Part shown: in pieces, positions 1 to 64,000 of the stretch
Layout: the number at the start of each line of letters is the position of its first letter
Position numbering within the stretch: the first letter of the stretch is position 1
NCBI GenBank assembly: GCA_965231005.1
Contig: OZ246405.1
Span: forward strand, 866,709 to 930,708
DNA from: an uncultured Gammaproteobacteria bacterium
Lineage (GTDB): Bacteria > Patescibacteriota > Patescibacteriia > Magasanikbacterales > UBA922
DNA: 64,000 bases
Reading direction: 5' to 3'
The notes under the pieces: generated by a model
The model's input: only the letters and a program-made list of their open reading frames with translations
Databases searched by the model: none
What the model was told of the DNA's origin: nothing
Position numbers and translations under genes: made by a program

Positions 1-431
1 AGCCACAGGGAACAGTATGTCCAGATTCCAATTCGAGTCCACTTGTTCATGGTTTCCCCCCTTGTTGAATTGTGCCCATCAGAAGGGCGACGTTGTTGTT
101 GTCACCCCTGAGATTGGGAGAGTTGATTTCACAAGGCAAAAACACCTCTCCTAATCTCAGAAAATTTTCAGTGGATTTGTTTTAATTTATCTCTTATTTT
201 AGCCTAATATAAACGAAGTAGTATAGCATAAAAAAGGCCTTTTGTCAAGATTATAGCACAATTTCTTTAATATTTGCTTAAATAAGCCTAAAATAGACGG
301 ATTGTCCAGATCTTCCTTTATTTGGTACAATATAGGAAATTGGAAACTAGAAATTGGAAATTGGGGAATAAAATTTTCATTTTAGCTATAAACCCCTGAT
401 TTCTGATTTCCAATTTCTAATTTCTACACTT

Positions 432-968
432 ATGAAAAAACCTCTCATTCTTATCATTTTAGGTACAGCACGAATTGGTAGACAGTCAGAGCATGCTGCG
501 AAGTACCTTCTTTCAACGCTAAAAAAGAAATTTGCCAAAGCTCAGTTTAAGCTTGTGGACGTAAAAGATTTTGTTGGTAATAGAACCATTCCATCTTGGG
601 CAGATCCATATCATAAAACAGACACATGGAGAAAGCTTGCAAAAAAAGCAGATGGATTTATTGTGGTAACACCAGAGTACAATAGGGGATATCCAGGTGA
701 ATTGAAAATATTGCTGGATATGGCGTATACTGATGAGTACGGTGAAAAGCCTGCTGTTATTTCTACTGTTTCTGGAGCCAGCCATGGTGGGACAAATGTT
801 GAGCAGCATATTCTTCCAGTTCTCAGAATTATTGGTATGGAAGTATTGCGCAGTAAAATTGCATTTCCAAATGTAAAAGAATTGTTTGAAAAAGATAAAA
901 AGGAAATTGACAAAGCAATGAAAGAGCGAGTAGAAAAAGTGGGAAAAGCATTGCTTGCTAAAATATAA
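432..968 (+). CDS. NAD(P)H-dependent FMN reductase-like flavoprotein (flavodoxin fold)
   Basis: 178-aa ORF; N-terminal LILGTAR motif and TPEYNRGYPG segment typical of the NADPH-dependent FMN reductase family; no SD; ATG at 432 lies 8 nt after a long leader hairpin. Confidence 0.6.
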   Translation: MKKPLILIILGTARIGRQSEHAAKYLLSTLKKKFAKAQFKLVDVKDFVGNRTIPSWADPYHKTDTWRKLAKKADGFIVVTPEYNRGYPGELKILLDMAYTDEYGEKPAVISTVSGASHGGTNVEQHILPVLRIIGMEVLRSKIAFPNVKELFEKDKKEIDKAMKERVEKVGKALLAKI

Positions 969-973
969 AAGAG

Positions 974-3904
974 ATGCCAAAGAAATTAAACAAATCACAA
1001 CAAGATGCCGTCAATATAATTGACGGCCCTCTTTTAATTATTGCAGGAGCTGGAACAGGGAAGACTACTGTGATTACTGAAAAAATTTCACACCTTGTCA
1101 AAAGTGGAAAAGCAAAGCCAGAAGAAATTTTAGCACTCACGTTTACAGATAAGGCAGCAGAAGAAATGAAAGAGCGTGTTGATGATATGCTTAACATTGG
1201 ATATGTTGATTTGCAAATATCAACTTTTCACACCTTTTGTCAGCGTCTCCTTGAACAATTTGGCATTGACATTGGAATAAGTAATCATTTTAAACTTCTT
1301 ACAGAAACAGATGCATGGCTCTTGCTTCGACAGCACATGCTTGATCTAGATCTTGATTATTATAGACCAGCAGGTAATCCAGCAAGGCATATTCATGAAT
1401 TATTAAAACATTTTTCAAAATGTAAAGATGAATTAATTTCTCCAGCACAGTATCTTGAATATGCAGAGAATATAAAGCTTGATAAAGATGATGTTCATGG
1501 AGAGGAAAAAAGCAGACTTACTGAGATTGCAAATGCGTATCATGCATATAACCAACTTCTTTTAGATAACAATGCATTGGATTTTGGTGATTTGATGTAT
1601 TATACCGTTTCTCTTTTGGAAAAAAGAAAAAAGATTAAAGAGAATCTTCAGCAGCGGTTTAAATATATTTTGATTGATGAATTTCAAGACGTAAACTGGG
1701 CACAGTATGTCTTGATTACCTTGTTAGCAGAACATGCACAACTTACTGTTGTGGGAGATGATGATCAAAGTATCTATGCATTTCGTGGTTCAAACGTCTC
1801 TATTATTATGCGATTCAAAGAAGATTTTCCAAAAGCACAAGAAATTGTCCTAAGTGAAAATTTTCGCTCAACACAGAACATTCTTGACCTTGCATACAAA
1901 TCAATTCAAGAAAATAATCCAGATAGACTGGAGGCAAAATTTAGTATCAATAAAAAATTAACAGCGTTTAATGGGAAGTCAAAAGAGAAAAATTCAATTG
2001 TGCATCTTCATTATGCAACGCTTGACGAAGAAGTTTCAGGAGTTGTGAGTCAAATTAATTCCTTGAAAAAAAATAATCCAGATGTTACATGGGATGACAT
2101 TGCAATTCTTGCTCGAGCAAATACGCATGTAGAACCATTTATTCAAGCACTTGAGCAGTCAGGAATTCCATATGAATATCTTGCATCAAGTGGTTTATAT
2201 CGACAGAAAATTGTTCTGGATTGTTTTAATTATTTTAGAGTACTAGACAATAACAAGGAATCATCTGCAATTTATCGATTGCTTCGTCTTCCTTTTTTGA
2301 ACATGAGTGACTTTGACCTACAGCAGTTCACATCATTTTGCAAAAGAAAATCAATTTCATATGTACAAGGTCTTCGCAAAGGAGCTGAGATTGGTCTGAG
2401 CCAAGAGGGGATTGCTGCTTGTCAAAAGATTACCTCTTGGATTTCAGAGGGTATGAGAAGAGAGAGATATGAGAAACCAAGTGTTGTCTTGTACACCTTT
2501 TTGGAGGAAAGTGGATACCTTTCATATCTGACGCATGAGGAGAATCAAGGAAACACAGATGCAATGCGAGAGATTTTATTTTTAAAACAATTTTTTGATT
2601 TTATATCTGCATATGAAAAGGCTGTACCAGATGCACATGTTAGAAGTTTTGTAGAGCATTATACTGCGATTCTCGATTCTGGAGATGCAGGAGGATTGCA
2701 TCAGCCAACCGAAACACGTGATTCTGTAAATATTATGACTGTTCATGGATCAAAAGGATTAGAATTCAAATATGTGTTTCTTATCAACATGGTTGAAGAA
2801 AGGTTTCCGACACGTCGAAAAGGAAAGGGGATAGAAGTTCCAATTGAGCTTATTCATGAACAGCCACCAGAAGGAGACATTCATTATCAAGAAGAAAGAA
2901 GATTGTTTTATGTTGGATTAACACGTGCAAAAGAACAATTATTTTTGACAAGTGCAGATAATTATGGTGGAGTAAGAAAGAAAAAGCTTTCTCGTTTTCT
3001 TGCTGAAATTGGATATGATACAAATTGTGTTAAAGAAGCTGAAAAATCTTTGCTGACTTCTAAAAAAGAAACCAAGTCAGATAGGGGAGCTGTTGAATAT
3101 GATATTCCTAAAAAGTTTTCTTTCTCACAACTAAAGATGTATGAAATTTGTCCATACAAATATAAATTGGCTCATATTTTAAAACTCCCAATGAAAGGCA
3201 GTCCTCATTTTAGTTTTGGAAATACTATTCATAATACGCTTCAAAAGTTTTATGAAAAAGTAAAAGAACTCAATGGATTGAAGCAGGATTCTCTTTTTGG
3301 TCTTCCAAGTGAGTCATCTGTTCAGTCAAATATTCAAGTTCCATCTCTTGATGATCTTTTGAACATGTATGAAGAGTCATGGATTGAAGACTGGTATGAA
3401 AGTAAGTGGCAAAAAGAAACATATCATAAAAAAGGGCGTGACATTCTCAAAATCTTTTATGCTGCACAAGAAGATCATTGGACAATACCAATTAGCTTGG
3501 AAGGATTTTTTAAGATAAAACTTGGAGATGATATTTTGCATGGAAGAATTGATAGAATTGATAAGCAAGAAGACGGAACACTGGAAATTATTGATTATAA
3601 AACAGGAAAAGGCAAGGAAAAACTTGCATCTGGTGATAAAGATCAATTGCTTGTATATCAAATAGCAGCAGAAACATTGCCAGAGTATAGTAATGTTGGT
3701 TCTCCTGGGAAGTTGACGTTTTATTATGTAGAGGATAATATACAAACATCGTTTATTGGAAAAAATGAAGAACTTGAAAAGCTCAAAGATAAATTGATCC
3801 AGAAGATTGAAAAAATCAAACAAGGAGATTTCAAAGCAACACCAAACAAAATCATGTGTCGCAGGTGTGACTTTCGTGATATTTGCGAATTTCGTGCAAA
3901 GTAA
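974..3904 (+). CDS. UvrD/PcrA-family SF1 helicase fused to a C-terminal Cas4/AddB-like PD-(D/E)XK nuclease with a 4-Cys Fe-S motif
   Basis: 976 aa; Walker A GAGTGKTT near the N-terminus, DEFQD motif II and VGDDDQSIY motif III; C-terminus has RIDRIDK...EIIDYKTGK (nuclease motifs II/III) plus CPYKYK and CRRCDFRDIC (C-x2-C-x5-C Fe-S signature as in Cas4/AddB). Confidence 0.8.
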   Translation: MPKKLNKSQQDAVNIIDGPLLIIAGAGTGKTTVITEKISHLVKSGKAKPEEILALTFTDKAAEEMKERVDDMLNIGYVDLQISTFHTFCQRLLEQFGIDIGISNHFKLLTETDAWLLLRQHMLDLDLDYYRPAGNPARHIHELLKHFSKCKDELISPAQYLEYAENIKLDKDDVHGEEKSRLTEIANAYHAYNQLLLDNNALDFGDLMYYTVSLLEKRKKIKENLQQRFKYILIDEFQDVNWAQYVLITLLAEHAQLTVVGDDDQSIYAFRGSNVSIIMRFKEDFPKAQEIVLSENFRSTQNILDLAYKSIQENNPDRLEAKFSINKKLTAFNGKSKEKNSIVHLHYATLDEEVSGVVSQINSLKKNNPDVTWDDIAILARANTHVEPFIQALEQSGIPYEYLASSGLYRQKIVLDCFNYFRVLDNNKESSAIYRLLRLPFLNMSDFDLQQFTSFCKRKSISYVQGLRKGAEIGLSQEGIAACQKITSWISEGMRRERYEKPSVVLYTFLEESGYLSYLTHEENQGNTDAMREILFLKQFFDFISAYEKAVPDAHVRSFVEHYTAILDSGDAGGLHQPTETRDSVNIMTVHGSKGLEFKYVFLINMVEERFPTRRKGKGIEVPIELIHEQPPEGDIHYQEERRLFYVGLTRAKEQLFLTSADNYGGVRKKKLSRFLAEIGYDTNCVKEAEKSLLTSKKETKSDRGAVEYDIPKKFSFSQLKMYEICPYKYKLAHILKLPMKGSPHFSFGNTIHNTLQKFYEKVKELNGLKQDSLFGLPSESSVQSNIQVPSLDDLLNMYEESWIEDWYESKWQKETYHKKGRDILKIFYAAQEDHWTIPISLEGFFKIKLGDDILHGRIDRIDKQEDGTLEIIDYKTGKGKEKLASGDKDQLLVYQIAAETLPEYSNVGSPGKLTFYYVEDNIQTSFIGKNEELEKLKDKLIQKIEKIKQGDFKATPNKIMCRRCDFRDICEFRAK

Positions 3905-3990
3905 TATATACTAAGAATTAAGTATTGAGATTAAGTATTACGGCAATATATTTTTTTAATTTCAATTCTTAATTTTAATAATATTTTGTT

Positions 3991-4290
3991 ATGTCATCTT
4001 TTTCACCGATTGGTGATACAATTAACAAAAAAGGTAGTAGTTCTGATCTTACAAAGCAACTAGAAACAGGTGCAGTTCTTGACGCGGCAAAAGAGGTGTT
4101 TCAAGAACTTTTTTCGCCAGACTTAGCAGCACATGCAAACCCACAATATCTTAAAAATAGAACCCTTACTGTTAGTTGTACAAGCTCTGCTTTAGCACAA
4201 GAAATTAGGCTAAATCAAGCAAGAATTGTAGAAGGAATCAACGAAAAGCTTGGCAAAAAAGAGGTTGATAGAATACGATATCTGGCATAA
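3991..4290 (+). CDS. DUF721/DciA-like small protein (helicase-operon partner)
   Basis: 99 aa; C-terminal segment LTVSCTSSALAQEIRLNQARIVEGINEKLG...VDRIRY resembles the DUF721 (DciA) family pattern; weak, motif-level only. Confidence 0.4.
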   Translation: MSSFSPIGDTINKKGSSSDLTKQLETGAVLDAAKEVFQELFSPDLAAHANPQYLKNRTLTVSCTSSALAQEIRLNQARIVEGINEKLGKKEVDRIRYLA

Positions 4291-4334
4291 GAGTACAAGC
4301 CTTGAAAGAAAGAGGGGAATACTATAGAATAAAG

Positions 4335-4356
4335 GTAGCCTAGGGCTACTTTTTTG
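4335..4356 (+). terminator. Intrinsic terminator (GTAGCC-TAG-GGCTAC stem followed by TTTTTT)
   Basis: Perfect 6-bp stem, 3-nt loop, then a T6 run directly after the 3991-4290 ORF. Confidence 0.5.
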
Positions 4357-4379
4357 CTCTGGTTATATCTTGTAATACT

Positions 4380-4784
4380 ATGACACTAAGACAATATCTC
4401 ACAGTCATGGCAGTGGCAACAATCATGTGTTGGATTTCTTGGATTGTTGTTATTCTTAATATTGATCCATTTACTTCTGCAGCTCTAGGATTTATCTTTT
4501 TTTACACAAGTCTATTCTTGTCACTCATTGGAACAATTTCACTTATGTCATTTTTCTTATATTCTCGTTTTTCAAGCCAACAATTGCCAATGTTCAGATA
4601 TGTGAAAAAGAGTTTTTCAAATGCGCTATTCTTTTCAGTCGTTACCATTAGTCTTTTGTACTTGCAAGCAGCGGGTCTTTTGCATTTCTGGAATTTCACT
4701 GTGTTCCTTTTGGTTGTTGCTCTTGTTATTTCGTTTTCAATATCAACAAAACACTCCCCACAAAGTCAAGATTCATTTTTATAA
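4380..4784 (+). CDS. Hypothetical integral membrane protein (about 4 TM segments)
   Basis: 134 aa dominated by hydrophobic stretches; no recognisable motif. Confidence 0.4.
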   Translation: MTLRQYLTVMAVATIMCWISWIVVILNIDPFTSAALGFIFFYTSLFLSLIGTISLMSFFLYSRFSSQQLPMFRYVKKSFSNALFFSVVTISLLYLQAAGLLHFWNFTVFLLVVALVISFSISTKHSPQSQDSFL

Positions 4785-4790
4785 ATTTTT

Positions 4791-6041
4791 ATGCGTCAGT
4801 CTAGATTATTTACCAAAACATTAAAAAATGCACCTAAAGAAGAAGTGAGTATCAATGCTCAGTTCCTCATTCGTGGTGGATTTATTGAAAAAACAGGAGC
4901 AGGTATTTATACATATCTTCCTCTTGGAAAGAGAGTTCTTTCAAAGATTGAGACTATTATAAGACAAGAAATGGATGCTATTGATGGACAAGAGATTCTT
5001 ATGCCAGCACTCCATCCAAAAGAATATTGGGATAAGACAGGTCGCTGGGAAAGTTTTGGTGCATTGTTCAAATTGATAGGTCATGGTGACAAGGATTTTG
5101 CATTGGGTGCAACACATGAAGAGATCGTCACACCAACTGCGCAAAAATTTATTTTTTCATACAAAGACATGCCAAAATCTGTGTATCAGATTCAGACAAA
5201 ATTTAGAAATGAACCTCGTGCAAAATCTGGAGTGTTGCGTGGGAGAGAATTTTCAATGAAAGATATGTATTCTTTCCATACTGACCAGGAAAATGTGGAT
5301 ACATACTATGATGTTGTTGCAGAAGCCTATGAAAAAGTCTATGTACGATGTGGCATTGGTGAGCAAACACTCATGACCTATGCATCTGGAGGTGCCTTTT
5401 CAAAATATTCACATGAATTTCAAACACTTTCAGAAACAGGAGAAGACACTATTTTTGTCTGTGAAAGTTGTAAAAAAGCAGTGAATCAAGAAATTCTTGA
5501 AGAAGTAAAGCAGTCTTGCCCTGAATGTGGAAATAATTCTCTTCAAGAAAAGAATGCTATTGAGGTAGGGAATATTTTTAAATTGGGAACACGGTTTAGT
5601 GACGCATTCAAATTTACATACGCTTCTGAGGAAGGCGCAGAAAAACCTGTCCACATGGCGTGTTTTGGTCTTGGTCCATCACGTGTTATGGGAACTATTG
5701 TTGAAGTTCATCATGATGAAAACGGAATTATTTGGCCGCAAGAAGTCGCACCCTATCATGTGCATCTTGTTTCTTTGTGCAAAGATGAAAAAGATGTAGA
5801 AAAAGCAGATGCATTGTATAAGAAACTAACTGAGAAAGGGATAGAAGTTCTCTATGATGATAGACCAGATGCAAGAGCAGGAGAAAAGTTCGCAGATAGT
5901 GATTTAATTGGTATTCCAACACGTCTTGTGATTAGCCCAAAAACAATTGAAAAGGATTCAGTGGAAATAAAAGAACGTACAAGTTCAGAATCATCTCTTG
6001 TATTATTAACAGATATTGCTGCGCGCCTGTCCGACGCATAA
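4791..6041 (+). CDS. proS: Prolyl-tRNA synthetase, short form lacking the editing (INS) domain, with a Cys4 zinc-ribbon insert
   Basis: 416 aa; N-terminus MRQSRLFTKTLKNAPKE...YTYLPLG and class II motifs (FRNEPR, GREFSMKDMYSF) match ProRS; CESCKK...CPECG insert; C-terminal anticodon-binding domain. Confidence 0.85.
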   Translation: MRQSRLFTKTLKNAPKEEVSINAQFLIRGGFIEKTGAGIYTYLPLGKRVLSKIETIIRQEMDAIDGQEILMPALHPKEYWDKTGRWESFGALFKLIGHGDKDFALGATHEEIVTPTAQKFIFSYKDMPKSVYQIQTKFRNEPRAKSGVLRGREFSMKDMYSFHTDQENVDTYYDVVAEAYEKVYVRCGIGEQTLMTYASGGAFSKYSHEFQTLSETGEDTIFVCESCKKAVNQEILEEVKQSCPECGNNSLQEKNAIEVGNIFKLGTRFSDAFKFTYASEEGAEKPVHMACFGLGPSRVMGTIVEVHHDENGIIWPQEVAPYHVHLVSLCKDEKDVEKADALYKKLTEKGIEVLYDDRPDARAGEKFADSDLIGIPTRLVISPKTIEKDSVEIKERTSSESSLVLLTDIAARLSDA

Positions 6042-6049
6042 AAGCAACT

Positions 6050-7093
6050 ATGTTAGGAAAATTATTTGGAAAATTTGGAAAAGACATTGGTATTGACCTT
6101 GGAACTGCAAACACACTTGTGTATGTAAAAGATAAGGGGATTGTTATCAATGAATCAACTGTTGTTGCCATTAACAACAAAACCCAGCAAATACTTGCAG
6201 TCGGATATGAGGCAAAAAACATGCTTGGAAAAACGCCTCCACATATTACAGTTACCAGACCACTTAGTGGCGGAATTGTTTCAGATTATGAAGTGACTGA
6301 AAAAATGTTGAAGTACTTTATTGATAAAGTATTTGAAGGTGGTGTGAGTGTTATGAGTCGCCCACGTATTATTATTTCTGTTCCATTAGAAGTTACAGAA
6401 GTTGAAATTAAAGCTGTTGAAGATGCTGCTGTTGCTGCTGGAGCTCGGGAAGTGTTTATTGTGCAAGAACCAATGGTTGCGGCTATTGGTGCTCGCATGC
6501 CAATAAAAGATCCTGTGGGAAACATGATTGTAGATATTGGTGGTGGAAACACAGAAGTTGCTGTTATTTCTCTTAGCGGAGTTGTTATTTGGAAATCGAC
6601 AACTGTTGGTGGAGATGAAATGAATAGAAATATCATGCAGTATGCAAAGGAAGTATTCAATCTTTTTGTTGGTGAAAGACATGCAGAGCAAATTAAAATA
6701 AAAATAGGTTCAGCCATTGACACAGGAGAGCCAATGCAATTTCCAATGCGTGGAAGAGATGTTATTACAGGTCTTCCAAAGGAAGTTATGGTCACAGATG
6801 CTGAAATTAGAGAAGCACTAGAGCGATCTGTCCATGCGATTGCAGATTTAGTAAAAATGACTCTAGAGGTAACACCACCAGAATTGACTGCAGATATTCA
6901 TGAGAGGGGATTGCTTCTCGCAGGGGGTGGATCCCTGCTTCGAGGAATTGATACGGTTATTTCTGCAGCAGCAGAAGTCCCTGTCAGAATAGCTGATGAT
7001 CCATTGACAGCGGTTGTAAGAGGCACAGGAATTCTTTTAGAAGATGATGAACTGCGTGAAGAAGTTGTTCTTCCTTCTGCAAGAGTCAACTAA
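6050..7093 (+). CDS. mreB: Rod shape-determining protein MreB (actin homologue)
   Basis: 347 aa; IGIDLGTANT phosphate-1 motif, DIGGGNTEVAV and LAGGGSLLRG motifs. Confidence 0.9.
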   Translation: MLGKLFGKFGKDIGIDLGTANTLVYVKDKGIVINESTVVAINNKTQQILAVGYEAKNMLGKTPPHITVTRPLSGGIVSDYEVTEKMLKYFIDKVFEGGVSVMSRPRIIISVPLEVTEVEIKAVEDAAVAAGAREVFIVQEPMVAAIGARMPIKDPVGNMIVDIGGGNTEVAVISLSGVVIWKSTTVGGDEMNRNIMQYAKEVFNLFVGERHAEQIKIKIGSAIDTGEPMQFPMRGRDVITGLPKEVMVTDAEIREALERSVHAIADLVKMTLEVTPPELTADIHERGLLLAGGGSLLRGIDTVISAAAEVPVRIADDPLTAVVRGTGILLEDDELREEVVLPSARVN

Positions 7094-7116
7094 CGCTAAA
7101 CAAGATGTAGAGAAAT

Positions 7117-7920
7117 ATGCGTCGTCAAGCAAAAACAATATTTTCAATTACAATGGTCATCATTACGACCATTGTATTTCATTATGTTGGATTTTTAGAT
7201 CCAATAGAACGTGCTGCACAGCACCTTATTACGCCTGGTTCGAAAATAGTATATGAATGGGGGGTTGAACTTGGTGGAGAAATAGAAACGTTTACATCGG
7301 TAACCCAATTGGAAGACGCGTATGTTCAACTAAAAAAAATGTATACAGCTGCCCTAGTAGAAAAAGGAAAGTCTGAAATGCTTGAGCAAGAAAATCGTTC
7401 ACTAAGAGAACAACTAAATTTTTTCAAGACGCATGATATTGAACATATTGGTGCAGAAGTTATCGGAAAAAATATTGACCCAATTGGAAGCAGTATAATT
7501 ATTGATCAAGGGAGTAGGAGTGGTGTGTCAATTGGTAATCCAGTCATCGTAGAAGATGGTGTATTTGTTGGAAAGATTGCAAGAACTGAAGAAGACTTTT
7601 CAATTGTTAGACTTATTAGTGATACACAAAGCAAAATCGCATCAACACTGCTGAATTATGACAAAAGTATTGGACTTGTTGAAGGAGGATATGGAATTAG
7701 TGTTCGCATGAGTTTTATTCCACAAAATGAAGAGATTCAAATTGGGGATATTGTTATGACATCTGGTTTAGAAGAGGGAGTTCCATATGGTTTGCTTATT
7801 GGCACTATTGAATCGGTTGAAAAAGAACTTTATCAACCCTTTCAAAGAGCCATTGTGCAAAGTCCTATCAATTTAGAAAAGATTCGGGTAGTATCTGTGC
7901 TTGTTGATAAAAATATATGA
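7117..7920 (+). CDS. mreC: Rod shape-determining protein MreC
   Basis: 267 aa; N-terminal TM, coiled-coil (LEQENRSLREQLNFF), C-terminal beta domain with GSRSGVSIGNPVI-like segment; position between mreB and mreD. Confidence 0.75.
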   Translation: MRRQAKTIFSITMVIITTIVFHYVGFLDPIERAAQHLITPGSKIVYEWGVELGGEIETFTSVTQLEDAYVQLKKMYTAALVEKGKSEMLEQENRSLREQLNFFKTHDIEHIGAEVIGKNIDPIGSSIIIDQGSRSGVSIGNPVIVEDGVFVGKIARTEEDFSIVRLISDTQSKIASTLLNYDKSIGLVEGGYGISVRMSFIPQNEEIQIGDIVMTSGLEEGVPYGLLIGTIESVEKELYQPFQRAIVQSPINLEKIRVVSVLVDKNI

Positions 7921-8450
7921 AATATATAATGCGCACAATTGGTCTTATCGCTATTATTTTTTTTATTGTAATAATGAATCTTGCCGCGTCATATATATTG
8001 CCGTATCCTTTTTCAAAAATGAATATTTTATTCGTATTACTTCTCTTATTCCTTTTTTGGCGTGAGTCTGGAAAAGTAGTGTGGCTTTCGTTTTTTACGC
8101 ACATTATTATAGAATTTTATGCGCTCACACCATTTGGAATCATTTTATTCTCAGGGACAATAAGTATGCTATTTACATACTGGATATACCAAAATATTTT
8201 TACAAATAAATCAATTTACTCTGTGTTAGCACTTTCAATATTTGCAGTTATTATATACAGATTTTTTTATATGTTTTTATTGTTCCTATTCAACTTTTTT
8301 TCTGGGAGCAGTGAATCCATACCCCTCTTGATGACTATGCAAACATTTGGGTGGGAGATTCTTTTTACAGTCCTTTCTGTTTCAACCGTTTACCTTTTTG
8401 CAACACAAATATCCAAGCCATTTACACGTCTGCGTCGGCGAGTGCTATAA
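7917..8450 (+). CDS. mreD: Rod shape-determining protein MreD (polytopic membrane protein)
   Basis: 177-aa hydrophobic ORF overlapping the mreC stop by 4 nt and preceding PBP2, as in the mreBCD-mrdA arrangement. Confidence 0.55.
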   Translation: MKYIMRTIGLIAIIFFIVIMNLAASYILPYPFSKMNILFVLLLLFLFWRESGKVVWLSFFTHIIIEFYALTPFGIILFSGTISMLFTYWIYQNIFTNKSIYSVLALSIFAVIIYRFFYMFLLFLFNFFSGSSESIPLLMTMQTFGWEILFTVLSVSTVYLFATQISKPFTRLRRRVL

Positions 8451-8456
8451 TTTTCT

Positions 8457-10442
8457 ATGAAGGAAAAAAAGAACAATAATATATTTGTTGACATTGACAT
8501 GTTGACAGGTGACTATGGGAGCACCTCGCATTCAACATCTTGGGTTGAAGAGTCATTTCAATTTTCTACAACAGCTGGAAAACAAGTGGCTTTGCCAAAT
8601 ACTAGTCAACATATTGGTATAAGTTTTTCACAAAAAAAATCATCTTTGTTTTTATGGTTTTTGGCTACAATGTTCTTTTTTCTCCTTGCATGGATCGTAC
8701 ATGTTCAGCTTGTACAAGGAAGCTCCTATCTGAGTGCTGCAGAATCAAATAGAAAAAGAACATTACCAATTCCATCTGAACGGGGATATATTTTAGACAG
8801 AAATGGAATAAAATTAACGGAAAATATCCCTAATTTCTCACTTGCACTTGTTCCTCAAGATTTACCTCGTGATGTTATTAGACGAGAACAAGTTATTCGA
8901 CGTCTTTCAGAATTGACAAGCCAAAATACAACAGAGATTCGTGCAGTTTTGGAGAGGTATGGAAACTATAGTTATGAATCCATTGTAATCCAAGAAGGAC
9001 TTGATTATGAGACAGCATTGCTCATACAGATTGCAGCTGCAGATTTGCCTGGGATACATATTCAGCGGGGAAGTAAGCGACTTTATCTGACAGATTTTCC
9101 TGATACAGGGGTAACCAGCTCAACACTATCACTTTCTCATATTATTGGATATCAAGGGAAACTTTCTCCAGAAGAACTTGATGTTGAGTATGAAAATGGG
9201 TATCTTCCTTCAGATCTTATTGGGAAAACAGGAGTTGAAAAAACATATGAGAGAGCGTTGCGCGGAACATATGGAAGACGAGAGATAGAAGTCAATGCTC
9301 GAGGGAGAGAGCAATCAGTTCTTTCTGAAAAAAGTCCTGAACCTGGAAAACATGTTGTACTTGCAATAGACATTCGAATGCAACAAAAATTAGAGCAAAT
9401 AGTAAAACATTATTTGAACACAGGAGGAAAGAAAAGAGCCGCAGCCGTTGTGTTAGATGTTCATTCAGGTCAAGTACTTGCTCTTGTGAGTGTCCCCGCA
9501 TATGACAACAACCATTTTTCAGGAGGGATCAGTGTTGATCAGTATAGAGCATATTTAAACAATGAGGATAAGCCGCTCTTTAATAGAGCTATTAGTGGTA
9601 CATATCCTTCTGGTTCAACAATTAAGCCAGCTGTTGCAGCAGCAGCGCTTCAAGAAGGAATTATCAATGCGTCTACAAGTTTTCTAAGCTCAGGTGGAGT
9701 GGCTGTGTCTCAATGGTTTTTTCCAGATTGGCTTTCCGGAGGTCATGGTATAACAAATGTAAGAAAGTCACTCGCAGACTCAGTTAATACATTTTACTAC
9801 TACATTGGTGGAGGGTATAGAGATTTTACAGGCCTTGGAGTTGATATGATTACAGCATATCTTCGATCATTTGGATTTGCAAAAGAACTAGGCATTGATT
9901 TAAATGGAGAGCAAGCAGGATTTCTCCCGAGTAAAAAATGGAAGCAAGAAGTAAAAAATGAAAGATGGTATATCGGTGACACATATAATCTCTCAATTGG
10001 TCAAGGAGATATTCTTGTTACACCACTGCAAATTGCATCAATGACAGCATCAATAGCTAATGGTGGAACATTGTATCAACCACATGTAGTAAAAGGGATT
10101 ATTCATTCTGGTTCTGAAAAAGAAGAAAAAATTAAAAAGAAGATAATAGGTGAAAACATTATTTTGCAAAAATATCTTAGGACTGTCAGGCTAGGCATGC
10201 GAGATTGTGTGGTATATGGGTCTTGCAGACGTTTGAGCCTTCTTCCTTTTTCAGCTGCTGGAAAAACAGGAACAGCACAATGGCATGCAGCCAAGGAAAA
10301 TCATGCATGGTTCACTTCTTTTGCCCCATTTGAGGATCCAAAGATTGCAGTTACTGTCCTTGTAGAAGAAGGAGAAGGAGGTTCAAAGATTGCTGCACCA
10401 ATTGCCTATGATTTTTATAAATGGTGGGGAAATTATAGATAG
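8457..10442 (+). CDS. mrdA: Penicillin-binding protein 2 (peptidoglycan D,D-transpeptidase)
   Basis: 661 aa; TM anchor; SGSTIKP (SxxK), SxN-type and AGKTGTAQ (KTG) motifs; downstream of mreBCD. Confidence 0.85.
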   Translation: MKEKKNNNIFVDIDMLTGDYGSTSHSTSWVEESFQFSTTAGKQVALPNTSQHIGISFSQKKSSLFLWFLATMFFFLLAWIVHVQLVQGSSYLSAAESNRKRTLPIPSERGYILDRNGIKLTENIPNFSLALVPQDLPRDVIRREQVIRRLSELTSQNTTEIRAVLERYGNYSYESIVIQEGLDYETALLIQIAAADLPGIHIQRGSKRLYLTDFPDTGVTSSTLSLSHIIGYQGKLSPEELDVEYENGYLPSDLIGKTGVEKTYERALRGTYGRREIEVNARGREQSVLSEKSPEPGKHVVLAIDIRMQQKLEQIVKHYLNTGGKKRAAAVVLDVHSGQVLALVSVPAYDNNHFSGGISVDQYRAYLNNEDKPLFNRAISGTYPSGSTIKPAVAAAALQEGIINASTSFLSSGGVAVSQWFFPDWLSGGHGITNVRKSLADSVNTFYYYIGGGYRDFTGLGVDMITAYLRSFGFAKELGIDLNGEQAGFLPSKKWKQEVKNERWYIGDTYNLSIGQGDILVTPLQIASMTASIANGGTLYQPHVVKGIIHSGSEKEEKIKKKIIGENIILQKYLRTVRLGMRDCVVYGSCRRLSLLPFSAAGKTGTAQWHAAKENHAWFTSFAPFEDPKIAVTVLVEEGEGGSKIAAPIAYDFYKWWGNYR

Positions 10443-10444
10443 GC

Positions 10445-10472
10445 TTGACTACTTTTTCGGCTCTGCTATACT
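10445..10472 (+). promoter_or_regulatory. Sigma-70-like promoter for greA (TTGACT, 16 nt, TATACT)
   Basis: TTGACT at 10445-10450 and TATACT at 10467-10472; greA start codon has no SD. Confidence 0.4.
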
Positions 10473-10500
10473 GACTCTTATGTATTATTGATACTATAAT

Positions 10501-10962
10501 ATGGCTAATACACAATATCTTTCTAAGGAAAAATATGATGAACTTGCTGCAGAGCGAGAGAATTTGAAAAAAGAGAAGATTCCTGCGCTTGCACAAAGAA
10601 TTGATGAGGCAAGACAAATGGGAGATCTTTCTGAAAATGCAGAATACCATGCAGCAAGAGAAGATATGGCATGGTCTCAAAGTCGAGTTAAGCAAATCGA
10701 TCTTATTTTGGATAGTTCAGAACTTATAGATGCCTCGGTGTCTTCAAGTACGGTCAATTTGGGGAGTACCATAGAAGTAAAGATAAATGGACAAAAGCGA
10801 GAGTTCATGATAGTTGGTGCTCAAGAAGCAGATCCCTCTTCAGGAAAAATATCTAATGAGTCACCGTTAGGACAAGCATTTTTAGGAAAAAAGAAAGGTG
10901 ATAAAGTAGAAGTAGAAGTTCCGGCAGGGCTCCAAGAATACAAAATAGTAAAAATTTCATAG
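10501..10962 (+). CDS. greA: Transcription elongation factor GreA
   Basis: 153 aa; N-terminal coiled-coil with MGDLSENAEYHAARED and C-terminal FKBP-like domain. Confidence 0.9.
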   Translation: MANTQYLSKEKYDELAAERENLKKEKIPALAQRIDEARQMGDLSENAEYHAAREDMAWSQSRVKQIDLILDSSELIDASVSSSTVNLGSTIEVKINGQKREFMIVGAQEADPSSGKISNESPLGQAFLGKKKGDKVEVEVPAGLQEYKIVKIS

Positions 10963-10984
10963 TTGACTAGTTTTTTATTTATAA

Positions 10985-11012
10985 AAATTGCTTATTTAAG
11001 CAATTTTTTGAT
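10985..11012 (+). terminator. Hairpin terminator after greA (AATTGCTTA/TAAGCAATT flanked by A and T runs)
   Basis: Inverted repeat preceded by AAAAA and followed by TTTTTGATTT. Confidence 0.4.
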
Positions 11013-11065
11013 TTGATTCAAAAGCTTGTTTTTTGGGTTTATAGCTGGTACACTATTAGTACATA

Positions 11066-12553
11066 TTGACTATAACAAGCAAAATTATGTCTAAAAATCA
11101 GTCCATTGACATTAATGACGAACGTTCAGTACGACTTCAAAAATTACAAGATATAAAAGAAAAGGGAATTAATCCATATCCATCAAAGGCAGAGAGAAAA
11201 GATACTGTGAAATTGGCCTTAGATCTTCCAGAGGGGAGTGCTACTACAATTGTCGGGAGGATAATGATGAAGCGCGAGTTTGGAAAACTTACATTTTGTC
11301 ATCTTCAAGATGAATCAGGACGAATGCAGATTGCTCTTAAAAAAGATGAGCTCGGGGATGATTCATACAAATTTTTTCTTAAGAAAATTGACATCGGTGA
11401 TATTATTGAAGTGACAGGTGAGCGTTTCCTTACACATAAGGGTGAGCAGTCAGTTCTTGTAAAAAAATGGGTATTGCTTACCAAGGCACTTCGCCCGCTT
11501 CCAGACAAATTTCATGGTATTCAAGATGAAGAGTTGCGGCTTAGGAAAAGGTACCTTGAATTTATTTCAAATCCTGAAACAAAAGAACTTTTCTACAAAA
11601 AAGCAACATTTTGGCAGTCAACAAGAAATTTTTTACTTAAAGAAGGATTTTTGGAAGTTGAGACTCCTGTCCTGGAATCAACGTCGGGTGGTGCAGAAGC
11701 AACACCATTTGCAACACATCATAATGCACTAGATATAGATGTATATTTGAGAATCTCAATGGGAGAGCTGTGGCAGAAGAGGCTTATGGTTGCAGGCTTT
11801 GAAAAAACTTTTGAAATTGGTCGTCAATTTAGAAATGAAGGAATGAGTAGGGAACATTTACAAGATTATACGCAAATGGAATTTTATTGGGCCTATGCAA
11901 ATTATGAAGATGGAATGAAACTCGTGGAAAAACTTGTTAAATATATTATTAAGCAAACATTTGGGACAACCACGTTTGATATTAGAGAGTTTAAAGGGAT
12001 AGACTTTAGTAAAAAATGGGGGAGAATTGATTATGTTGAGACATTAGAAAAAAAGTTTGGTATCAATGTATTGCAAGCAACTGATGATGAGCTGCGAGAT
12101 ACATTGAAGAAAGAAGGTATTACTCCTGACAAGAATGTTGGAACAGGAAGATTAATAGATACACTATGGAAACAAGCAAGAAAAGATGTAAAAGGTCCTG
12201 TATTTGTAGTAAATCATCCAGTTATTGTCTCGCCACTTGCAAAAAGAAATCCAGATAATCCTGAGCTTACAGAGCGATATCAGGTCATGGTAGCTGGAAG
12301 TGAGGTTGGAAGTGGATATACCGAGCTAAATGATCCTATTGATCAGGCTGAACGTTTTGAGCATCAGGCAAAATTGCGAGAACAGGGCGATGATGAAGCA
12401 CAAATGCACGATGCAGATTTTGTTGAGGCACTAGAACATGGAATGCCACCAACAACTGGGTTTGGCTTTTCAGAAAGACTCTTTTCATTTCTTGCAAACA
12501 AACCAATCAGAGAAACAGTGTTATTTCCTCTTGTTCGACCTGAACAAGAATAA
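11066..12553 (+). CDS. lysS: Lysyl-tRNA synthetase, class II
   Basis: 495 aa; OB anticodon-binding N-domain then class II core (FRNEG, GSEVGSGYTELNDP, GMPPTTGFGFSERL); the real start is probably the internal ATG about 21 nt downstream (MSKNQS...). Confidence 0.9.
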   Translation: MTITSKIMSKNQSIDINDERSVRLQKLQDIKEKGINPYPSKAERKDTVKLALDLPEGSATTIVGRIMMKREFGKLTFCHLQDESGRMQIALKKDELGDDSYKFFLKKIDIGDIIEVTGERFLTHKGEQSVLVKKWVLLTKALRPLPDKFHGIQDEELRLRKRYLEFISNPETKELFYKKATFWQSTRNFLLKEGFLEVETPVLESTSGGAEATPFATHHNALDIDVYLRISMGELWQKRLMVAGFEKTFEIGRQFRNEGMSREHLQDYTQMEFYWAYANYEDGMKLVEKLVKYIIKQTFGTTTFDIREFKGIDFSKKWGRIDYVETLEKKFGINVLQATDDELRDTLKKEGITPDKNVGTGRLIDTLWKQARKDVKGPVFVVNHPVIVSPLAKRNPDNPELTERYQVMVAGSEVGSGYTELNDPIDQAERFEHQAKLREQGDDEAQMHDADFVEALEHGMPPTTGFGFSERLFSFLANKPIRETVLFPLVRPEQE

Positions 12554-12561
12554 TATTCCAT

Positions 12562-12996
12562 ATGAAAACAGTAATGATATTTGGGTCATTTGATATTTTG
12601 CACTATGGTCATTTGCATCTTTTTAAGCATGCAAGAGAGTATGGTGAAAAATTGGTGGCTGTGTTGGGAAGAGATACTACAATCAGGAAAATGAAAAGTA
12701 TTGATCCATTTCATACGGAAGAAGAACGTTTTGAAATTTTAAAGCAATTTGGTCTTATTGATGAAGTAGTCCTCGGACATGAAGATGATGTATATAAAGT
12801 TTTGAAAGAAGTACGTCCAGATATTATTGCGCTTGGATATGACCAGCATATATTTGTTGATAGACTTGCAGAGCGCATTACTGATTTTGGGTTAGACACA
12901 CGAATTGTTCGCCTACCTCCATACAAGGCAAGTCAATATAAGACAAGTAATATGCGAAGCTATTTAGATGAACGAGTGCTAAGACAGATGCTGTAG
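12562..12996 (+). CDS. Cytidylyltransferase-fold nucleotidyltransferase (RibL/TagD-like; possible FMN adenylyltransferase)
   Basis: 144 aa; GSFDILHYGH (HxGH) motif at the N-terminus, typical of the CTP-transferase-like family. Confidence 0.6.
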   Translation: MKTVMIFGSFDILHYGHLHLFKHAREYGEKLVAVLGRDTTIRKMKSIDPFHTEEERFEILKQFGLIDEVVLGHEDDVYKVLKEVRPDIIALGYDQHIFVDRLAERITDFGLDTRIVRLPPYKASQYKTSNMRSYLDERVLRQML

Positions 12997-12997
12997 T

Positions 12998-14023
12998 ATG
13001 AAATTATTGATTGCAAGTACAAATAAAGGAAAGATTCTTGAAATAGAAAATTTTTTTAAAACATTTCATTTTGACATATTAACGCTTGCAGATATTGATG
13101 ATTCTATAGAACCTATAGATGAACCATATGAAACTGAAGTACTCAATGCGATTCATAAAGCACAATACTATGGCAAACAAACAGGTCTACTTACTATTTC
13201 GGATGACACTGGATTTTATGTAGATGCACTTGGAGGATGGCCAGGTGTACACGGTGCCCGTGTTGAAGATACAAATAATGAAAGAGCTCGTCTTGTTCTT
13301 GAAAAAATGAAGGATGTCCCAGAAGGCGAGAGAGGAGCGTCATTTCGTGGAGCTCTGGTACTATATGATCCAACGAATCAAGAGACATTTGTCACTCAAG
13401 CAATGCATTCTGGAATTATTTTGTCTGAGCAAGTAAAGCAAAAAAAAAATTTATTTGGATATGATCCCATTTTCTACGTTCCTGAGAAAAAGAAAACTCA
13501 TTCTCAAATGACGCCTGCCGAAAAGAATAGTATTAGTTGGAGAGGAAAGGCGCTTGAAAGAATGAAGTATTATCTCGAAAAAATATATGGTGGTGTTCAC
13601 ATTGTTGTACCCCTTGCACTGATTATGAATGATGAAGGAAAACTCCTTATGGCGCTGCGCAATGACCCGCACAGACCTGAGTTTCATGAAACATGGGAGT
13701 TCCCAGGTGGGAGTGTTGAAATGGGTGAAGACATGAAAGAAAATCTTATAAGAGAAACAAAGGAAGAAGTTGGATATGACATTGAAATAGTACGTTTGCT
13801 CCAACACATTGAAGTAAAACAATATTCCCCCTATGAGGGATTTTCGTATCAAGTATATCTGGTGCCATATCTTTGTAAGGTCATAGGTGGAGATGGACAA
13901 ATAGAAGATCAAGAAGTAAAGGAAGTACGATGGTTTGAGTTAGATGATGTTTTGAATCAAAAATTGATGTCGCGGAACGATGTGTTGGTAAAGGGCGTAT
14001 TGCCAGAACTAAAAAAGTGTTAG
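12998..14023 (+). CDS. Fusion protein: RdgB/Ham1 non-canonical NTP pyrophosphatase (N) plus NUDIX hydrolase (C)
   Basis: 341 aa; N-terminus LLIASTNKGKILE...SDDTG...GGWPGVHGAR matches ITPase/RdgB; C-terminus has Nudix box GGSVEMGEDMKENLIRETKEEVGY. Confidence 0.75.
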   Translation: MKLLIASTNKGKILEIENFFKTFHFDILTLADIDDSIEPIDEPYETEVLNAIHKAQYYGKQTGLLTISDDTGFYVDALGGWPGVHGARVEDTNNERARLVLEKMKDVPEGERGASFRGALVLYDPTNQETFVTQAMHSGIILSEQVKQKKNLFGYDPIFYVPEKKKTHSQMTPAEKNSISWRGKALERMKYYLEKIYGGVHIVVPLALIMNDEGKLLMALRNDPHRPEFHETWEFPGGSVEMGEDMKENLIRETKEEVGYDIEIVRLLQHIEVKQYSPYEGFSYQVYLVPYLCKVIGGDGQIEDQEVKEVRWFELDDVLNQKLMSRNDVLVKGVLPELKKC

Positions 14024-14043
14024 CATGATAATTTATTAATTCT

Positions 14044-14373
14044 ATGAGAGAGCAATTTACATTTCGACCAGAATTTATCAAAGTTAGTGAGATGAATTCA
14101 AAAGAGAGGATGGTTGAAACTCTGCAAAATGATGGTGCGTTGAAGTGGTCACTAGACAAATCAGCCTTCAGACTAAAATTATGGTGTGCTGAAGGTGCTC
14201 AGTCATTTCACCAAGCAGTTGATAAGGATGGTTATAGTAAGGGAACTACAGGAACAGTTTGGAAAGATAAAGTAACGTTTTCAGACATGAGATTGTTTAC
14301 CCCAAATGAGCGCAAGGTTATTGCAAAAAAAATTAGTGATTTTTTAAATATTCCATTATATGTTGGACATTAA
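14044..14373 (+). CDS. Hypothetical protein
   Basis: 109-aa ORF filling the gap before serS (overlaps the serS start by 14 nt); no recognisable domain. Confidence 0.35.
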   Translation: MREQFTFRPEFIKVSEMNSKERMVETLQNDGALKWSLDKSAFRLKLWCAEGAQSFHQAVDKDGYSKGTTGTVWKDKVTFSDMRLFTPNERKVIAKKISDFLNIPLYVGH

Positions 14374-15625
14374 TTATATTCGCGACAATATTGATGCTGT
14401 AAAAGAAAATATCAAAAATCGTCACATGACGGTTGATATTGATAGATTATTAGAGCTCGATGAACAACGTCGGGAATTTATTCTTCAGGTTGAAGAATTG
14501 CGAAGTGTTCGTAATAAAAAGTCAAAAGGAAAGCCGAGTGATGCAGATATTGCAAAAATGAAAGAGGTAGGTGATCAAATTAAATATCTTGAGGGGAAAC
14601 AGAAGGACGTTGCAGAGGAATACAAGAAGCTGCTTAGTTCTGTTCCAAATATGGCACATCCAGATGCACCTGTTGGACAGGAAAAAGATTTTTCTGTACT
14701 CGAAACAATTGGGTCACCAAAGAAATTTTCATTTTCTCCAAAAACGCATGATGTGCTTATGCAAGACATGGGTGTTATAGATTTTGAACGTGGTGCAAAA
14801 GTTGCTGGTTCAAAATCTTATTTTCTAAAGGGTGACTTGGTTCGATTGAACTTAGCATTGCTTCAATATGGAATTGATATGGTAACAGAAAAAGGATTTG
14901 AGCTTTGTGAAACACCCGACATGGCAAAGAATGAAATTTTGCAAGGTATTGGATTTAATCCAAGAGGCGAGGAAACACAGGTGTACTCAATAGAGGGAAC
15001 AGACATGAGCCTGATTGGTACTGCAGAAATAACTATGGGTGGATATCATTCTGGTGAAGTTATTGACTTGGAGCACGGTCCTAAAAAATATGCTGCTATT
15101 TCACATTGCTTTAGAACCGAAGCAGGTGCATATGGAAAAGCAAATAGGGGACTATATCGTGTTCATCAATTTTCAAAATTAGAATTATTTGTATATTGTA
15201 AACCAGAAGATAGCCCAACACTTCATCAAGATTTGTTAGATTTGGAAAAAGAAATTTGTAATGGACTAGAAATTCCATATAGGGTTATTGATACACCAAC
15301 AGGGGACTTAGGAGCACCAGCGTATAGAAAATTTGATATAGAGGCATGGATGGTTATGAATGCAGGTGAAGGAGAAGATGGTGGATATGGAGAAATCACA
15401 AGTGCAAGTAACTGCACAGATTATCAAGCACGACGTCTAAACATTAAGTTTAAGAATGAAGAAGGAAAGACAGAATATGTTCATACACTAAATGGTACAG
15501 CCGTTGTTATGAGTCGTTTTCCACTTGCACTCTTTGAAAATCACCAGCAAGAAGATGGTAGTATTGCAATTCCAAAAAAACTACAACCGTACTTTGGTTC
15601 AGACATAATAAAGAAGCAGGTCTAG
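14360..15625 (+). CDS. serS: Seryl-tRNA synthetase
   Basis: 421 aa; N-terminal coiled-coil (MLDINYIRDNIDAVKENIKNR) and class II core (FRTEAG, GLYRVHQF, NGTAVV). Confidence 0.9.
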   Translation: MLDINYIRDNIDAVKENIKNRHMTVDIDRLLELDEQRREFILQVEELRSVRNKKSKGKPSDADIAKMKEVGDQIKYLEGKQKDVAEEYKKLLSSVPNMAHPDAPVGQEKDFSVLETIGSPKKFSFSPKTHDVLMQDMGVIDFERGAKVAGSKSYFLKGDLVRLNLALLQYGIDMVTEKGFELCETPDMAKNEILQGIGFNPRGEETQVYSIEGTDMSLIGTAEITMGGYHSGEVIDLEHGPKKYAAISHCFRTEAGAYGKANRGLYRVHQFSKLELFVYCKPEDSPTLHQDLLDLEKEICNGLEIPYRVIDTPTGDLGAPAYRKFDIEAWMVMNAGEGEDGGYGEITSASNCTDYQARRLNIKFKNEEGKTEYVHTLNGTAVVMSRFPLALFENHQQEDGSIAIPKKLQPYFGSDIIKKQV

Positions 15626-15629
15626 TGGT

Positions 15630-16358
15630 ATGAAGAAAGCGCTCATCATTCTTCCTGGTTGGGGTGGAAGTAAGAAAACATGGAAAGAATTTATCTCTCT
15701 TGCAGAACAGGAGGTTGAAACAGTTTTTTGTATGGAACTTCCATGTTTTGGTGATGAACCATGTCCTTCTGATGCTTGGGGTATTCAAGAATATGCTCAA
15801 TTTGTAAAGAAGAAGATTGAATTATTTAATCATGAAAATCCGGACGCAGAAAAAGTGCTTTTGGGACATTCATTTGGAGGACAAGTTGCTGTTCATCTTT
15901 TAGCTTCTGATAATAGGTTAGTTGATAAACTGATTTTAGTTGGAGCCGCAGTAGTGCGACCTAGAAAGGTGTTGAAAAGATCATTCTTTTTTTTATTAGC
16001 TAAAATTGGTAATGTAATATTTTCTCTTCCAATAGTGAGAAAGGCAGAACCACTTGCAAGAAAAGTACTCTATAAAATAACAGGGTCATCAGATTATCGA
16101 TATACGGATGGTATAAAAAAGGCAATCTTTCAAAAAGTGACAAGACAAGATGTGACGCATGAGCTAGAAATAATTAAAAATAAGACGTTAGTTCTTTGGG
16201 GTGAAAAAGATCGCCACACACCACTCCGATTTGGCAAGCGAATTGCAGCTCTTTTGTCAGATGCATCATTCGTTATGTTGCAAGGGATAAAGCATTGTCC
16301 TCATAGGGAAAGTCCACAGGAAATGATGTCAGTCATTAAGAAATTTATTTATTCATAA
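15630..16358 (+). CDS. Alpha/beta hydrolase fold protein
   Basis: 242 aa; GHSFGG nucleophile elbow (GxSxG) plus later Asp and His. Confidence 0.6.
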   Translation: MKKALIILPGWGGSKKTWKEFISLAEQEVETVFCMELPCFGDEPCPSDAWGIQEYAQFVKKKIELFNHENPDAEKVLLGHSFGGQVAVHLLASDNRLVDKLILVGAAVVRPRKVLKRSFFFLLAKIGNVIFSLPIVRKAEPLARKVLYKITGSSDYRYTDGIKKAIFQKVTRQDVTHELEIIKNKTLVLWGEKDRHTPLRFGKRIAALLSDASFVMLQGIKHCPHRESPQEMMSVIKKFIYS

Positions 16359-16376
16359 TTTTTTCTGTAGAGTCAT

Positions 16377-17999
16377 ATGATTCAAGAATTAGCAAACATA
16401 ATATCATCCTCAACTGTAAATTCTGCGATTGCAATATTGTGGCTTGGGAGTGCATTACTCGACTATGGTGAATTGCTTTATCTTGCTCAGTTAAAAGAAT
16501 ATAGGCTAGATAGATTTAAAGATTTTCTTTCAACCAAGCAAGGAAAAAAGTTTTGGTTTAATTACGGAAGAATGATGCGTCTTTTGCTAGCATTTATGGC
16601 TCTTTTATGGCCAGTAAATGATGTTCCAACTATCAAAATAGTTCTTATTGCACTTCTGACAGTAGATGTAACATATGCCATCTATCATATTTTAAAAAGA
16701 TTATTGCCCCGGCCAAAAATCACTGTAAAAGTTATTTTTATTTTTTCTGTTGCCCTTTTTATAGAAGTACTACTTCTTGGATTAGCTCGTGACTGGGCTC
16801 TTGCATTTTTAATTTTGATAATGCGAGCATTTATTGTTGGCATAGCTATTTCCCTTTCATTTTATCCAACTGCTATTGCTAAAAAATTTATTATTTTCTT
16901 AGCAGCAAAAAAGCTAAAAAAATATAAAAAGCTAACAGTCATAGGGATCACAGGAAGTTATGGAAAATCAACGGTAAAGGAATTTCTTTCTCATTTACTT
17001 TCATCAAAATTTGAGGTTATAAAGACACCTAAGAACATTAATACTGAAATTGGAATAGCAAAACTTATTTTGAAAACAGATTTTTCAAATGCGGATGTAT
17101 TTGTTGTGGAAATGGGTGCATATAAGCTAGGAGAGATTAAACTCATCTGCGACATGGTAAAGCCAAAAATAGGTATTCTTACTGCAATAAATGAGCAACA
17201 TCTCTCGCTATTTGGAAGCTTAAAAAATACACAGCAGGCAAAGTTTGAGTTACTGCGTTCGATTCCAAAAGATGGTCTTGCAGTTTCAAATGTTGACAAT
17301 CCATTATGTAGGGAATTTTTACATGATCTGGAAGCGACTGTGCAAACATATGGATCTGATGCTGAATTTAAGCCTACAGTCATGCTCACAGAGATCAATC
17401 AAGATAAAGATGAAAAAAGTATTTCAGGAAAATCAATTGTTTATGGTGTTGAATACGATATGTCAATTCCTGTTGTTGGAGCGCATAATGCATGGAACTT
17501 TGCAGCAGCCGGGTTGGTCGCAGGGTATCTTGGGCTTTCATATCAGGAGATTAACAACAAAGCGCAAACATTGACTCTTCCATCTATGACACTAGAGCAA
17601 ACACAATATGGAAATTGTACGGTTATTAATGATAGTTACAATTCCAATCCAGATGGATTCAAAGCTGCGCTTCATCTTCTTTCTTCGTTTTCTTCAGCGA
17701 GAAAAAAAATTGTCATTACCCGTGGAATGGTTGAACTCGGTGATAAAAGTGATGAGATTCATGAGGATGTTGCGGGTGAGATTGATTTTATTGCTGATGT
17801 ACTTGTAATTATAAGTGAGGACTTTAGTGAATCCCTTCAAAAGGGAGTTGTAGGAAAATATAGAACAGATATTTTGTTGCGTTACGAGTCTGAAAATCTT
17901 TTGAAGTATGTAAAGTCGTTAAAAGACACTGATTCAGTTATTTTGATAGAAAATAGAATTCCAGCTCTTGTCTATAAAGAAATTTTTGGAGAGGTATAA
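16377..17999 (+). CDS. murF: MurF-like UDP-MurNAc-tripeptide--D-Ala-D-Ala ligase with an N-terminal polytopic membrane domain replacing the canonical N-domain
   Basis: 540 aa; first ~180 aa form about 5 hydrophobic helices; then P-loop GITGSYGKST, Mur ligase central domain, and C-domain NDSYNSNPDGFKAAL...ITRGMVELGD typical of MurF. Confidence 0.7.
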   Translation: MIQELANIISSSTVNSAIAILWLGSALLDYGELLYLAQLKEYRLDRFKDFLSTKQGKKFWFNYGRMMRLLLAFMALLWPVNDVPTIKIVLIALLTVDVTYAIYHILKRLLPRPKITVKVIFIFSVALFIEVLLLGLARDWALAFLILIMRAFIVGIAISLSFYPTAIAKKFIIFLAAKKLKKYKKLTVIGITGSYGKSTVKEFLSHLLSSKFEVIKTPKNINTEIGIAKLILKTDFSNADVFVVEMGAYKLGEIKLICDMVKPKIGILTAINEQHLSLFGSLKNTQQAKFELLRSIPKDGLAVSNVDNPLCREFLHDLEATVQTYGSDAEFKPTVMLTEINQDKDEKSISGKSIVYGVEYDMSIPVVGAHNAWNFAAAGLVAGYLGLSYQEINNKAQTLTLPSMTLEQTQYGNCTVINDSYNSNPDGFKAALHLLSSFSSARKKIVITRGMVELGDKSDEIHEDVAGEIDFIADVLVIISEDFSESLQKGVVGKYRTDILLRYESENLLKYVKSLKDTDSVILIENRIPALVYKEIFGEV

Positions 18000-18004
18000 A
18001 AGGT

Positions 18005-19273
18005 ATGTTTAGGAAACACATTTTTACAGGTTTTGCACCTAATACATCTTTTGAAACAACAAAAAGTGCTTTGTTGTCTTTGGTAGCACCTTGGAAATGG
18101 TTTTCTCTTAGAAAAGGAACATATGTAGGCATTGTCGAAGATCAGCTTAAAAAATATTTTGGTGTAAAAAATGGAATAACATTTGATAGTGGACGAACAG
18201 CATTATTTTTTGCATTAAAAGGACTTGGCATTTCAAAAGGAGATGAAGTGATTGTTCAAGCGTATACATGCGTGGTTGTAAGTAATGCTATACGCTGGGC
18301 AGCGGCAACACCAGTGTATGTTGATATTGATGATAATTTTTGCATAGACCCTCACGAGGTTGAAAAAAAGATTACCCCAAGAACCAAAGCACTGATTATT
18401 CAACACACCTTTGGGAAACCAGCACAAATGGATTTATTAATGGATATTGCAAAAAAACATTCTCTGTCTGTGGTTGAGGATTGTGCACATTCATTCGGTG
18501 CAACGTATAAAGGAAAGAAACTTGGAACTTTTGGTGATATTGGCATGCTTAGTTTTGGTACTGAGAAAGTGATTTCCTGTGTTCGCGGTGGTGCTGTAAT
18601 AACAAATGATCCAACAATAGCATCAAGAATGGAAGAGTATAGCAAAGAACTTCCGCATACGTCATACACAAAGCTCATTCAACACTTGCTTCATCCTATT
18701 GTCTTTCCAATTGGAAGACTATTCTATGGTCTTTTTATTGGGAAAGTATTTCTATGGTTTTTTCACAGATTAAAGATCACAGCTCGTATTATTTATGGAA
18801 GAGAAAAAAAAGGGAATCAGGTTCCATTTTATCCCACAACACTACCCAATGCCTTGGCTCATCTTTTGTCTATTGAGCTTGAGCATGTAGAAGAACTCAA
18901 TAGACAAAGAAAAAAAATAGCTTCTATCTATCAGACATGCCTCAAATCAATGCCTGGATTTAACTGTACAACATGGGATGAGGAATCTGTTTATTTACGT
19001 TTTGCTGTGAGGGTAGAAAAAAATAGCTCTTCTTTATTTTCCTATGCAAAAAAGAAGCGTATTATATTGGGAAATTGGTATAGAACAGCTATTGCTCCTG
19101 GAGATATTGATATGAGTACCACAGGCTATAAAAAGGGGAGTTGTCCAAAGGCAGAATTATTTGCAAGTCAGTCAGTAAATTTGCCAACTCATAGACATAT
19201 ATCGCAGCAAGATGCGCAGCGCATTTGTGCAGTACTTACACAATATGAAAAATCAAAAAATACATCTCATTGA
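18005..19273 (+). CDS. DegT/DnrJ/EryC1/StrS-family PLP-dependent aminotransferase (sugar-nucleotide aminotransferase)
   Basis: 422 aa; DSGRTALFFAL...GDEVIVQAYTCVV...HTFGKPA...SFGTEKVIS pattern of the DegT family. Confidence 0.8.
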   Translation: MFRKHIFTGFAPNTSFETTKSALLSLVAPWKWFSLRKGTYVGIVEDQLKKYFGVKNGITFDSGRTALFFALKGLGISKGDEVIVQAYTCVVVSNAIRWAAATPVYVDIDDNFCIDPHEVEKKITPRTKALIIQHTFGKPAQMDLLMDIAKKHSLSVVEDCAHSFGATYKGKKLGTFGDIGMLSFGTEKVISCVRGGAVITNDPTIASRMEEYSKELPHTSYTKLIQHLLHPIVFPIGRLFYGLFIGKVFLWFFHRLKITARIIYGREKKGNQVPFYPTTLPNALAHLLSIELEHVEELNRQRKKIASIYQTCLKSMPGFNCTTWDEESVYLRFAVRVEKNSSSLFSYAKKKRIILGNWYRTAIAPGDIDMSTTGYKKGSCPKAELFASQSVNLPTHRHISQQDAQRICAVLTQYEKSKNTSH

Positions 19274-20288
19274 ACATCCTCAGAAATGGGAAAAATTTAT
19301 AAAAAAACAAGAAAATTCATTGTTTATTCAAGCTCCAGCATATGGAGATTTTTACGAAACACTGCAAGAAAAACAATGGATTATTGGTGTCATAGAAGAT
19401 GACGAAATCATTGCAGGATCGTTAGTACTTAGTGTTCATGCAAAACGAGGAAATTTTTTATACTTGCCATACGGTCCAATAGTAAGTGATAAATGTACAG
19501 ACGAAGAACGTGAAGTCATATTGGATTATTTTTTTTCGTATTTAAAAAAATTTGCACTAGATAAAAAATTTGATTTTATCAAAGCATCTCCATTTATTCC
19601 TGATTCAGAGCCAAGTAGAAATATGTATGCACGATATGGATTCCGTCCCTCACCAATGCACATTCTGGCTGAAACAACATGGATACTTGACGTAGCAAAA
19701 TCTGAAGAGGAACTGATGAGGGAAATGAAAAAGAATCACAGGAATTTGATTCGAAGGTGCAATCGAGAGGGAGTTGTGGTCGAGAAAAGCAGTAATAAAG
19801 AAGATTTGCAAGGGCTTAATTCGATGATGGATGCAACGGCTTTGCGCCACAATTTTGTTCGTTTTTCAAACAAGTATATTGAAAATGAATTTGAAGTGTT
19901 CTCAAGAAACAACAATGCGCTTGTTTTTAATGCCTATCTTCCTGATGGAAGATTGGATGCGAGTGCTGTTATTATATTTTATGGGGCAATGGCAGCATAC
20001 CGTCATAGTGCATCCCTTAATTTGGACAAAAGACTTCCAACCTCATATGCCCTTCAGTGGGAGGTAATTAAAGAAGTAAAGAGGAGAGGGATAAAGTACT
20101 ACAATTTTTGGGGAATTGCTCCAGATGATTCTCCGAAAACACATCCGTTTTATGGAATAACACATTTTAAAAAAGGGTTTGGAGGATTTCAACAAGACTT
20201 ACTTCACTGCCATGATATGCCTCTTACATGGAAGTATTGGTTTAATTGGCTTGTTGAATCAGTAAGGAAGATAAAGCGTGGTTTTTAA
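19212..20288 (+). CDS. FemAB-family aminoacyl-tRNA-dependent peptidoglycan peptidyltransferase (FemX-like)
   Basis: 358 aa; FemAB-like N-domain and C-terminal motifs (YNFWGI, HFKKGFGG); the true start is probably an internal Met, since the ORF overlaps the upstream gene by about 60 nt. Confidence 0.6.
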   Translation: MRSAFVQYLHNMKNQKIHLIEHPQKWEKFIKKQENSLFIQAPAYGDFYETLQEKQWIIGVIEDDEIIAGSLVLSVHAKRGNFLYLPYGPIVSDKCTDEEREVILDYFFSYLKKFALDKKFDFIKASPFIPDSEPSRNMYARYGFRPSPMHILAETTWILDVAKSEEELMREMKKNHRNLIRRCNREGVVVEKSSNKEDLQGLNSMMDATALRHNFVRFSNKYIENEFEVFSRNNNALVFNAYLPDGRLDASAVIIFYGAMAAYRHSASLNLDKRLPTSYALQWEVIKEVKRRGIKYYNFWGIAPDDSPKTHPFYGITHFKKGFGGFQQDLLHCHDMPLTWKYWFNWLVESVRKIKRGF

Positions 20289-20297
20289 TATAGATGT

Positions 20298-21320
20298 ATG
20301 GGGAAAAGACTCCTAAATCACTATAGGCTGAAACGTAAGCTAGAAACAAAGATTCGTCGTGCGCGACAAGAACTTTTAGCACCTATAGCCCCACATAAGA
20401 GCCGGCATGATTATGCATGGAGAAGAAAGAAAAGGAATCCTTATGCATATGAGCACAAGCAAAGTCCTTTAAAACAGAGGATTCAAATTGTTATTATATT
20501 ACTTTCATTTGTAACAACGCTCGGTTTTATTTTTTTTCACAAGTCATTTCATATTACCACCGTTAGTGTATCAGGATTAACTCGTCTTAGTGAGTATGAA
20601 ATATCAGATGCAGTACTTGGTTCGTTGGATTATAAAAAAGTATTTTTGTTTCCTGCAGCAAGTTTTTTTCTAACAAATGTCCATGACATAAAAGATACAC
20701 TCCATGCTCGATTTCCTGTGGAATCTGTGTTGGTAAAAAAAAGTTTTCCAAATACAATTGAAATTTTTGTTAATGAAAAGATATCAACTATTATATATGA
20801 CAATGGTCAACAATACGCATATATAGGCTTAGATGGAAAAGTTGTAGAGCCGCTTCGTATTGTTGGTGATGATGAGTGGATGAGAAAAACAGAAATTGTA
20901 ACTTCTACAAATGAGCTAGGGGAAGAGGTTGCAGATGAAAAAATCATTGAAGAATCTCACAAACCACCTGTAGCGCAAATATTGAGTGAAATGGGGGATT
21001 ACCCTATAGTCTATGTGGATGATCGAAAAGATTTGAAGGTAAATGATAATGTAATCAAGCCACAACATATGGAAGGAATTGTAGAATGGTTTAATTATCT
21101 TGAAAGAAAGACAGATATTCCAATTGGCTATATACAGATAAAGAATGAAGTGGGGGAGGGGCTTATTACAACACGAGAAGGGTGGAAAATATTTGTTACA
21201 TTTGACAAAACAGTGTCTCTTCAAGTTGAAAGACTTCAAATTATTTTAAAAGAAAAAGTAACAAGACCGAACTTTCAATATATTGATGTTCGATACGAGG
21301 GGAGAGCGTTTTGGAGATAG
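20298..21320 (+). CDS. ftsQ: Cell division protein FtsQ/DivIB-like (basic N-tail, one TM, POTRA domain)
   Basis: 340 aa; Arg/Lys-rich cytoplasmic tail, TM, then a POTRA-like segment (ITTVSVSGLTRLSEYEI...); last gene of the murF cluster. Confidence 0.5.
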   Translation: MGKRLLNHYRLKRKLETKIRRARQELLAPIAPHKSRHDYAWRRKKRNPYAYEHKQSPLKQRIQIVIILLSFVTTLGFIFFHKSFHITTVSVSGLTRLSEYEISDAVLGSLDYKKVFLFPAASFFLTNVHDIKDTLHARFPVESVLVKKSFPNTIEIFVNEKISTIIYDNGQQYAYIGLDGKVVEPLRIVGDDEWMRKTEIVTSTNELGEEVADEKIIEESHKPPVAQILSEMGDYPIVYVDDRKDLKVNDNVIKPQHMEGIVEWFNYLERKTDIPIGYIQIKNEVGEGLITTREGWKIFVTFDKTVSLQVERLQIILKEKVTRPNFQYIDVRYEGRAFWR

Positions 21321-21326
21321 GTAAAA

Positions 21327-21355
21327 AGTAAAGGCACACGGTTACGCATGCCTTA
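21327..21355. terminator. Bidirectional hairpin between convergent ftsQ and the small island gene
   Basis: AAGGCA/TGCCTT stem with a 12-nt loop, A-rich on the + side and T-rich on the - side. Confidence 0.35.
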
Positions 21356-21384
21356 CTTATGCCCTTTTGTGTCAGTTGTTCTTG

Positions 21385-21735
21385 CTAGTCGTGAGGACCA
21401 CTTGCACCAGCAGGGGCAGTCTGCGGGAACAAGTCACATTCACCTTCATCATCAAGCTTGTCATCAAAGCACTCTGTCTGAGGCAAATGGACGATTTTTC
21501 CAAGACCAAAGCCCCATCCCCACCAGACATACTTTCTGTCTTTGTTCGTGGTTCTGTTTTGATCGATTTCGCAGGCGCTGTGTCTTGCCAAGAAAATGTA
21601 GTTGTTTTGGATCCAGATGTGGAAGTTATAACACCAGCGTTTGATTGTGACTGCACGCCTACAGGGATAGGGGATAAAGCCAAACAGGTAGCAAACTTTC
21701 CACCGTCTGACAGTCTGAGTAATTTGGGTTGGCAT
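21385..21735 (-). CDS. Small (116 aa) Cys/Trp/aromatic-rich protein of unknown function in a GC-rich (~50%) island
   Basis: Canonical AGGAGG SD 8 nt upstream of the ATG at 21735, unlike most native genes here; six Cys, WWGWGFGLGK segment; the longer track ORF (to 21918) extends into AT-rich non-coding DNA. Confidence 0.5.
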   Translation of the reverse strand: MPTQITQTVRRWKVCYLFGFIPYPCRRAVTIKRWCYNFHIWIQNNYIFLARHSACEIDQNRTTNKDRKYVWWGWGFGLGKIVHLPQTECFDDKLDDEGECDLFPQTAPAGASGPHD

Positions 21736-22322
21736 AAGCACACCTCCTGTGTGTGGGTCGGGTTCAATAGTTATTGTAACCGTGTCTGATGAATTTTTTT
21801 TGAAATTAAAATAAGAGGGGAGTAAAAGAGTATATATTATGTCATTTGAGAGGATATGTACTAGTGTCGCACATTGTACCTTATGCGACATTTCTACATT
21901 AAAAAAAGCTAAACTCAATTATTTAGGCATACTCAAATATAATATTGCATAAATTTTTGTTTTAATAATATTATTAATTTTTTACATATCTTATATATGA
22001 ATATAACTTTTACATTCGAATTTTCTGTAATTTTAGGTAGATTGGCCACTACCCTATATTTTCCTAAAATAAGCCAAAAATTCAATATTTTACGACACTA
22101 CAAAAATGCGGTTCAAAAAAAGAGGTAGTAGGACATCTCTTTTTATTACAAAAATTTATGTGAAGATTATAGGACTGGATTTAAGGGAGGCAAATGGAAG
22201 TTTGATTCATGAAAATATCAAATATGACATGTTAATGAAGGGAATTTGCTCGTTTATTCAGAGTTGTTTGAAAAGTAAAAACATCATTTAACCATCCTGA
22301 ATGTTGTGCGACACAAATAAAT

Positions 22323-22700
22323 TTATTCTGAAATTTCAAATTCCAAAATCACAAGTCCATGTTTTTCAATATCATCATCACTGAAAAACTGTTTTGCTAA
22401 TTCAGCAGCTTTTTCTGCAGAGATTCCAGGAAGGAGTTTGTTAAGGTCCTCTCCCCCACTCACATCTGCAATGTTTCTATAAAATCTTGTGTCTGTAACT
22501 TTTGTGCTAACCTCTTCCCCACTCCCAGAACTAAACAAAATTTTTTCATCAATAGATATGGCACGAAATGAGCCAAACGCAACACGAAGCTCTAGTGTTT
22601 TTTCTCCAGAAGCAATCATATCAAAAATTTCTTTTCTTACGAAAATTTTTCTAGCGTCAACTGGTTCAGCTTTTTTTGTTTCAGGATGTTTATTTTCCAT
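22323..22700 (-). CDS. ASCH-domain (PUA-like fold) protein
   Basis: 125 aa; IFVRKEIFDMIASGEKTLELR matches the ASCH N-terminal motif. Confidence 0.5.
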   Translation of the reverse strand: MENKHPETKKAEPVDARKIFVRKEIFDMIASGEKTLELRVAFGSFRAISIDEKILFSSGSGEEVSTKVTDTRFYRNIADVSGGEDLNKLLPGISAEKAAELAKQFFSDDDIEKHGLVILEFEISE

Positions 22701-22704
22701 ATGA

Positions 22705-23232
22705 CTATGTTTTAGAGATATATGTATAAAACTTATTATATACGTCTTTCAAAATTCTCGCATCATCTAGCGCGTTATGCTCTCGGTTGTCATAATCCAC
22801 ATTCATACCAATCATTTTGAGAAATTTTTTGTTTCCAAGTCCATTTGGTGCAAAACCATAGCCAAATAAAATTGAAGCAAAGTCTATTGGAATCCAAAAT
22901 GCTGGGTGGTCCTTTGGTGATCCAAATAATTCATACCAATATACTGCGTCCAGCTGATTCACATAGGACAGTAAAAATGGCTCTGAATCACCTATAAAGT
23001 CTTTGATCATGGCAATAGCTGCTTTTCGCTCAATAGTGATACCTTCAAGAAACGGTAAAACATTTTTCACTACCCATGGATGGCACTCTCCAGAATGCTC
23101 AAATTCAATATATAATTCTTCTCCAGATGGTTTTATCAATCCTATAGAGAGGAGTTCTCCCTTCTTTGGGTCTAAATCTGTAAATTCTGCATCATAGAAA
23201 ACAATATTTTCTGAGTGGGGTGCAATAGTCAT
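22705..23232 (-). CDS. DEDDh-type 3'-5' exonuclease (DnaQ/oligoribonuclease-like)
   Basis: 175 aa; Exo I FYDAEFTDLD and Exo III HNALDDA motifs. Confidence 0.7.
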   Translation of the reverse strand: MTIAPHSENIVFYDAEFTDLDPKKGELLSIGLIKPSGEELYIEFEHSGECHPWVVKNVLPFLEGITIERKAAIAMIKDFIGDSEPFLLSYVNQLDAVYWYELFGSPKDHPAFWIPIDFASILFGYGFAPNGLGNKKFLKMIGMNVDYDNREHNALDDARILKDVYNKFYTYISKT

Positions 23233-23236
23233 ACCT

Positions 23237-24481
23237 TTATAAATAATTTAGCGGATTGACAGGAATTCCATTTTTTCTTACTTCAAAATGAAGATGTGGT
23301 CCAGTTACGAACGGACCAGCACCGACGGTTCGGGGTGTCCCTCCAGATCTACCAATAACATCTCCTCTTGTAACAAATTGTCCTTCACTTACGTGAATAA
23401 CATTCATGTGTCCATATACAGTAGAAATACCATCATTGTGAACAAGCATTATATAGCTATAGCAGCGCCATGTAGTACATTTCCTTGCGCGGGCAACATA
23501 TCCACTTGCTGCAGCCTTAATTGGACTCCCCTGCCCTGATCGTATATCAATTGCGTTGTGTTCAAATATGTGTCGGTATGGATAATCTGGGTCATGAAAT
23601 GTAGCAGTAACATATTTACTTTGTGTTGGCCAAGAAAGCTTTGTCTCTTCCTTTGTATTTGATATTTTGTTCTCACTTTGGAGCTTTCTTCTTACCTCTT
23701 TTTCAATATTGCTAATTTCTGCCTCTATATCCTCATACTGTCTTCGCAAACTCTTTACAAGTGTCTCGAATTTCAATTCGGATGATTCAGCTTGGACAAG
23801 CAATTCTTGCTTTCCAAAGGTCTGTTCATCAAGATCCTTCTTTCTTTCAATAAGTTGTTCATTTAGCTTTGTATAAGATGTTTTTCTCTCTTCAGTCTGA
23901 TCTCGTTTTTCTTGTAATTCATTCTTTGCAATTCCTAGTGATTTTGCAGCTGCACCAAGATCTTGTTCAAGAATTTCAAGCTGTTGGAGTTCATTATAAA
24001 AGTCTGAAAAAGTATCATAGACTGCTAAAATTTCAATAAAACTTCTATCCCCATGAATATGAATATTTCTAATCAGTTCTCCCAAGATTGTTTTTTGTTT
24101 TTTGATTGATTCTTCCTTGTCTGCAATGTTCAATTCAAGTACTTCTATTTCAAGTTGAAGTGATTCTATTTTTTCATTTGTTGATTGGATATCAAGCTCA
24201 ACTTGCGCAATTCTATTATCAATAATATAGATTTGGTTTGACAAAGACACTGCCTCAGCTCTTTTTTTGTCTATCTTTTTTTTGTACTCTTGGATTGATT
24301 TTTCAATTTCTTTAATTCGTTTCCTTTTTGCCTCAATAGAATCATTTAGCTTTTCTATTTCTTGTGCATTTCCTCCAACAGGATTGGGTTCATTTGAACC
24401 AAAAACAGCTGGAGTGTCTCCAGATATTACAAAAATGAATAGGAGTATTGTGAAAATAGGAAAATAACGTATCCTGTGCAT
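23237..24481 (-). CDS. M23 (LytM) peptidoglycan metalloendopeptidase with long N-terminal coiled-coil (EnvC-like)
   Basis: 414 aa; signal/TM, about 250 aa coiled-coil, C-terminal M23 motifs (HxxxD-like ...VYGHMNVIHV...GPHLHFEV). Confidence 0.8.
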   Translation of the reverse strand: MHRIRYFPIFTILLFIFVISGDTPAVFGSNEPNPVGGNAQEIEKLNDSIEAKRKRIKEIEKSIQEYKKKIDKKRAEAVSLSNQIYIIDNRIAQVELDIQSTNEKIESLQLEIEVLELNIADKEESIKKQKTILGELIRNIHIHGDRSFIEILAVYDTFSDFYNELQQLEILEQDLGAAAKSLGIAKNELQEKRDQTEERKTSYTKLNEQLIERKKDLDEQTFGKQELLVQAESSELKFETLVKSLRRQYEDIEAEISNIEKEVRRKLQSENKISNTKEETKLSWPTQSKYVTATFHDPDYPYRHIFEHNAIDIRSGQGSPIKAAASGYVARARKCTTWRCYSYIMLVHNDGISTVYGHMNVIHVSEGQFVTRGDVIGRSGGTPRTVGAGPFVTGPHLHFEVRKNGIPVNPLNYL

Positions 24482-24523
24482 ACTATAGAAAGTATAACAT
24501 AAAAATGACCTCTGTGGGAGAGG

Positions 24524-25987
24524 TCATAATCTGTCTATTCCGTCTTGAATTCTCTGAATTGTCTTTTCCTTTCCTAGGACACTCATTATTTCGAAAGGTC
24601 CAGGTGAGTTTTTCTTTCCGGAAAGTGCAACTCTAGCAGGCCACAGAACATTTCCAGTTCCAAATTGATGTTCTTTCATCCAAGCAATGATATTTGATTC
24701 CAGATCATCTTTTGACCAGTTTGCCTTGTATGTTGAAAGATATGATTGTAATTCTGATAACAATTCCTTTGCTTCTTCCTTTGTTCCTTTTCGCCACACA
24801 AGGAGTTCAGATGGATATTCAACTTCTTCGGCAAAGATAAAGGCAAGATGTTCTGGAAAATCATGCAGTGTTACTGCACGTTCTTGCTCTAAGGCTACTA
24901 TTGCTTCCAATTCTGACACAAATTGATCATTTTCAAGTGATGCCTCTGAAATGAGCCCTGCATTGATCATATAAGGTGCTACAAGTGCAGTGAGAGCTGA
25001 TATGTCCAAAGCTCGCAGGTATTGTTGATTGTACCAGTCCAATTTTTCTCTATCAAAAAAGGAAGGTGATTTTCCAACTTTTTCAAAATCAAATTCGCTT
25101 ACAAGCTCTGCTAGAGAAAAGATTTCTCTGTCATCTCCTGGATTCCAACCTAAGAAAGAAATAAAGTTTATAATAGCCTCTGGCAAATATCCTTTTTCCC
25201 TAAAATCCTGAACAGAAACATCTCCGTGTCTTTTGCTTAATTTTTTCTTTTGTTCATTCACAAGGACTGGTAAATGCGCAAAGACAGGAGGATCCCAACC
25301 AAACATGTTATACAAAGCAATATGTTTTGGTGTAGAACTTATCCACTCCTCTCCCCTAATAACGTGAGTTATATTCATTTCATAGTCATCAACAACAACT
25401 GCAAAATGATATGTCGGAAATCCATCTGATTTTATTAAGACTTGGTCATCAATCAGTTTATTTTCAAATTCCACTTTCCCTCTGACAAGATCGTCAAATT
25501 CTGTTGTCCCCTCTTTGGGCATTTTTAGTCTAATAACAAAAGGAGCATCTTTTTCTTCTTGTAGATTTCTACAATGTCCATCATAGCCAGGCGCTTGTTT
25601 ATTTTTTTGCTGAATTTCTCTTAATTCATCTAAACGTTCTTTTGTACAGTAACATTTGTAGGCACTCCCCTTTTCAAGAAGAACAGCAATATGCTTTTTA
25701 TACAGTGAAAGCCTTTCTGACTGAATATATGGGCCAAACTCACCTTTTGTAACAATACTTCCTTTTTCAAGCACAGGACCTTCGTCCGGTGTAATTCCTC
25801 CCCATTGCATAGCATGAAGAATATTTTCTATTGATCCCTCGACAAAGCGTTCTTGATCAGTATCTTCAACTCGCAAAATAAATGATCCTTTTTTACTTTT
25901 TGCCAAAAGATATGCATACAAAGCAGTACGCAAGCCACCAATATGGAGAAAACCTGTTGGACTAGGTGCAAATCGAGTTCGTATCAT
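24524..25987 (-). CDS. gltX: Glutamyl-tRNA synthetase
   Basis: 487 aa; RFAPSPTGFLHIGG (HIGH) and KLSKRHG (KMSKS) motifs. Confidence 0.9.
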   Translation of the reverse strand: MIRTRFAPSPTGFLHIGGLRTALYAYLLAKSKKGSFILRVEDTDQERFVEGSIENILHAMQWGGITPDEGPVLEKGSIVTKGEFGPYIQSERLSLYKKHIAVLLEKGSAYKCYCTKERLDELREIQQKNKQAPGYDGHCRNLQEEKDAPFVIRLKMPKEGTTEFDDLVRGKVEFENKLIDDQVLIKSDGFPTYHFAVVVDDYEMNITHVIRGEEWISSTPKHIALYNMFGWDPPVFAHLPVLVNEQKKKLSKRHGDVSVQDFREKGYLPEAIINFISFLGWNPGDDREIFSLAELVSEFDFEKVGKSPSFFDREKLDWYNQQYLRALDISALTALVAPYMINAGLISEASLENDQFVSELEAIVALEQERAVTLHDFPEHLAFIFAEEVEYPSELLVWRKGTKEEAKELLSELQSYLSTYKANWSKDDLESNIIAWMKEHQFGTGNVLWPARVALSGKKNSPGPFEIMSVLGKEKTIQRIQDGIDRL

Positions 25988-25991
25988 AATA

Positions 25992-26753
25992 TTATTTTGT
26001 TATGTGTGACATCACTATACCAGCTGAAATTGCCAAGTTCAAGCTCTCAGCATTCCCCTTTCCAGGAATAACAAGAGTCTTATCAATATACGTTATCATC
26101 TCTTTGGATAATCCTTGAGACTCACTTCCAAAGACATACACTGATTTCTGTTTTGCTTTGAGTTTGTGTATGTTGTCACCCTTCATATCAAGTCCATATA
26201 TGTCATATCCATCATCTTTTAGCATGCCAAGGACACGAGAACTATTTTCCTTATTTAAAATATTTGTACGGAAGATTGATCCCATAGTACTTCGGACTGT
26301 TTTTTCATTATATGGATCAGCAGATTCTTCAGACAAAATAATATGTTTTATGCCAAACCAATCTGCCGTTCTAATAATTGTTCCAAGATTTCCAGGATCT
26401 TTCACTTTTTCAAGAAAAAGAATAGGGGTTTGATCTAACATGTCATTAATATCAATTTCTGGCATTTCAACAATCGCCTGTACTCCTGGAAATGTGTCAG
26501 TCGTTTTAATATCTCCAATATCTTTTCTTCCACAATACTCAATTGGAATGTCCTTTTTTGTAGCAAGGGTTATGAGTGATTGCAATTGTTTTTCATCTCT
26601 CCTTGAACCTTCAACAACCATAACTAATACATTTGCGTTATCTATTGCCTCGTGGACCCCTTTTACTCCTTCAACAAGAAATTCTCTAAATTCGTATCGA
26701 TACTTTTTTTGATGCAATTTCTTTATCTGTTTTTTAATTTGTGATTTAAGCAT
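25992..26753 (-). CDS. SpoU/TrmH-family RNA 2'-O-methyltransferase (RlmB-like)
   Basis: 253 aa; N-terminal substrate-binding domain, C-terminal SPOUT motifs (GNLGTIIRTA, VFGSESQG, ESLNLAISAGIV). Confidence 0.8.
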   Translation of the reverse strand: MLKSQIKKQIKKLHQKKYRYEFREFLVEGVKGVHEAIDNANVLVMVVEGSRRDEKQLQSLITLATKKDIPIEYCGRKDIGDIKTTDTFPGVQAIVEMPEIDINDMLDQTPILFLEKVKDPGNLGTIIRTADWFGIKHIILSEESADPYNEKTVRSTMGSIFRTNILNKENSSRVLGMLKDDGYDIYGLDMKGDNIHKLKAKQKSVYVFGSESQGLSKEMITYIDKTLVIPGKGNAESLNLAISAGIVMSHITK

Positions 26754-26763
26754 ATAAAGAATA

Positions 26764-27537
26764 TTAACTCCACATAGTGTGATGTCTCTGGGATGTTTTT
26801 TTTGTTATGTAAAAAAATAAAAATTTTGCAGTAGCATTCCAAATACGAACAATTCGCTTTGGTTCATGGAGCAATCTCCACATCCACTCCATACCAATTG
26901 TTTGAATAAATACTGGAGCTCTTTTTATTTTACCACTAATCATATCAAAGGTTCCACCTACAGCCATTGCGACTTTTACAGATGGAAGTTGTTGTATGTG
27001 GTTGTAAATCCATTGCTCTTGCTTATTGTGTCCAAAACCAACAAACAAAATATCTGGCGCAAGATCAATAATATGGTTAAGTATTTTTTCATTTTCATCA
27101 GTATCAAGGATACGAAGTTTATTGTCTGCAATGTGCAATCTTGGTCCTGGATGCACTCCGTGGATTTGCAAATTCGGAAAGATATTTTGCAAATTTTGAG
27201 CAGAGCTTTCTATTGTTTCCTTGTTTCCAGATCCAAGAAGGTAAACGCTTTTTCCTTGCTCTTCTGCAAGCTCACAGACATCATGCACAAACCCTGCTCC
27301 AGGAATTCTACTCAAAGAAAATTTTGAAACGAGCTGCAATCCAACACCATCGCACAAGTTCATTGAAGATGAATTAAGAATATTATGAAAAATATGATTA
27401 TTTTGGGCCTCAACAACAATTTCAGGGTTTGGAGTAAACACTGTATGTTGTTGATTTGAACTATTCAAAAAGGCAGAAATATTCTGTTTTGCCTGCTCTT
27501 TTGTAAGATTGTCTACTCGTACGCCAAGAATTTTCAT
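26764..27537 (-). CDS. WecB/TagA/CpsF-family glycosyltransferase
   Basis: 257 aa; MKILGVRVDNLT start and DGVGLQL...YLLGSG segments typical of the family. Confidence 0.7.
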   Translation of the reverse strand: MKILGVRVDNLTKEQAKQNISAFLNSSNQQHTVFTPNPEIVVEAQNNHIFHNILNSSSMNLCDGVGLQLVSKFSLSRIPGAGFVHDVCELAEEQGKSVYLLGSGNKETIESSAQNLQNIFPNLQIHGVHPGPRLHIADNKLRILDTDENEKILNHIIDLAPDILFVGFGHNKQEQWIYNHIQQLPSVKVAMAVGGTFDMISGKIKRAPVFIQTIGMEWMWRLLHEPKRIVRIWNATAKFLFFYITKKTSQRHHTMWS

Positions 27538-27608
27538 ATGATGACGGAAATATTCATTTTAGGGAAATCGAGGAAATATGTTATAATATAGCCAAATATT
27601 ATCACATC

Positions 27609-27636
27609 TTGACAGAGTTTACCAGTGTGGTATAGT
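27609..27636 (+). promoter_or_regulatory. Sigma-70-like clpB promoter (TTGACA, 16 nt, TATAGT)
   Basis: TTGACA at 27609-27614, TATAGT at 27631-27636. Confidence 0.5.
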
Positions 27637-27638
27637 AA

Positions 27639-27665
27639 TTAGCACTCTCCTACTAGGAGTGACAA
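27639..27665 (+). promoter_or_regulatory. CIRCE-like inverted repeat (HrcA operator) overlapping the clpB transcription start
   Basis: TTAGCACTC, 9-nt spacer, GAGTGACAA versus consensus TTAGCACTC-N9-GAGTGCTAA (16/18 match, exact 9-nt spacer), 3 nt downstream of the -10. Confidence 0.65.
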
Positions 27666-27678
27666 ATATATATAAACA

Positions 27679-30327
27679 TTGGAATATATGGGACCACAAA
27701 ATTTTACGCACAAATCACAAGAAGCACTTCAGCGAGCTGCTCAAATTTCAAATGAAAATGGACAGCCTCATATTGAGCCGCCTCATCTTTTCTTAGCACT
27801 AATTTTGCAAGAAGAAGGTGTTGTTGTTTCTATTCTTAAAAAGCTTCACGTTGCTATTCCCCCACTTCGAACAGAGATTCAGCAGATGATTAGTGGATTG
27901 CCAAAACAGTTTGGACAAGTTCCAGGTGGATTTGGTCAGATTATGATGGGACAAGCAATGATGTATATTTTGCAAGTTGCAAGTCAAGAATCTCAAAAAA
28001 TGAGTGATGAATATATTAGTGTTGAACACATTCTTCTTGCATATTTAAAAAATAAAAATCCAATTAGTGATACATTACTTCAAATGGGTATTCATTATGA
28101 TGATGTGTTGAAAGTACTTGTTCAAGTGAGAGGAAACCAACGTGTTGATTCCCCTTCTCCTGAAAGTAAGTATCAAGCATTGGAAAAGTATGGAAAAAAT
28201 TTCACAGAACTTGCACGGCAAGAAAAACTTGATCCAGTTATTGGAAGAGATGATGAAATTCGTCGTGTCATGCAGGTGTTAAGTCGTAGAACAAAAAATA
28301 ATCCAGTACTTATTGGAGAGCCAGGTGTTGGGAAGACGGCTATTGCAGAAGGTCTTGCACAGCGAATTGTAAATGGTGATGTTCCTGAAAGTTTACAAGA
28401 CAAAGAAGTTATTGGACTTGATATTGGTGCATTAGTTGCAGGAACAAAGTTCCGTGGTGAATTTGAAGAACGATTTAAAGCAGTATTGAAAGAAGTGACT
28501 GAATCTCAAGGAGATGTTGTATTGTTTATAGATGAGCTTCATACAATTGTAGGGGCTGGATCAAGCGAAGGAGCTGTTGATGCAAGTAATATGCTTAAAC
28601 CAGCACTTGCACGTGGTGAACTTCATACAATTGGTGCAACCACAATTAAGGAATATCAAAAGTATATTGAGCGAGATGCAGCGTTTGAACGTCGTTTTCA
28701 ACCTGTACATGTAAGTGAACCAAGTGTTGAAGATGCTGTTTCTATTTTGCGGGGAATTAAAGAAAAGTATGAAGTGCATCATGGTGTGCGAATTACAGAT
28801 AAAGCAGTTGTCTCAGCTGTGGAACTTTCAAATCGATATATTTCTGATAGATTTTTGCCAGATAAGGCAATTGATTTGATCGACGAAGCAACATCTGCGC
28901 TTCGCATGGAGATTGATTCTATGCCAGACGATCTTGATAAAATGAAGCGCAAGATTATGAAGCTTGAAGTTGAACTTGAGGCATTGAAAAAAGAAAAAGA
29001 CAAAGAGTCAAAAGAGCGTCTTAATGAAATTAAGCAGCAATTGGAAAATCTTAAAGAACAGAGTAATGAACTTGAAGTTCATTGGAAAAATGAGAAAGAA
29101 ATTATCATGCGTATTCGAGAAGGAAAAAAGCAAATCGATCAATTGAAACAAGAAGCAGAAATTTCTGAACGTCATGGAAATCTCCAAAAGATTGCTGAGA
29201 TTCGTTATTCTCAAATACCAAAGATTGAGTCACAGATTAAAGATGATGAAAAAAACCTTGCAACAATTCAGCAAGGCCGTGCAATTCTAAAAGAAGAAGT
29301 GACTGAAGAAGATATTGCAGCAGTTGTTGCACGCTGGACAGGAATTCCTGTATCAAAGATGCTTCAAGATGAGGTTGTGAAATTGGCTCATATGGAGGAA
29401 GATCTTGCAAAACGTGTTATTGGTCAACATGAGGCAATTACAGCTGTCTCAAACGCAATTAGACGCTCTCGTGCAGGTGTTTCAGAGGAAAATAGACCAA
29501 TCGGTTCATTTCTCTTTATGGGACCAACAGGAGTTGGAAAAACTGAGCTTGCAAAGGCACTAGCAGAATTATTGTTTAATGATGAAGATGCAATTGTTCG
29601 TGTGGACATGAGTGAATACATGGAAAGACATTCTGTAAGTAAAATGTTTGGTTCTGCTCCTGGATATATCGGCTACGAAGAAGGCGGACAACTTACTGAA
29701 AAAATTCGACGTCGTCCGTACTCTGTAGTTCTATTTGATGAAGTAGAAAAGGCACATCCAGAAGTGTTTAATGTTATGCTTCAAATTCTTGAAGATGGAC
29801 ATTTAACAGATGCAAAAGGAAGAAAAGTCAATTTCAAAAATACTGTAATTATCATGACAAGTAATATTGCTTCAAAGCTTATTATGGAAATGGGTAGAAA
29901 AGGTGAATTTGGATTTGAAGGTGAACGAACAAAAACTCCAAAAGTAAAGCAAGAGAAAATGAAAAGTAAGGTTATGGAAGCACTGCGTGGTCATTTTAAG
30001 CCAGAGTTCTTAAATAGAATTGATGAAATCATCACTTTTCATCCACTTGATGAAAAGCAAATACGGCATATTGTTGATCTTCAACTTGAACGAATTAAGA
30101 AAAGACTTGAAAAGAAAAAAATATCGCTTGATGTTAGCAAGAAGGCAAAAGATTGGCTTGGCAAGAAAGGATATGATCCTGACCACGGTGCTCGTCCATT
30201 GAAGCGAGTACTCCAATCAGAATTGCTTGATGAAATTGCCATGGAAATTATTCAGAAAAAAGTTGATAATGGCGATACAGTAAAGATTGATATTGAGAAG
30301 GACAAACTCGCACTATCAAAAAAATAA
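27679..30327 (+). CDS. clpB: ATP-dependent chaperone ClpB (two AAA+ domains with coiled-coil M-domain)
   Basis: 882 aa; Clp N-domain, Walker A GEPGVGKT and GPTGVGKT, long coiled-coil between NBD1 and NBD2, sensor-2 GARPLKR. Confidence 0.9.
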
Positions 30328-30344
30328 AATTTTTCTAAAGTAAA

Positions 30345-30369
30345 AACAGCTCAATGGGGCTGTTTTTTC
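30345..30369 (+). terminator. Intrinsic terminator after clpB (AACAGC / GCTGTT stem, then T-run)
   Basis: 6-bp stem, 8-nt loop, followed by TTTTCT; preceded by AAAAA. Confidence 0.45.
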
Positions 30370-30436
30370 TTGACAATAATAAAAGAATCACGGTATTCTC
30401 TAGATGGCAATGGTGCCAAAATACTAGGAGGTCAAC

Positions 30437-30910
30437 ATGGTTGATCCAATGGAGCACGTCGTGCCCCCTATGCCATCTCCTAGCGCTACTATTGCACGCA
30501 TAGGAGATATCTCAAACGATGAGAGGGCAGCAGCCAAGAGGTTCGAAGAGATCATTCCTGAACAAATAGGGCAAGGCTGGACAGCGTACCCAATCATTGG
30601 AATCGGGCGACGAAGAAATCTCCGGCTGCACGCGAAGTTCATAAGCGAATGCTTTGGGATTGAGTATATCGCAATTAAGCGGGTAGAAGTCCACAGCGTG
30701 TGGATTCCCCCAACCATTAGCAACGGGAACCTAAGAGAATTTCAATGCAAGATAGTGCTGAAAAATCATTTTGAAACAATCTGCAAGTACCACATTGTTA
30801 CTTGCACGTCAATTTTTCAGATGGTAGTCTTTCTTGCAAAATTGCGCAGAATTCGCTTTCGGGAGAGTGGTCAGACAATGATTGGAGGTATGGAGGGACT
30901 CCAGAAATAA
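30437..30910 (+). CDS. Hypothetical protein; 5' half GC-rich (~52%) with a canonical AGGAGG SD
   Basis: 157-aa ORF framed by a TTGACA/-10-like promoter, AGGAGG 7 nt before the ATG, and a strong downstream terminator hairpin; antisense ORF also open; I could not recognise the region as a known RNA family. Confidence 0.4.
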   Translation: MVDPMEHVVPPMPSPSATIARIGDISNDERAAAKRFEEIIPEQIGQGWTAYPIIGIGRRRNLRLHAKFISECFGIEYIAIKRVEVHSVWIPPTISNGNLREFQCKIVLKNHFETICKYHIVTCTSIFQMVVFLAKLRRIRFRESGQTMIGGMEGLQK

Positions 30911-30941
30911 CGATGACGCGCAAGGGAGACGCGTCATCGTT
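30909..30941. terminator. Bidirectional terminator: 12-bp perfect GC-rich stem between convergent genes
   Basis: AACGATGACGCG, 9-nt loop, CGCGTCATCGTT; on the minus strand followed by TTATTTCT, 9 nt after the ferredoxin stop. Confidence 0.55.
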
Positions 30942-30949
30942 GGAAAATA

Positions 30950-31276
30950 TTAGTTCTCTGGAAATATTTTGGCACCATGCTCATCATAGAGGTGAATTGC
31001 AAGCGTTGGACATGATTGGGCTCCAAGAAGAATCGTATCTTCGTCTTCTGAGTCAGGATCTACTACATATGCCAGATTTTCATCATCCATTTGAAAAACA
31101 CCAGGTGCAACAACAACACATGAACGTGCACCAATACAACCTTGTCTATCTACTACAATCCTTCGTATCTTTCCACCTTTTCTAATTCCTTGCGATAGAT
31201 CTTCTGGAAGGTCTTCGGGAATGACAACATCTGGAAATGCCTCTTGTAATTTTTTTTTAATGTCTTCTTGTGTCAT
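30950..31276 (-). CDS. Single-cluster 4Fe-4S ferredoxin (Pyrococcus-type)
   Basis: 108 aa; DRQGCIGARSC...PGVFQMDDE...AQSCPTLAI matches the D-C-I-G-x-x-C ... C-P mono-cluster ferredoxin pattern. Confidence 0.7.
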   Translation of the reverse strand: MTQEDIKKKLQEAFPDVVIPEDLPEDLSQGIRKGGKIRRIVVDRQGCIGARSCVVVAPGVFQMDDENLAYVVDPDSEDEDTILLGAQSCPTLAIHLYDEHGAKIFPEN

Positions 31277-31279
31277 AGA

Positions 31280-31612
31280 TTATGTTATATCTTCTAAAAA
31301 ATCTCCTTCAAGTCCTTTGATTACTTTTTTTTCTTCTTGCTCAATATCAATTTCTTTTCCAGACATATCCTCTCCCCCATCCTCGATATCTGCAATAACA
31401 GTTTCTGGAGAAGTAGAAAGAATAATGTGCGTGTCATTGATCTCAACATTTGGAGATTGAGCACAATAGCCAAGGCAGCCACAATAATCAAGATCCATAG
31501 TATCATTTTTTTCACCAGGTTTCAAACCTGTTTTTTTATTTATTTCTTCCATAACTCGTTCAGCACCGAAACTTGTGCATGATCGGCTACAGCATACGCG
31601 AACTTTTTTCAT
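31280..31612 (-). CDS. Thioredoxin-like [2Fe-2S] ferredoxin (NuoE/HndA-like)
   Basis: Cys pattern C-x4-C ... C-x3-C (VCCSRSC ... CGCLGYC); likely start MKKVRV at 31612, 3 nt after the upstream stop (track ORF extends to 31657). Confidence 0.6.
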   Translation of the reverse strand: MKKVRVCCSRSCTSFGAERVMEEINKKTGLKPGEKNDTMDLDYCGCLGYCAQSPNVEINDTHIILSTSPETVIADIEDGGEDMSGKEIDIEQEEKKVIKGLEGDFLEDIT

Positions 31613-31614
31613 AC

Positions 31615-31902
31615 TTACATGCCTAAAAATGCTTTTAACTCTTCTGGAGCCTCCCATGGTGGATCAAATGTCACAACAATTTGAACGTTGTCAAACCCAA
31701 TGCTTTCAAGATTGTTTCTTACTTGATCTTGCAGCATTGGAGCAGCAGGACAAAACGGAGTCGTAAATGTCATTGTTATTTGAACAGAAGAGTCGCTTGT
31801 TACTTGAATATCATAAATTAATCCCATTGTCCAAATATCAATGCCAAGATCTGGGTCAAGTACCATCTTTAATTGGTCAATAATGCTGTCCTTATTTTTC
31901 AT
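31615..31902 (-). CDS. sufT: SufT/DUF59 (MIP18-family) Fe-S assembly protein
   Basis: 95 aa; LDPDLGIDIWTMGLIYDI...TFTTPFCPAAPML... is the DUF59 signature with a conserved Cys. Confidence 0.7.
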   Translation of the reverse strand: MKNKDSIIDQLKMVLDPDLGIDIWTMGLIYDIQVTSDSSVQITMTFTTPFCPAAPMLQDQVRNNLESIGFDNVQIVVTFDPPWEAPEELKAFLGM

Positions 31903-31905
31903 ACA

Positions 31906-32637
31906 TTATGTTTTATACGATTCGAACCCTTCTTTTTCAATGTTCTTTGCTAATTCTTTATCACCACTATCTACAATTTTTCCATCGAGCATGATGTGTA
32001 CATGATCTGGAGAAATATACTTTAGTATGTTGTTGTAGTGTGTAATGAAAAGTATTCCTTTTCCTTGTCTTTTAAAATTATTTATTCCTTTGCATACAAG
32101 TTTAAGCGCATCAACATCTAATCCAGAGTCAATTTCATCAAATACTGCATACTGTGGATTTAATACAAGTAGTTGTAGTATTTCAAATTTTTTCTTTTCT
32201 CCACCAGAAAATCCAACATTGAGATGTCGTGACAAAAATGCAGCATCAATATCAAGTGTTTCAGCAGTCTCTTTAAGTTGATTGAAAAATACAATTGGAT
32301 GTTGTTTTTTTCCTGTACGTGCCTGAACAGAGCTTCGCAAAAAATTTGCAACAGTAATTCCAGGAATTTCAGGTGGATGTTGTGGTGAAAGAAATATTCC
32401 CTTCTTTGCTCGTTCATCTGGTGGTGCATCTGTCACTTCTACATTGTCAACAATAATGTCTCCAGATGTAACAGTATACTTTGGGTGTCCTGCAAGCGTA
32501 TTTGCTAGCGTCGACTTTCCAGATCCGTTTGGACCCATAATAACATGAATTTCTCCTGGATTAATTGTAATATCAATATGCTTCAAGATATCTTTTTTTC
32601 CTAACCCAGCTGTCAGTTTTTGAATATTAAGCGACAT
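31906..32637 (-). CDS. sufC: Fe-S cluster assembly ATPase SufC
   Basis: 243 aa; Walker A GPNGSGKST, ABC signature LSGGEKKK, Walker B. Confidence 0.9.
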   Translation of the reverse strand: MSLNIQKLTAGLGKKDILKHIDITINPGEIHVIMGPNGSGKSTLANTLAGHPKYTVTSGDIIVDNVEVTDAPPDERAKKGIFLSPQHPPEIPGITVANFLRSSVQARTGKKQHPIVFFNQLKETAETLDIDAAFLSRHLNVGFSGGEKKKFEILQLLVLNPQYAVFDEIDSGLDVDALKLVCKGINNFKRQGKGILFITHYNNILKYISPDHVHIMLDGKIVDSGDKELAKNIEKEGFESYKT

Positions 32638-33022
32638 ATGTTCTCATCATATAATGAATAGTTTTCAGTCCAAGCAATGCACATTTTTCTCGATTTTTTG
32701 AAATTGGAATAGCTAGTGTAGCAATACAATCTTCTTCTGTAAATGCTAAGGCTTCTGTGATCGTCTTTCCAGCAAATTGCTCTGTTAGTAGTGATATTGA
32801 TGCCTGTGATATTGCACAGCCAGTTCCTACAAACGCAATATCCTTGATAATTTGATTTTCTAAAACAATTTGTATCGTAATATCATCACCACAGTGCGGA
32901 TTATATCCACGCTGAACAATGGTTGGATTTGAAATAGTTCTCTTGTTTATAGGATTTCTATATAACTCAAGGATATGTTCTTTATACAATTCTTCCATAG
33001 TACTAAATACTAAACAAGTCAA
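32627..33022 (-). CDS. sufU: SufU/IscU-like Fe-S scaffold (NifU N-terminal domain)
   Basis: Conserved Cys in GDDITI, GTGCAIS, and later C; the true start is probably MEELYKEH (internal Met). Confidence 0.75.
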   Translation of the reverse strand: MTCLVFSTMEELYKEHILELYRNPINKRTISNPTIVQRGYNPHCGDDITIQIVLENQIIKDIAFVGTGCAISQASISLLTEQFAGKTITEALAFTEEDCIATLAIPISKNREKCALLGLKTIHYMMRTYVA

Positions 33023-34199
33023 TAATATTTTTTAGCTCCTGAATAAGGATATCAATGTCTTCTTCTGTATTATAAATTCCAAAAGATATTCTTGATGTAC
33101 CATTCAATGCCAAATGTTTCATTAGTGGCATAGCACAGTGATGACCAGCACGCACTGCAATCTCCTTCTTTCCTAACAAATCTGCAATATCATGAGTATG
33201 TATTCCATCAATGATGAATGAAATAACTCCAGATCTTTGTTTTTGTGGTCCGATAATAGTAACACTTGGAATTTCCAAAAGCTTTTTGAGTGCATACGAT
33301 GTTAAGTGCTTTTCATGCATTTGGATTTGATCAATCCCTATTTGTTGAATATATGTAATTGCTGCATCCAATCCAATCACTCCGGAAATGTTGGGGGTGC
33401 CAGATTCCATCTTTTGTGGAACAGGAAGCCATGTCGCGTCCGTATACGAACTTTCAGAGACCATTCCACCACCTAGGAAGAAAGGATCTATATTTGCAAG
33501 AAGTTCCTGTGTTGCACAAAGAACGCCCACTCCTGTTGGACCATATATTTTATGCCCAGAAAATACTGCTGCATCACATCCGAGTTCTTTCATAGAGAAT
33601 GGAATATGTCCAACTGCCTGTGCAGCATCAACAATTGTTATTGCGTTCACCTTTTTCGCTATAGATATAAGTTCCTTTGTTGGACTAATAGATCCTATTG
33701 AATTTGATACAGCGGAAAAAGATACTATTTTTGTTTTTGAATCTATAAGCTCTTGTGCAGACGTCATGTCCAGTGTTAAATTTTTTGTAAGTTCAATAAA
33801 TCTGAGCTCTACTCCTTTTTCTTTTGCTATGACTTGCCATGGAAGAAGATTTGCATGATGTTCATATCGAGTGAGAACAATATTGTCTCCTTTTTCGCAC
33901 CTGTCTGAAAGCTGTGATGCAAGGAGATTAATGCCATGTGTTGTTCCTGAGGTAAAAATAATCTGGTCACTTTTGGCCTCCAAAAAATCAGCAACTGTTT
34001 TCCGTGCCTGCTCAAATGTAGCTGTTGCTTTTTCACTCATTGGATACAAGCCTCTGTGAACACTTGCAGGATAATCAGTATAATATTCTTGTATAGCATC
34101 AATAACAACCATTGGCACGAGTGCTGTTGCCGCAGTATCAAAATATCGAAGATTTGGATTCTTCATTAGTACTGGAAAATCTGCTTTATAATTATTCAT
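33003..34199 (-). CDS. sufS: Cysteine desulfurase SufS (class V aminotransferase, group II)
   Basis: YFDTAATALVP N-terminus, PLP Lys region (SGHKIYGPTG), active-site Cys (RAGHHCAMP); start placed at MNNYKADFPVL (GGAG 7 nt upstream) because the longer ORF would overlap sufD by 100 nt. Confidence 0.85.
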   Translation of the reverse strand: MNNYKADFPVLMKNPNLRYFDTAATALVPMVVIDAIQEYYTDYPASVHRGLYPMSEKATATFEQARKTVADFLEAKSDQIIFTSGTTHGINLLASQLSDRCEKGDNIVLTRYEHHANLLPWQVIAKEKGVELRFIELTKNLTLDMTSAQELIDSKTKIVSFSAVSNSIGSISPTKELISIAKKVNAITIVDAAQAVGHIPFSMKELGCDAAVFSGHKIYGPTGVGVLCATQELLANIDPFFLGGGMVSESSYTDATWLPVPQKMESGTPNISGVIGLDAAITYIQQIGIDQIQMHEKHLTSYALKKLLEIPSVTIIGPQKQRSGVISFIIDGIHTHDIADLLGKKEIAVRAGHHCAMPLMKHLALNGTSRISFGIYNTEEDIDILIQELKNIIDLFSI

Positions 34200-35163
34200 A
34201 AGCATACTCCTTTCTAATAAGCCCAGACACATATGGTTGGATTGAGATAGGAATTTTTGAAAGAATTGGGTCAACATGTGCATGAATTGCATGATTTATT
34301 GCCTCTTTCCGCTCTATACCACGAGATTGAAGATAAAACAATGTATTTGAATCAACAGATCTTGTTGATACCCCATGAGAACAGGAAATATCATTTCGCT
34401 TTGCATCAAGATCTGGGATAGCATATATTGTTGCATCTTTTGATAATGAAATAGTTCGTTCCTTCTGCTTTCCTTGTGCTCCGCTTGCTGTTTTTTCAAT
34501 ATTGATAAGACTTCTATATGTCACTCTTGCATTGTCATCAATTACTCCTCGTGTTTTCAAAATGCTTTTTGTGTGTTTCCCAATATGATGCGTTGCATGA
34601 TACAAATCATATTCTTGGTGTTTCGATGCTGAAAAAATACCATATGTATTTGCCTCAGCATAATCATGCATCAAGTAATTTTCTATTGAAGCTGTGTTTT
34701 TCCTAGATCCAACCTGTATGTCATTCCATGTTATGGATGCATGTTCATAGAGATATGCTTTTCTTTTTACATGTTGTACATCTTTCTCAGCTCCACGCTG
34801 CAAAGAAGTATATGTGATTTGTGCGTGTTTATTTACAAAAACAAAGACATGCAAATCAAGAGATGTCAGAGCATTGATATGTTCTATCACCTCGACTGAC
34901 TGTGCTTCACTAAGTGTAAATCCTATAACAATTTTTGAATCAACGTTTTGTGAGCTAATTTGTAACTCTACAGGGTGCTCACTTTTCTCCTGCAATGAAA
35001 TTGAAAAAAAATCTGTTGCATCACCCAGCACTTCTTTCTGATCTTGTAAGTATGTCTCATCAAACAATTCTTTCCATGCTGAATAGTTATCAACCTGATC
35101 TATGACAATGTTTGGACTATTAGTTTCAATAAATACTGATTTTTTACTCATATTATTATCCAA
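34192..35163 (-). CDS. sufD: Fe-S cluster assembly protein SufD
   Basis: 323 aa; C-terminal beta-helix region similar to SufB; position between sufB and sufS. Confidence 0.75.
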   Translation of the reverse strand: MDNNMSKKSVFIETNSPNIVIDQVDNYSAWKELFDETYLQDQKEVLGDATDFFSISLQEKSEHPVELQISSQNVDSKIVIGFTLSEAQSVEVIEHINALTSLDLHVFVFVNKHAQITYTSLQRGAEKDVQHVKRKAYLYEHASITWNDIQVGSRKNTASIENYLMHDYAEANTYGIFSASKHQEYDLYHATHHIGKHTKSILKTRGVIDDNARVTYRSLINIEKTASGAQGKQKERTISLSKDATIYAIPDLDAKRNDISCSHGVSTRSVDSNTLFYLQSRGIERKEAINHAIHAHVDPILSKIPISIQPYVSGLIRKEYAYE

Positions 35164-36487
35164 TAGAACCTTTCATTTCGAGTTCAACAAGTCTATTTAG
35201 CTCAACAGCATACTCAAATGGAAGTGCTGTAACAATTGGTTCAACAAAACCTCCAACAATCATTTGTGTTGCAAGTTCAGGAGTCAGTCCACGTGATTGT
35301 AAATAAAATAATGCTGCTTCACTAATATTTCCAACATGTGCCTCATGTGCTATCTCAACGTCATTGTGTTGGATGTCCATTACAGGATGTGTTGTGCTCG
35401 TAGAATGTTCATCGATAAGAAGTGCATCACAATCTACAGATACGCTAGATCCTGCTCCTCGCTTTGTTACTTTTACAAGTCCACGATAGCTATTTATGCC
35501 CCCATTTATTGAAATGGATTTTGATCGAATAGTAGATGAGGTATCTTTTGCAACATGAATAACTTTCATCCCTGTATCTTGATGTTGTCCCTTATTTGCA
35601 AAAGCAATACCAAGACTATTTGATCGAGCTCTGTCCCCTCTTAACACTGAACATGGATAGAGCATTGTCGTTCCACTGCCCATATTCCCATTGATCCATT
35701 CTATAGATGCATCAGCATCGACTAGTGCACGTTTTGTATTGAGATTATAGGTATTTTTTGACCAATTTTCTATTGAGTAGTATTTCGCATGAGCATTCTT
35801 ATGAACAAATACTTCAACACAACCAGCATGAAGGGAATTTTTTGTATAGCGCGGAGCACTACATCCTTCTATATACTCAATATACGATCCTTCATCTGCA
35901 ATTATCAGGGTATGTTCAAATTGACCTCCACGTTCTGCATTCATCCGAAAATATGCTTGAAGTGGCAGATCAACTTTCACGCCTTTCGGGACATAAATAA
36001 ATGTTCCGCCAGACCACACTGCTGCATGAAGCATAATAAATTTGTGGTCGTTGATAGGAATACATTGCGTCATGAAGTATTTTTTGACAAGCTCTGGATA
36101 CTCTTTTACTGCTGTATCCATGTTTTCAAAAATAACACCCTTTTCTGTCAGGTCTTTTTTAATATTATGATAGACAACATTGCTATCAAATTGTGCGCCA
36201 ACTCCTGCAAAAAAATTCTTTTCTGATTCAGGGATACCTAATTCATCAAACGTTTTTTTAATATTCTCTGGAACATCTTCCCAGGAATTTGTCTCTTCAA
36301 TTTCAGGATCAGTGTAATATACAATTTCACTCAAATCTAAGTTTGATAAGTCTGGTCCCCAATCTGGCATTTTTGCAGCTTTAAAGAGTTCAAAAGCCTT
36401 CAATCTTTTTTCAAGCATCCAGCTTGGCTCATCCTTTGAAGCAGAAATCTTTTTAATGAGTTTTTCATCCAATACTGCATTAGGCAT
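35156..36487 (-). CDS. sufB: Fe-S cluster assembly protein SufB
   Basis: 443 aa; characteristic SufB N-terminus and conserved C-terminal region. Confidence 0.9.
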   Translation of the reverse strand: MPNAVLDEKLIKKISASKDEPSWMLEKRLKAFELFKAAKMPDWGPDLSNLDLSEIVYYTDPEIEETNSWEDVPENIKKTFDELGIPESEKNFFAGVGAQFDSNVVYHNIKKDLTEKGVIFENMDTAVKEYPELVKKYFMTQCIPINDHKFIMLHAAVWSGGTFIYVPKGVKVDLPLQAYFRMNAERGGQFEHTLIIADEGSYIEYIEGCSAPRYTKNSLHAGCVEVFVHKNAHAKYYSIENWSKNTYNLNTKRALVDADASIEWINGNMGSGTTMLYPCSVLRGDRARSNSLGIAFANKGQHQDTGMKVIHVAKDTSSTIRSKSISINGGINSYRGLVKVTKRGAGSSVSVDCDALLIDEHSTSTTHPVMDIQHNDVEIAHEAHVGNISEAALFYLQSRGLTPELATQMIVGGFVEPIVTALPFEYAVELNRLVELEMKGSIG

Positions 36488-37679
36488 AACTTTTTTTATT
36501 CATACTTCTCACTTGTGGAATGACTTTTTTCAAGACTTTTACAACACGGAGTATATCTTTTTTTGTTGTCGACCTTCCTAAAGAGAATCTAATGCAGCTA
36601 TCTAGGCGGTCTTTTGACAGAACACAGGCTTTAAGCACATGTGAAGGTTCGTCTGTCTGAACAGAGCAGGCTGAACCAGATGATACTTGTATGCCTTGTG
36701 CATCAAGGTACAGAATTATACTTTCTGCATCAGCTCCAATAAATGACACACTCAAATTATTTACAAGCCTATGTGAGCTAGCAATATCTGGCCCATTGAG
36801 GACAGCATCATTGATGTGTTTCCTTATTTCTTCCCAAAAAAGATCGCGCAATATCTGTATTCTCTTTATTTCTTTTTCCTTCATAGCCTGTGTAATTTTT
36901 GCAGCCTCAGCAAAACCAACAATGCTTGCAGTATCTTCTGTTCCTGGGCGAAGTCCAAATTCCTGATCACCGCCAAAGAACGACGGTTCTATTTCAACTC
37001 CTCTTCTTTTATACAAAAGGCCAATTCCCTTTGGACCATAAATTTTTCCAGCATTCATTGAAAGAAGATCAACATGTAGTGAATCTGTATGTACATCAAG
37101 ATAATTTGTTGCTTGGCATGCGTCTGTGTGAAAGAGAGGAAATGAAGTGTTGTTCTTTTTTCTACAGCGCAATATTTTTTTCCCAATTTCTTGAATTGGA
37201 AGTATTGTTCCAATTTCATTGTTTGCTTGCATGATGGAAACCAAGATTGTATCCTCTCTGAGTGCATCCACAACCTGCTGTGCATAAATATTTCCTTCTT
37301 TATCTACTGGAATGTATGTTACTTCAAATCCTTGTTCTTCAAGATGCTTGAGTGGTTTTAAAATGGATGCGTGTTCAATTCCAGTTGAAATGATATGCTT
37401 TCCATCATTTTTATACTTCTTTGCAACACCAAAAATTGCTGTATTATTTGACTCTGTTCCACCACTTGTGAAAAAGATGGTATCAGGCGTAGTTTGTAAG
37501 ACACTTGCAATTGACTTTCTCGCATCTTCAATATGATTTCTTGCATCTTCTCCATCTCTATACAGTGAAGATGCATTTGCATAAGATGAGAAAAAAAATT
37601 TTTTCATCTTTTTGTGCACTTGCTGGTCAAGCGGTGTTGCAGCTGCATGGTCCAGATAAATTTTTTTCTTTTTAAACAT
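36480..37679 (-). CDS. iscS: IscS/NifS-like cysteine desulfurase (class V aminotransferase, group I)
   Basis: 399 aa; YLDHAAATP start, PLP-Lys region, SSGSACS active-site loop. Confidence 0.85.
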   Translation of the reverse strand: MFKKKKIYLDHAAATPLDQQVHKKMKKFFFSSYANASSLYRDGEDARNHIEDARKSIASVLQTTPDTIFFTSGGTESNNTAIFGVAKKYKNDGKHIISTGIEHASILKPLKHLEEQGFEVTYIPVDKEGNIYAQQVVDALREDTILVSIMQANNEIGTILPIQEIGKKILRCRKKNNTSFPLFHTDACQATNYLDVHTDSLHVDLLSMNAGKIYGPKGIGLLYKRRGVEIEPSFFGGDQEFGLRPGTEDTASIVGFAEAAKITQAMKEKEIKRIQILRDLFWEEIRKHINDAVLNGPDIASSHRLVNNLSVSFIGADAESIILYLDAQGIQVSSGSACSVQTDEPSHVLKACVLSKDRLDSCIRFSLGRSTTKKDILRVVKVLKKVIPQVRSMNKKSYA

Positions 37680-38082
37680 ATTGTTCTGATGCTATCTCAT
37701 GTAAGTAAGTAGAATTGAGAAAAGATGATATTTTCTTGTTTATAGGTAAAAGTGCTGGCTTACAAGGACAAAACTTCTCTTTTGGACATGCTTTCTTCTG
37801 AAAACATTTTGTCACCCCATATGGGCCTTCAATAGCCTCAATAACGTCCATCAGTGTAATTGCACTGAGTTCCTTTTCCAATTTATAGCCTCCATGTGCC
37901 CCTCTAACAGAAAATACAATACCAGCATCTTTTAATTGCTTTACTATTTTTTGCAAAAAGAGAAATGATATGGTACTCTCTTGAGAGAAACTGCGCAGAC
38001 TTAATAACTCTCCTTCTTTCAAGGAGTTTAGTTTTATCAAAAATTGGAGTGCGTAGTCTACTTGCTTATTCAGTTTAAACAT
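37672..38082 (-). CDS. Rrf2-family transcriptional regulator (IscR/SufR-like, 3-Cys Fe-S ligands)
   Basis: 136 aa; N-terminal wHTH (YALQFLIKL...) and C-x6-C-x5-C-P-C cysteine cluster. Confidence 0.8.
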   Translation of the reverse strand: MFKLNKQVDYALQFLIKLNSLKEGELLSLRSFSQESTISFLFLQKIVKQLKDAGIVFSVRGAHGGYKLEKELSAITLMDVIEAIEGPYGVTKCFQKKACPKEKFCPCKPALLPINKKISSFLNSTYLHEIASEQYV

Positions 38083-38148
38083 ATGGTGTTTAAATCATAC
38101 AACTGAAGTATGATATAATATTCCCACCTAAAAGTCAAGATATAAATT

Positions 38149-38832
38149 ATGCAATTTTTTTCAGCAGAACTAACTAAAAAAATACAACTCACCACTGACA
38201 TGGTTGAGCTTCATTTTTCAAAATCAAAAGGCTTTCACTTTACTGCTGGGCAGTTTGTTCAAATTGATGTCCCTGCAGAACCTAAGAATGTTTTTCGCTC
38301 ATATTCACTTGCTTCAACCCCAGCCGATGAGTCTATTGAGTTTTGTGTTAAATATCTTGAGAATGGAAAGGCGTCAAACTTTTTTAAATCATTAGAGATT
38401 GGTGAGGAAATCCGTTTTCGAGGTCCTGTTGGACATTTTGTTGTAGATAATGATGAAGAAGCACTAACATTTATTGCTACTGGTTCAGGGCTTGCACCAA
38501 TCATGGGGATGATACGAGACGAGCTTGAAAACAAAAAATCTCAAAAAAATATACACCTTGTATTTGGTGTACGCTATGAGCAAGATGTATTTTGGATTGA
38601 TAGATTGGAGAAGCTTGCAAGTACCTTTGATAATTTCACCTATAAGCTTTCCTTATCCCGTGCACCATCTGACTGGAGTGGCTTTTCTGGAAGAGTAAAT
38701 GAACACATTGATGAAGATGTAAAAGGAAGAGGATTTTATATTTGTGGAAGTGGTGGAATGGTGAAAGATGTAAGAACACTTCTTATAAACAGAGGTGTTG
38801 ACCTAAAAAATATACACCTTGAAATTTTCTAA
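38149..38832 (+). CDS. FNR-family FAD/NAD(P)-binding oxidoreductase (ferredoxin reductase-like)
   Basis: 227 aa; RSYSLAS (RxYS FAD motif) and GSGLAPI NAD-binding motif; divergent from the suf operon. Confidence 0.7.
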   Translation: MQFFSAELTKKIQLTTDMVELHFSKSKGFHFTAGQFVQIDVPAEPKNVFRSYSLASTPADESIEFCVKYLENGKASNFFKSLEIGEEIRFRGPVGHFVVDNDEEALTFIATGSGLAPIMGMIRDELENKKSQKNIHLVFGVRYEQDVFWIDRLEKLASTFDNFTYKLSLSRAPSDWSGFSGRVNEHIDEDVKGRGFYICGSGGMVKDVRTLLINRGVDLKNIHLEIF

Positions 38833-39413
38833 AAAGGAAGGGTCATATTTATCCCGCTGGCATGTTCAGTTTGAGATGCTGCAGGAGGAGGATCAAAATT
38901 AACGGCTATTGGCATGACTTCACCAGTAAGAGTTGGGTAATACAACATCTTATTTTTTTTCCCAAATTCGTAAACTTCCTTGGTTACTTTGACATCTTGC
39001 TCACAGTATTTCTTTATTTGATCTATTTTCCCTTCTTTGTACCATTCAACTGCTTGGAGTCCATCTGCGCTCTTCTCAATTTGCAGTGTTGCCCGTGCAA
39101 TATCATTGAGTTTATATCGTTTTCCAGATGATTCTTTAATGACTTTGAGCAGATCTAAGTGAGAAAATTGGGACAAGTCCCCTGCGTACTGTTTATTCAG
39201 TATTGGTAGGTCAAAATGCTCACTATTATATCCAATAATGCGTTCTGCTTTTTCTAAAATTGGCCAGAGATCTCCAATTTGATGTTCATCAAATGAGCGA
39301 TATGAATCTGTTTCATACTCATAAATAGAAACAACAGTAACTTTCAATGTATTGTAGTTTCTTATATCTCCAAATGTTTCAATATCAAGGACAATTTCCT
39401 TCGACATAGTCAT
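38829..39413 (-). CDS. RNase H-like 3'-5' exonuclease (DEDDy-type)
   Basis: 194 aa; LDIETFGD (Exo I), YNSEHFDLPIL (Exo II), YCEQDV (Exo III with Tyr). Confidence 0.55.
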   Translation of the reverse strand: MTMSKEIVLDIETFGDIRNYNTLKVTVVSIYEYETDSYRSFDEHQIGDLWPILEKAERIIGYNSEHFDLPILNKQYAGDLSQFSHLDLLKVIKESSGKRYKLNDIARATLQIEKSADGLQAVEWYKEGKIDQIKKYCEQDVKVTKEVYEFGKKNKMLYYPTLTGEVMPIAVNFDPPPAASQTEHASGINMTLPF

Positions 39414-39511
39414 AATATATTATTGTGTTTCAATAGCGAAAGCTATTTTAGCACAGAGGAGCAAAAAAACAAAGCCGATTTCTCTGACTTTGTTTTATGT
39501 ATATGTTGTGT

Positions 39512-39739
39512 TTACGCTAATGCTTCATCCATCTTTGCCTTGTCAAATCCAACAATAATTGTACCATTTATATCTAGCACAGGGACACCCATTTGTCCTG
39601 ACTTCTCTACCATTTCCTTTGCACGGTCTTGATCTTTAGCAACGTCTACATCTTCGAACTCTACTCCTTTTTCAGTAAGATAATCTTTTGCCTTGTGGCA
39701 ATACGGACATGTTGGTGTTGAATATACGATAACAGCCAT
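39512..39739 (-). CDS. Glutaredoxin-like protein (CPYC active site)
   Basis: 75 aa; VYSTPTCPYCHKAK. Confidence 0.8.
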   Translation of the reverse strand: MAVIVYSTPTCPYCHKAKDYLTEKGVEFEDVDVAKDQDRAKEMVEKSGQMGVPVLDINGTIIVGFDKAKMDEALA

Positions 39740-39802
39740 ATGTATATAGTTAATAATTTACACAACAAGTATAGCAAGTCTGAAATTTAATGCAATGGTT
39801 TC

Positions 39803-40867
39803 TTAATCGTACAATTCTGTGTCAGGATGAACAGCTACCCATGAAAACCAGAATGTGCTAAATGGATTGATTCTTGTCAAAATATCATTCTTTTTTTGAA
39901 ACAATTGTACAGCGTCTAGCTTATCATTATACATCGCAACTATTGTTTTTCCTTGAAATGAGTCTTCTACTTTCCCCTTTTCCTTTACTGCAGATGGAAG
40001 ATATGCTTTTGCTTTTCCATTTACAATAATTCCAAGAACAAATTCTTTTGGATCAAGTGTACTATCTGAATGGTCAACTGGGAAGTAAATATCACTGTTT
40101 GTGTAATAATCACCATATGGATCTGTACCGTAGAATCGAATTGCTCCTGTCTTTTTTGAGAGAACTTCTCCATTTGGGAAAGAGTCTTTCCATGCGCCAA
40201 ACGTTGTAAGATCATATGGAAGAATCTCGAGTTCATCCCCTGCCTGTGGGCCTATAATGGCCTGTCCAAGCACTTGAGACCAATATGAATCTGTTTTCCT
40301 GTCGTACATAACAAGATTTGAATTCCAAAGCTTTCCTGACACACCAAACTCAACTCGTTCTCCATCTACTAATGGATCAAATACAATTCCTGATCCACAA
40401 AGTGGACAATAACTTATTAAAACTCGCTGTCCTTTAAACGTATCATTCACTAATTCATGCCAAACAAGAATCTGATATGGATAAAATCTATCAATTCCAC
40501 TCATTGAAAAGGATATTCCAGGCTCGTTATCTTTGAGAAAGTCTTGCGCTTCTTTTACAGATATAAATTTTGGATTATCAATAGATGGAATACCATCTTT
40601 TGGTGGCCCACCACTGAGTAATTCATTTGGGGAGACAATATTTTTTCTTGTGGTATTTTCTTTTTGTGCAACAGCTGTGCTGTCAGGATTCAGAGTTTTT
40701 TTGTCTTCTGATTTGGGGAGTGTTGCTCCTTGAGTAGTTTCTTGAGATATCTTCTGAGAATTGTTAGGTTCCTGACTTGGATGTACCATCAAAAGATAGT
40801 AGACCACTATAAAGGTACCTAAAATTACCACAGAGATAATAATAAAGGATTGTATGTGATGCTTCAT
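39803..40867 (-). CDS. DUF3179-family secreted/membrane-anchored protein
   Basis: 354 aa; N-terminal TM; GGPPKDGIPSIDNPKF signature of DUF3179. Confidence 0.65.
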   Translation of the reverse strand: MKHHIQSFIIISVVILGTFIVVYYLLMVHPSQEPNNSQKISQETTQGATLPKSEDKKTLNPDSTAVAQKENTTRKNIVSPNELLSGGPPKDGIPSIDNPKFISVKEAQDFLKDNEPGISFSMSGIDRFYPYQILVWHELVNDTFKGQRVLISYCPLCGSGIVFDPLVDGERVEFGVSGKLWNSNLVMYDRKTDSYWSQVLGQAIIGPQAGDELEILPYDLTTFGAWKDSFPNGEVLSKKTGAIRFYGTDPYGDYYTNSDIYFPVDHSDSTLDPKEFVLGIIVNGKAKAYLPSAVKEKGKVEDSFQGKTIVAMYNDKLDAVQLFQKKNDILTRINPFSTFWFSWVAVHPDTELYD

Positions 40868-40961
40868 AAAAAACGTTTAAAACAAATTTATTGTAACATA
40901 CTTTCATGTATAAAAAAATCCGCTGTATATACAACGAATTTTTTTGTAATAGATGTAAGTA

Positions 40962-41555
40962 CTATTTCAATTCAATACTTTCAACAACAACATCATCGAA
41001 TGGAAGATCAGCAGGTCCAACAGATGAATTTTCAATCTGTTCAACAACATTCATCCCAGAAATGACATACCCAAAATTTGTATGTCGACCATCTAACCAA
41101 GGTGTTTCTTCTGCTGTTACAATAAAGAACTGAGAGCCATTTGTATTTGGACCAGCATTTGCCATTGCTAGGCTTCCGCGCACAAGTTTATGACTATTAA
41201 ATTCGTCTTCAAATTTGTATCCTGGACCTCCTGTCCCATATGATGCCTTGTTGTCAGTTTTACTGTTTGGATCTCCACCTTGAATCATAAATCCCTTTAT
41301 AACACGGTGGAATTTTGTACCATTATAAAATCCTTCTTGTGCCAATTTTAAAAAGTTTTCAACTGTTTTTGGAGAATCAGTATCATAAAATTCAACACCA
41401 ATATCTCCTTTGTTTGTTTTTAGTATCGCTTGTGAATATGTTTCTGCTAATGTGCTCACATCATTATCATTAGTTGAATTAATATTATTTGCTGCATTAC
41501 ACCCACCTCCAATTAAGAGAAGTGCTGTAAATAAAAGTAGTATGTTTTTTGTCAT
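40962..41555 (-). CDS. Cyclophilin-type peptidyl-prolyl isomerase, lipoprotein
   Basis: 197 aa; lipobox LIGGGC; FHRVIKGFMIQGGDP cyclophilin motif. Confidence 0.85.
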   Translation of the reverse strand: MTKNILLLFTALLLIGGGCNAANNINSTNDNDVSTLAETYSQAILKTNKGDIGVEFYDTDSPKTVENFLKLAQEGFYNGTKFHRVIKGFMIQGGDPNSKTDNKASYGTGGPGYKFEDEFNSHKLVRGSLAMANAGPNTNGSQFFIVTAEETPWLDGRHTNFGYVISGMNVVEQIENSSVGPADLPFDDVVVESIELK

Positions 41556-41571
41556 ATCACTTTTGATAAGA

Positions 41572-41778
41572 TTATAACATTCCTGCGCGGGAGAGAATTG
41601 ATCCTATCCAAAGCACAAGAATAAGATATAAGAGTGGCCAGCCCTTTGTTGGTGGAAAGTGGCGAGAAAACAGCTTAAAGTGTTTCTTGTACCACTTCCC
41701 TCCTCCAAGCCATACTACAGCATTGGCGCCAATACTGTCAATGAGAAGAATGTAGAAAATAATTAGGTCGATTGACAT
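41572..41778 (-). CDS. Small membrane protein (hypothetical)
   Basis: 68 aa, two hydrophobic helices. Confidence 0.35.
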   Translation of the reverse strand: MSIDLIIFYILLIDSIGANAVVWLGGGKWYKKHFKLFSRHFPPTKGWPLLYLILVLWIGSILSRAGML

Positions 41779-41784
41779 ATGTTT

Positions 41785-42156
41785 TTAATTAGATTTTTTA
41801 AATTTAACAACAAATACAGGTTCGTATGTGTTGTCATATTCATCTTTTAATTCTATTGATTGTCCTTGGACATATTGATTCATAGCAATATCTGTTAACA
41901 TTTCTTCATCGCTAGCTATATCACCAGACAATTCATCAATTTTAATCAATTCACTTGTACACTGCTGCTGGATTGTGGAAACAATTTGCTTCTTTTTCTC
42001 GCGGAGTGTTTTCATTTCTTCAGTCACTTCTTGATACTGTTGTGATGATTCGAGAAGATCTTTACACATCTTGCGGAGATCTTTTAGCTGGGCTTTTTTT
42101 TCTTTTATTTTAATGAAGATATCTTGAATATTGTGTTGCATAGTTTGTATATACAT
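41785..42156 (-). CDS. Hypothetical coiled-coil protein
   Basis: 123 aa, charged heptad-like sequence; no motif. Confidence 0.35.
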   Translation of the reverse strand: MYIQTMQHNIQDIFIKIKEKKAQLKDLRKMCKDLLESSQQYQEVTEEMKTLREKKKQIVSTIQQQCTSELIKIDELSGDIASDEEMLTDIAMNQYVQGQSIELKDEYDNTYEPVFVVKFKKSN

Positions 42157-42219
42157 TAAGACTGACAGTATATCACAAAGTCTGACATCTTAAAAAGCAC
42201 CATCAGGTGCCTTTTACGT

Positions 42220-44007
42220 CTATTTTTTTCTACTTGCCCGAACACGGTCCACTTCTTTAAGGTCTTTTTTTCTCAATCTAACACTCTGTGGTGTTACTTC
42301 CAAATATTCATCTTCTGCAACAAGTTCAAGACCAAGCTCAAGGGTTACTTCTTTTGGTGGAGTGAGATTCAATGCAGCGTCTGCCCCTGAAGAGCGCATA
42401 TTAGTAAGTTGTTTACCCTTGATTGGGTTGACGGTCATGTCCATGCCTTTTGCAGCATTTCCAATGACCTGACCTTCATATACATCAACATTTGGGCCAA
42501 CATAGAGTTGCCCACGATCCTGAAGGTTTGCAAGTGAATATCCAAGAACTTTTCCTGTCTCACCAGAAATCATTGAGCCAACATCTCGCTTTTTTATATC
42601 TCCAACATACTCTTCAAATCCTGCAACTTCACTGCACAAGATTCCTTCTCCACGCGTATCAACAACAAATTCACTCCTATATCCGAGTAACCCTCGTGTT
42701 GGAATATGAAATGTGATACGTGTGTGACTTTGTTCTGGATTCATTCCTGTCATTTGTCCTTTTCTTTTTGACATTTTTTCAATGACAAGCCCAGACATAC
42801 TATCTGGAACATCAATGGTAACATTTTCAAATGGTTCAAGTTTTTTGCCTTCTTCTTCCTTGATAATTACTTGTGGCTGAGAAACTTGCAATTCAAATCC
42901 TTCTCTTCTCATATTTTCAAGAAGTACAGCAATATGCAATTCCCCACGTCCATAAACAGTGTAATAGTCATTTCCTGTGAAATCTACTTTCAATCCAACA
43001 TTAATCTCTAATTCTTTTTCAAGACGCTTTTTGATCTGCTGACTTGTAACAAATTTTCCTTCTCTTCCAGCAAATGGTGAATTGTTTACAAGAAAACCAA
43101 GAGAAATGGTTGGCTCATCAATTTTGATAGCTGGTAGCAATTCTTGCTCTTCATTTTCAGAAACAGTATCTCCAATATATATATCAGGCATTCCTGCAAT
43201 CATAACAATATCCCCTGCTTCAGCCTTCTGCACTTCCTTCCTGGTGACACCTTCGAACGTAAATAGTTTTGTTATAGTACTTGGAATTATCTCTCCAGAA
43301 TGCTTTTTAACAAAGACTTTTTGTCCAATTTCTACAACACCTTGATACACTCGCCCAATACCCATACGACCAAGATAGTTGTCATATGCCAAGTTGAATG
43401 GTTGAAAAGCAAAAGGAAGTGAGGTGTCAGCTGCTGCAGGAGGAACATGTTTTAAAACTGCATCAAGGAGTGGTGTAAGATCTTCTGAAGGGGTAGCAAG
43501 ATCCAATGTTGCATGACCATCCTTTGCATTTGAATAGATTGTTATGAAGTCTAGCTGTTCATCATTTGCACCAAGATCCATAAAAAGCTCAAGGACTTGA
43601 TCTTTTGCCCATTCTGGGCGGGCGGCCGGCTTATCAATTTTGTTCAACACTACAATTGGCTTAATACCAAGTTCAAGTGACTTTTTCAAAACAAATTTTG
43701 TTTGTGGCATTGGACCTTCTTGTGCATCAACAACAAGAAGCACAGAGTCAATTGATCTGAGAACACGCTCAACTTCTGATCCAAAATCTGCATGGCCAGG
43801 AGTGTCAACAATATTGATTTTTGTCTCTTTGTAAAAGACAGATGTATTTTTTGAATAGATAGTAATGCCGCGTTCTCTTTCCAAGTCATTGGAATCCATA
43901 CTAACGCTGTCATCTGTTACCATGCCGGTTTGACGCATTAAGGCATCGGTTAAGCGAGTCTTTCCGTGGTCTACGTGTGCAATAATGGCAATATTTCTTA
44001 CTTCCAT
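42220..44007 (-). CDS. typA: Translational GTPase TypA/BipA
   Basis: AHVDHGKTRL G1 motif, DTPGHADF, NKIDK; EF-G-like domain order; start taken at the internal Met MEVRNIAIIAHV (track ORF extends 29 codons upstream). Confidence 0.85.
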   Translation of the reverse strand: MEVRNIAIIAHVDHGKTRLTDALMRQTGMVTDDSVSMDSNDLERERGITIYSKNTSVFYKETKINIVDTPGHADFGSEVERVLRSIDSVLLVVDAQEGPMPQTKFVLKKSLELGIKPIVVLNKIDKPAARPEWAKDQVLELFMDLGANDEQLDFITIYSNAKDGHATLDLATPSEDLTPLLDAVLKHVPPAAADTSLPFAFQPFNLAYDNYLGRMGIGRVYQGVVEIGQKVFVKKHSGEIIPSTITKLFTFEGVTRKEVQKAEAGDIVMIAGMPDIYIGDTVSENEEQELLPAIKIDEPTISLGFLVNNSPFAGREGKFVTSQQIKKRLEKELEINVGLKVDFTGNDYYTVYGRGELHIAVLLENMRREGFELQVSQPQVIIKEEEGKKLEPFENVTIDVPDSMSGLVIEKMSKRKGQMTGMNPEQSHTRITFHIPTRGLLGYRSEFVVDTRGEGILCSEVAGFEEYVGDIKKRDVGSMISGETGKVLGYSLANLQDRGQLYVGPNVDVYEGQVIGNAAKGMDMTVNPIKGKQLTNMRSSGADAALNLTPPKEVTLELGLELVAEDEYLEVTPQSVRLRKKDLKEVDRVRASRKK

Positions 44008-44117
44008 ATTTGTCTGATCTAGCAATTTTACAAAATAAAACCCCTCTCTGGAGGAGATGTGCAGAATTATAACTAAATAACTCAATATTGTCAACTCCTA
44101 AAAGGAGTATAAAAAAA

Positions 44118-44147
44118 CACCCTCAGCAGGTGCCAAGGGTGAATTTT
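44118..44147 (-). terminator. Intrinsic terminator after the cold-shock gene (CACCCT/AGGGTG stem plus T7 on the minus strand)
   Basis: 6-bp stem, 12-nt loop, followed on the minus strand by TTTTTTT. Confidence 0.4.
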
Positions 44148-44157
44148 ATGTTGATGA

Positions 44158-44358
44158 TTATGCTCGTTGCACTTTTGTAGCATTTGGACCTTTTGGACCT
44201 TCAGCTACTTCAAATGTAACAGCATCACCTTCGCGCAATTCGTTGAATTCAACATCAACGAGCTCGTTTGCGTGGAAAAAGAGATCTTTTTCCTCACCTT
44301 CGCGAGAGATGAAACCAAAGCCACGGTCTGTAAGACGGGCGATTGTTCCTTGTTGCAT
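44158..44358 (-). CDS. Cold-shock protein (CspA family)
   Basis: MQQGTIARLTDRGFGFI... RNP1-like KGFGFI motif; 66 aa from the internal Met. Confidence 0.8.
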   Translation of the reverse strand: MQQGTIARLTDRGFGFISREGEEKDLFFHANELVDVEFNELREGDAVTFEVAEGPKGPNATKVQRA

Positions 44359-44557
44359 AGTATGAAGAGAAACTAGTGAATAATGTTCCAAACCTGTTAC
44401 TGTAAAACAAAACTCGACTTTGTTCCTCTCACAGTACGATCTGATACGCGGCATTATAGCACAGAAGGTCTATTTTGTCAAGGATTGTCGGAAAAGGAAT
44501 AAAAATCAAATACTCTCTAAAACAAAAGACCCAAACAAGAAAGTTGGGTCTTATCTG

Positions 44558-44630
44558 CTCCGCGGGCCGGACTCGAACCGGCGACAAATTGGTTAACAGC
44601 CAACTGCTCTACCAACTGAGCTACCGCGGA
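44558..44630 (-). tRNA. tRNA-Asn (GTT)
   Basis: Cloverleaf readable by eye: acceptor TCCGCGG/CCGCGGA, D-arm TAGCTCAGTTGGTAGAGC, anticodon loop CTGTTAA, T-arm GGTTCGAGTCC; CCA not encoded. Confidence 0.85.
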
Positions 44631-44740
44631 ATAAATTGTATGTCTCTCATTCAAACAACGATAGTTTACTCACCAGCTTATCCGTACAAATTTTGAAAAA
44701 TGTGTACAAAAGCATTGAGTAACCTAACATAAAATACCAA

Positions 44741-44824
44741 CTGTCCCGACGCTCCGACCTTGTCGGAGGTACGGGACTCCGGACAAAACGCAAAGCGTTT
44801 TCGTCGGAGAGCTACCGCGGAATA
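44741..44824 (-). repeat. Conserved structured element (two hairpins) plus a 16-bp direct copy of the tRNA-Asn 5' end; copy A of a two-member family
   Basis: 44741-44808 has 18+14 nt identical to copy B at 48054-48120 and forms hairpins GTCCCG-ACG-CTCCGAC/GTCGGAG-GTA-CGGGAC and AAAACGC-AAA-GCGTTTT; 44809-44824 exactly equals 44618-44633 (tRNA-Asn nt 1-13 plus 3 nt of flank). Confidence 0.55.
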
Positions 44825-44871
44825 TAAAGACGAAGAAAAGTATACAAAAAAAGACTAAAAAAGTCAATTCC

Positions 44872-45384
44872 CTATTTATCCTCAGCTAGGGATGTTTTTT
44901 TCATAATTAAAAATCCACCAGAAGAGATGGCAACAAATAAAAAGAAGCTAAATACTTCTGCAGTTAGTAATCCAAATAATAGCTTTAGAAAACTAAAGTC
45001 AATGGAGTGAAGGTATAAAGGAAAAGTTATGCCAAAGAAAAGGACAAACTGAATAAGCTCTGCTAACCAGAATGCAATAGAAATGCTTTTTGCATATGTT
45101 CTTATTTTTGTGCCTTCATAGTCTGCTTTCGACAAAAAGAAAATTGGAAGTGCTGCTGGAAGAAAAAAATAGAATATTGTGTACTCTATATTTGAAACAA
45201 GACGTTGGAAACGTTGGTCACCAGAAAATAAATGAAGAATAAGAGTTTTCAGCAAAATAAAAAAAAGCTTCACAAAAATTACTATTCTTGCAATTTTAGG
45301 AAAAGCTTCCCTCCTTTTTGATTGTATCATAGTAAAAATGACAGACGAGTAAAAATGTTGCGAGTGGGCTATGTCAAAAGACAC
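44872..45384 (-). CDS. Hypothetical polytopic membrane protein
   Basis: 170 aa, hydrophobic; no motif. Confidence 0.35.
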   Translation of the reverse strand: MSFDIAHSQHFYSSVIFTMIQSKRREAFPKIARIVIFVKLFFILLKTLILHLFSGDQRFQRLVSNIEYTIFYFFLPAALPIFFLSKADYEGTKIRTYAKSISIAFWLAELIQFVLFFGITFPLYLHSIDFSFLKLLFGLLTAEVFSFFLFVAISSGGFLIMKKTSLAEDK

Positions 45385-45405
45385 AGCCCACCCACAGATG
45401 ACAGG

Positions 45406-45969
45406 CTAATTGGCACCGACCATATCACAGAGCCACGGACCCCACTTGCAGGTGATGTACCAAGCATCGCCACCATTTTCCCAGTTCGCGTACCAGCAAG
45501 CTTTTTGCCAAACCTTCTTTCTCCTCTGGCATTCCACACTGAATGAGAAGTGAGTCCAAGACTGGCCTTTTTTGCTTGCATAAGCTTCCTTGTACGACGA
45601 CAGATCAGTGAGCTCGAGTACGATATCCCTGTTCAAGTCTTCCTTGCGCAGTGTTGACCGAAGAGATCCTTTCGTTTGATGCACGAATGCCGCATGGACG
45701 CGAACGACATCATGATCGTTGATGTTGGCAGAGAAAAAGCCTTGCTCTCCAGTCTTCACGATGAAGTAGGGAGAATCAGGATCGTCTCCGGTCTCGATGA
45801 GCACGTCAGCATTTGCGATCGGTGCACCTTCGAACATGACCTGACCACTCAGCTGGTCGCTGGTGGGCTGCTGATCAACAGCATCGAAATCAGCAGCACA
45901 GCCGGTCATTGCGAAGGCAATGAAAAGAGTGAAAAGAAACAGTTGCTTTGAAACATATTTGAAAGACAT
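45406..45969 (-). CDS. Lipoprotein with a carboxypeptidase-regulatory-like beta-sandwich domain and a Cys/Trp-rich C-terminal tail; GC-rich (~52%) island
   Basis: Start MSFKYVSK at 45969 with AGGGAGG SD 8 nt upstream; lipobox FAMTGC; SGQVMFEGAPIANADVLIETGDD...FFSANI resembles CarboxypepD_reg/transthyretin-like domains; tail CQRRKKVWQKACWYANWENGGDAWYITCKWGPWLC. Confidence 0.55.
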   Translation of the reverse strand: MSFKYVSKQLFLFTLFIAFAMTGCAADFDAVDQQPTSDQLSGQVMFEGAPIANADVLIETGDDPDSPYFIVKTGEQGFFSANINDHDVVRVHAAFVHQTKGSLRSTLRKEDLNRDIVLELTDLSSYKEAYASKKGQSWTHFSFSVECQRRKKVWQKACWYANWENGGDAWYITCKWGPWLCDMVGAN

Positions 45970-46140
45970 TAGTAGTCCCTCCCTTATGTAGAATCCTTGA
46001 TTTCTGAAACAACCCTCGTGGTTATTACACAATCAAGATAGTTTGATTATTATAAATCTATTTTAGTTTGTAAAATAAATCGCCAAAAAACCCTCAAAAT
46101 TAAACAAAAGTGAAAATAGCACGAATTTTTTCAAGCAAAA

Positions 46141-46157
46141 AAGCACCTATTGGTGCT
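46141..46157 (-). terminator. Terminator hairpin after tRNA-Gln (AGCACC/GGTGCT)
   Basis: 6-bp stem with a 5-nt loop, flanked by an A-run and a T-run (bidirectional form). Confidence 0.45.
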
Positions 46158-46166
46158 TTTGCTATG

Positions 46167-46237
46167 CTCGCGGGCAGGGATTCGAACCCCGATAGCCAGG
46201 ACCAAAACCTGGAGTCCTACCATTAGACGACCCGCGA
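46167..46237 (-). tRNA. tRNA-Gln (TTG)
   Basis: Acceptor TCGCGGG/CCCGCGA, anticodon arm CCAGG-TTTTGGT-CCTGG, T-arm GGGGTTCGAATCCCT. Confidence 0.8.
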
Positions 46238-46252
46238 ATGATGTAGGTTATT

Positions 46253-47161
46253 CTATGCTCTGAGATGCTTTCTCATTGCAAAGAAGCTTGAGGCAGTCGT
46301 TAGGAGCAATACTCCAAAGAACTGTAATCCAAGCAGCAATACTATATTCGAATTGAAGTAAATTGTCAAGAACTGTTCTTGACCAAAAATGATATTGATA
46401 TAGGGGTCTAGGAAACTACTGACAAGCAAAATAAGGCCAAATGTACCAGAAACGCTTATAAAGCTGAAGAGAAGAGCCTGAATGACATATGGACCACGTA
46501 TGAACCAATTTGTTGCCCCTACAAGCTTTTTTATGCTTATTTCAATGCGTTGTGTGTAAATAGCAACACGAACAGTATTAAAAATAATGATAAAGGCAAT
46601 AAAGGCAAAGAAAGCACTAAGAGCAAGACTAAACTTTTCTATTTGCCATGTTATGACATCGATCTTGTCAATTGCAGCTTGTGTGTCTTCAAATGTTTTT
46701 GATTCAATAATATGCTCATACTCTGGAACACTCAAATTGCTAATAATCTTTTTATAGTCTCCTGGCTCTCTTGTTTTAATGATAAGTGTTGCACCAAGCG
46801 GATTTTCATTGAGTTCATCAAGTGCAGCAGTGATTTCTGGATTTGCTTTATATTTTCCACTGAAACTTTTAAGAACTTCTTCTGGTGACAAAAATGTTGT
46901 ATCTACAACTTCAGGAAAAGATTGGATGTATTTTTTTACTTCTCCAATCTGCACATCATCGGCTGTGTGATCAAAATAAATACTTACATCTATTTGATCT
47001 TTGATCGTTTCTGTTGCTTCGTTTGTAAGTACACGAATAGCAATAACAGAATTCACTGACAAAAGCATAAGAATCAAAACAAGCACAGTCATGAATGAGA
47101 GGCTTGCATTTCTTGCAATATCTTGAAGAGCAAATTTTATAATTCGAATAAGTCCAAGCAT
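46253..47161 (-). CDS. ftsX: Cell-division ABC transporter permease FtsX
   Basis: 302 aa; N-terminal TM, periplasmic domain, 3 C-terminal TM; immediately downstream of ftsE. Confidence 0.8.
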   Translation of the reverse strand: MLGLIRIIKFALQDIARNASLSFMTVLVLILMLLSVNSVIAIRVLTNEATETIKDQIDVSIYFDHTADDVQIGEVKKYIQSFPEVVDTTFLSPEEVLKSFSGKYKANPEITAALDELNENPLGATLIIKTREPGDYKKIISNLSVPEYEHIIESKTFEDTQAAIDKIDVITWQIEKFSLALSAFFAFIAFIIIFNTVRVAIYTQRIEISIKKLVGATNWFIRGPYVIQALLFSFISVSGTFGLILLVSSFLDPYINIIFGQEQFLTIYFNSNIVLLLGLQFFGVLLLTTASSFFAMRKHLRA

Positions 47162-47167
47162 AGTTTG

Positions 47168-47857
47168 TTATAGAATATATTTTCCATGTGATTTATCAGA
47201 AACAACTTTTCCATCATCAAGAGTAATGACTCTTTTACGGAGTTGATTGACCACTTCCCTATTATGTGTGACAAGAACAACAGTTGTTCCAAACTCATTA
47301 ATCTTTTTTAAAATATCAATAATTTCTTGGGTGTTTACTGTATCTAAATTTCCAGTTGGTTCGTCTGCAACAAGAATTTTTGGTCGGTGGACAAGTGATC
47401 GTGCAATCACAACTCGTTGTTGCTCCCCACCAGAAAGTTGATCTGGATACCTGTCTGCCATGTGAGATAAGCCTACAATATCTAAGACCTTTGGAACAAT
47501 ATCTTGAATTCTACTATGCAATTCACCTGCTACCTGCAGAGCAAAGGCAACGTTTTCGTATACAGTTTTTTTGGGCAGTAGCTTGAAATCTTGAAAAATA
47601 ACACCAATCTGTCTACGCAAGTACGGAATATCTCTTTGTCTAATATCAGTAATATCCCACCCACCTACAATAATGCGCCCTTTACTTGGTCGTTCTTCTG
47701 CAATAAGTAATTTAACAAATGTTGTTTTACCAGTTCCGCTTTGTCCTACAATTGAGACAAATTCACCAGATCCAATTTCTACTGAAACATCAGAAATGCC
47801 AAAACTATTGCGTGTATACTGTTTTGTAACACCATCGAGTGTAATCATATAAAACAA
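47168..47857 (-). CDS. ftsE: Cell-division ABC transporter ATPase FtsE
   Basis: Walker A GQSGTGKTT, signature LSGGEQQR, Walker B ILVADEPTGNLD; the start is probably the internal MITLDGV. Confidence 0.9.
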   Translation of the reverse strand: MFYMITLDGVTKQYTRNSFGISDVSVEIGSGEFVSIVGQSGTGKTTFVKLLIAEERPSKGRIIVGGWDITDIRQRDIPYLRRQIGVIFQDFKLLPKKTVYENVAFALQVAGELHSRIQDIVPKVLDIVGLSHMADRYPDQLSGGEQQRVVIARSLVHRPKILVADEPTGNLDTVNTQEIIDILKKINEFGTTVVLVTHNREVVNQLRKRVITLDDGKVVSDKSHGKYIL

Positions 47858-47912
47858 TTATACCACAAAAATAAAAACAATCAGGATGGTGATTGTTAAT
47901 AGAATTGAGTAG

Positions 47913-47986
47913 AGCCACCTGTGAGGATCGAACTCACGACCTACGCGTTACGAGTGCGTCGCTCTAGCCAACTGAGCTAAGGTGGC
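47913..47986 (-). tRNA. tRNA-Thr (CGT)
   Basis: Acceptor GCCACCT/AGGTGGC, D-arm TAGCTCAGTTGGCTAGAGC, anticodon loop CTCGTAA, T-arm GTGAGTTCGATCCTCAC. Confidence 0.8.
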
Positions 47987-48053
47987 GTACCAAACTAGGT
48001 ATACTACAAAAAGTAGTACTGGATTTAAACTGTGTCAAGTATCAATCCAAAAA

Positions 48054-48136
48054 CTGTCCCGACGCTCCGACTTCGTCGGAGGTACGGGATTCCGACTGAA
48101 CGCAAGGCGTTCACGTCGTAAAGCTAAGGTGGCGTA
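48054..48136 (-). repeat. Copy B of the conserved structured element plus a 15-bp direct copy of the tRNA-Thr 5' end
   Basis: 48054-48120 matches copy A (inner helix TGAACGC-AAG-GCGTTCA carries compensatory changes relative to AAAACGC/GCGTTTT); 48122-48136 exactly equals 47975-47989 (tRNA-Thr nt 1-12 plus 3 nt flank); on the minus strand the outer hairpin is followed by AGTTTTTGG. Confidence 0.55.
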
Positions 48137-48144
48137 GTCAGTGG

Positions 48145-48477
48145 CTAGGATACTTCAAGACGAGGGATAATGTCAATTGGGGGTTCTTCGTATGGATGCA
48201 CTTTTTTAATAACATCAATAACTTCTTTTACCTTATCTTTATGACAGAGTGTTTCGAGTACAACTTCTTCAACTTCTTCTGGTGTTCCTATTGCTCCCAC
48301 AGCAGGGTTTGCTCCTGGAAGGGGTGTGAAACGTCCAATAACGTTATATGATCCGCTACAATGCGAATAATTGCCTTGCACACCTGCACCAGCATCTCCT
48401 ATCGCCTGACGTACTTTTTCAGCTGAGTCTACTGGTGTAGACACAACTATTTTTACAAAATCAGATTCTTGTAACAT
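48145..48477 (-). CDS. Small PII/CutA-like (GlnB-fold) protein, Nif3-insert-like
   Basis: 110 aa; VKIVVSTPVDSAEKV...HPYEEPPIDIIP resembles CutA1/Nif3-associated GlnB-like domains; weak. Confidence 0.4.
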   Translation of the reverse strand: MLQESDFVKIVVSTPVDSAEKVRQAIGDAGAGVQGNYSHCSGSYNVIGRFTPLPGANPAVGAIGTPEEVEEVVLETLCHKDKVKEVIDVIKKVHPYEEPPIDIIPRLEVS

Positions 48478-48480
48478 AGA

Positions 48481-49470
48481 TTATTCATTCTCTATTGGCT
48501 GATCTAGCCGATCAAAAGGATTTTCAACCTTCATAAGTAAATCAATGTCAGCTTCTTTTATTTTGTCTGTTAGGAATTCATCAAAACTTCTTAAAAATCT
48601 TTTTCCAGATTTGAGGATGATGTGATATCCAAATTCTGTTTTTAATGGTTGATCATTTAACTGTCCTTCTTTAAGTTTGAACACCACTTCTTCAAATGCA
48701 GGAATCATAACGCCTTTTCCAAACCACCCTAAGTCTCCTCCTTGTTGCGCAGTAGCATCAGTGCCATATTTCAAAGCAAGAGCACTAAAATCAGCACCAT
48801 CTTTTAGCTGTTGAAGAAGTTCTGTTGCGAGCTTCTGTACATCAGCTTCAGTCTCATCTGTGGTTTTTAATAAAATGTGGCTGGCTCTAACCTGCTCTAT
48901 TTGTGAGTAACCTTGAACTTCTTCATCAGTTCTTGTCTGAAAATGCTCTGCAAGTTTTTGCTCTAATAGCATTGGGATGATAACTTTTTTTGTATAAACA
49001 CCCATGGACCATCCATATTTCTCCTTTAGTTCTTCACGTGCCTTTGCTTCACTTTCAAATTGTGAAAAAAGTGTGCTTTTTGCATCTTCAATATCTTCGT
49101 TAGTAACACTCACCCCTTGTTCTTTTGCTATCTGTCTAATAATAATGTTTGCGATTTGTCTACTTAGTGCTTGATTTGAAAGCTCTTCATCACTAATTTG
49201 TCCAAATTGACCTGTGGCATCTTGATAAAATTTTCTTAGTGTTTTTACATCTTGGAGATAATCAGCATACGTAATTTTTTCATCGTTCACTTCTGCAATC
49301 CCCAGTTGTGTAATGCTAGCAGCAAACTGTGCAATACTATTGCTCGACAGTTTCCTAGCCATGATAATACCTGTGCCGATAAGAAGAATAAATACTAGGA
49401 AAATGCTGGCAAGAATTCCAAGAATAAAACCTTGATTATTGTTTGTGTCTTTAGGACGATGTGTAGTCAT
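48481..49470 (-). CDS. Membrane-anchored parvulin (PpiC)-type peptidyl-prolyl isomerase (PrsA/SurA-like)
   Basis: 329 aa; N-terminal TM; C-terminal rotamase motifs VRASHILLKT, GGDLGWFGKG, GYHIILK. Confidence 0.75.
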   Translation of the reverse strand: MTTHRPKDTNNNQGFILGILASIFLVFILLIGTGIIMARKLSSNSIAQFAASITQLGIAEVNDEKITYADYLQDVKTLRKFYQDATGQFGQISDEELSNQALSRQIANIIIRQIAKEQGVSVTNEDIEDAKSTLFSQFESEAKAREELKEKYGWSMGVYTKKVIIPMLLEQKLAEHFQTRTDEEVQGYSQIEQVRASHILLKTTDETEADVQKLATELLQQLKDGADFSALALKYGTDATAQQGGDLGWFGKGVMIPAFEEVVFKLKEGQLNDQPLKTEFGYHIILKSGKRFLRSFDEFLTDKIKEADIDLLMKVENPFDRLDQPIENE

Positions 49471-49480
49471 AAAATATAAT

Positions 49481-49888
49481 TTAGATATCTCTATGAGTGA
49501 AATAGTACCACCATTTTATTGGGTTGCCAAGATATGTATTGCTATGTTCTGTGTTCATTGATTCTTTCTCCTCAATGCGATTTGTATCTTGTTGGATAAC
49601 GATTGAGTTCTCACCAGGTTTGAGCATATTTAACTCTGTTCTTGCTTTTTCCTCAACAAATTCCTTACTTGTTACATAAGATAATATATCAAGAGATTCA
49701 ATTTTTCTCTGTTCAAGATTCTTCACTTCTTGCTCTAATTGTTTTATTTCTTCTCTAATTTTAATATCTTGATAATATGCTCTCGCAAAATTTAAGGCCA
49801 CTAGTATTGCAAGAACAAGCAGTACAATCAAAAACAAGCGTGACCCAAAAAAACGCCGCATGAACGGTCTTTGTTGATTCTTGTTCAT
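49481..49888 (-). CDS. ftsB: FtsB/DivIC-like septum formation initiator
   Basis: 135 aa; TM, coiled-coil, then ARTELNMLKPGE matching the FtsB/DivIC C-terminal motif. Confidence 0.55.
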   Translation of the reverse strand: MNKNQQRPFMRRFFGSRLFLIVLLVLAILVALNFARAYYQDIKIREEIKQLEQEVKNLEQRKIESLDILSYVTSKEFVEEKARTELNMLKPGENSIVIQQDTNRIEEKESMNTEHSNTYLGNPIKWWYYFTHRDI

Positions 49889-49900
49889 ACGCTTAGTATA

Positions 49901-51187
49901 TCATGATTTTGACTTGAGTGCAGTTCTGACTACATCTCTATCATCCCATGAAATCATTTTTCCATTTGCAATGCATATCCCTTGTTCTGAACCTTTTCCA
50001 GTAACAAGAATGATATCATCTTTTTGCGCGATTGAAATTGCCTTTTGTATAGCCTCTTCCCTACTTAACATTTCAAACAAGTCCGTGCCAAGCTGCTTTC
50101 CTTCTTTTTGAGCACCAGCTGAAACTTGCTTTATGATTTGCAATGGATCCTCATCGTATGGATCTTCATCTGTCACAATAAATATATCTGACTGCTTTCC
50201 AATTAATTTTCCAATTGGCTCTCTGCGTGCAACATCTCTTCCTCCACCAGTCGCACCGCAAACATGAATGATTCTTTTGTGATCGAGCAGAGCTACAGTA
50301 TCATACAAAGCCTGCAATGCTACTGGTTCAAACGCATAGTCTACAATAGCGTCAAATCCATATGTCTTCGCTTCTTGGATAAACTCAATTCTCCCTGGAG
50401 GGTTGGATAACTTTTTTACTGATTCTTGGAGTTCAGTCCATTCCATTCCGAGCGATCGTGCAATACTTACAGCAGTTAGGACATTCTGAGCATTGTGCTT
50501 GCCAAATAGTGATGTTGTAAATGGCTTCCCATTTATTGAAAGTGACAATCCTTGCTTGGTTGTTGCCACTTCAGATACAACAAAGTCCGCATTCTGACTA
50601 CCAAATGTAATTTTTTGTTTAAAATTATCGTATAAAAATTCCTGAGCATATTCAGAATCTGCATTGACAACTGCTGATCTATTATTTCCAAGAGAAGCTG
50701 TATATGAAAATAATTTTTTCTTTTCATTTTTATAATTTTCAAAACTTCCGTGTGATTCTATATGTTCTGGATACAAATTTGTTAGAACAACAATATTGTA
50801 ATCAATAAATCTATGTCGATACTGCACAATACCTTCTGATGTTGTTTCTACAATCGCAATGTCACACTTTTTCTCAACCATTTCACGCAAATATTTTTGT
50901 ATTTGCATTTTTCCGAGCATGGTCATTTTTTGATCATTGAGCTTATCTTGTCCTGCAATATAAAAATCGATTGTTGACAATGACCCAACAGTCTTGCCTG
51001 CATGTTCTAGTATATTTCTAAGAAAAAATGTTGTTGTTGACTTTCCTGTGGTTCCTGTAATTCCAATAACAAGAAGATCCTTTGATGGATTTCCATATTT
51101 TGCTGCTCCCCACCACGCATAGAAAAGATGACGAAGATTACGCACAGGTGCTGGGATAATTTTTTTGATAAGACGTTTTGCTCTCAT
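49901..51187 (-). CDS. murE: Mur ligase, MurE-like (UDP-MurNAc-L-Ala-D-Glu:diamino acid ligase)
   Basis: 428 aa; P-loop GITGTTGKSTT, central and C-terminal Mur ligase domains, TDEDPYDEDP resembling the MurE DNPR region. Confidence 0.65.
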   Translation of the reverse strand: MRAKRLIKKIIPAPVRNLRHLFYAWWGAAKYGNPSKDLLVIGITGTTGKSTTTFFLRNILEHAGKTVGSLSTIDFYIAGQDKLNDQKMTMLGKMQIQKYLREMVEKKCDIAIVETTSEGIVQYRHRFIDYNIVVLTNLYPEHIESHGSFENYKNEKKKLFSYTASLGNNRSAVVNADSEYAQEFLYDNFKQKITFGSQNADFVVSEVATTKQGLSLSINGKPFTTSLFGKHNAQNVLTAVSIARSLGMEWTELQESVKKLSNPPGRIEFIQEAKTYGFDAIVDYAFEPVALQALYDTVALLDHKRIIHVCGATGGGRDVARREPIGKLIGKQSDIFIVTDEDPYDEDPLQIIKQVSAGAQKEGKQLGTDLFEMLSREEAIQKAISIAQKDDIILVTGKGSEQGICIANGKMISWDDRDVVRTALKSKS

Positions 51188-51221
51188 AGTTATCGTATTC
51201 CAACAGAAAAAAACAAAAATG

Positions 51222-51797
51222 TCAAGATTGCTTTAGACTTAATTCGTATACAACAATTTCTATTTTTCTTGTTGCCATTTTTGCTTGATCAAATTTTGTT
51301 CGTAAATATTTTGTTAGATGGAATTCAACAAGCTCTCCAATAATACTTTTAGCAAGTGCTGCACATCTTTCTACCATGGCAGTATCACCTTCTGTTGCTG
51401 CTTTGATTGCATATCTATACAACTCTCCTGGAAGGTCACAAAGTCCAGCTAAATAAACACTGTATTCAATTGGAAGGCCTTTTATTTCATCGATCTTCTC
51501 ATCTAGAATAAATTGATAAAAGAGCATGCCTTCAACGTATTCTTCCAAACCTTCTCTGTATGCACCCTCTACTTTTATCCTTGGTTCCTTTTTATATTTT
51601 TTATTTAGTGCAATAAAAATCTTTTTAGCATCAGACAATTTTTTCTTTGCCTCTTTTATATTTCCCGCGTGTAGTGAGAAAATTGCGCGTTTTGAATGAT
51701 GCCGAGCATCACCAGCATGCTTGATAATATCTCTTCGAATTTCTGCATATTGGTGCAAATCTTTTTTAATAGTTGCAAGGTGCTTTTTTATAGACAT
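51222..51797 (-). CDS. Translin-family protein
   Basis: 191 aa all-alpha; EEYVEGMLFYQFI and YLAGLCDLPGELYRYAI resemble translin segments (EYVEAL..., DYLLGVADLTGELMR). Confidence 0.45.
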   Translation of the reverse strand: MSIKKHLATIKKDLHQYAEIRRDIIKHAGDARHHSKRAIFSLHAGNIKEAKKKLSDAKKIFIALNKKYKKEPRIKVEGAYREGLEEYVEGMLFYQFILDEKIDEIKGLPIEYSVYLAGLCDLPGELYRYAIKAATEGDTAMVERCAALAKSIIGELVEFHLTKYLRTKFDQAKMATRKIEIVVYELSLKQS

Positions 51798-51799
51798 AG

Positions 51800-54478
51800 T
51801 TATGCTGTTTTAAATCTGTGCGAACGCACAATAAATATAAATTTCATTGTCTCGAGTAAGAGAACATCAATCGCACTGAAGAGAACAACCAGACCCCAAT
51901 GAGAAAGAGTGAGCGGTACAGTTTGCAGCAATATCTGAAGCGGTTGCCAATAGACTGAAAGAAGAATAAGGACAAAACCAAGAATTACACTTAGTGTAAT
52001 GTAGTGATTATTAAAAGGATTTATCTTCCATATCATGTGTCTAAAGCTACGAACTGGGTAAATAAAGAGCAGTGAATTAAATGATAGCGTTGCAAATATG
52101 ATTGTTCGCACTAGTGCTATATCTTCAAGGACATTGTGAAGATAGACAAAGAGTCCTAGTAGTGCACCACCCGCCACAAGTGTAATAATGGCAATCATTA
52201 TTTTCATATGTCCATCAACAATACTTTCACTCCGCTTTCTTGGCTTCTCTAACATATTTTCTTTGTCACCTGGGTCAAATGACAATGCCATTGATGGAAA
52301 TGAGTCTTCAATAAGATTTACCCACAAAATTTGAGCAGGCAGCACTGCTAATGGCAACCCAAGAATAATACTTCCAGTTATTAAAATAACTTCAGTAAAA
52401 CTGTGTCCAAGCAGATAAAGAACGACTTTTTTAATATTTTGGTAAATTGATCGCCCTTCTTCAATTGCTGCCACAATTGTGCTAAATCTATTGTCGAGCA
52501 ATACCATATCTGATGTTTCTTTTGCCACATCTGTTCCAGATCCAAGTGCAATACCAATATCAGCAGCTTTAATAGCAGGTGCATCATTCACTCCATCACC
52601 AGTCATTGCAACAGTTTCTCCATTTGCCTTAAGTGCCTGAACAATGTGAATCTTGTCTTTTGGATCAACACGAGAAAAAATACTTATGTGCTCTATTTGG
52701 TTTTTCAGCTCTTCATGAGACATTGAACGAAGCTGTTCTCCATTAAATACAGAATCTTTTGTCACATCCATGCCAATATCCCTTCCAATTGCACTTGCAG
52801 TACTCATATGGTCTCCTGTAATCATAACAACATGTATACCAGCCTTTCGTGCCTTGTCCAATGTTTCTTTTACATCCTTTCTCAAAGGATCTCTCAATGC
52901 AACAAGCCCAACTAGTACAAGAGAAGAAACATCTTTTTCATTTATTTTTGAGAGTTGAGTATCTGCCTTTTTATATGCAAGTGCAAGAACGCGAAGTCCT
53001 CTGCTTGTTAAGTCTTCCTGTGTATTCTCAAAAAATTCTTTGTCTTTTTTAGAAATTTTCTCTTGCTTACCATTTTTTTCAATATACCCAACCTTTTTCA
53101 TAATGACTTCTGGAGCACCTTTTGCAAAAATTCGACTTTCATGTTCTACATGGTGAAGTGTTGCCATGTATTTTCTTTTGCTGGAAAATGTAATTTCATC
53201 TTGTCGCGTATAGACATCTTCAAGATTTCTTTTTTCTAAACCAACATGTGCACTTGCTTCTGCTAGTGCACGTTCTGTCATGTCCCCAAGAAAATGAATG
53301 TCCCCATTTTCTGTTGTCGTATCAAGTATTGCATTATTGCAAAGTGTCCCAATTCTCAAGGCAGTTTGAACATCTTCAAATGAATCATTATCAACAACTT
53401 GCGAAAGCTCTTCACGGGTTACCTCGTGCTTTATAGTAATAATTTTAGAAACCTTCATTTTTCCTTCTGTCAGCGTTCCAGTTTTGTCTGTACAAATCAC
53501 ACTCACTGATCCAAGTGTTTCTGCAGCAACTAGTTTTCTTACAAGTGCTTTTCGTTTTAAAATAAATTGCATTCCCACTGCTAGGATAACGGTGAGTGCT
53601 ATAACAAGTCCTTCGGGAATTGCTGCCACTGCTACTGCAATTGATGTTTCAAATAGTTGAAATACACCATAATCACTCTTGTGGGTCAGATAGCCAAAAA
53701 GGAATAACAACCCTGATATTGCCAAGACAACAACTGCTAGTATTTTGCTCAAATGTTCTAACTGTTCTTGGAGTGGTGTTTTCTCTTGCCCTGTTGACGT
53801 AATTAACGATGCGACAGAGCCAAGTTGTGTTTCCAGTCCTATAGATGTCACAAGAACTGTTGCTGTTCCATTTACCACTGTAGTGCCTCGAAACACCATA
53901 TTTACCTGATCACCAACAGCCAAAGACCCTTTCAGAATATGTTTTTTCTTTTTTACTGGTTCTGACTCTCCTGTAAGTACTGATTCATCTACTTCCAAAT
54001 TATTTAGCTCTATTATTCTTCCATCAGCTTGAATTTTGTTTCCGGCGCTAAGATAAAGAATATCTCCAGGAACAATCTCATCACTTTCAATTTGAACCTT
54101 TTGACCATCCCGAAGAACTATTGCCTTGTATGTTACAATTTCATGCAATTTTTCAAGCGCCTTGTCTGCCTTAAATTCTTGAATAAAGCCAATCAGTACA
54201 TTTATACCCACAGTAATCCATATCACAATGGCATCAAGATATTCATGAAGAGCAAGACTAATAATTCCAGCAACCACTAAGATAAGAATCAATGGGCTTT
54301 TCCATTGATCAGCAAAAATTTTGAATCTACTTGTACTTGCACGAGAGCTCTGAAGTTTATTCTCACCATAATGCTTTGCTCTCTTTTCTGCCTCCTTTTG
54401 GGAAAGGCCTTTGTCTGACCCTTGAATATCCTTAAATAATTGTGATATACTCTTTTCGTGTGTATTCATAGTTGTCAT
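51800..54478 (-). CDS. P-type cation-transporting ATPase (type IIA, Ca2+ pump-like)
   Basis: 892 aa; TGES, DKTGTLT phosphorylation site, GDGVNDAPAIKAADIG hinge, 10 predicted TM. Confidence 0.9.
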   Translation of the reverse strand: MTTMNTHEKSISQLFKDIQGSDKGLSQKEAEKRAKHYGENKLQSSRASTSRFKIFADQWKSPLILILVVAGIISLALHEYLDAIVIWITVGINVLIGFIQEFKADKALEKLHEIVTYKAIVLRDGQKVQIESDEIVPGDILYLSAGNKIQADGRIIELNNLEVDESVLTGESEPVKKKKHILKGSLAVGDQVNMVFRGTTVVNGTATVLVTSIGLETQLGSVASLITSTGQEKTPLQEQLEHLSKILAVVVLAISGLLFLFGYLTHKSDYGVFQLFETSIAVAVAAIPEGLVIALTVILAVGMQFILKRKALVRKLVAAETLGSVSVICTDKTGTLTEGKMKVSKIITIKHEVTREELSQVVDNDSFEDVQTALRIGTLCNNAILDTTTENGDIHFLGDMTERALAEASAHVGLEKRNLEDVYTRQDEITFSSKRKYMATLHHVEHESRIFAKGAPEVIMKKVGYIEKNGKQEKISKKDKEFFENTQEDLTSRGLRVLALAYKKADTQLSKINEKDVSSLVLVGLVALRDPLRKDVKETLDKARKAGIHVVMITGDHMSTASAIGRDIGMDVTKDSVFNGEQLRSMSHEELKNQIEHISIFSRVDPKDKIHIVQALKANGETVAMTGDGVNDAPAIKAADIGIALGSGTDVAKETSDMVLLDNRFSTIVAAIEEGRSIYQNIKKVVLYLLGHSFTEVILITGSIILGLPLAVLPAQILWVNLIEDSFPSMALSFDPGDKENMLEKPRKRSESIVDGHMKIMIAIITLVAGGALLGLFVYLHNVLEDIALVRTIIFATLSFNSLLFIYPVRSFRHMIWKINPFNNHYITLSVILGFVLILLSVYWQPLQILLQTVPLTLSHWGLVVLFSAIDVLLLETMKFIFIVRSHRFKTA

Positions 54479-54545
54479 AAATTAGCACAAATATTGACAC
54501 TTGTACTGGAATAGTATATCATATTCGCGTACTAAACAAATCTAT

Positions 54546-54618
54546 GGTCCGGTAGCTCAGCTGGTAGAGCAGCAGCCTTTTAAGCTGATGGTCCTGGGTT
54601 CGAGCCCCAGCCGGATCA
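54546..54618 (+). tRNA. tRNA-Lys (TTT)
   Basis: Acceptor GGTCCGG/CCGGATC, D-arm TAGCTCAGCTGGTAGAGC, anticodon loop CTTTTAA, T-arm CTGGGTTCGAGCCCCAG. Confidence 0.85.
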
Positions 54619-54626
54619 CAAAAAAA

Positions 54627-54646
54627 CCACCGCAAGGTGGTTTTTT
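54627..54646 (+). terminator. Intrinsic terminator after tRNA-Lys (CCACC-GCAA-GGTGG plus T6)
   Basis: Perfect 5-bp stem, GCAA tetraloop, TTTTTT. Confidence 0.6.
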
Positions 54647-54723
54647 GAGTGAGTAGGCTGGGTGAGATTTTGTAACCAATGCAATATGGTTACAAAAAAG
54701 AGGCTCTGTTGGATCACAAAGAA

Positions 54724-54746
54724 AGAACCCTCTTGGGTTCTTTTTG
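54724..54746. terminator. Second hairpin terminator (AGAACCC-TCTT-GGGTTCT plus TTTTT), bidirectional
   Basis: Preceded by GGATCACAAAGAAAG, a near copy of the tRNA-Lys 3' end plus flank; serves the convergent NUDIX-like gene on the minus strand. Confidence 0.45.
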
Positions 54747-54761
54747 ATTAGTTTCGGATGT

Positions 54762-55397
54762 CTAGCGTTTTATTGGAATAAGGAGTTTACCGTATTTCTT
54801 TAACATGAATTTGATATCATCTGTAAATTTTTCTGGGTTATTCTCAATATCTTCCTTTAACTCATCCAGAGAAAATACTTCTATACCAGAGCTTTCACCA
54901 TCAACAAACCTTATCGGTCCATCATAGTATCCATAGTACATTGAAGTCATATGAGGTTGAATCATTTTTGTTCCATCATTCAAAATTCTATCAGATTTAA
55001 AATCAGGAAGGTATTCAATCTTTTGAAAAATTCCTATGACACTCAGATCAGTGACCTTTGTAGCTTTTTCAAATTCCTCAGGTGGTAGTACAGCTGCTGG
55101 AAATCCTAGCTCTTCAGCACATTCTCTAATTACAGTCATATCAAAACTATCTCCTGCTGAAACATGCCCACCTACTGTTTTATCATATTTACCAGAATTT
55201 GCTTTCTTAATTCTGCTCCTCTTCTGGAGATAAATTCTTCCAGATGAATTCATTAGGATTAATCTAATTGTCTTTAATTTTTTAGTTATCTTTCCAGTCT
55301 TTTTAAACTCACTTTTAAGGTCTGATTCAATTGTTTTTCTTTTTTCAACCTTGATTAAATTGGACTTAAGGTCGTATACTTCTAGTTTTTCACTCAT
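54762..55397 (-). CDS. NUDIX-fold protein, IDI-like subfamily (paralog 1 of 3)
   Basis: 211 aa; YLQKRS...K...DKTVGGHVSAGDSFDMTVIRECAEELG is a Nudix box with Asp at the usual first Glu position; resembles the IDI type-1 Nudix region but lacks the catalytic Cys. Confidence 0.6.
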   Translation of the reverse strand: MSEKLEVYDLKSNLIKVEKRKTIESDLKSEFKKTGKITKKLKTIRLILMNSSGRIYLQKRSRIKKANSGKYDKTVGGHVSAGDSFDMTVIRECAEELGFPAAVLPPEEFEKATKVTDLSVIGIFQKIEYLPDFKSDRILNDGTKMIQPHMTSMYYGYYDGPIRFVDGESSGIEVFSLDELKEDIENNPEKFTDDIKFMLKKYGKLLIPIKR

Positions 55398-55415
55398 ATA
55401 TTTTTATTTATTGTC

Positions 55416-55988
55416 TTATTCATTTTTCAACATCAACACTTGAGTAAGTGCGTTTTTATCATCTAGGTTTATCCGTCTAACATGCATAGCAATTAGCACT
55501 TCACGAACATCCCACAACGAATTAATAAATTCATCTGTAGCCTCTGATTCTGAAACACCCATAGCAATCAGGCGCTCACGTGTATACTGATTTCTATCAT
55601 AGTCTCTCCCATCAGCAATTTTCCCGTTTCTCAACATAGGCGAAAGACTAACAAGAAAATCCCGAGAAAAACGTTTGTAAAAATCTTCAACACGCTCTGT
55701 CCATTCATCAGAAAAGTTTAATGTATCAATACCTAAAAATGACAATAACTCTTTGGCTCCTCTAAGATCTCCCCAATGCCCCCCTTTTACAGTATCTTGA
55801 ACCTTTGAAACAGCGGCTTGTGCAAGAGCTTCCTTTTCTCCTGGAGATAGTGTGCATGTCTCCAATTGCTGACGAATATAACCAAAATGAACTGCACCAT
55901 TACCTTCAAGTTTTTGTATTATCTGTGTGGCAGTCTCACTGCTTTCACTCATTCCCTTATCTCCCTTGTATGATTTAATTTCACTCAT
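55416..55988 (-). CDS. Hypothetical protein
   Basis: 190-aa ORF, no recognised motif. Confidence 0.35.
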   Translation of the reverse strand: MSEIKSYKGDKGMSESSETATQIIQKLEGNGAVHFGYIRQQLETCTLSPGEKEALAQAAVSKVQDTVKGGHWGDLRGAKELLSFLGIDTLNFSDEWTERVEDFYKRFSRDFLVSLSPMLRNGKIADGRDYDRNQYTRERLIAMGVSESEATDEFINSLWDVREVLIAMHVRRINLDDKNALTQVLMLKNE

Positions 55989-56014
55989 ATATTATCTGTG
56001 AATTTTTACAATTA

Positions 56015-56314
56015 CTATTCTTCATCTTTTGAAACATCTACAGGCTCAAAACCTGCACTCTCTGCATGACGGTGATCACTTGGTGGCAGTGTAGGCTCTC
56101 TCTTAGGAGGAGGATTGCGTTCAGCATCCAAGCGTCTATGTGGTGTAGGTTCCAATTTCTCTGGAGGAGGAAGTTCTACATCTACAGGTGCAAATCCAGC
56201 ACTTTCAAAAGCATCATCACGGCGTCTTTGCCTTTCATCTTCTGATAACTGAGGTTGTCCTGAACTAATTCTTCTTGTTTTTTCATCTGGGTTTGGAGTC
56301 TTTTTTTCTTGCAT
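56015..56314 (-). CDS. Pro/Glu-rich low-complexity protein with an internal repeat (ESAGFxPVDV)
   Basis: 99 aa; repeated ESAGFAPVDVELPPPEKLEPTP / ESAGFEPVDVSKDEE; likely disordered; may not be expressed. Confidence 0.3.
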   Translation of the reverse strand: MQEKKTPNPDEKTRRISSGQPQLSEDERQRRRDDAFESAGFAPVDVELPPPEKLEPTPHRRLDAERNPPPKREPTLPPSDHRHAESAGFEPVDVSKDEE

Positions 56315-56427
56315 ACTAATCTTTTTAAAAAATTATCCTTATAAGAAAATACTATCACAATTATCACAAATGTTAAACCCGCCGCTGCTACTGCATTGGC
56401 GGGTCTTTGATTGGTGACCTCCGAAAA

Positions 56428-56739
56428 TTAGCCAGCAATGTTCGTGGAAGCTACTGCGACGGTCCATGCCATAATACTTGAAAAGTAAATCCAATACGCA
56501 AGATTTGTGTTTGGACTACTCCACTGGAACTCAGCAGAGGATGCATTCATTCCAACACAGGAAACCAGAAACACGGCAAGCAGAGTCGGAAGTGTTGGCA
56601 TGTCATGGTTGACCCAAACGAACAGCCCAAGGTCGATGGCTACACATGCGACCAAAAGGAGTGCCCAGAAGTGCTTGTAGAGTTGGTTTGCGACCGCGAG
56701 CAAGATTTGCCCAGACCATGAGAGAATTTCTGTGAACAT
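56428..56739 (-). CDS. Small membrane protein in a GC-rich segment with a strong AGGGAGGG SD
   Basis: Start MFTEILSW at 56739, AGGGAGGG 4 nt upstream; 3 hydrophobic helices; GC-rich terminator hairpin CCCGCC...GGCGGG at 56383-56408. Confidence 0.45.
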   Translation of the reverse strand: MFTEILSWSGQILLAVANQLYKHFWALLLVACVAIDLGLFVWVNHDMPTLPTLLAVFLVSCVGMNASSAEFQWSSPNTNLAYWIYFSSIMAWTVAVASTNIAG

Positions 56740-56812
56740 GTTGCCCTCCCTGCTAATTTTGACAGTAGCACAGTTACAAAAAGAGATCAAACAAAAAAAT
56801 GTGATATACTAT

Positions 56813-57772
56813 ATGTATATGTCGATAATTTTACAAGCTGTTGCACCTATTTTTCTTCTTATCCTTTTAGGAATTGTTGTTGAGGTGTTGCTCAGAGACA
56901 AAATTGAACCACCAAAATATCTTGTCTGGCTTGGCTGTGCAGAAAATTCATGGATAAGTGGGCTAAATGGCTTTGCACTTTATATTGGTCTGCCAGCATT
57001 AATTTTTTATAGTTTGTCTCACACAGACAAGAGCCAAATTTTGTCTTCTCAAATTATAGGTCTAAATGCTTTGATACTTATTGCAACTATTTTTATTGTT
57101 ACTGTTATTGTTCACACACTAAGGCTTAAAAAAGATGTTGCAAATGCATACATTTCTGCAATATTTTTCGGACAAGTCGCTTATCTTGGATTTCCATTTA
57201 TTGAATCTCTTGTTCAGGGATCTACAAGTATTGTAAGCATGCATGTTGCACTACATGTTGGAATTGCCTTTACTGTACTTCTGCTTGTACTTGAGTATCA
57301 AAAAAGTGGAAGGCCAAACACATTCCTTATTCTAAAAAATTTATTTAAAAATCCCCTTCTGCTTTCTGTTCTTTTAGGAATTATTTGGCTTGTCTATGCA
57401 CTTCCAATTAATCCTATTGTAGACAAAGCACTTGCCATGCTTGCAGGAAGTGCTTCTCCTGTTGTTCTTATTGCAATTGGTATGTTTATGGGAAGAAAAA
57501 TTCACTTTGATAAGACATTTAATCATGCAGTTGTTATTGCCGTTATGAAAATTGTGGCACTGCCGCTTGCATTCTTATTTTTGGGAAGACTATCCGGAGC
57601 TAGTGAAGTGTATAATATTTCAATCGTGCTAGCAGGCATGCCTGTTGCACTTACCTGTTTCGCCCTTTCAGAAATTTATGATATCAACAAAAAGATTATT
57701 TCAAATGCAATTGTTATCTCAACACTAGGCTCAGTATTCACACTAACAGCACTCTCGTTCATTGTCTTTTAA
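56813..57772 (+). CDS. Auxin-efflux-carrier (AEC/Mem_trans) family transporter
   Basis: Polytopic membrane protein; N-terminus IILQAVAPIFLLILLG typical of AEC family; start placed at an internal ATG (track ORF begins at 56732). Confidence 0.65.
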   Translation: MYMSIILQAVAPIFLLILLGIVVEVLLRDKIEPPKYLVWLGCAENSWISGLNGFALYIGLPALIFYSLSHTDKSQILSSQIIGLNALILIATIFIVTVIVHTLRLKKDVANAYISAIFFGQVAYLGFPFIESLVQGSTSIVSMHVALHVGIAFTVLLLVLEYQKSGRPNTFLILKNLFKNPLLLSVLLGIIWLVYALPINPIVDKALAMLAGSASPVVLIAIGMFMGRKIHFDKTFNHAVVIAVMKIVALPLAFLFLGRLSGASEVYNISIVLAGMPVALTCFALSEIYDINKKIISNAIVISTLGSVFTLTALSFIVF

Positions 57773-57804
57773 TCATCCCTGACAATAAATAACAAGACCG
57801 GCAG

Positions 57805-58044
57805 CTATGCCGGTCTTTCTTCATCAATTTTTGTGAAACGCTGTACCTTTTTTCCATCTACTTCTACTTCTTCAAGAAAATTGTCCAACTCTCTTATCCA
57901 AAACTTTCCTACTGGATTGTCATACAATGATTCGTAAAAAACCATATCCTCCAGTGTTTTTCTATGTTTTCCAACTCCAACAACCCGATAGTGTTTTTTA
58001 TTTCTGTGATGTTTGTATATTGCGTCGACTTCAACAGTTCTCAT
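57805..58044 (-). CDS. DUF1653-family protein
   Basis: 79 aa; YKHHRNKKHYRVVG...VFYESLYDNPVGKFWIRELDNF matches the DUF1653 pattern. Confidence 0.55.
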   Translation of the reverse strand: MRTVEVDAIYKHHRNKKHYRVVGVGKHRKTLEDMVFYESLYDNPVGKFWIRELDNFLEEVEVDGKKVQRFTKIDEERPA

Positions 58045-58048
58045 ACAA

Positions 58049-59125
58049 TTATAATTTTACCAATTGATCAACCACTGAAAGGATAGCTTCATTTTCAGCC
58101 TGTGGGAGAAGTTTATTCAATGCACTACCCAATCTTTGACGATCATCTTTGCTATGAAGCAAATCAAGAATTTGTCGTGATAATTCATCTCTATTGCTTG
58201 ATTCTTCATTTACAAAAATTGCTGCATTGTTTTTCTTCAAAAATCTGATATTCTCTTCTTGTTGTCCTTGCTTTGGGATAAAGATTGCTGCCTTTTTTAA
58301 CGCAGCAAGCTCTGATATTGTTCCAAATCCCCCGCGAGAAACTACAATATCTGCAACAGCATATGCATGTTTCATTTCTTCACTAAAAAATTGAAAGACA
58401 TGATAGTGAGCAACATGTTTTGCAGCATTTTCAGCAAGCTCTTCTGAACGATATTTTCCAGTTAAATGAATAATCTGTGCTTTTCCTTCTAATGCTTGTA
58501 CAGCTTCTACAATCATTTGATTCACTCGAAGCGACCCAGTTCCTCCACCTGTAACAAACACAACTGGTAAATCATTTGAAAGTGAAAACAATTTTCTTGC
58601 TTCTTGAGCACTCCCATGCAACATATCTTTTCTTACTGGATTTCCTAACCATGATGTTTTTGCTTTTGCAAATTCACTTACATCAAGCGGCAGTGCAGTT
58701 GTAATTTTTGTTGCAAATGGTGCAATAAGTCTATTTGCCAATCCTACACGTACATCTTGTTGATGAACCCACGTAGGAATATTTAATATCCATGCTGCCC
58801 AGTGCACTGGGACAGAGATAAAACCACCTGCTGTTACACAAATGCTTGGCTTTTCCTGCCAAAGAACATACAGTGATTGAAAAAAACCAATAATGATTCG
58901 GAAAATATCAATAACATTCCAAAATGAAATATATCTTCTAAATTTTCCTGATGATAAAGAAATAAATGGAATATCATGATTTGCAACAAAATCTTTTTCT
59001 GGACCTTTTTTTGAGCCAATCCAAAGAAATGAAGTATCATTGTATTTCTCACTAATAACATCTTTTATTGCTATAAGTGGTGTTACAGGTCCAAGTGTTC
59101 CACCACCAGAAAATATAATCTTCAT
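58049..59125 (-). CDS. murG: UDP-GlcNAc:lipid I N-acetylglucosaminyltransferase MurG
   Basis: 358 aa; MKIIFSGGGTLGPVTP (G-loop 1), GT-B fold, C-terminal GGFGT-like motif. Confidence 0.85.
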   Translation of the reverse strand: MKIIFSGGGTLGPVTPLIAIKDVISEKYNDTSFLWIGSKKGPEKDFVANHDIPFISLSSGKFRRYISFWNVIDIFRIIIGFFQSLYVLWQEKPSICVTAGGFISVPVHWAAWILNIPTWVHQQDVRVGLANRLIAPFATKITTALPLDVSEFAKAKTSWLGNPVRKDMLHGSAQEARKLFSLSNDLPVVFVTGGGTGSLRVNQMIVEAVQALEGKAQIIHLTGKYRSEELAENAAKHVAHYHVFQFFSEEMKHAYAVADIVVSRGGFGTISELAALKKAAIFIPKQGQQEENIRFLKKNNAAIFVNEESSNRDELSRQILDLLHSKDDRQRLGSALNKLLPQAENEAILSVVDQLVKL

Positions 59126-59523
59126 GCTATTTGTAATTCGTCTTTTACTGAAAGGAAAAATTCTTTGTCACCTCCATATGATAATACATTTTCAATTTCG
59201 TCAATTGCAACCCACAGTGCAGTGTTGTTTTCATCTATAGGTGCCAAATCAATTTGATCAGTTTTAAACAAAAACAATGTAATATGCTTTAGGATATTTG
59301 GGTCAGCACTCGTCCCTCTTGAATATGATCCTAATTCTTTAATAAATTTGAGGTCTTTAATTCCTGTTTCTTCATTTGTCTCACGAATAGCAGCCTCTAA
59401 ATGTGATTCTCCATCATCAACACCACCTTTTGGAAATGAATAGGAATTTGTTATTTTTTGAAAGGTTATAGCAGCCTTTCCAGAATTAATAACAACTGCT
59501 CCTGCTGTTTGTCTGTCTATCAT
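59122..59523 (-). CDS. NUDIX hydrolase (canonical Nudix box)
   Basis: 133 aa; GGVDDGESHLEAAIRETNEETG. Confidence 0.8.
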   Translation of the reverse strand: MIDRQTAGAVVINSGKAAITFQKITNSYSFPKGGVDDGESHLEAAIRETNEETGIKDLKFIKELGSYSRGTSADPNILKHITLFLFKTDQIDLAPIDENNTALWVAIDEIENVLSYGGDKEFFLSVKDELQIA

Positions 59524-60689
59524 AAACTCGCTTCCTTAGAGACATTAATCATAATGCCAACAGCTGCCATGGAAATCATTAAGGCTGTTCCACCATGACT
59601 TACAAATGGCAATGGTACTCCAGTAAGAGGTAGTAATCCTATCATAGCACCAATATTAAGAAAAGACTGTGTCATAAACCATACAAGTATTCCAATCATA
59701 AGGAGCCTTCCAAATTCATCTGGGGTCCTCTGTGCAATTTGAAACCCTCTATAGGCAATCGCACCTAAAAGGAAGACAAAAAAAACAGTAACAATAAGAC
59801 CCATTTCTTCTGCAATAACAGCAAAAATACTATCAGCATGAACTTCTGGAAGATATTGAAATTTTTGTCTTGAATGTCCAAGACCTAATCCTAAAATCCC
59901 CCCTGAACCAACAGCAACAAGCGCTTGGTTTGTTTGATAGCCAATTCCTTGAGGATCCAACTCTGGATGCAAAAAAACAGTCAGACGAGCTGCACGATAT
60001 GGTGCAACAATAATAAGAATAATAATGGCAACAATACCAGCTGCTGCAAGTGCTGTAACATGCGAGAGATTTGTACGAGCAACAAAAAGGAGTCCAAACA
60101 CAATGCTAAATAATATTGAAACAGTACCAATATCTGGTTGAAGCACAACCAAAAGAATTGGCAATATTCCAAGTGTGACTGCGACTAAAAATCCTTCTTT
60201 AAAATCAGCAAGTCTATCCCCTTTTGCTGTTAAGTATGTTGCAAGAAAAATAACAAGACCTAATTTTGCAAATTCTGCAGGCTGAAATGTGTAATTTCCA
60301 ATTGAGAGCCAACTATTTGCAGCTGTATTTAAACTTGTACCAATTCCTGGAATAAATACAAGTATTAAAAGCAGGAGTGTTATACCATATACCGACGTTG
60401 CAAAGTGCTTTAATCGTTGGTAGTGAAGTTTTGAAAAAACAAAAAAAAGTACAAGCCCTGGCAAAAGACCAAATAATAGTTGTCTTTTAATAAAAAAATA
60501 TCCATCACCGAACTTGCTATGCCCAACTGCAGAACTTGCTGAACTGAGCATAACAAGACCAAACAAAAGAAGGATAATAAAGTATGCCAGGAATGTGTAA
60601 TCAGCTTGCTTTTTTGAATGCATGATACGAGCTGTTAAACATTGAGAAAAATAATCAGTGAAGATGCAATTAAAATAAAAATCTGACAA
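59520..60689 (-). CDS. ftsW: SEDS-family peptidoglycan glycosyltransferase FtsW/RodA
   Basis: 10-TM protein with conserved SEDS segments; adjacent to murG, which favours FtsW; the start may be the internal MHSKKQ. Confidence 0.85.
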   Translation of the reverse strand: MSDFYFNCIFTDYFSQCLTARIMHSKKQADYTFLAYFIILLLFGLVMLSSASSAVGHSKFGDGYFFIKRQLLFGLLPGLVLFFVFSKLHYQRLKHFATSVYGITLLLLILVFIPGIGTSLNTAANSWLSIGNYTFQPAEFAKLGLVIFLATYLTAKGDRLADFKEGFLVAVTLGILPILLVVLQPDIGTVSILFSIVFGLLFVARTNLSHVTALAAAGIVAIIILIIVAPYRAARLTVFLHPELDPQGIGYQTNQALVAVGSGGILGLGLGHSRQKFQYLPEVHADSIFAVIAEEMGLIVTVFFVFLLGAIAYRGFQIAQRTPDEFGRLLMIGILVWFMTQSFLNIGAMIGLLPLTGVPLPFVSHGGTALMISMAAVGIMINVSKEASL

Positions 60690-60997
60690 AGTAATGAAAT
60701 TGCATTAAACATCTGTGTAATAAATTTATCTGTACGAAATAGGAGCCAACCAATTATGGCATTGACTAGAAGAATAAATAGTCCAATAAGAGGAAGATAA
60801 AATACTTTTGTCCAAGTTCCAATAAGATCAACACCAAACAAAATATTGTAATGTAGAAAAATATTCTCTTCTTGAGGACCAATTCTAACAAGAAGCCAAA
60901 TCCATGTAGCTACATTAATAAGAAGAGACGTTCCCAAAAGAATGGCATTTGGGAGATGTTTTATATATAACTTGATTGGATACAGTTTTTGTTGCAT
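60635..60997 (-). CDS. Hypothetical membrane protein
   Basis: 120 aa, 3-4 TM; overlaps the ftsW 5' end by ~55 nt, so the start is uncertain. Confidence 0.35.
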   Translation of the reverse strand: MQQKLYPIKLYIKHLPNAILLGTSLLINVATWIWLLVRIGPQEENIFLHYNILFGVDLIGTWTKVFYLPLIGLFILLVNAIIGWLLFRTDKFITQMFNAISLLCQIFILIASSLIIFLNV

Positions 60998-61038
60998 ACA
61001 AGGTAAATTTAGCTAAATTATAGCGCATTATCCCCATA

Positions 61039-61067
61039 TTGACAACTACGCAAGAATGTAGTATACT
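61039..61067 (+). promoter_or_regulatory. Sigma-70 promoter of rpmA (TTGACA, 17 nt, TATACT) with a ~140-nt leader
   Basis: TTGACA 61039-61044, TATACT 61062-61067; long untranslated leader to the ATG at 61215; no SD. Confidence 0.55.
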
Positions 61068-61214
61068 CTTCCCATTGTATTCTCCGGTATGATTAACGAC
61101 AGATTCAACATCCTTCCTCTACTTAGGTAGATAGGTGAGAATCTGGGCAGTTCACTTTATTCATTTGATTACGAGTCGAAGTAATCTAAGTAAAGTGGTA
61201 AAGACAAACCTCTT

Positions 61215-61502
61215 ATGGCACATAAGAAGGCTGGTGGTTCTACCAGGCTGGGTCGAGACTCAAATCCACAGTACCTTGGTACAAAGGTTGGAGATGGTCA
61301 GACTGTAAAAAATGGACAAATTATTGTCCGACAGCGTGGGACAAAAATCCACCCAGGAAAAAACGTAAAGCGTGGTAAAGATGACACACTATTTGCACTT
61401 GTTGCAGGAGTAGTCAAATTTACACAAAAGAAGCGAAAGCGTTTTGATGGATCACTCAAACTTGCAAAATTTGCAAATGTGATTCCTACAAGTAAGAAAT
61501 AA
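61215..61502 (+). CDS. rpmA: 50S ribosomal protein L27
   Basis: 95 aa; [16 protein letters not shown]... Confidence 0.9.
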
Positions 61503-61508
61503 AAAAAA

Positions 61509-61535
61509 TCCCCTTTCGAGGGGGTTTTTGTTTTA
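61509..61535. terminator. Terminator after rpmA (CCCCT-TTCG-AGGGG plus T-run)
   Basis: A8 then 5-bp GC stem, TTCG loop, GTTTTTGTTTT. Confidence 0.55.
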
Positions 61536-62183
61536 TTCAACTTTCTTCAAAAATTCATCAATCTTATCTCTATACTTGTCCATATACATATGCAAGTCCT
61601 GCGTAAACGCATCTGAATTTGCCTTCATCTCCTTTTCTAGAATATCCATGTTGTAGTAGAGAATTCCTGATGCTTCTTTATCAACAGGCCTACTTGACCC
61701 TCCATAAATTCCAATATATAGATGTACCACATGAGGTAACTTATAAACTTTTTCCCCAATTTTTCTTTCAAGATTCATGTTTACTTTTTCAAGCTCTTCA
61801 ATAATAGCAACACTATCAATATAGCTATTTAAAAGTGCGTATGTTTTTCTAAAATCATCGTCATTCCTTAGAACAATTGAAGGAACTCGCAACTCTTGAA
61901 CAGTTTCGACCATGAGTGTGAAAATTGGTGAATCACCGAATTTAATATGTCCACCAACTGCTTTATCAATCAAAAATGGATTGTGAGTTTTTAAATGAGA
62001 TCGCTTTTGCAAAATAATTTCTTTATCTCTGTTAAATAAAAGAAGCGCAATAATTTCAACAGAACGGACAGGCTTTCCTGTCTTATCAATTGATTGAGTC
62101 TGTTGTTTATAAAACTTATCGCGATCCATTGGCAAAGGAATATCAGGATCGCGCAACATGTATGTAGTTAATTGTTCGGCCAT
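61533..62183 (-). CDS. NUDIX-fold protein, IDI-like subfamily with degenerate Nudix box (paralog 2)
   Basis: 216 aa; ILQKRSHLKTHNPFLIDKAVGGHIKFGDSPIFTLMVETVQEL; tandem paralog of 62185-62835. Confidence 0.5.
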   Translation of the reverse strand: MAEQLTTYMLRDPDIPLPMDRDKFYKQQTQSIDKTGKPVRSVEIIALLLFNRDKEIILQKRSHLKTHNPFLIDKAVGGHIKFGDSPIFTLMVETVQELRVPSIVLRNDDDFRKTYALLNSYIDSVAIIEELEKVNMNLERKIGEKVYKLPHVVHLYIGIYGGSSRPVDKEASGILYYNMDILEKEMKANSDAFTQDLHMYMDKYRDKIDEFLKKVE

Positions 62184-62184
62184 A

Positions 62185-62835
62185 TTAAATCATTTTTAAA
62201 AATCTATCTATTCCTTTTTGATACTTTTTCATCATAAAATGAAGATCTGGTGTAAATAAATCAGGCATCTGCTTCATTTCACTTCTTAAGACTTCCAAAT
62301 CATAATACAACACACCACTTGCTTCTTTGTCAACAGGTTTTATAGGTCCACTGTATAACCCAAAATAGACAAACATATTCTTTGCAATCTTGTATCGCTC
62401 TCCGTCTTTTAGAATATTTTCAACAACATATACACCTTGATCTACAAACTCAAGAATTGCAACACTCTCAAGACTACCTTGAACAAGCGACTTTGTTCTT
62501 TCAAAATCCTCTTCTTCACGCAGAACGATTGAAGGAACCTTCATTTCTTGAACAGTCTCAATCATGGCAGTATAAGATGGGGTATCTCCATATGAAATAT
62601 GACCTCCAACAGCCTTGTCAATGAGGTAGGCGTTGTGCGCCTTTGTGTGAGATCTTTTTTGCAGAATCATTTCCCCACTCGTATTAAAAAGCATGAGTTG
62701 AAATATCCCGACAGCTTCTGTCAATTCCTTACCTTTTCTGTTGAGATCAATCTGGGCATCATAAAATTCTTTCCGATCTTCACCTCGGGATTTTGCAGTA
62801 TGGTCAATATTATAAATTGTTATTTGCTCTGACAT
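62185..62835 (-). CDS. NUDIX-fold protein, IDI-like subfamily with degenerate Nudix box (paralog 3)
   Basis: 216 aa; ILQKRSHTKAHNAYLIDKAVGGHISYGDTPSYTAMIETVQEM; same length and architecture as its neighbour. Confidence 0.5.
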   Translation of the reverse strand: MSEQITIYNIDHTAKSRGEDRKEFYDAQIDLNRKGKELTEAVGIFQLMLFNTSGEMILQKRSHTKAHNAYLIDKAVGGHISYGDTPSYTAMIETVQEMKVPSIVLREEEDFERTKSLVQGSLESVAILEFVDQGVYVVENILKDGERYKIAKNMFVYFGLYSGPIKPVDKEASGVLYYDLEVLRSEMKQMPDLFTPDLHFMMKKYQKGIDRFLKMI

Positions 62836-62878
62836 ATTACATCCATCCTAACAAAACTAGTCAAGAAAATCAAGAAAT

Positions 62879-63229
62879 ATGCTATACTATTCAAATATGA
62901 CACACCCAATACACCATTTAAATAAAAGAAAAAGAATTCATGCAAAGCATGAAAAATACCCTCATCCAAATCGGCTTAAAAATCTCGTTGACAAGCTTAT
63001 TTACGGTGTAGGAGTTTTTGTTCCTGCAATGACATTTATCCAGCTTTATAAAATATATTCTGAACAAAACGCAGATGGTATTTCTGTTGTCGCATATATT
63101 GGATATGTTTTTGCAAATATTATTTGGTTTTTGTATGGCTATCTTCATAAGGAAAAGCCAATCTTACTCATGTATACACTCCTTGCAGTATTTAACATTT
63201 GTATTGTTATAGGGACATTTCTTTTTTAA
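62879..63229 (+). CDS. SemiSWEET/PQ-loop small membrane transporter-like protein
   Basis: 116 aa, 3 TM; FIQLYKIYSEQNADGISVV resembles the PQ-loop/SemiSWEET motif; the true start may be an internal Met. Confidence 0.45.
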   Translation: MLYYSNMTHPIHHLNKRKRIHAKHEKYPHPNRLKNLVDKLIYGVGVFVPAMTFIQLYKIYSEQNADGISVVAYIGYVFANIIWFLYGYLHKEKPILLMYTLLAVFNICIVIGTFLF

Positions 63230-63232
63230 GTT

Positions 63233-64000
63233 ATGAGTACATTTCTCCAAACTCTTATTGGCGCAGTTCTGATTCAACTTGTTGGTGTTCTTGGCATCTT
63301 TTTTTTATTTGGATTTATCCTCTCTAAAATTCAAAGGGCAATTCAAGGAAACTATCAGCGAAGTGTTGGCTGGAAAGGAATTTTATGGACAGCATGGCTT
63401 GGAACTCCTATTCATGAACTTTCACATGTTTTTTTTGCATGGCTATTTCGACATCGCATTCATGATATTTCTCTCTTTAGACCAAACAGAGACGAAGGAA
63501 CACTTGGCCATGTAGATCATTCATTTAACAAATTTAGTCTATACCAACGAATGGGAAGTTTTTTTGTTGGTGCTGCACCAATGATCCTTGGTCCCATGGT
63601 ATTAACAGCTCTCCTCTATATTCTTGTGCCAAATGCCAAGGAAATATTTAACCCACTCATTGATACATTTGATAGCTTTGGTGGATTCTGGACATCTCTC
63701 ATTGCCTTAGCAAAATTAGTAACATTTGCAAATATCAGTTCTTGGAAATTTTGGCTATTTGTTTACTTATCATTTTGTATTGCATCCCATCTTGCACCTA
63801 GCCGTGCAGATTTGCGGACTATGTGGGGTGGTTTTTTCTGGTTCCTTGTCATTCTTATTGTTGCAAACGCATTTGCAATGGTGCTTGATGTTGATTTAAC
63901 AACATATATTCTTCGTGTAAATCAATATTTGGGAATATTTACAGCAATATTTCTCTATGCTACTGTGATTTCACTCATCCATTATATATTTTCTCGACTT
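63233..64000 (+). CDS. Partial (3'-truncated by the window edge) polytopic membrane protein with an HExxH motif (putative membrane zinc metallopeptidase, DUF3267-like)
   Basis: Open frame from the ATG at 63233 to the window end (not in the ORF track because no stop is reached); IHELSHVFFAW within a TM region. Confidence 0.4.
   Translation, partial: MSTFLQTLIGAVLIQLVGVLGIFFLFGFILSKIQRAIQGNYQRSVGWKGILWTAWLGTPIHELSHVFFAWLFRHRIHDISLFRPNRDEGTLGHVDHSFNKFSLYQRMGSFFVGAAPMILGPMVLTALLYILVPNAKEIFNPLIDTFDSFGGFWTSLIALAKLVTFANISSWKFWLFVYLSFCIASHLAPSRADLRTMWGGFFWFLVILIVANAFAMVLDVDLTTYILRVNQYLGIFTAIFLYATVISLIHYIFSRL

What the first reader, a model, noticed from the sequence alone, without database searches (positions are those of the whole stretch)
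16377..17999. MurF-like ligase whose canonical N-terminal domain is replaced by a ~180-aa polytopic membrane domain
The Mur ligase central and C-terminal domains (GITGSYGKST; NDSYNSNPDGFKAAL; GMVELGD) are preceded by about five hydrophobic helices instead of the soluble UDP-binding N-domain. A membrane-tethered D-Ala-D-Ala-adding enzyme would be unusual and could reflect coupling to MraY/lipid-linked steps in a reduced cell-wall pathway.
Basis: partly seen in the sequence, partly recalled or inferred. Interest (0 to 1): 0.55.

Follow-up and report, generated by a model that had tools for sequence, protein, structure and literature searches.

The report
Membrane-embedded MurF of CPR bacteria
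This gene encodes the cell-wall enzyme MurF in a form typical of the tiny "candidate phyla radiation" bacteria, where the usual soluble substrate-holding domain is replaced by a five-helix membrane domain; this form is common in that lineage, but I found no paper describing it.

Summary
ORF 16377-17999 (+, 540 aa) is one uninterrupted gene. Residues ~1-186 form a five-helix integral-membrane module. Residues 187-540 form a complete Mur-ligase central and C-terminal module that is clearly MurF-type by sequence and by predicted fold.

This is not peculiar to this genome. It is the standard MurF of Patescibacteria/CPR: at least 587 GTDB species genomes and 658 protein clusters at 50% identity. 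The membrane domain was found only fused to this ligase. In all 82 related loci examined there is exactly one MurF-like gene. In the 13 loci that include both MurC and MraY it sits in the dcw neighbourhood, and there is no second murF.

The only CPR-wide conserved residues of the membrane domain lie on the cytoplasmic face: WQxKEYRxDR, PxxTxK and a basic linker helix.

Best reading: this is the functional D-Ala-D-Ala-adding enzyme. It is anchored in the membrane near MraY, and the cytoplasmic loops replace the uridine-diphosphate-binding domain 1. A less likely but more novel reading is that it works on a lipid-linked precursor; MurE in this lineage also usually lacks domain 1.

The membrane domain has no Pfam or NCBIfam family and no PDB structural analogue, and I found no paper describing it. 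Verdict: a new variant of a known enzyme, of moderate interest.

The parts
16377..17999 (+). Complete gene for the membrane-embedded MurF (540 aa plus stop codon)
   Evidence: Single ORF. An identical protein, P0001, is in public assemblies. AF2 gives pLDDT 92.7 and pTM 0.88.
16377..16934 (+). N-terminal integral-membrane module (residues 1-186) that takes the place of Mur-ligase domain 1
   Evidence: No Pfam or NCBIfam hit. It has five hydrophobic helices and obeys the positive-inside rule. AF2 of the domain alone gives pLDDT 88. There is no PDB structural analogue with E<1. The profile finds 658 clusters, almost all 500-590 aa.
16413..16487 (+). TM helix 1 (residues 13-37), running from outside to inside
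16485..16514 (+). Cytoplasmic loop-1 motif (W/A)QxKEYRxDR (residues 37-46). This is the most conserved element of the membrane module.
   Evidence: Q38, K40, Y42, R43, D45 and R46 are 94-99% conserved over 69 CPR sequences whose N-domains are only 16-60% identical. The motif also served as the scan pattern that retrieved relatives in at least 587 genomes.
16563..16694 (+). TM helices 2 and 3 (residues 63-77 and 84-106), a helical hairpin with a short outside turn WPxN
16713..16730 (+). Cytoplasmic loop-3 motif PxxTxK (residues 113-118)
   Evidence: P113 is 99% conserved, T116 is T or S in 100%, and K118 is K or R in 100% of 69 CPR sequences.
16731..16874 (+). TM helices 4 and 5 (residues 119-137 and 142-166), a second helical hairpin
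16875..16934 (+). Basic linker helix (residues 167-186), continuous with TM5 and leading into the first strand of the ligase domain. K169, A176 and K179 are conserved.
   Evidence: AF2 helix 150-181. A176 is 100% conserved, and K179 and K169 are K or R in 96-100%. The NCBIfam murF alignment starts at residue 176.
16947..17519 (+). Mur-ligase central (ATP-binding) domain. It carries the P-loop GITGSYGKST (16944-16973), EMGA (E245), QH (H275), AKFEL (K289) and GAHNxxN (N374).
   Evidence: Pfam PF08245, E 1.7e-37. These residues are invariant in 120 homologues. Aligned with S. pneumoniae MurF 2am1.
17604..17939 (+). Mur-ligase C-terminal domain with the MurF-type motifs NDSYNSNP (17628-17651) and TRGMVELGD...H462 (17718-)
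   Evidence: Pfam PF02875. NDSYNSNP aligns with SDVYNANP, and MVELGD with MKELGD, of S. pneumoniae MurF.
15630..16358 (+). Alpha/beta-hydrolase gene (GHSFG nucleophile elbow), a conserved upstream neighbour
   Evidence: Pfam. It lies immediately upstream of the MurF gene in 67 of 82 related loci. Only generic esterase hits in the PDB.
18005..19273 (+). DegT/DnrJ/EryC1-type PLP aminotransferase with a hydrophobic insert of ~50 aa, a conserved downstream neighbour
   Evidence: Pfam, matched in two stretches. It lies immediately downstream in 65 of 82 loci. Best PDB hits are sugar aminotransferases.
19212..20288 (+). FemAB-family (aminoacyl-tRNA-dependent peptidyl transferase) gene, a conserved neighbour
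   Evidence: Pfam PF02388. Best PDB hit is S. aureus FemX, lipid II:glycine glycyltransferase, 6snr. Present in 61 of 82 loci.
20298..21320 (+). FtsQ-like gene (POTRA_1), the dcw-cluster marker that closes this gene block
   Evidence: Pfam. Synteny in L004-L032.
49901..51187 (-). MurE (428 aa) that also lacks Mur-ligase domain 1. It is soluble and is the pathway partner of the MurF.
   Evidence: NCBIfam murE TIGR01085 scores 317 bits (cutoff 257), aligned from profile position 74. Only 34 nt separate it from the upstream gene. More than 120 homologues are 417-470 aa (one outlier of 510 aa) and lack PF01225.

Best explanation
The gene encodes the Patescibacteria/CPR version of MurF. MurF is the ATP-dependent ligase that adds D-Ala-D-Ala to the MurNAc-tripeptide peptidoglycan precursor.

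Its ATP-binding central domain and its C-terminal domain are complete and MurF-like. The small soluble domain 1, which in textbook MurF holds the uridine-diphosphate end of the substrate, has been replaced. In its place is a five-helix integral-membrane module with its N-terminus outside and the ligase in the cytoplasm.

The only parts of that module conserved across the whole radiation are two cytoplasmic loops rich in Lys, Arg, Tyr and Thr (WQxKEYRxDR and PxxTxK) and a basic linker helix that runs straight into the ligase.

I propose two things. First, these loops sit at the membrane surface next to the catalytic domain and take over the job of domain 1, gripping the (uridine-)diphosphate end of the precursor. 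Second, the membrane module fixes the last cytoplasmic step of precursor synthesis beside MraY, so UDP-MurNAc-pentapeptide is made where it is consumed.

Shown here: the architecture, the MurF-type ligase module, the topology, the conservation pattern, the synteny, and that this is the only MurF-like gene in the dcw clusters examined.

Inferred: the D-Ala-D-Ala activity, the UDP-linked acceptor, the role of the loops, and channelling to MraY.
For: MurF assignment:
- TIGR01143 scores 243.8 bits over residues 176-524. Four further MurF models come next, and MurD/E/C score 70-78 bits.
- The top PDB sequence hits are all MurF, E 3e-35 to 9e-23.
- The Foldseek top 10 are all MurF: 4qf5 E 5e-27, TM 0.71 normalised to the target.
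- The catalytic residues are invariant in 120 homologues: P-loop K197, E245, H275, N374, and the D419/N422/N424 motif.

E. coli MurF aligns only from its residue ~100 onward, so domain 1 is the part that is missing.

Membrane module: hydropathy and positive-inside statistics, and AF2 with pLDDT 92.7 and pTM 0.88.

The module is dedicated to this ligase and is ancient:
- 658 clusters at 50% identity, almost all 500-590 aa.
- At least 587 species genomes spanning Magasanik-, Peregrini-, Woese-, Levy-, Gottesman-, Wolfe-, Nealson-, Yanofsky-, Kerfeld- and Wirthbacteria, among others.

The universally conserved residues lie on the cytoplasmic face.

Pathway role:
- In L007 and similar loci the order is MraZ-RsmH-FtsL-FtsI-MurE-MurC-(MurA)-hydrolase-[this gene]-DegT-FemAB-MraY-(MurD)-FtsW-MurG-FtsA-FtsZ, with no other murF.
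- All 82 loci have exactly one MurF-like gene, including the 13 loci that have both MurC and MraY.
- In four loci the gene is followed directly by mraY, without DegT or FemAB, so its role does not depend on those neighbours.

Established knowledge:
- Domain 1 of MurF forms the uridine-ribose pocket (PMC11569785).
- Mur enzymes are thought to form complexes that shuttle precursors to the membrane, and fusions with membrane proteins exist, such as MurD-FtsW and MraY-MurG (PMC10214165).
Against: No biochemistry exists for any member. The score is below NCBIfam's trusted cutoff for murF (243.8 vs 288.6), as expected when about 60 profile positions are missing, so equivalence of function is not certified. 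I could not scan whole genomes, so a canonical murF elsewhere in these genomes is not strictly excluded. Ddl was seen near the gene in only 2 of 82 loci and not in this window, so the supply of D-Ala-D-Ala is unverified. I had no model coordinates, so the proposed contact between the cytoplasmic loops and the active site is untested. MurE in the same genomes lost domain 1 without gaining a membrane domain. This shows domain 1 can be dispensed with, and it may instead point to a non-UDP acceptor.
Confidence: 0.62

Rival explanations
1. Lipid-linked acceptor. The enzyme is a MurF, but it adds D-Ala-D-Ala to an undecaprenyl-diphosphate-linked MurNAc-tripeptide at the membrane rather than to the UDP-linked precursor. 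The membrane module and its basic cytoplasmic loops would bind the polyprenyl-diphosphate. MraY would act earlier in the pathway, and the domain-1-less MurE might also act on a lipid intermediate.
For: The uridine-binding domain is gone and a membrane module takes its place. The conserved loop residues are Lys, Arg and Thr at the membrane surface, and they would suit a diphosphate as well as a nucleotide. MurE in the same genomes also lacks domain 1, while MurC and MurD keep their N-domains. [quoted passage not shown] The conserved neighbour, a FemAB-like protein, is closest to the lipid II-dependent S. aureus FemX.
Against: Gene order keeps murF upstream of mraY, as in ordinary bacteria. The short MurE has no membrane segment. 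Nothing known shows that MraY normally transfers incomplete stem peptides. The intramembrane charged residues (D29, K87, E130, R150) are conserved only among close relatives, so there is no sign of a universal lipid head-group pocket inside the membrane. The membrane domain has no structural similarity to known polyprenyl-phosphate-binding proteins.
Confidence: 0.15
2. Pure anchor or scaffold. The ligase still binds UDP-MurNAc-tripeptide with its central domain alone. The membrane module contributes only localisation, or docking to MraY, MurG, FtsW, the short MurE or the conserved hydrolase/DegT/FemAB neighbours. It takes no part in substrate binding.
For: MurE works, presumably, without domain 1 in the same organisms. 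Mur ligases are known to associate with each other and with membrane partners (PMC10214165). Synteny with the hydrolase (67/82), DegT (65/82) and FemAB (61/82) is very tight.
Against: A mere anchor would not need a 10-residue cytoplasmic motif conserved at 94-99% in N-domains that are otherwise only 16-23% identical. It would also not need five helices. These motifs could, however, be a protein-docking site rather than a substrate site.
Confidence: 0.13
3. Diverged paralogue. A MurF-derived ligase that attaches a different amino acid or peptide, or acts on a different polymer, working together with the hydrolase, aminotransferase and FemAB neighbours. The true MurF would be encoded elsewhere.
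For: The score is below the murF trusted cutoff. The four-gene module is conserved. The C-terminal motif is TRGMxELG rather than the canonical form, which I recall as GDMxELG (for this protein's motif; the canonical form is from memory). Ddl is rarely nearby.
Against: This is the only MurF-like gene in 82 loci, including the 13 that have both MurC and MraY; MurE is recognised in 10 loci and MurD in only 4. It occurs without the neighbours in four lineages. All catalytic and MurF-type C-domain motifs are retained. Annotation pipelines consistently call it MurF.
Confidence: 0.08
4. Artefact. The start codon is mis-called, or two adjacent genes have been fused by a sequencing or assembly error.
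For: None found.
Against: The same continuous ORF appears in independent assemblies and in hundreds of species. AF2 predicts a continuous helix across the junction. The short database entries are truncated copies that run into the P-loop.
Confidence: 0.01

Closest known systems
Canonical MurF (UDP-MurNAc-tripeptide:D-Ala-D-Ala ligase; e.g. E. coli 1GG4, S. pneumoniae 2AM1, A. baumannii 4QF5, T. maritima 3ZL8)
   Same: The central and C-terminal domains match in sequence (23-28% identity) and in predicted fold (TM 0.71 normalised to 4qf5). The P-loop, Mg-binding Glu and His, the conserved Lys, the HN motif and the DxYNxNP and ELG motifs are all retained. The dcw-cluster position upstream of mraY is also the same.
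   Different: Domain 1 (about 80-100 aa, soluble, forming the uridine-ribose pocket) is absent. A 186-aa five-helix membrane module with its own conserved cytoplasmic motifs replaces it. The protein is therefore an integral membrane protein, and it scores below the family's trusted cutoff.
MurT of the MurT/GatD lipid II amidotransferase
   Same: A Mur-ligase-family enzyme that lacks the UDP-binding domain 1 and works at the membrane on lipid I/II (PMC6085368).
   Different: MurT is soluble, has a DUF1727-type C-domain and needs GatD. Its sequence similarity to this protein is marginal (27.8-32 bits, against 125 for MurF). No GatD-like gene was recognised among the neighbours.
Natural Mur chimeras with membrane proteins (MurD-FtsW, MraY-MurG), and the MurE-MurF chimera of Bordetella (8F5D)
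   Same: These are precedents for peptidoglycan precursor enzymes fused to polytopic membrane proteins or to each other, interpreted as aiding channelling. The Bordetella MurF part also lacks the usual N-terminal 'cap' (PMC10214165).
   Different: Those fusions join two recognisable enzymes and keep the ligase's domain 1. Here the membrane part is not a known enzyme, exists only in this fusion, and replaces domain 1.
CapB/PgsB poly-gamma-glutamate synthetase (from memory, not tested here)
   Same: A Mur-ligase-fold amide ligase that functions as part of a membrane-bound complex.
   Different: It has a different substrate and product and, at most, a short N-terminal hydrophobic anchor. It did not appear among the family or PDB hits for this protein.

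Membership tests
MurF (UDP-MurNAc-tripeptide--D-Ala-D-Ala ligase) | Mur-ligase central ATP-binding domain with a P-loop and Mg-binding residues | tested here: met
   PF08245, E 1.7e-37. GITGSYGKST, E245, H275, K289 and N374 are invariant or nearly so in 120 homologues.
MurF (UDP-MurNAc-tripeptide--D-Ala-D-Ala ligase) | Mur-ligase C-terminal domain with MurF-type motifs (DxYNxNP; xELG...H) | tested here: met
   PF02875, E 3.4e-10. NDSYNSNP and MVELGD...H462 align with the S. pneumoniae MurF motifs.
MurF (UDP-MurNAc-tripeptide--D-Ala-D-Ala ligase) | The MurF-specific profile is the best match and reaches the curated cutoff | tested here: inconclusive
   TIGR01143 is by far the best model (243.8 bits; MurD/E/C score 70-78) but falls below its cutoff of 288.6, because profile positions 1-63 are unmatched.
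MurF (UDP-MurNAc-tripeptide--D-Ala-D-Ala ligase) | Soluble N-terminal domain 1 that binds the uridine-diphosphate of the acceptor | tested here: not met
   No PF01225 or other hit in residues 1-185. E. coli MurF aligns only from its residue ~100. The region is five hydrophobic helices.
MurF (UDP-MurNAc-tripeptide--D-Ala-D-Ala ligase) | Fold of the ligase module closest to solved MurF structures | tested here: met
   The Foldseek top 10 are all MurF (E 5e-27 to 2e-22). MurC and MurE follow at 1e-18 or weaker.
MurF (UDP-MurNAc-tripeptide--D-Ala-D-Ala ligase) | Sole MurF-type gene, located in the dcw cluster with murE/murC/murD and mraY | tested here: met
   Met for the loci available: one MurF-like gene in each of 82 loci, and in 13 loci with MurC and MraY it occupies the murF slot. 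Whole genomes could not be scanned.
MurF (UDP-MurNAc-tripeptide--D-Ala-D-Ala ligase) | Catalyses ATP-dependent addition of D-Ala-D-Ala to UDP-MurNAc-tripeptide | not testable with these tools
   Needs enzymology or complementation.
MurT (lipid II isoglutaminyl synthase subunit) | Best sequence match to MurT, a DUF1727 C-domain, and a GatD partner gene | tested here: not met
   MurT chains score only 27.8-32 bits, E 1e-5 to 4e-7, against 125 bits for MurF. The C-domain is PF02875. The neighbours are a hydrolase, DegT and FemAB.
MurC / MurD / MurE / Mpl / FolC / cyanophycin synthetase / pseudomurein ligases | Family-specific profile is the best match | tested here: not met
   All score 78 bits or less, far below their cutoffs and far below the MurF models.
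Any described membrane-protein family (for the N-terminal module) | Significant profile or structural match for residues 1-186 | tested here: not met
   Pfam and NCBIfam give nothing for 19 members, apart from a single marginal DUF5968 hit in one full-length homologue, P0074. Foldseek against the PDB gives no hit with E<1.

The most novel reading that the evidence does not exclude
In CPR bacteria the order of peptidoglycan precursor assembly is rewired. After MurC and MurD, which keep their UDP-binding domains, the stem peptide is completed at the membrane on an undecaprenyl-diphosphate-linked intermediate. The enzymes would be a domain-1-less MurE and this membrane-embedded MurF, whose conserved cytoplasmic loops bind the lipid diphosphate head group. 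That would be the first departure from the universal scheme in which a UDP-MurNAc-pentapeptide is completed first and MraY acts afterwards.
Probability: 0.12. Interest if true: 0.85.

Novelty: new variant of a known kind. Interest (0 to 1): 0.55.

Why it matters
Textbooks treat MurC-F as soluble three-domain cytoplasmic enzymes. Inhibitor design against MurF targets the uridine pocket of domain 1. Here, across a radiation that may hold a large share of bacterial diversity, MurF is an integral membrane protein that lacks that pocket altogether, and MurE usually lacks it too.

If the best explanation holds, this is a natural, hard-wired example of the long-proposed channelling of precursors from the Mur ligases to MraY. 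It would also identify a new substrate-binding solution, two short cytoplasmic motifs, that can be tested directly by mutagenesis. If the lipid-linked alternative holds, the canonical order of peptidoglycan synthesis is not universal.

There are practical consequences as well. The family falls below the trusted cutoff of the curated murF model, and its membrane domain has no family assignment. Automated pathway reconstructions and transmembrane-protein censuses of CPR genomes could therefore misjudge it.

Tried and rejected
- Split-gene hypothesis. The short proteins (83-282 aa) that match the N-domain profile were fetched. They continue into VIGITGSYGK or stop at a contig end, and one is frameshifted. 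They are fragments, not stand-alone genes.
- Family for the N-domain. Pfam at E<=10, NCBIfam, and Pfam on 19 members gave only noise. A DUF5968 hit (26.5 bits) occurs in one homologue only and was not reproduced in the others.
- Structural analogue of the N-domain. Foldseek of a pLDDT-88 model against the PDB gave a best E of 1.6. These matches are meaningless.
- Literature. Five searches combining MurF or Mur ligase with transmembrane, Patescibacteria, CPR or dcw found no description of this architecture. The survey of Mur chimeras used only proteins over 600 aa from named species and would have missed it. Subscription-only papers were not searchable.
- Whole-genome check for a canonical murF. 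Dcw-cluster context was used instead.
- Geometry of the loops relative to the active site. The structure tool returns no coordinates or PAE, so this could not be measured.
- Intramembrane charged residues (D29, R68, K87, E130, R150) as a universal polar pocket. Rejected, because they are conserved only among Magasanikbacteria-level relatives.
- GC-rich island at 21330-21790 as a structured RNA. There is no Rfam hit, and fold z-scores are 0.2 and -1.2.
Full report
**1. The observation**

The window is 35-37% GC. It encodes a single 540-aa ORF at 16377-17999 on the + strand. The ORF starts at an ATG 18 nt after the stop codon of an alpha/beta-hydrolase gene.

Pfam places Mur_ligase_M at residues 191-381 (E 1.7e-37) and Mur_ligase_C at 410-521 (E 3.4e-10). 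It finds nothing in the first 185 residues, even at E<=10.

Kyte-Doolittle hydropathy, in this protein and averaged over 120 homologues, shows five hydrophobic spans: 13-37, 63-77, 84-106, 119-137 and 142-166.

Lys+Arg counts per sequence alternate along the chain:
- N-terminal tail: 0.1
- Loop 38-62: 6.5
- Turn 78-83: 0.0
- Loop 107-118: 4.9
- Turn 138-141: 0.7
- Linker 167-186: 6.1

This is the positive-inside pattern of an N-out, C-in protein whose ligase lies in the cytoplasm, as an ATP-dependent enzyme requires.

AlphaFold2 with a 120-sequence alignment gives a confident model, with mean pLDDT 92.7 and pTM 0.88. It has the same helices, and helix 150-181 passes without a break from the fifth membrane helix into the ligase domain.

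**2. Which Mur ligase it is**

- Among NCBIfam models the best match is murF, TIGR01143, at 243.8 bits over residues 176-524, covering profile positions 64-403 of 418.
- The next four matches are also MurF models.
- MurD, MurE and MurC models reach only 70-78 bits. Pseudomurein ligases, cyanophycin synthetase, Mpl and CfbE score lower still.
- The score is below the curated cutoff of 288.6, as expected when the first ~63 profile positions find nothing.
- Against PDB sequences, the seven best hits are MurF from five species, with E 3e-35 to 9e-23.
- Foldseek of the model returns ten MurF chains first: 4qf5 has E 5e-27, TM 0.71 normalised to the target, and ~373 aligned columns, which is the ligase part only. 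MurC and MurE follow from 3e-18.
- E. coli MurF aligns from its residue 102 to 409 at 28% identity. The missing part therefore corresponds to domain 1.
- The catalytic set is invariant or nearly so in 120 homologues: P-loop Lys197, Glu245, His275, Lys289, Asn374, and the D419-x-x-N422-x-N424-P motif.

So the ligase module is an intact MurF-type enzyme.

**3. How widespread it is, and whether it is one gene**

A search of 5.8 billion proteins returned more than 120 hits at 45-62% identity covering ~97% of the query. They are 490-551 aa long. Where named, they are called MurF, from Candidatus Magasanikbacteria, Peregrinibacteria, Parcubacteria or 'Patescibacteria group'.

An exhaustive HMMER search used a profile of the N-terminal 186 residues alone against 1.84 billion cluster representatives. 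It found 658 clusters at E<=1e-3, and 199 at E<=1e-10. Nearly all are 500-590 aa, with the match at residues ~1-180. The short hits were fetched. They run on into VIGITGSYGK or stop at a contig end, so they are fragments.

The 80 best loci are titled Magasanik-, Peregrini-, Peri-, Sacchari-, Gottesman-, Levy-, Woese-, Wolfe-, Staskawicz-, Nealson-, Yanofsky-, Kerfeld- and Wirthbacteria, Paceibacteria, Altimarinota and so on. Some are generically mislabelled MAGs.

The membrane module therefore exists, as far as can be seen, only fused to this ligase, and the fusion is as old as the radiation. The first refutation criterion, that the N-terminal part is a separate gene in relatives, is not met.

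**4. Anatomy of the membrane module**

Among close relatives many positions are conserved, including charged residues inside the helices: D29, R68, K87, E130 and R150.

I then aligned 69 full-length sequences taken from the genome loci. Their N-domains are only 16-60% identical to this one. Only three elements survive in that alignment:
- W37-Q38-x-K40-E41-Y42-R43-x-D45-R46, at 86-99% conservation (W37 86%, E41 88%, the rest 94-99%). This protein has A at position 37.
- P113-x-x-T116-x-K118, with P at 99%, T or S at 100%, and K or R at 100%.
- K169, A176 and K179 in the linker helix.

All three lie on the cytoplasmic face. The membrane-embedded and outward-facing residues are free to vary. That is not the pattern of a passive anchor. 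It is the pattern of a cytoplasmic binding surface held at the membrane.

The module has no Pfam or NCBIfam family. A pLDDT-88 model of it has no structural analogue in the PDB; the best Foldseek E is 1.6.

**5. Genomic context**

In the window the gene lies in a + strand block:
- MreB, MreC, a 177-aa ORF not scanned here (MreD by position?), PBP2, GreA (named from synteny with L004-L006), LysRS, a cytidylyltransferase, HAM1-NUDIX and SerRS
- the hydrolase
- this gene
- a DegT-type aminotransferase
- a FemAB-family transferase
- FtsQ

The hydrolase / MurF / DegT / FemAB / FtsQ order is identical in Magasanikbacteria at ~50% protein identity.

A distant member, P0207 (571 aa), lies in a full division-and-cell-wall cluster:

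MraZ, RsmH, FtsL, FtsI, MurE (438 aa, no N-domain), PgeF-like, MurC, an unknown 340-aa protein, MurA, hydrolase, [this gene], DegT, FemAB, DgkA-like, MraY, then MurD and MurL on the other strand, FtsW, MurG, a probable FtsQ, FtsA.

I called ORFs in all 82 distinct loci and compared them with the E. coli dcw proteins (locus L088) and with the window's proteins:
- Every locus has exactly one MurF-like gene.
- In every locus E. coli MurF aligns without its domain 1 (alignment start ≥ residue 60 in all but two loci, typically 94-103).
- The hydrolase is immediately upstream in 67 loci.
- DegT is immediately downstream in 65 loci.
- FemAB is present in 61 loci.
- 13 loci contain both MurC and MraY, and none of them has a second murF.
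- In four loci (L039, L061, L070, L082) the gene is followed directly by mraY, with no DegT or FemAB. Its role therefore does not depend on those neighbours.

The window itself holds no other MurF-like sequence.

**6. A related oddity: MurE**

The window's only other Mur ligase lies at 49901-51187 on the - strand (428 aa). It is MurE: TIGR01085 scores 317 bits against a cutoff of 257. It aligns only from profile position 74, and only 34 nt separate it from the upstream gene. It too lacks domain 1, and it has no membrane segment.

More than 120 homologues are 417-470 aa (one outlier of 510 aa) and lack PF01225. Most CPR dcw clusters have the short form. L083 and L085 keep a full-length MurE. 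In L007, MurC and MurD retain their N-domains.

**7. Mechanism**

Established knowledge:
- Domain 1 of MurF forms the uridine-ribose pocket of the acceptor site (PMC11569785, read).
- Mur enzymes are thought to assemble so as to shuttle precursors to the membrane. Natural fusions exist, including MurD-FtsW and MraY-MurG (PMC10214165).

Best explanation (confidence ~0.6). This is the working MurF of CPR bacteria. The membrane module pins the last cytoplasmic step next to MraY. Its two basic and aromatic cytoplasmic loops, with the linker helix, replace domain 1 in gripping the uridine-diphosphate end of UDP-MurNAc-tripeptide.

Rivals:
- The acceptor is lipid-linked, C55-PP-MurNAc-tripeptide (~0.15). 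This is suggested by the loss of the uridine-binding domain in both MurE and MurF, and by the MurT precedent: MurT lacks domain 1 and acts on lipid I/II but not on UDP precursors. Against it stand the conventional murF-then-mraY gene order and the soluble MurE.
- The module is only an anchor or docking platform (~0.13). This fits poorly with a 94-99% conserved cytoplasmic motif, unless that motif is a protein-docking site.
- It is a diverged paralogue that works with the hydrolase, DegT and FemAB (~0.08). This is contradicted by its being the only MurF-type gene in the dcw clusters and by its occurrence without those neighbours.
- It is an artefact (~0.01).

**8. Comparison with what is known, and novelty**

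The protein works like a MurF, and I file it as a MurF variant. However, one defining feature of the family, the soluble domain 1, was tested and is not met. The curated score threshold is also not reached.

The sequences are public and are routinely labelled MurF. In five literature searches I found no paper that notes or explains the membrane domain. The one systematic survey of Mur fusions considered only proteins over 600 aa from named species.

I therefore rate it a new variant of a known kind. It is not new as a sequence. It is apparently undescribed as an architecture, and its membrane domain has no family assignment and no structural analogue in the PDB.

**9. Limits**

- There is no biochemistry for any member.
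- Whole genomes could not be scanned for a canonical murF, ddl or alr.
- No model coordinates were available, so the proposed contact between the loops and the active site is unmeasured.
- Ddl was seen near the gene in only 2 of 82 loci and not in this window.
- The functions of the three tightly linked neighbours remain open. The hydrolase has an intact GHSFG elbow. The DegT-type aminotransferase has a hydrophobic insert. The FemAB-type transferase is closest to lipid II-dependent FemX.

Noticed in passing
window 49901-51187 (-): MurE is only 428 aa and lacks the Mur-ligase N-terminal (UDP-binding) domain, and there is no room upstream for it. More than 120 homologues are 417-470 aa (one outlier of 510 aa) without PF01225, and most CPR dcw clusters have this short form. 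L083 and L085 keep a full-length MurE.
   Followed up: yes
window 15630-16358, 18005-19273, 19212-20288; loci L004-L087: A four-gene module is conserved across the CPR: alpha/beta-hydrolase, membrane MurF, DegT-type aminotransferase and FemAB-type transferase. The hydrolase is immediately upstream in 67 of 82 loci, DegT is immediately downstream in 65, and FemAB is present in 61. The module is often embedded between murC/murA and mraY. What the three partner genes do in cell-wall synthesis is unexplained.
   Followed up: partly
window 18005-19273 (+), residues ~215-265: The DegT/DnrJ/EryC1-type PLP aminotransferase carries a hydrophobic insert of ~50 aa (LLHPIVFPIGRLFYGLFIGKVFLWFFHRL...). The insert splits the Pfam match into two stretches and is not part of the aligned region in solved sugar aminotransferases. 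It may be a membrane-association hairpin.
   Followed up: partly
window 21330-21790: A 45-49% GC island sits in a ~35% GC genome just after ftsQ. It is open in four reading frames, and the 177-aa gene called there has no Pfam match. There is no Rfam hit at gathering threshold or at E<=1. RNA folding is no better than shuffled sequence (z 0.2 and -1.2). In L004-L006 this spacer is about 400 nt with no called gene. Its nature is unknown.
   Followed up: partly
L007 15464-18264 (-): In a distant CPR dcw cluster, murD is paired with a MurL-type epimerase gene (PF26299/PF26298). I recall, without checking it here, that MurL belongs to the L-Glu-then-epimerise route to D-Glu known from Xanthomonas. 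A PgeF-like gene (Cu-oxidase_4) and a DgkA-like gene also lie inside the cluster.
   Followed up: no
window 12998-14023 (+): A single 341-aa protein fuses a HAM1-type non-canonical NTP pyrophosphatase with a NUDIX hydrolase domain. The fusion is conserved in Magasanikbacteria loci L004-L006.
   Followed up: no
window 49481-49888 (-) and 58049-60689 (-): The dcw genes are scattered in this genome. A DivIC/FtsB-like coiled-coil membrane protein follows the short murE. ftsW and murG lie 8 kb further on, separated by an unassigned 133-aa ORF (59122-59523). MurC, MurD, MraY and Ddl are not within the 64 kb.
   Followed up: partly
loci L008, L013, L014, L020, L022 and others (record titles): Many public MAG records that carry this CPR-type gene and its CPR-type synteny are titled 'uncultured Gammaproteobacteria bacterium' or 'Pseudomonadales'. 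One protein source names 'Candidatus Bathyarchaeia'. These look like wrong taxonomic labels on the records.
   Followed up: no

Follow-up and report, generated by a model that had tools for sequence, protein, structure and literature searches.

The GC-rich island at positions 21340–21780 of the 64,000-nt stretch of DNA analysed here (hereafter 'the window') is very probably a self-contained cassette, acquired by horizontal transfer, with a single minus-strand gene that encodes a member of a rare, unnamed protein family. As we read it, the cassette would comprise an upstream AT-rich stretch, a ribosome-binding site (AGGAGG), a 116-codon open reading frame (ORF) that starts at ATG 21735, and a hairpin terminator (Table 1); the genes next to it are ftsQ-like, ASCH-like and RNase T-like. 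Small horizontally acquired cassettes are a known kind of phenomenon, and the protein family is uncharacterised.

Table 1. Coordinates of the features of the cassette, and of the other GC3-outlier islets of the window
Feature	Position in window	Strand	Basis or remark
Protein-coding gene, 116 aa + stop	ATG 21735 to stop 21385	(-)	ORF list, homologues, AlphaFold, GC3
In-frame upstream extension	21736..21918	(-)	177-aa automatic call from TTG 21918, in public collection
Shine-Dalgarno (SD) site	21743..21750; AGGAGG at 21748-21743	(-)	Followed by TGTGCTT (7 nt), then ATG
Intrinsic-terminator-like hairpin	21331..21354	(-)	AAGGCAUGCG-UAAC-CGUGUGCCUU, then UACUUUUUA; terminator scan
Gene-free AT-rich spacer, ~530 bp, GC 0.21-0.30	21790..22322	.	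Upstream of gene; only short ORFs
GC3-outlier islet	30437-30910	(+)	GC3 within 0.49-0.56; GGAGG-type site 5-8 nt before ATG
GC3-outlier islet	45406-45969	(-)	GC3 within 0.49-0.56; GGAGG-type site 5-8 nt before ATG
GC3-outlier islet	~56428-56738	(-)	GC3 within 0.49-0.56; GGAGG-type site 5-8 nt before ATG

The segment 21340–21780 had a GC content of 0.472 against 0.364 for the whole window, with a peak of 0.487 (300-nt sliding window) at approximately the 99th percentile. A preceding interpretation made from the letters alone (the sequence-only reading) had described a ~440-bp segment at ~50% GC; the enrichment stood, while the figure proved slightly high (47.2% computed). Its count of four open frames was reproduced, with four of the six frames stop-free for 98–177 codons. 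This four-frame openness was reached by one in 5000 dinucleotide shuffles. Under a more appropriate null, in which the codon order of the 116-codon gene itself was shuffled, at least three extra frames were open in 0.8% of cases, at least two in 44%, and the +1 frame was fully open in 17%. Because the gene uses none of the codons TTA, CTA and TCA, its codon-aligned antisense frame (the 140-aa plus-strand ORF) is always stop-free. The extra open frames are mostly a by-product of GC-type codon usage, plus some luck, and for this reason they bring no additional evidence for a foreign origin; judging from 42 homologous loci, multi-frame openness is not a property of the family. The GC-rich islands of the window, this one included, showed no relatedness to one another by blastn or tblastx.

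The family frame was open in all of these loci (42/42), and the other five frames were not kept open. Substitutions summed over the Nitrobacter/Bradyrhizobium clade were distributed over codon positions 1, 2 and 3 as 440, 450 and 1173, respectively, and another pair of related copies differed at 14, 9 and 53 sites. Comparison with the homologues identifies 21385–21735 as a genuine protein gene in the minus-strand frame from ATG 21735, the same frame and start that the sequence-only reading had chosen. We give almost no credence to the idea that another open frame is the real gene, be it the 140-aa plus-strand ORF (21367–21789), a 98-aa plus-strand ORF or a 131-aa minus-strand ORF. Among the six frames the 140-aa one does score best for native codon usage (−0.07), and its first codon positions are rich in G, but it is open automatically, given the missing codons, and none of these frames has a match in curated family libraries, is kept open in the homologous loci or possesses an SD site or terminator; as had been claimed, the minus-strand frame alone has a start context. 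Native-codon scoring of the six frames, tried as a frame test, is uninformative because the gene is foreign.

A longer version of the gene product is present in a public collection (Table 1). The 61 extra residues of that call occur in no homologue, all of which align from the Met at 21735; the alignments thus mark ATG 21735 as the true start, and 21736–21918 is probably a 5′ untranslated leader or promoter region rather than coding sequence. The 116-aa product contains six Trp and six Cys, all of the latter conserved (C15, C25, C35, C55, C89 and C100), which confirms its earlier description as an aromatic-rich protein with six Cys.

A patch of high GC content in an AT-rich genome often turns out to be an RNA gene, and the minimum-energy fold of the island closes on a 10-bp perfect inverted repeat that flanks it (21336–21346 with 21776–21785). 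The island might accordingly be read as a plus-strand structured non-coding RNA of ~450 nt, with this pairing as its closing helix and a T-run behind it, its ORFs being incidental. We regard this as very improbable: Rfam returned no match at gathering score and nothing but noise at E ≤ 10, ARAGORN reported no tmRNA, fold energy was no better than that of shuffles (z = +0.19 and −1.03 for the two strands), and the protein has homologues at 30–55% identity with a third-position substitution bias. In addition, about two perfect 10-bp inverted repeats per 2 kb are expected by chance (an estimate), and 27 pairs were listed. Rfam, ARAGORN, folding and the protein homologues together effectively refute the RNA interpretation. 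A second inverted pair flanks the AT-rich spacer; it is formed by TGTGCGACAC, which occurs in perfect form just twice in the window. Both this pair and the repeat at 21336–21346/21776–21785 were considered as transposition scars and rejected, being within chance expectation.

Returning to the protein-coding cassette, its expression signals are arranged as expected for the minus strand. The AGGAGG and the ATG described previously are both in place, with a spacing of 7 nt and not the 8 nt given. Homologues in other genomes also have GGAGG-type sites, 5–10 nt before the ATG. The AGGAGG motif was not enriched in the window (20 found vs 14.7 expected), so that the SD signal lies in position and not in count; should the ribosomes of the host not rely on SD pairing, the site is uninformative on translation here. 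Downstream, the terminator-like hairpin has 10 bp and begins 30 nt after the stop codon. Its ten pairs (two of them G-U) can all form in the minus-strand reading, whereas on the plus strand those two become C-A mismatches; the corresponding fold energies are −15.9 (z = −4.3) and −12.7 kcal/mol. The hairpin may also serve as a terminator for the ftsQ-like gene that converges on the cassette and ends at 21320. Upstream, the unusually long AT-rich spacer presumably holds the promoter, none being pinned down within 21790–22322, and may be part of the acquired segment.

Homologues of the protein are few and widely scattered. A word-index protein search with the single sequence returned only the protein itself, as the 177-aa call, while an exhaustive phmmer search of 1.84 billion representatives returned 18 homologues (E from 2e-10 to 1e-3), most of them 90–160 residues long, with residue 1 aligned to residue 1 of the 116-aa product and alignments spanning 1–100 to 1–93. 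Two profile searches yielded 44 and 78 clusters, and a scan of one genome per species (~185,000 genomes) yielded 45 loci; the genome and viral scans used a tighter alignment (A3) and the metagenome scan another (A6). After removal of duplicates, 153 distinct sequences matched the family profile. With the family HMM, the ORF itself scored E = 2e-39 and no other match was obtained anywhere in the window, which therefore contains no paralogue. Pfam, NCBIfam, PHROGs, PADLOC and PDB sequences gave no match to the window protein or the family, the only curated matches being to add-on C-terminal domains in single members (e.g. BTRD1 in P0036), and a literature search on the family motif strings returned no papers. 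The earlier statement that no family could be recognised consequently holds for curated libraries and fails more broadly, as phmmer and the profile searches do find homologues. By homology, the family is a rare and unnamed set of proteins of about 90–140 residues, conserved from Met1, and what is new about the window protein is that it is not an orphan but belongs to an undescribed, widely scattered family.

Members share the motif YW.VC…PYPC…WCY…GCE…CF…G.C, or in fuller form the consensus M-P-x-x-x-T-x-T-E-x-YW-x-VCWKWG-x-IPYPCKK-x-RTVTKWCY-x-F … GCE-x-G-x-x-Y-x-W … CF … G-x-C. All hallmarks are present in the window protein (W12, C15, Y23-P24-C25, W34-C35-Y36, F38, C55-E56, Y69, W71, C89-F90, G98 and C100), which additionally has an 8-residue insertion (~residues 57–64) after the GCE motif and does not have the optional fourth Cys pair of the family.

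The 45 loci are spread over at least seven phyla, including Chloroflexota, Pseudomonadota (Alpha- and Gammaproteobacteria), Bacteroidota, Acidobacteriota, Actinomycetota and Myxococcota, together with one Heimdallarchaeota MAG. Copies from a Chloroflexota MAG and from a Pseudomonadota MAG were ~88% identical in amino acid sequence (manual count), and in most hosts the GC content of the gene departs from that of its surroundings (0.39 in a locus of 0.56, 0.44 in 0.63 and 0.32 in 0.42). The Bradyrhizobium/Nitrobacter clade of the family looks vertically inherited. Two IMG/VR contigs carry a family member, one of which also encodes a K+ channel and a PBCV-specific adaptor domain, both typical of giant viruses. 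No neighbouring gene recurred across clades, synteny being confined to within clades; with no conserved partner gene across distant phyla, the protein likely acts on its own. Single, non-recurring contexts included a Kiwa defence neighbourhood, a polyvalent-protein mobile element, a DsbA-like neighbour and a σ54 activator with an extracellular contractile injection system (eCIS) cluster. Some family members sit in plain housekeeping regions.

In composition the gene stands well apart from its host. Its GC3 was 0.53, as opposed to 0.244 ± 0.029 for 54 native genes of the window (maximum 0.296; z ≈ 9.8), so that the composition proposed earlier to be an outlier is one when computed within the window. 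An SD core match of at least 5 nt was found upstream of just 2 of the 54 native-codon ORFs, in agreement with the earlier remark that native genes here do without SD sequences, while GGAGG-type SD sites were found at 4/4 GC3-outlier islets of the window. Horizontal acquisition from an SD-using, higher-GC source is well supported by the GC3 value, the SD sites of the islets, the patchy multi-phylum spread and the off-host GC content seen in other genomes. The sequence-only reading had proposed a recent acquisition from such a donor; foreign origin was upheld, while 'recent' was not, the closest known relative (P0060, on a 959-bp contig) sharing 43% identity in the BLAST comparison and 55% when aligned with MAFFT. 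The metagenome scan for the closest family relatives found nothing, and host relatives sought via the adjacent ftsQ-like gene were absent from both genome and metagenome collections.

The island resembles the single-gene islets or 'morons', which carry their own promoter, ribosome-binding site and terminator: it has one ORF with its own SD site and a predicted terminator, and it has a strongly atypical composition between housekeeping genes, with three more such islets in the window. It differs in that no integrase, tRNA target, significant flanking direct repeats or phage context was seen at the locus (the nearest tRNA is >22 kb away), and in being richer in GC than its host, whereas acquired DNA usually has the lower GC content. 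The features of a classical genomic island or prophage are likewise missing from the locus.

An abrupt compositional change in a metagenome-derived genome could also come about through chimeric assembly or contamination, with a foreign read cluster stitched into the genome. There is little chance of this, since the same junctions were recovered at 100% identity, and with no strain variation, in three independent assemblies (one ENA and two Logan) of two sequencing runs, and they lie on a 1.23-Mb contig; the island is therefore not an assembly artefact.

A different question is whether the acquired gene is of any use. It could be real and foreign, but a silent or decaying passenger that is unexpressed or useless in a reduced genome without SD sites and is en route to loss. 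Codon usage far from native (per-codon native-usage score −0.15 against a native mean of +0.30), the near absence of SD use in the host (2/54) and the failure to find any host relative that shows retention all fit such a fate. Against this, the ORF is unbroken and has lost none of the hallmark residues of its family, its SD site, predicted terminator and promoter-side spacer are intact as well, and a 1.23-Mb genome would be expected to purge useless DNA fast. We therefore consider a passenger gene improbable, though less so than the RNA or chimera interpretations.

AlphaFold, run with a 42-sequence alignment, modelled the window protein as all-β with a mean pLDDT of 89.9 and a pTM of 0.71. The 88-aa member P0018 was likewise predicted to be all-β (pLDDT 87.8), with the same strand order, and these models confidently predict that the family folds into a sheet of long β-hairpins. 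Foldseek searches of PDB and BFVD returned no match at E ≤ 0.001 (best E 0.24–1.3), and the top-ranked matches had TM-scores of ≤0.3. The weakest Foldseek echoes were to cystine-knot ligands such as 8end and 5cl1. The HMM and structure-prediction searches that the sequence-only reading had proposed have thus yielded ~150 homologous sequences and an all-β model of pLDDT ~90, with a fold that is so far unmatched.

Cysteine conservation follows a pairwise pattern. C15, C25, C55 and C100 were conserved at 98–99% among 147 near-full-length sequences, and in the same set the C35 and C89 columns both held Cys in 102 sequences, neither in 44 and were discordant in one. Covariation reached r = 0.81 for C55/C100, 0.57 for C15/C25 and 0.74 for the optional fourth pair, and the rare losses at C55/C100 and C15/C25 tend to be joint. 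Joint loss of C35/C89 is mostly found in one clade, and so may reflect one or few evolutionary events. The family has four near-invariant Cys and one or two further pairs gained or lost together (C35/C89 in the window protein). The pattern suggests three cross-strand disulfide-type pairs (15–25, 35–89 and 55–100), which would staple the β-hairpins. Pairs that come and go independently of each other are more readily explained by cross-strand disulfides than by a single metal site common to all the Cys.

If the hairpins are stapled in this manner, the working site of the protein would be non-reducing, with the protein released, surface-exposed or delivered into another cell, where it may act as a stable binding or toxin-like module. 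Judged from the sequences, there is no signal peptide or lipobox in any member; in all members the N-terminus is a conserved polar M-P/A-x-Q/E… leading straight into strand 1. Some end in a Cys-hydrophobic-basic tail resembling a tail anchor, and such a C-terminal hydrophobic tail would normally keep the domain in the reducing cytoplasm. The missing signal peptide and the hydrophobic tail fit poorly with disulfides, and a cytoplasmic, Cys4 metal-binding protein is the main alternative chemistry. Zinc-ribbon/Cys4 mini-domains do share with the family four Cys, here 98–99% invariant, on β-hairpins, the want of a leader and a presumably cytoplasmic location. The family differs from them in having no CxxC knuckles, its Cys being 10–45 residues apart, in losing Cys pairwise rather than as a whole set, and in having no Pfam zinc-ribbon match.

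Several known groups of small proteins offer points of comparison. Like cystine-knot growth-factor-like folds, killer-toxin-like proteins and lactococcin 972-type bacteriocins, the window protein has ~100 residues, all-β hairpins, pairwise-covarying Cys and many aromatic residues. Unlike these small disulfide-rich β-proteins, which are secreted through Sec, it has no signal peptide, and it has no significant structural match. Moreover, a cystine knot is connected I-IV, II-V and III-VI, whereas the pairing that covariation suggests for the family is I-II, III-V and IV-VI. Leaderless (class IId) bacteriocins resemble the window protein in being leaderless, Trp-rich, basic, small and mobile, with a single structural gene. 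Class IId bacteriocins are α-helical, Cys-free peptides of ~45–55 residues, encoded beside dedicated ABC exporter or immunity genes; the window protein, in contrast, is predicted to be all-β, is Cys-rich and has no transporter recurring beside its gene. A toxin or binding role remains conjecture, as there is no functional homologue, informative operon or structural match to draw upon.

A wider proposal would have the family form a class of mini-proteins not described before, leaderless, all-β, stapled by disulfides and with a new fold. The stand-alone gene would spread among many bacterial phyla, perhaps reaching giant viruses too, and its product would serve as a toxin, effector or surface-binding factor that needs no partner; the copy in this genome would then be one of several imported SD-bearing genes for host or competitor interaction. 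We offer this full proposal tentatively and think it unlikely to hold in all its parts.

There are now ~150 sequences and a confident model for the family, which is absent from curated databases and has no detectable structural relative. Unusually, its members have no leader peptide, their Cys covary in pairs, and their gene moves between phyla as a single unit. Families of this sort are candidate sources of new toxins, effectors or binding scaffolds, and this one is currently a well-characterised 'conserved hypothetical'. For the organism, the finding means that an SD-less, AT-rich bacterium with a 1.2-Mb genome retains small imported genes together with the GC content and ribosome-binding sites of their donors. 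Donor GC content and SD sites provide a clean natural marker of transfer, and the imported SD-bearing genes provide a test case for SD use by such ribosomes.

Public gene calls for 21385-21918 on the minus strand give the Cys/Trp-rich gene of GC-rich island 1 a product of 177 aa starting at TTG 21918. Its homologues show the true start to be ATG 21735, for a product of 116 aa. The AT-rich spacer at 21790-22322 (~530 bp, GC 0.21-0.30) is of unusual length for an otherwise tightly packed genome. In the whole 64 kb, TGTGCGACAC occurs in just two perfect copies, one at each end of this spacer and inverted relative to each other, with two degenerate copies lying within the spacer; the inverted pair could represent an operator, an insertion scar or chance. 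The island-1 gene, together with its Shine-Dalgarno (SD) site and terminator, is also enclosed by a perfect 10-bp inverted repeat, ACACGGTTAC / GTAACCGTGT (21336-21346 and 21776-21785). Since a 2-kb stretch would contain approximately two such repeats by chance alone, this one is probably not meaningful.

Additional GC-rich islets and perfect repeat copies in the window
Feature	Position	Strand	Remarks
TGTGCGACAC, perfect copy 1	21864-21873	-	
TGTGCGACAC, perfect copy 2	22305-22314	+	
Second GC-rich islet	30380-30945	+	between clpB and ferredoxin gene
Third GC-rich islet	45406-45969	-	GC3 0.56, z 10.8
Fourth GC-rich islet	56428-56738	-	GC3 0.53

Three further GC-rich islets were identified in the window. 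The second resembles island 1 in its architecture: a 157-aa ORF (ATG 30437, GC3 0.49, z 8.5) is preceded by a TTGACA-type promoter-like box and by AGGAGG 5 nt 5' of the ATG, and is followed by a perfect hairpin, aacgatgacgcg…cgcgtcatcgtt; a comparison of this islet with Rfam returned no match. The third encodes a lipoprotein-like product of 187 aa with a signal peptide, a lipobox (AMTGC) and a Cys/Trp-rich C-terminus, and has AAGGGAGGG 8 nt 5' of its ATG and a TATAAT box upstream. Listing of this gene as a 208-aa ORF places the start too early, and its protein has no sequence relationship to the island-1 family. The fourth contains a membrane-protein-like ORF of ~103 aa with GGGAGGG 5 nt 5' of an internal ATG. 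SD sites are thus present at every GC3 outlier in the window (4/4), compared with two of the 54 native genes (core match of at least 5 nt). Upstream regions of these 54 native-type ORFs are A/T-rich, and the genome essentially lacks SD sites.

Near-identical genes of the island-1 family were found across metagenome-assembled genomes (MAGs) that are assigned to different phyla or differ in GC content. Copies from Chloroflexota and Pseudomonadota (L010 5995-6378 and L011 2214-2564) share ~88% amino-acid identity; a Methylobacter copy and one from a 55%-GC gammaproteobacterial MAG (pair L022 and L041) differ at 5 of 309 nt. These cases point to either recent transfer or binning errors. A full-length family member is also present on a contig labelled 'viral' (L055 1-10825, IMG/VR UViG 3300040744_000401). 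Other genes on this contig specify a caspase-like peptidase, a staphylococcal-type nuclease, a K+ channel and a PBCV-specific basic adaptor domain, a gene set closer to that of a giant (chlorovirus-like) virus than to that of a phage. As for the host, its ftsQ-like gene had no close relative among GTDB species genomes or JGI metagenomes.

Family members from Nitrobacter/Bradyrhizobium (P0046, P0048 and relatives) have (H/R/Q)/Y in place of the covarying C35/C89 pair, an added N-terminal MACG, a gained GCC doublet and, in some cases, a CaaX box-like C-terminus (…HGCSCV or …HGCSFV). In a single lineage only (L059 8001-16291 and L060 532-8822), the gene for family protein P0023 lies immediately 5' of a σ54-type AAA activator gene, which is followed by a gene cluster for an extracellular contractile injection system (sheath, tube, baseplate, Pvc16). 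In three Bacteroidota loci (L005 9488-9919, L013 5576-5959, L014 5594-5983), the family gene adjoins a gene for a 127-143-aa membrane protein without a Pfam match, with a LuxR-type response regulator close by. No counterpart of this membrane protein is present in the window. Its gene ends 12-42 nt 5' of the family gene in two of the three loci, and it may be a clade-specific partner.

Follow-up and report, generated by a model that had tools for sequence, protein, structure and literature searches.

Results

Organisation of the tRNA-Asn and tRNA-Thr loci

The window (the whole 64-kb stretch of DNA analysed here) carries on its minus strand two tRNA genes, each preceded by a displaced second copy of its own 5' end. 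Both displaced copies are tRNA 5' fragments (F) that are split in the D arm by a double-hairpin module (H) of approximately 65 nt and followed by a spacer (Table 1; copy A belongs to tRNA-Asn, copy B to tRNA-Thr). Beyond these two, there are no further hairpin copies in the 64-kb window. A sigma-70-like promoter lies upstream of each fragment. The one of copy A is presumed to be the original tRNA-Asn promoter, and that of copy B is kept in relatives, where it is located directly before tRNA-Thr.

Table 1 Features of the two tRNA loci, listed in the direction of tRNA transcription
Feature	Position	Strand	Basis or remark
Sigma-70-like promoter (TTGACT, 17 nt, TATACT)	44839..44867	(-)	10/12 consensus matches; just upstream of F_A
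F_A, displaced tRNA-Asn 5' end (-3 to +13)	44809..44824	(-)	identical to 44618-44633 over all 16 nt
H_A, GC-rich double-hairpin module of the CCGAC/GTCGG family	44744..44808	(-)	fold and covariation, 12 copies
d_A, tRNA-Asn copy resuming, CAGTTGGTA = nt 13-21	44735..44743	(-)	sequence comparison
Spacer A, AT-rich, without intact ORF	44634..44734	(-)	position of the GIY-YIG gene in related loci
Functional tRNA-Asn(GTT) plus 3 nt of 5' flank	44557..44633	(-)	44618-44633 = second 16-mer copy; tRNA-Asn itself 44557-44630 (-)
Sigma-70-like promoter (TTGACA, 18 nt, TATCCT)	48147..48176	(-)	within the end of the upstream 110-aa ORF
F_B, displaced tRNA-Thr 5' end (-3 to +12)	48122..48136	(-)	relatives have the tRNA 5' end at that position
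H_B, second copy of the double-hairpin module	48057..48121	(-)	sequence match and fold
d_B, tRNA-Thr copy resuming, CAGTT = nt 13-17	48052..48056	(-)	sequence and orthologue comparison
Spacer B	47990..48051	(-)	part of the 147-nt segment missing from orthologous loci
Functional tRNA-Thr(CGT) plus 3 nt of 5' flank	47912..47989	(-)	47975-47989 = second 15-mer copy

The initial annotation had described F_A as a perfect copy of nt 1-13 of tRNA-Asn plus 3 nt of flank, and the exact repeat confirms this. It had noted such a repeat of the tRNA's own 5' end for tRNA-Asn only, but tRNA-Thr possesses one as well, so that in both window copies the repeat matches the local tRNA, over 16 nt at tRNA-Asn and over 15 nt at tRNA-Thr. 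The chance of a given 15- or 16-mer recurring within 300 nt is about 1e-7. Moreover, the 16-mer is exact but not the whole of the upstream repeat: the tRNA sequence resumes after the hairpins in A as well as in B, and therefore the upstream copy has to be regarded as a 5' fragment interrupted in the D arm and not just as a 16-mer.

The two hairpins reported for copy A were confirmed. The window hairpins fold far below shuffled controls, with z-values of -3.2 to -4.5 for RNA and -4.3 for DNA. Those of H_A occupy 44743-44777 and 44777-44809, and the border between H_A and F_A has an ambiguity of 1 nt. Read in the orientation of the tRNA, hairpin 1 is CTCCGACG-AAAACGC-TTT-GCGTTTT-GTCCGGAG and is followed by hairpin 2, TCCCGTACCTCCGAC-AAG-GTCGGAGCGTCGGGA. 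The inner hairpins of copies A and B differ by two compensated pairs (AAAACGC/GCGTTTT vs TGAACGC/GCGTTCA). The identical runs said to be shared with the tRNA-Thr copy do exist, but they are 20 nt (GTCGGAGCGTCGGGACAGTT) and 15 nt (TCCCGTACCTCCGAC) long instead of 18 and 14 nt; shuffles of the window yield 0 matches for the former and approximately 0.2 for the latter.

The double-hairpin module in other genomes

Further copies, whose search had been proposed together with the initial annotation, do exist: the H family numbers thirteen copies from different genomes, six of which do not lie at tRNAs, and the stems covary. Across 12 module copies, 98.4% of the cells are paired, and there are 18 double-change cells compared to 4.7 in shuffles, a number reached by none of 500 shuffles. 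The covariation retains Watson-Crick pairs almost exclusively, as is expected if DNA or both strands matter. About two thirds of the 33 pattern matches in metagenomes were discarded, because they represent GC-rich DNA without the flanking stem sequence of the family. Four matches of the hairpin pattern lie in viral contigs.

Copies of H without a tRNA fragment are intergenic at L001, L005, L008, L022 and L030, and the copy at L003 is located in frame within a methyltransferase ORF. Both orientations relative to transcription or to the fragment occur, half of the family being opposite, and the insertion point in the D arm varies from 10/11 to 15/16. The module carries inverted terminal "feet" (CCGACG...CGTCGG), and its two hairpins have one stem motif in common. 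Neither a target motif nor a target-site duplication was found for H in the sampled loci. Dispersed copies, compensated stems and insertion polymorphism, all known from miniature palindromic elements, are present in H, whereas no target-site duplication was seen. A search of Rfam 15, group I introns included, gave only tRNAs at the gathering score, and the hairpin region had no match at E-values up to 1. A closing of the D stem around the hairpins as a three-way junction was considered as well, but it was predicted in L009 only and is not general.

Empty orthologous sites

In relatives that share the gene order of the window and have an 81% identical FtsE, the stop codon of the 110-aa ORF is followed by 10 nt and then by tRNA-Thr, whereas in the window 11 nt, F_B and then 147 extra nt precede the remaining tRNA-Thr. 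These relatives do not possess the 147-nt segment, which comprises H, the spacer and the second 5' end, and their tRNA-Thr sits exactly at the position of the fragment. Since the segment is missing from the orthologues, it is to be regarded as an insertion into the tRNA gene. Two further lineages are also empty at tRNA-Thr, so that the site is unoccupied in three related lineages (L056-58, L064-67 and L068-70) and occupied in the window. This polymorphism of presence and absence is one between lineages (approximately 75-81% FtsE identity) and not one inside a single population.

For copy A, a search for orthologues of the upstream 170-aa ORF returned only that protein itself, and the tRNA-Asn gene of the relatives is located elsewhere, 14 nt after tRNA-Gln. 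A supposed polymorphism among six contigs of one Kerfeldbacteria locus was rejected, since the contigs have the same sequence save one base and assembly gaps and the difference is one of gene calling only.

A cassette with a GIY-YIG nuclease gene

In Patescibacteria, related loci contain a full cassette composed of the fragment, the double hairpin, the remainder of the D arm, the gene for a nuclease of about 86 aa and an intact tRNA, in this order. It starts with the original tRNA promoter and the old tRNA 5' end (nt 1 to ~10-16), with a GC-rich double hairpin of 30-70 nt in the former D loop. Then follow the rest of the old D arm (to ~nt 21-26), an AT-rich leader of 3-15 nt and the ORF of ~86 aa, which consists of a GIY-YIG catalytic domain and nothing more and comes close to the smallest size possible for a nuclease. 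The intact tRNA is found 0-10 nt past the ORF, and some tRNAs overlap its end.

Such an ORF between hairpins and tRNA is present at L009, L016, L018 and L034, loci that were found by the hairpin pattern and hence ascertained using a fixed core sequence. The cassette ORFs match Pfam family PF01541 with E-values of 1e-14 to 1e-16 (53-60 bits at a cut-off of 22.6). When loci were chosen by protein similarity alone, seven out of eight possessed fragment, double hairpin, ORF and intact tRNA-Arg, and the remaining one possessed hairpins and ORF without a tRNA. At L063, the hairpins are kept upstream of the ORF although there is no tRNA. In total, 18 tRNA genes carry units (15 units with the ORF and five clearly gene-less ones, some of them in tandem). 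The displaced 5'-end copy upstream of the intact tRNA was seen at these 18 tRNA loci, a fragment without hairpins at none of them, and the junction positions are consistent across all 18 genes. The breakpoints coincide with three places of the tRNA, namely the acceptor-stem base, the interior of the D arm and the cloverleaf centre at ~nt 24-26. Hairpins of unrelated sequence hold the same place in cassettes with distant ORFs, and the family of the hairpins is associated with the clade of the nuclease and with the identity of the tRNA.

In the alignment of the nuclease, the columns of the five catalytic residues (Tyr, Tyr, Arg, His, Glu) show no or almost no variation, and the protein therefore looks active as far as its sequence is concerned. 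Its closest solved relatives are the UPF0213 proteins (PDB 1zg2, 1ywl) and Slx1. A profile search with the nuclease yielded 460 cluster representatives at E ≤ 1e-10; all members that were sampled and named are from Patescibacteria, and no relatives were found in viral contigs. As for recombinases, the gene tables of the related loci contain only an end fragment with a Resolvase-domain match approximately 1.3 kb upstream in L060.

In most loci the D arm of the rebuilt tRNA has the same sequence as that of the old fragment. There are differences between fragment and functional tRNA at L009 (C11-G24 vs T11-A24, a compensated pair) and at L060 (C13-G22 vs T13-A22, and C5 vs T5-A68). Because old and functional parts differ by compensated pairs, they stem from two functional alleles, and to judge from these differences the new tRNA 5' part is imported with the cassette.

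The window copies do not contain the nuclease gene

A tblastn search of the 64-kb window with three proteins of the family gave nothing below E = 1 that would indicate a GIY-YIG gene. Likewise, a profile HMM of the nuclease, applied to all frames of the spacers with 2000 random window segments as control, revealed no signal of a nuclease remnant, the best spacer frame ranking 865th of 6006. A stretch of 10 aa encoded in a spacer, NAFVHIFQNL, resembles the N-terminus of the nuclease, MNAFVYILKD, but its reading as a remnant is unproven. Since the window spacers are without a GIY-YIG ORF, the two copies were classified as gene-less derivatives and not as full members. They lost the nuclease gene or never had it, and they could be non-autonomous units that are mobilised in trans.

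Discussion

Taken together, we favour the view that the two copies are gene-less ("solo") derivatives of a mobile cassette of Patescibacteria that colonises the 5' parts of tRNA genes by homing-like spread; as a whole, we consider this rather probable. Its parts differ in strength. That the window copies are insertion scars of the cassette family is very probable, while the chances that the family spreads by homing-type break repair are about even. The initial annotation, which had considered a tRNA-targeted integration scar with a duplicated 5' end around a minimal element, was right in essence, as shown by the empty tRNA-Thr orthologues and the loci with the nuclease gene.

Insertion of such a cassette would break the resident tRNA gene and yet bring a new complete 5' part, so that the tRNA survives and the old end is left as a fragment. 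According to this scheme, the nuclease would cut a tRNA gene that is still unoccupied, within the D arm or close to it, and the break would be repaired by copying the occupied allele, which amounts to an intron-less form of homing. The cassette would carry along the 5' part of the tRNA or even the entire tRNA. In this view, the double hairpin is an inherited, structure-constrained piece of the cassette's upstream end. It interrupts the old D arm, and a second site for cleavage or a repeat for recombination may be eliminated in this way. It may also be the recognition target of the domain-less, Slx1/UPF0213-like nuclease, and it can move or persist alone as well. Transcription of the tRNA-Asn and tRNA-Thr genes probably starts at their original promoters and runs through fragment, hairpins and spacer, after which RNase P would trim the transcripts.

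This scheme has its weak points. Since the D arm of the rebuilt tRNA is unchanged in most loci, a nuclease recognising only the D arm should cut the tRNA gene of its own host, and the scheme does not account for immunity. In addition, a cassette that moves into another tRNA species has to duplicate the 5' end present there, which simple homing does not explain. Finally, the two orientations, the varying positions in the D arm and the solo copies away from tRNAs fit an independent insertion of H as well as its membership in the cassette.

It is conceivable, though we regard it as unlikely, that the double hairpin represents a miniature palindromic element in its own right, comparable to Rickettsia palindromic elements, REPINs or the double-hairpin elements of fungal mitochondria. 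It would insert alone into D-arm-like sequences and merely accumulate in the dispensable tRNA fragment, nuclease and 5' duplication being a separate matter. The copies without a tRNA fragment (including the one in frame at L003), both orientations relative to the fragment, the variable insertion points and the inverted feet would agree with this. However, every cassette sampled by protein alone has a double hairpin at the same place, even if the sequences are unrelated, the nuclease clade is tracked by the hairpin family, and L063 retains its hairpins ahead of the ORF in spite of lacking a tRNA. An insertion on its own is also hard to reconcile with 18 tRNA loci that show no hairpin-free fragment, and neither a target-site duplication nor a motif is evident for H. 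Distinctly less probable is a minimal self-mobilising system of the 86-aa GIY-YIG protein and the double hairpin, in which structured nucleic acid would supply the target recognition that the protein lacks. Recognition could then proceed via DNA of the tRNA gene extruded as a hairpin or cloverleaf, or via an RNA that starts from the tRNA promoter and contains the 5' fragment. The pattern of breakpoints fits this and would reflect cutting of the folded tRNA gene by a structure-specific enzyme like Slx1. Still more doubtful appears the related assumption that fragment and hairpins are a guide-like or structure-providing partner that gives the enzyme its target specificity, either as RNA or as extruded DNA. 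TRNA sequence derived from the flank, then a structured module and then the nuclease ORF is a layout that parallels the flank-derived guides beside a scaffold at the upstream end of IscB-type elements. Moreover, the nuclease has no DNA-binding domain and groups with the structure-specific Slx1/UPF0213 proteins, the stem motif common to the two hairpins would suit two protomers, and the module co-varies with the nuclease clade. On the other hand, the adjacency of fragment and hairpins follows trivially from an insertion into a tRNA, the hairpins occur in both orientations, solo modules elsewhere are without tRNA sequence, and the rebuilt tRNA would be a perfect self-target.

A function as host cis-acting RNA, be it a terminator or insulator of the upstream gene or a leader structure of the pre-tRNA with the 5' copy as a decoy pairing with the tRNA 3' strand, has a very low probability in our opinion. 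The hairpins are stable and covarying, copy B has a T5 three nt past the stem, and the module lies between the end of a gene and a tRNA, or in the tRNA leader if the upstream promoters are used. The idea of the initial annotation that such an RNA doubles as terminator of the upstream gene is nevertheless not supported: a terminator scan calls neither copy, and copy A and most family members are without a U tract. Since the presumed original promoter of the tRNA is located upstream of H, termination at H would cut the tRNA off from its conserved promoter, and a promoter scan of the spacer called no other one. Both orientations occur, elsewhere the module sits within a coding region, and in the three related lineages without it tRNA-Thr directly follows the same ORF. 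The lack of an Rfam match and the almost purely Watson-Crick covariation, as if DNA or both strands mattered, also argue against a host RNA. The attL/attR analogy drawn at first does not fit, and an att-type scar of a lost integrase-driven island or prophage in a tRNA gene is hardly credible at all. Transfer RNA genes are classic integration sites, and direct repeats of a tRNA end do flank a short segment here. But it is the 5' end of the tRNA that is repeated, and the upstream repeat is split by hairpins and continues beyond them, with a repeat length and a hairpin position that differ between the tRNAs. No recombinase ORF is present near either window copy, and apart from the fragment at L060 none is found in the gene tables of the related loci, where the gene between the repeats encodes a GIY-YIG nuclease. 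The segment between the repeats measures merely 133-175 nt in the window and ~350 nt in full units, and repeats around an integrase-bearing island were seen at none of the 18 tRNA genes that carry units.

Full-text literature searching on GIY-YIG nucleases and tRNA genes revealed no published description of this cassette or element family. If the favoured interpretation is true, it represents a third way for a selfish nuclease gene to inhabit an essential gene, being neither intron nor intein, in which the front end of the gene is rebuilt at the DNA level instead of being spliced. It would also explain stray tRNA fragments and GC-rich hairpins in AT-rich, streamlined genomes, long structured tRNA leaders and some of the mis-annotated or over-extended small ORFs beside tRNAs. 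A nuclease without a DNA-binding domain that is nevertheless found at one place of tRNA genes poses the question of how it finds its target. For the window itself, the practical outcome is an annotation with two insertion scars that lack a gene and two tRNA 5' fragments that have been displaced.

Comparison with known systems

Free-standing GIY-YIG homing endonuclease genes are known from phages, namely the seg genes of T4, notably SegB in the T4 tRNA gene cluster (PMC2330249, PMC2988022). Like these, the cassette is an intron-free GIY-YIG nuclease gene adjoining tRNA genes, and the spread is likewise thought to proceed through a double-strand break of the empty allele, which is then mended with the occupied allele as template so that flanking sequence is co-converted. 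In contrast, Seg proteins have more than 200 aa and DNA-binding domains, while the cassette protein is a catalytic domain of ~86 aa that is closest to UPF0213 and Slx1. Instead of lying between genes, the cassette is located inside the tRNA transcription unit, whose old tRNA 5' end it leaves as a displaced fragment. It always carries a double hairpin, and it is chromosomal in Patescibacteria, without a relative found in viral contigs.

In the mitochondrial atp6 gene of Allomyces, a mobile endonuclease ORF brought along a replacement of the gene end, resulting in a "gene hybrid". Mitochondrial gene hybrids that arose via mobile endonuclease ORFs are also reported from Glomus (Beaudet et al. 2013, as cited in PMC3787672). 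What these have in common with the cassette is a nuclease gene that travels with a copy of the host-gene part otherwise destroyed, and a resident part that is displaced as a fragment and differs from the functional one as alleles do. However, in the organelles it is the 3' ends of protein genes that are replaced, in the cassette the 5' part of a tRNA on a bacterial chromosome, and the displaced fragment of the hybrids is not split by a hairpin module.

Integrative elements that target tRNA genes restore the tRNA by an element-borne copy in an integrase-mediated reaction. In both cases a duplicated segment keeps the tRNA functional, and the far end of the insertion is recognisable by a partial copy of the tRNA. 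Such elements use tyrosine or serine recombinases, usually the 3' part of the tRNA, a short identical core and kilobases of cargo, whereas the cassette has no recombinase, a duplicated 5' part, 130-350 nt of cargo and an interrupted repeat.

The Rickettsia palindromic elements are palindromic mobile elements of an AT-rich genome. Further examples are the double-hairpin elements of Allomyces mitochondria (Paquin et al. 2000, cited in PMC3787672), the repetitive hairpin elements of sponges (PMC2800124) and the GC clusters of yeast mitochondria (PMC4478555). Similar to H, these are short GC-rich two-stem modules in AT-rich genomes that show compensatory changes in the stems and occur in dispersed copies, including some in frame within genes, and their mobilising enzyme is not known. 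The difference is that H has a physical and phylogenetic link with a nuclease gene and with one single place, the D arm of a displaced tRNA fragment, and no such link is described in PMC3787672, PMC2800124 or PMC4478555.

Finally, the tRNA introns of Patescibacteria are selfish elements in tRNA genes of the same phylum, sometimes with homing endonucleases, and an intron in tRNA-Asn was seen in L068 and L072. Yet these introns occupy the anticodon loop, and a ribozyme excises them at the RNA level, whereas the cassette is without a ribozyme, as judged from Rfam, and avoids the harm at the level of the DNA, where the gene is rebuilt.

Structure of the tRNA-Asn and tRNA-Thr units

The window is AT-rich (GC content approximately 36%) and contains genes for FtsE/FtsX, TypA, a Mur ligase and similar proteins; the named proteins closest to its FtsE are labelled Magasanikbacteria (Patescibacteria). 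Upstream of tRNA-Asn (copy A), the initial annotation had placed two hairpins next to an exact 16-nt copy of the tRNA 5' end (-3 to +13), and both the positions of the hairpins and the repeat hold. The hairpins are predicted to be far more stable than shuffled sequence (z -3.2 to -4.5). The second copy reported upstream of tRNA-Thr (copy B) is also present, with the exact shared runs being 20 and 15 nt long, not 18 and 14 nt; neither run is expected by chance. Two features had been overlooked. The tRNA-Thr unit also adjoins a copy of the 5' end of its own tRNA, and in both copies the tRNA sequence picks up again past the hairpins, with CAGTTGGTA (nt 13-21) in copy A and CAGTT in copy B. Therefore, each unit is a tRNA 5' fragment (F) with its D arm split by a double hairpin (H) of approximately 65 nt, followed by a spacer and the complete tRNA (T). 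In both window units, F is identical to T over the repeat.

Coordinates of features in the window and in related loci (L-numbers)
Feature	Sequence	Position	Strand
tRNA-Asn	window	44557-44630	minus
Copy of tRNA-Asn 5' end (= 44618-44633)	window	44809-44824	
ORFs of 208 and 170 aa	window	44872-46032	minus
tRNA-Thr	window	47912-47986	minus
Copy of tRNA-Thr 5' end (= 47975-47989)	window	48122-48136	
tRNA-Lys(TTT), 3' end / diverged copy	window	54602-54619 / 54700-54717	plus
Methyltransferase ORF (250 aa)	L003	3419-4171	minus
Hairpin module within this ORF	L003	~3941-3996	
Tandem units at tRNA-Arg	L037	9930-10437	
ORF stop codon within tRNA	L018	~1365-1380	
ORF stop codon within tRNA	L034	~5270-5290	
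ORF frame continuing into tRNA	L009	2940-3000	
tRNA-Ile(TAT) cassette	L009	10021-10470	minus
tRNA 3'-end copies	L040	3268-3780	
tRNA 3'-end copies	L046	3305-3700	
tRNA 3'-end copies	L037	419-640	
tRNA 3'-end copies	L035	600-960	
Split tRNA-Asn	L068	3790-4170	
Split tRNA-Asn	L072	1990-2370	

Insertion into the tRNA genes

The initial annotation had offered two readings of such a unit, a tRNA-targeted integration scar or a cis-acting RNA that doubles as the intrinsic terminator of the upstream gene. The comparison with the closest relatives found (FtsE 81% identical to that of the window) supports the scar in essence. The gene order ATPase, Translin, Mur ligase, DivIC, PpiC, 110-aa ORF, tRNA-Thr, FtsE, FtsX and tRNA-Gln is common to the window and these relatives. 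In the relatives, tRNA-Thr begins 10 nt past the stop codon of the 110-aa ORF. In the window, F begins 11 nt past this codon and is followed by 147 nt without counterpart in the relatives (H, spacer and a second 5' end) and then by the rest of the tRNA. The tRNA-Thr site is empty in two more lineages, too. Hence, the unit was inserted into the tRNA gene, which was restored by a second 5' part. A terminator scan calls no terminator at H, and a promoter scan calls no promoter between H and tRNA-Asn or tRNA-Thr. Both tRNAs are therefore probably transcribed from their original promoters, with long structured leaders. A promoter-like sequence (TTGACA, 18 nt, TATCCT) within the end of the 110-aa ORF is kept in the relatives and precedes F in the window, and a similar one (TTGACT, 17 nt, TATACT) precedes F at tRNA-Asn. 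On this basis, F marks where the tRNA gene originally started.

The closest relatives have tRNA-Asn 14 nt behind tRNA-Gln. Two ORFs separate tRNA-Gln from the tRNA-Asn scar in the window, where different genes follow downstream. A search of the protein collection found no homologue of the 170-aa ORF, and the sole Pfam match of the 208-aa ORF is a weak, sub-threshold one to DUF4198.

A nuclease gene in related units

Further copies, for which the initial annotation had proposed to look, are present in other Patescibacteria: scans of a genome and a metagenome collection for copies with the exact hairpin core detected the module at three genome loci and nine true metagenome loci. In L002, the module is flanked by a copy of tRNA-Phe nt 1-11 and by CTCAGTTGG, and the real tRNA-Phe is only 9 nt further. 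In four loci (L009, L016, L018 and L034), an ORF of 82-88 aa fills the space from H to the tRNA; it consists of a GIY-YIG domain alone (PF01541, E 1e-14 to 1e-16). Since these loci had been chosen by their hairpins, a second sampling was based on the protein alone. The homology search yielded 139 relatives, almost all of 86-88 aa, whose informatively named members are labelled Patescibacteria or Kerfeldbacteria. Seven of eight loci sampled in this way show F, double hairpin, rest of the D arm, short leader, ORF and an intact tRNA-Arg that starts 0-10 nt past the ORF stop codon; the remaining one has hairpins and ORF without a tRNA. Among the loci looked up, the same layout recurs at tRNA-Ser (L037, L040), tRNA-Gly (L002) and tRNA-Ile (L009), where the GIY-YIG ORFs are more distant and the hairpins quite different in sequence. 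The tRNA insertions are associated with a GIY-YIG gene. A profile search with the nuclease returned 460 cluster representatives at E ≤ 1e-10. Its catalytic residues are conserved, and its nearest relatives of solved structure are two UPF0213 proteins (1zg2, 1ywl) and Slx1, a structure-specific nuclease. Neither window copy contains such an ORF, nor does any other part of the 64 kb, and no significant trace of it is left in the two spacers. The window copies are gene-less units, as also seen in L002 and L037, and may have arisen by deletion or have been mobilised in trans.

The dimensions were compiled for 18 unit-bearing tRNA genes, some with tandem units (15 units with ORF and five clear gene-less ones). 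F runs from nt 1 to 10-16 (to 21 in one family), the hairpin insert measures 30-70 nt, the resumed tRNA sequence reaches approximately nt 21-26, and leader (3-15 nt), ORF (approximately 260 nt) and a gap of 0-10 nt precede T. The breakpoints are at approximately -5 to -1, 10-16 and 21-26 of the tRNA, that is at the base of the acceptor stem, in the D arm and in the center of the cloverleaf. One tRNA-Arg (L037) is preceded by two units, first a full one and then a gene-less one, whose diverged hairpin module shows compensated changes. A tRNA-Ser(GCT) in L040 lies amid a similar nest of fragments.

The nuclease ORF often terminates within the tRNA. In L018 and L034 it stops at the TAG of tRNA nt 8-10, and in L009 the frame continues to the anticodon region. 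In such cases, the nuclease mRNA would lose its stop codon when RNase P processes the tRNA. The tRNA-Ile(TAT) cassette of L009 contains two direct copies of a single hairpin, CCTCTGGCCC...GGCCCGGAGG. One interrupts the displaced fragment at nt 21/22, and the other forms the ORF end directly before the tRNA and encodes the last residues of the protein.

The hairpin module

The hairpins are structurally constrained. In an alignment of 12 copies of the CCGAC-type module, 98.4% of the cells pair, and 18 cells are changed on both sides, compared to 4.7 in shuffles (none of 500 shuffles reached 18); sliding the partners destroyed the pairing. It is the outer pairs of the two hairpins that vary; the core was fixed by the search pattern and is hence uninformative. 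The stem pairs are almost purely Watson-Crick and the module is found in either orientation with respect to the tRNA, which points to a function at the DNA level, or as any stable hairpin, rather than as a directional RNA signal.

The ORFs accompanying CCGAC-type hairpins make up one clade (mutual identity at least 42%, and at least 52% among those at tRNA-Arg), to which ORFs with other hairpin families show only 24-40% identity. The hairpin family is thus correlated with both the nuclease clade and the tRNA identity. Copies of the module without a tRNA fragment are also found away from tRNAs, in intergenic regions (L001, L005, L008, L022, L030) and in frame within a methyltransferase ORF, immediately ahead of the SAM-binding domain (L003; peptide ...NPDAPTVSEVRDSDRKRRRGR...). 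In L005 and L022, reading continues across the module in the same frame as in L003.

Fragments at the 3' side and tRNA introns

Approximately 80 nt downstream of the tRNA-Lys(TTT) of the window, there is a diverged copy of its own 3' end (GAGGCTCTGTTGGATCAC and GAGCCCCAGCCGGATCAC, 13/18 identical, GGATCACAAA exact) with two hairpins in between, an arrangement that seems to mirror the 5' scars at the 3' side. In four related loci, copies of tRNA 3' ends starting in the T loop (e.g. GATTCCTGTCGAGGGCA) also lie 56-266 nt behind intact genes for tRNA-Arg and tRNA-Ser. Some are repeated twice with GC-rich hairpins between them, and in L035 a CCGAC-type module adjoins the 3' fragment. The tRNA genes of these genomes seem to have been invaded from both ends.

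In two Magasanikbacteria-like relatives (L068, L072), the anticodon loop of tRNA-Asn is split by an insert of approximately 330 nt, and ARAGORN makes no call for this tRNA. The insert matches the group I introns reported in Patescibacteria tRNA genes, including tRNA-Asn (PMC13011429).

Origin of the new 5' end and possible mechanism

At most loci, the rebuilt tRNA keeps the same D arm as the old fragment. At several loci, compensated pairs distinguish F and its resumed D-arm sequence from T (C11-G24 vs T11-A24 in L009; C13-G22 vs T13-A22 in L060, where F also has C5 and T a T5-A68 pair). Since a decaying pseudogene would not keep such pairs, F and T derive from two functional alleles. This would be expected if the cassette carried in the tRNA 5' part, or a whole tRNA, from a donor. 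The nuclease may break unoccupied tRNA genes, with the cassette being copied in during repair of the break, as modelled for free-standing homing endonucleases of phages (PMC2330249, PMC2988022). In this model, the unchanged D arm of the rebuilt tRNA would have to be protected from the nuclease, a cassette entering a new tRNA species would have to obtain the 5' end of that tRNA, and the constant splitting of the old D arm by a double hairpin would need a reason of its own. The location of the breakpoints in the cloverleaf invites the idea of a structure-specific cut of the folded tRNA gene, without proving it.

Comparison with known systems

The window contains a pair of gene-less members of this cassette family. 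A full-text literature search found no description of a hairpin-split 5' fragment together with a catalytic-domain-only GIY-YIG gene inside bacterial tRNA transcription units. Individual aspects do have parallels. The in-frame module of L003 resembles the Rickettsia palindromic elements, and H resembles the GC-rich double-hairpin mobile elements of fungal mitochondria (Paquin et al. 2000, as cited in PMC3787672). GIY-YIG homing near tRNA genes, as proposed for the cassette, is known from SegB of phage T4, and a nuclease gene plus a replacement end that displaces the resident one from mitochondrial gene hybrids, as presented in PMC3787672 with reference to Beaudet et al. 2013.
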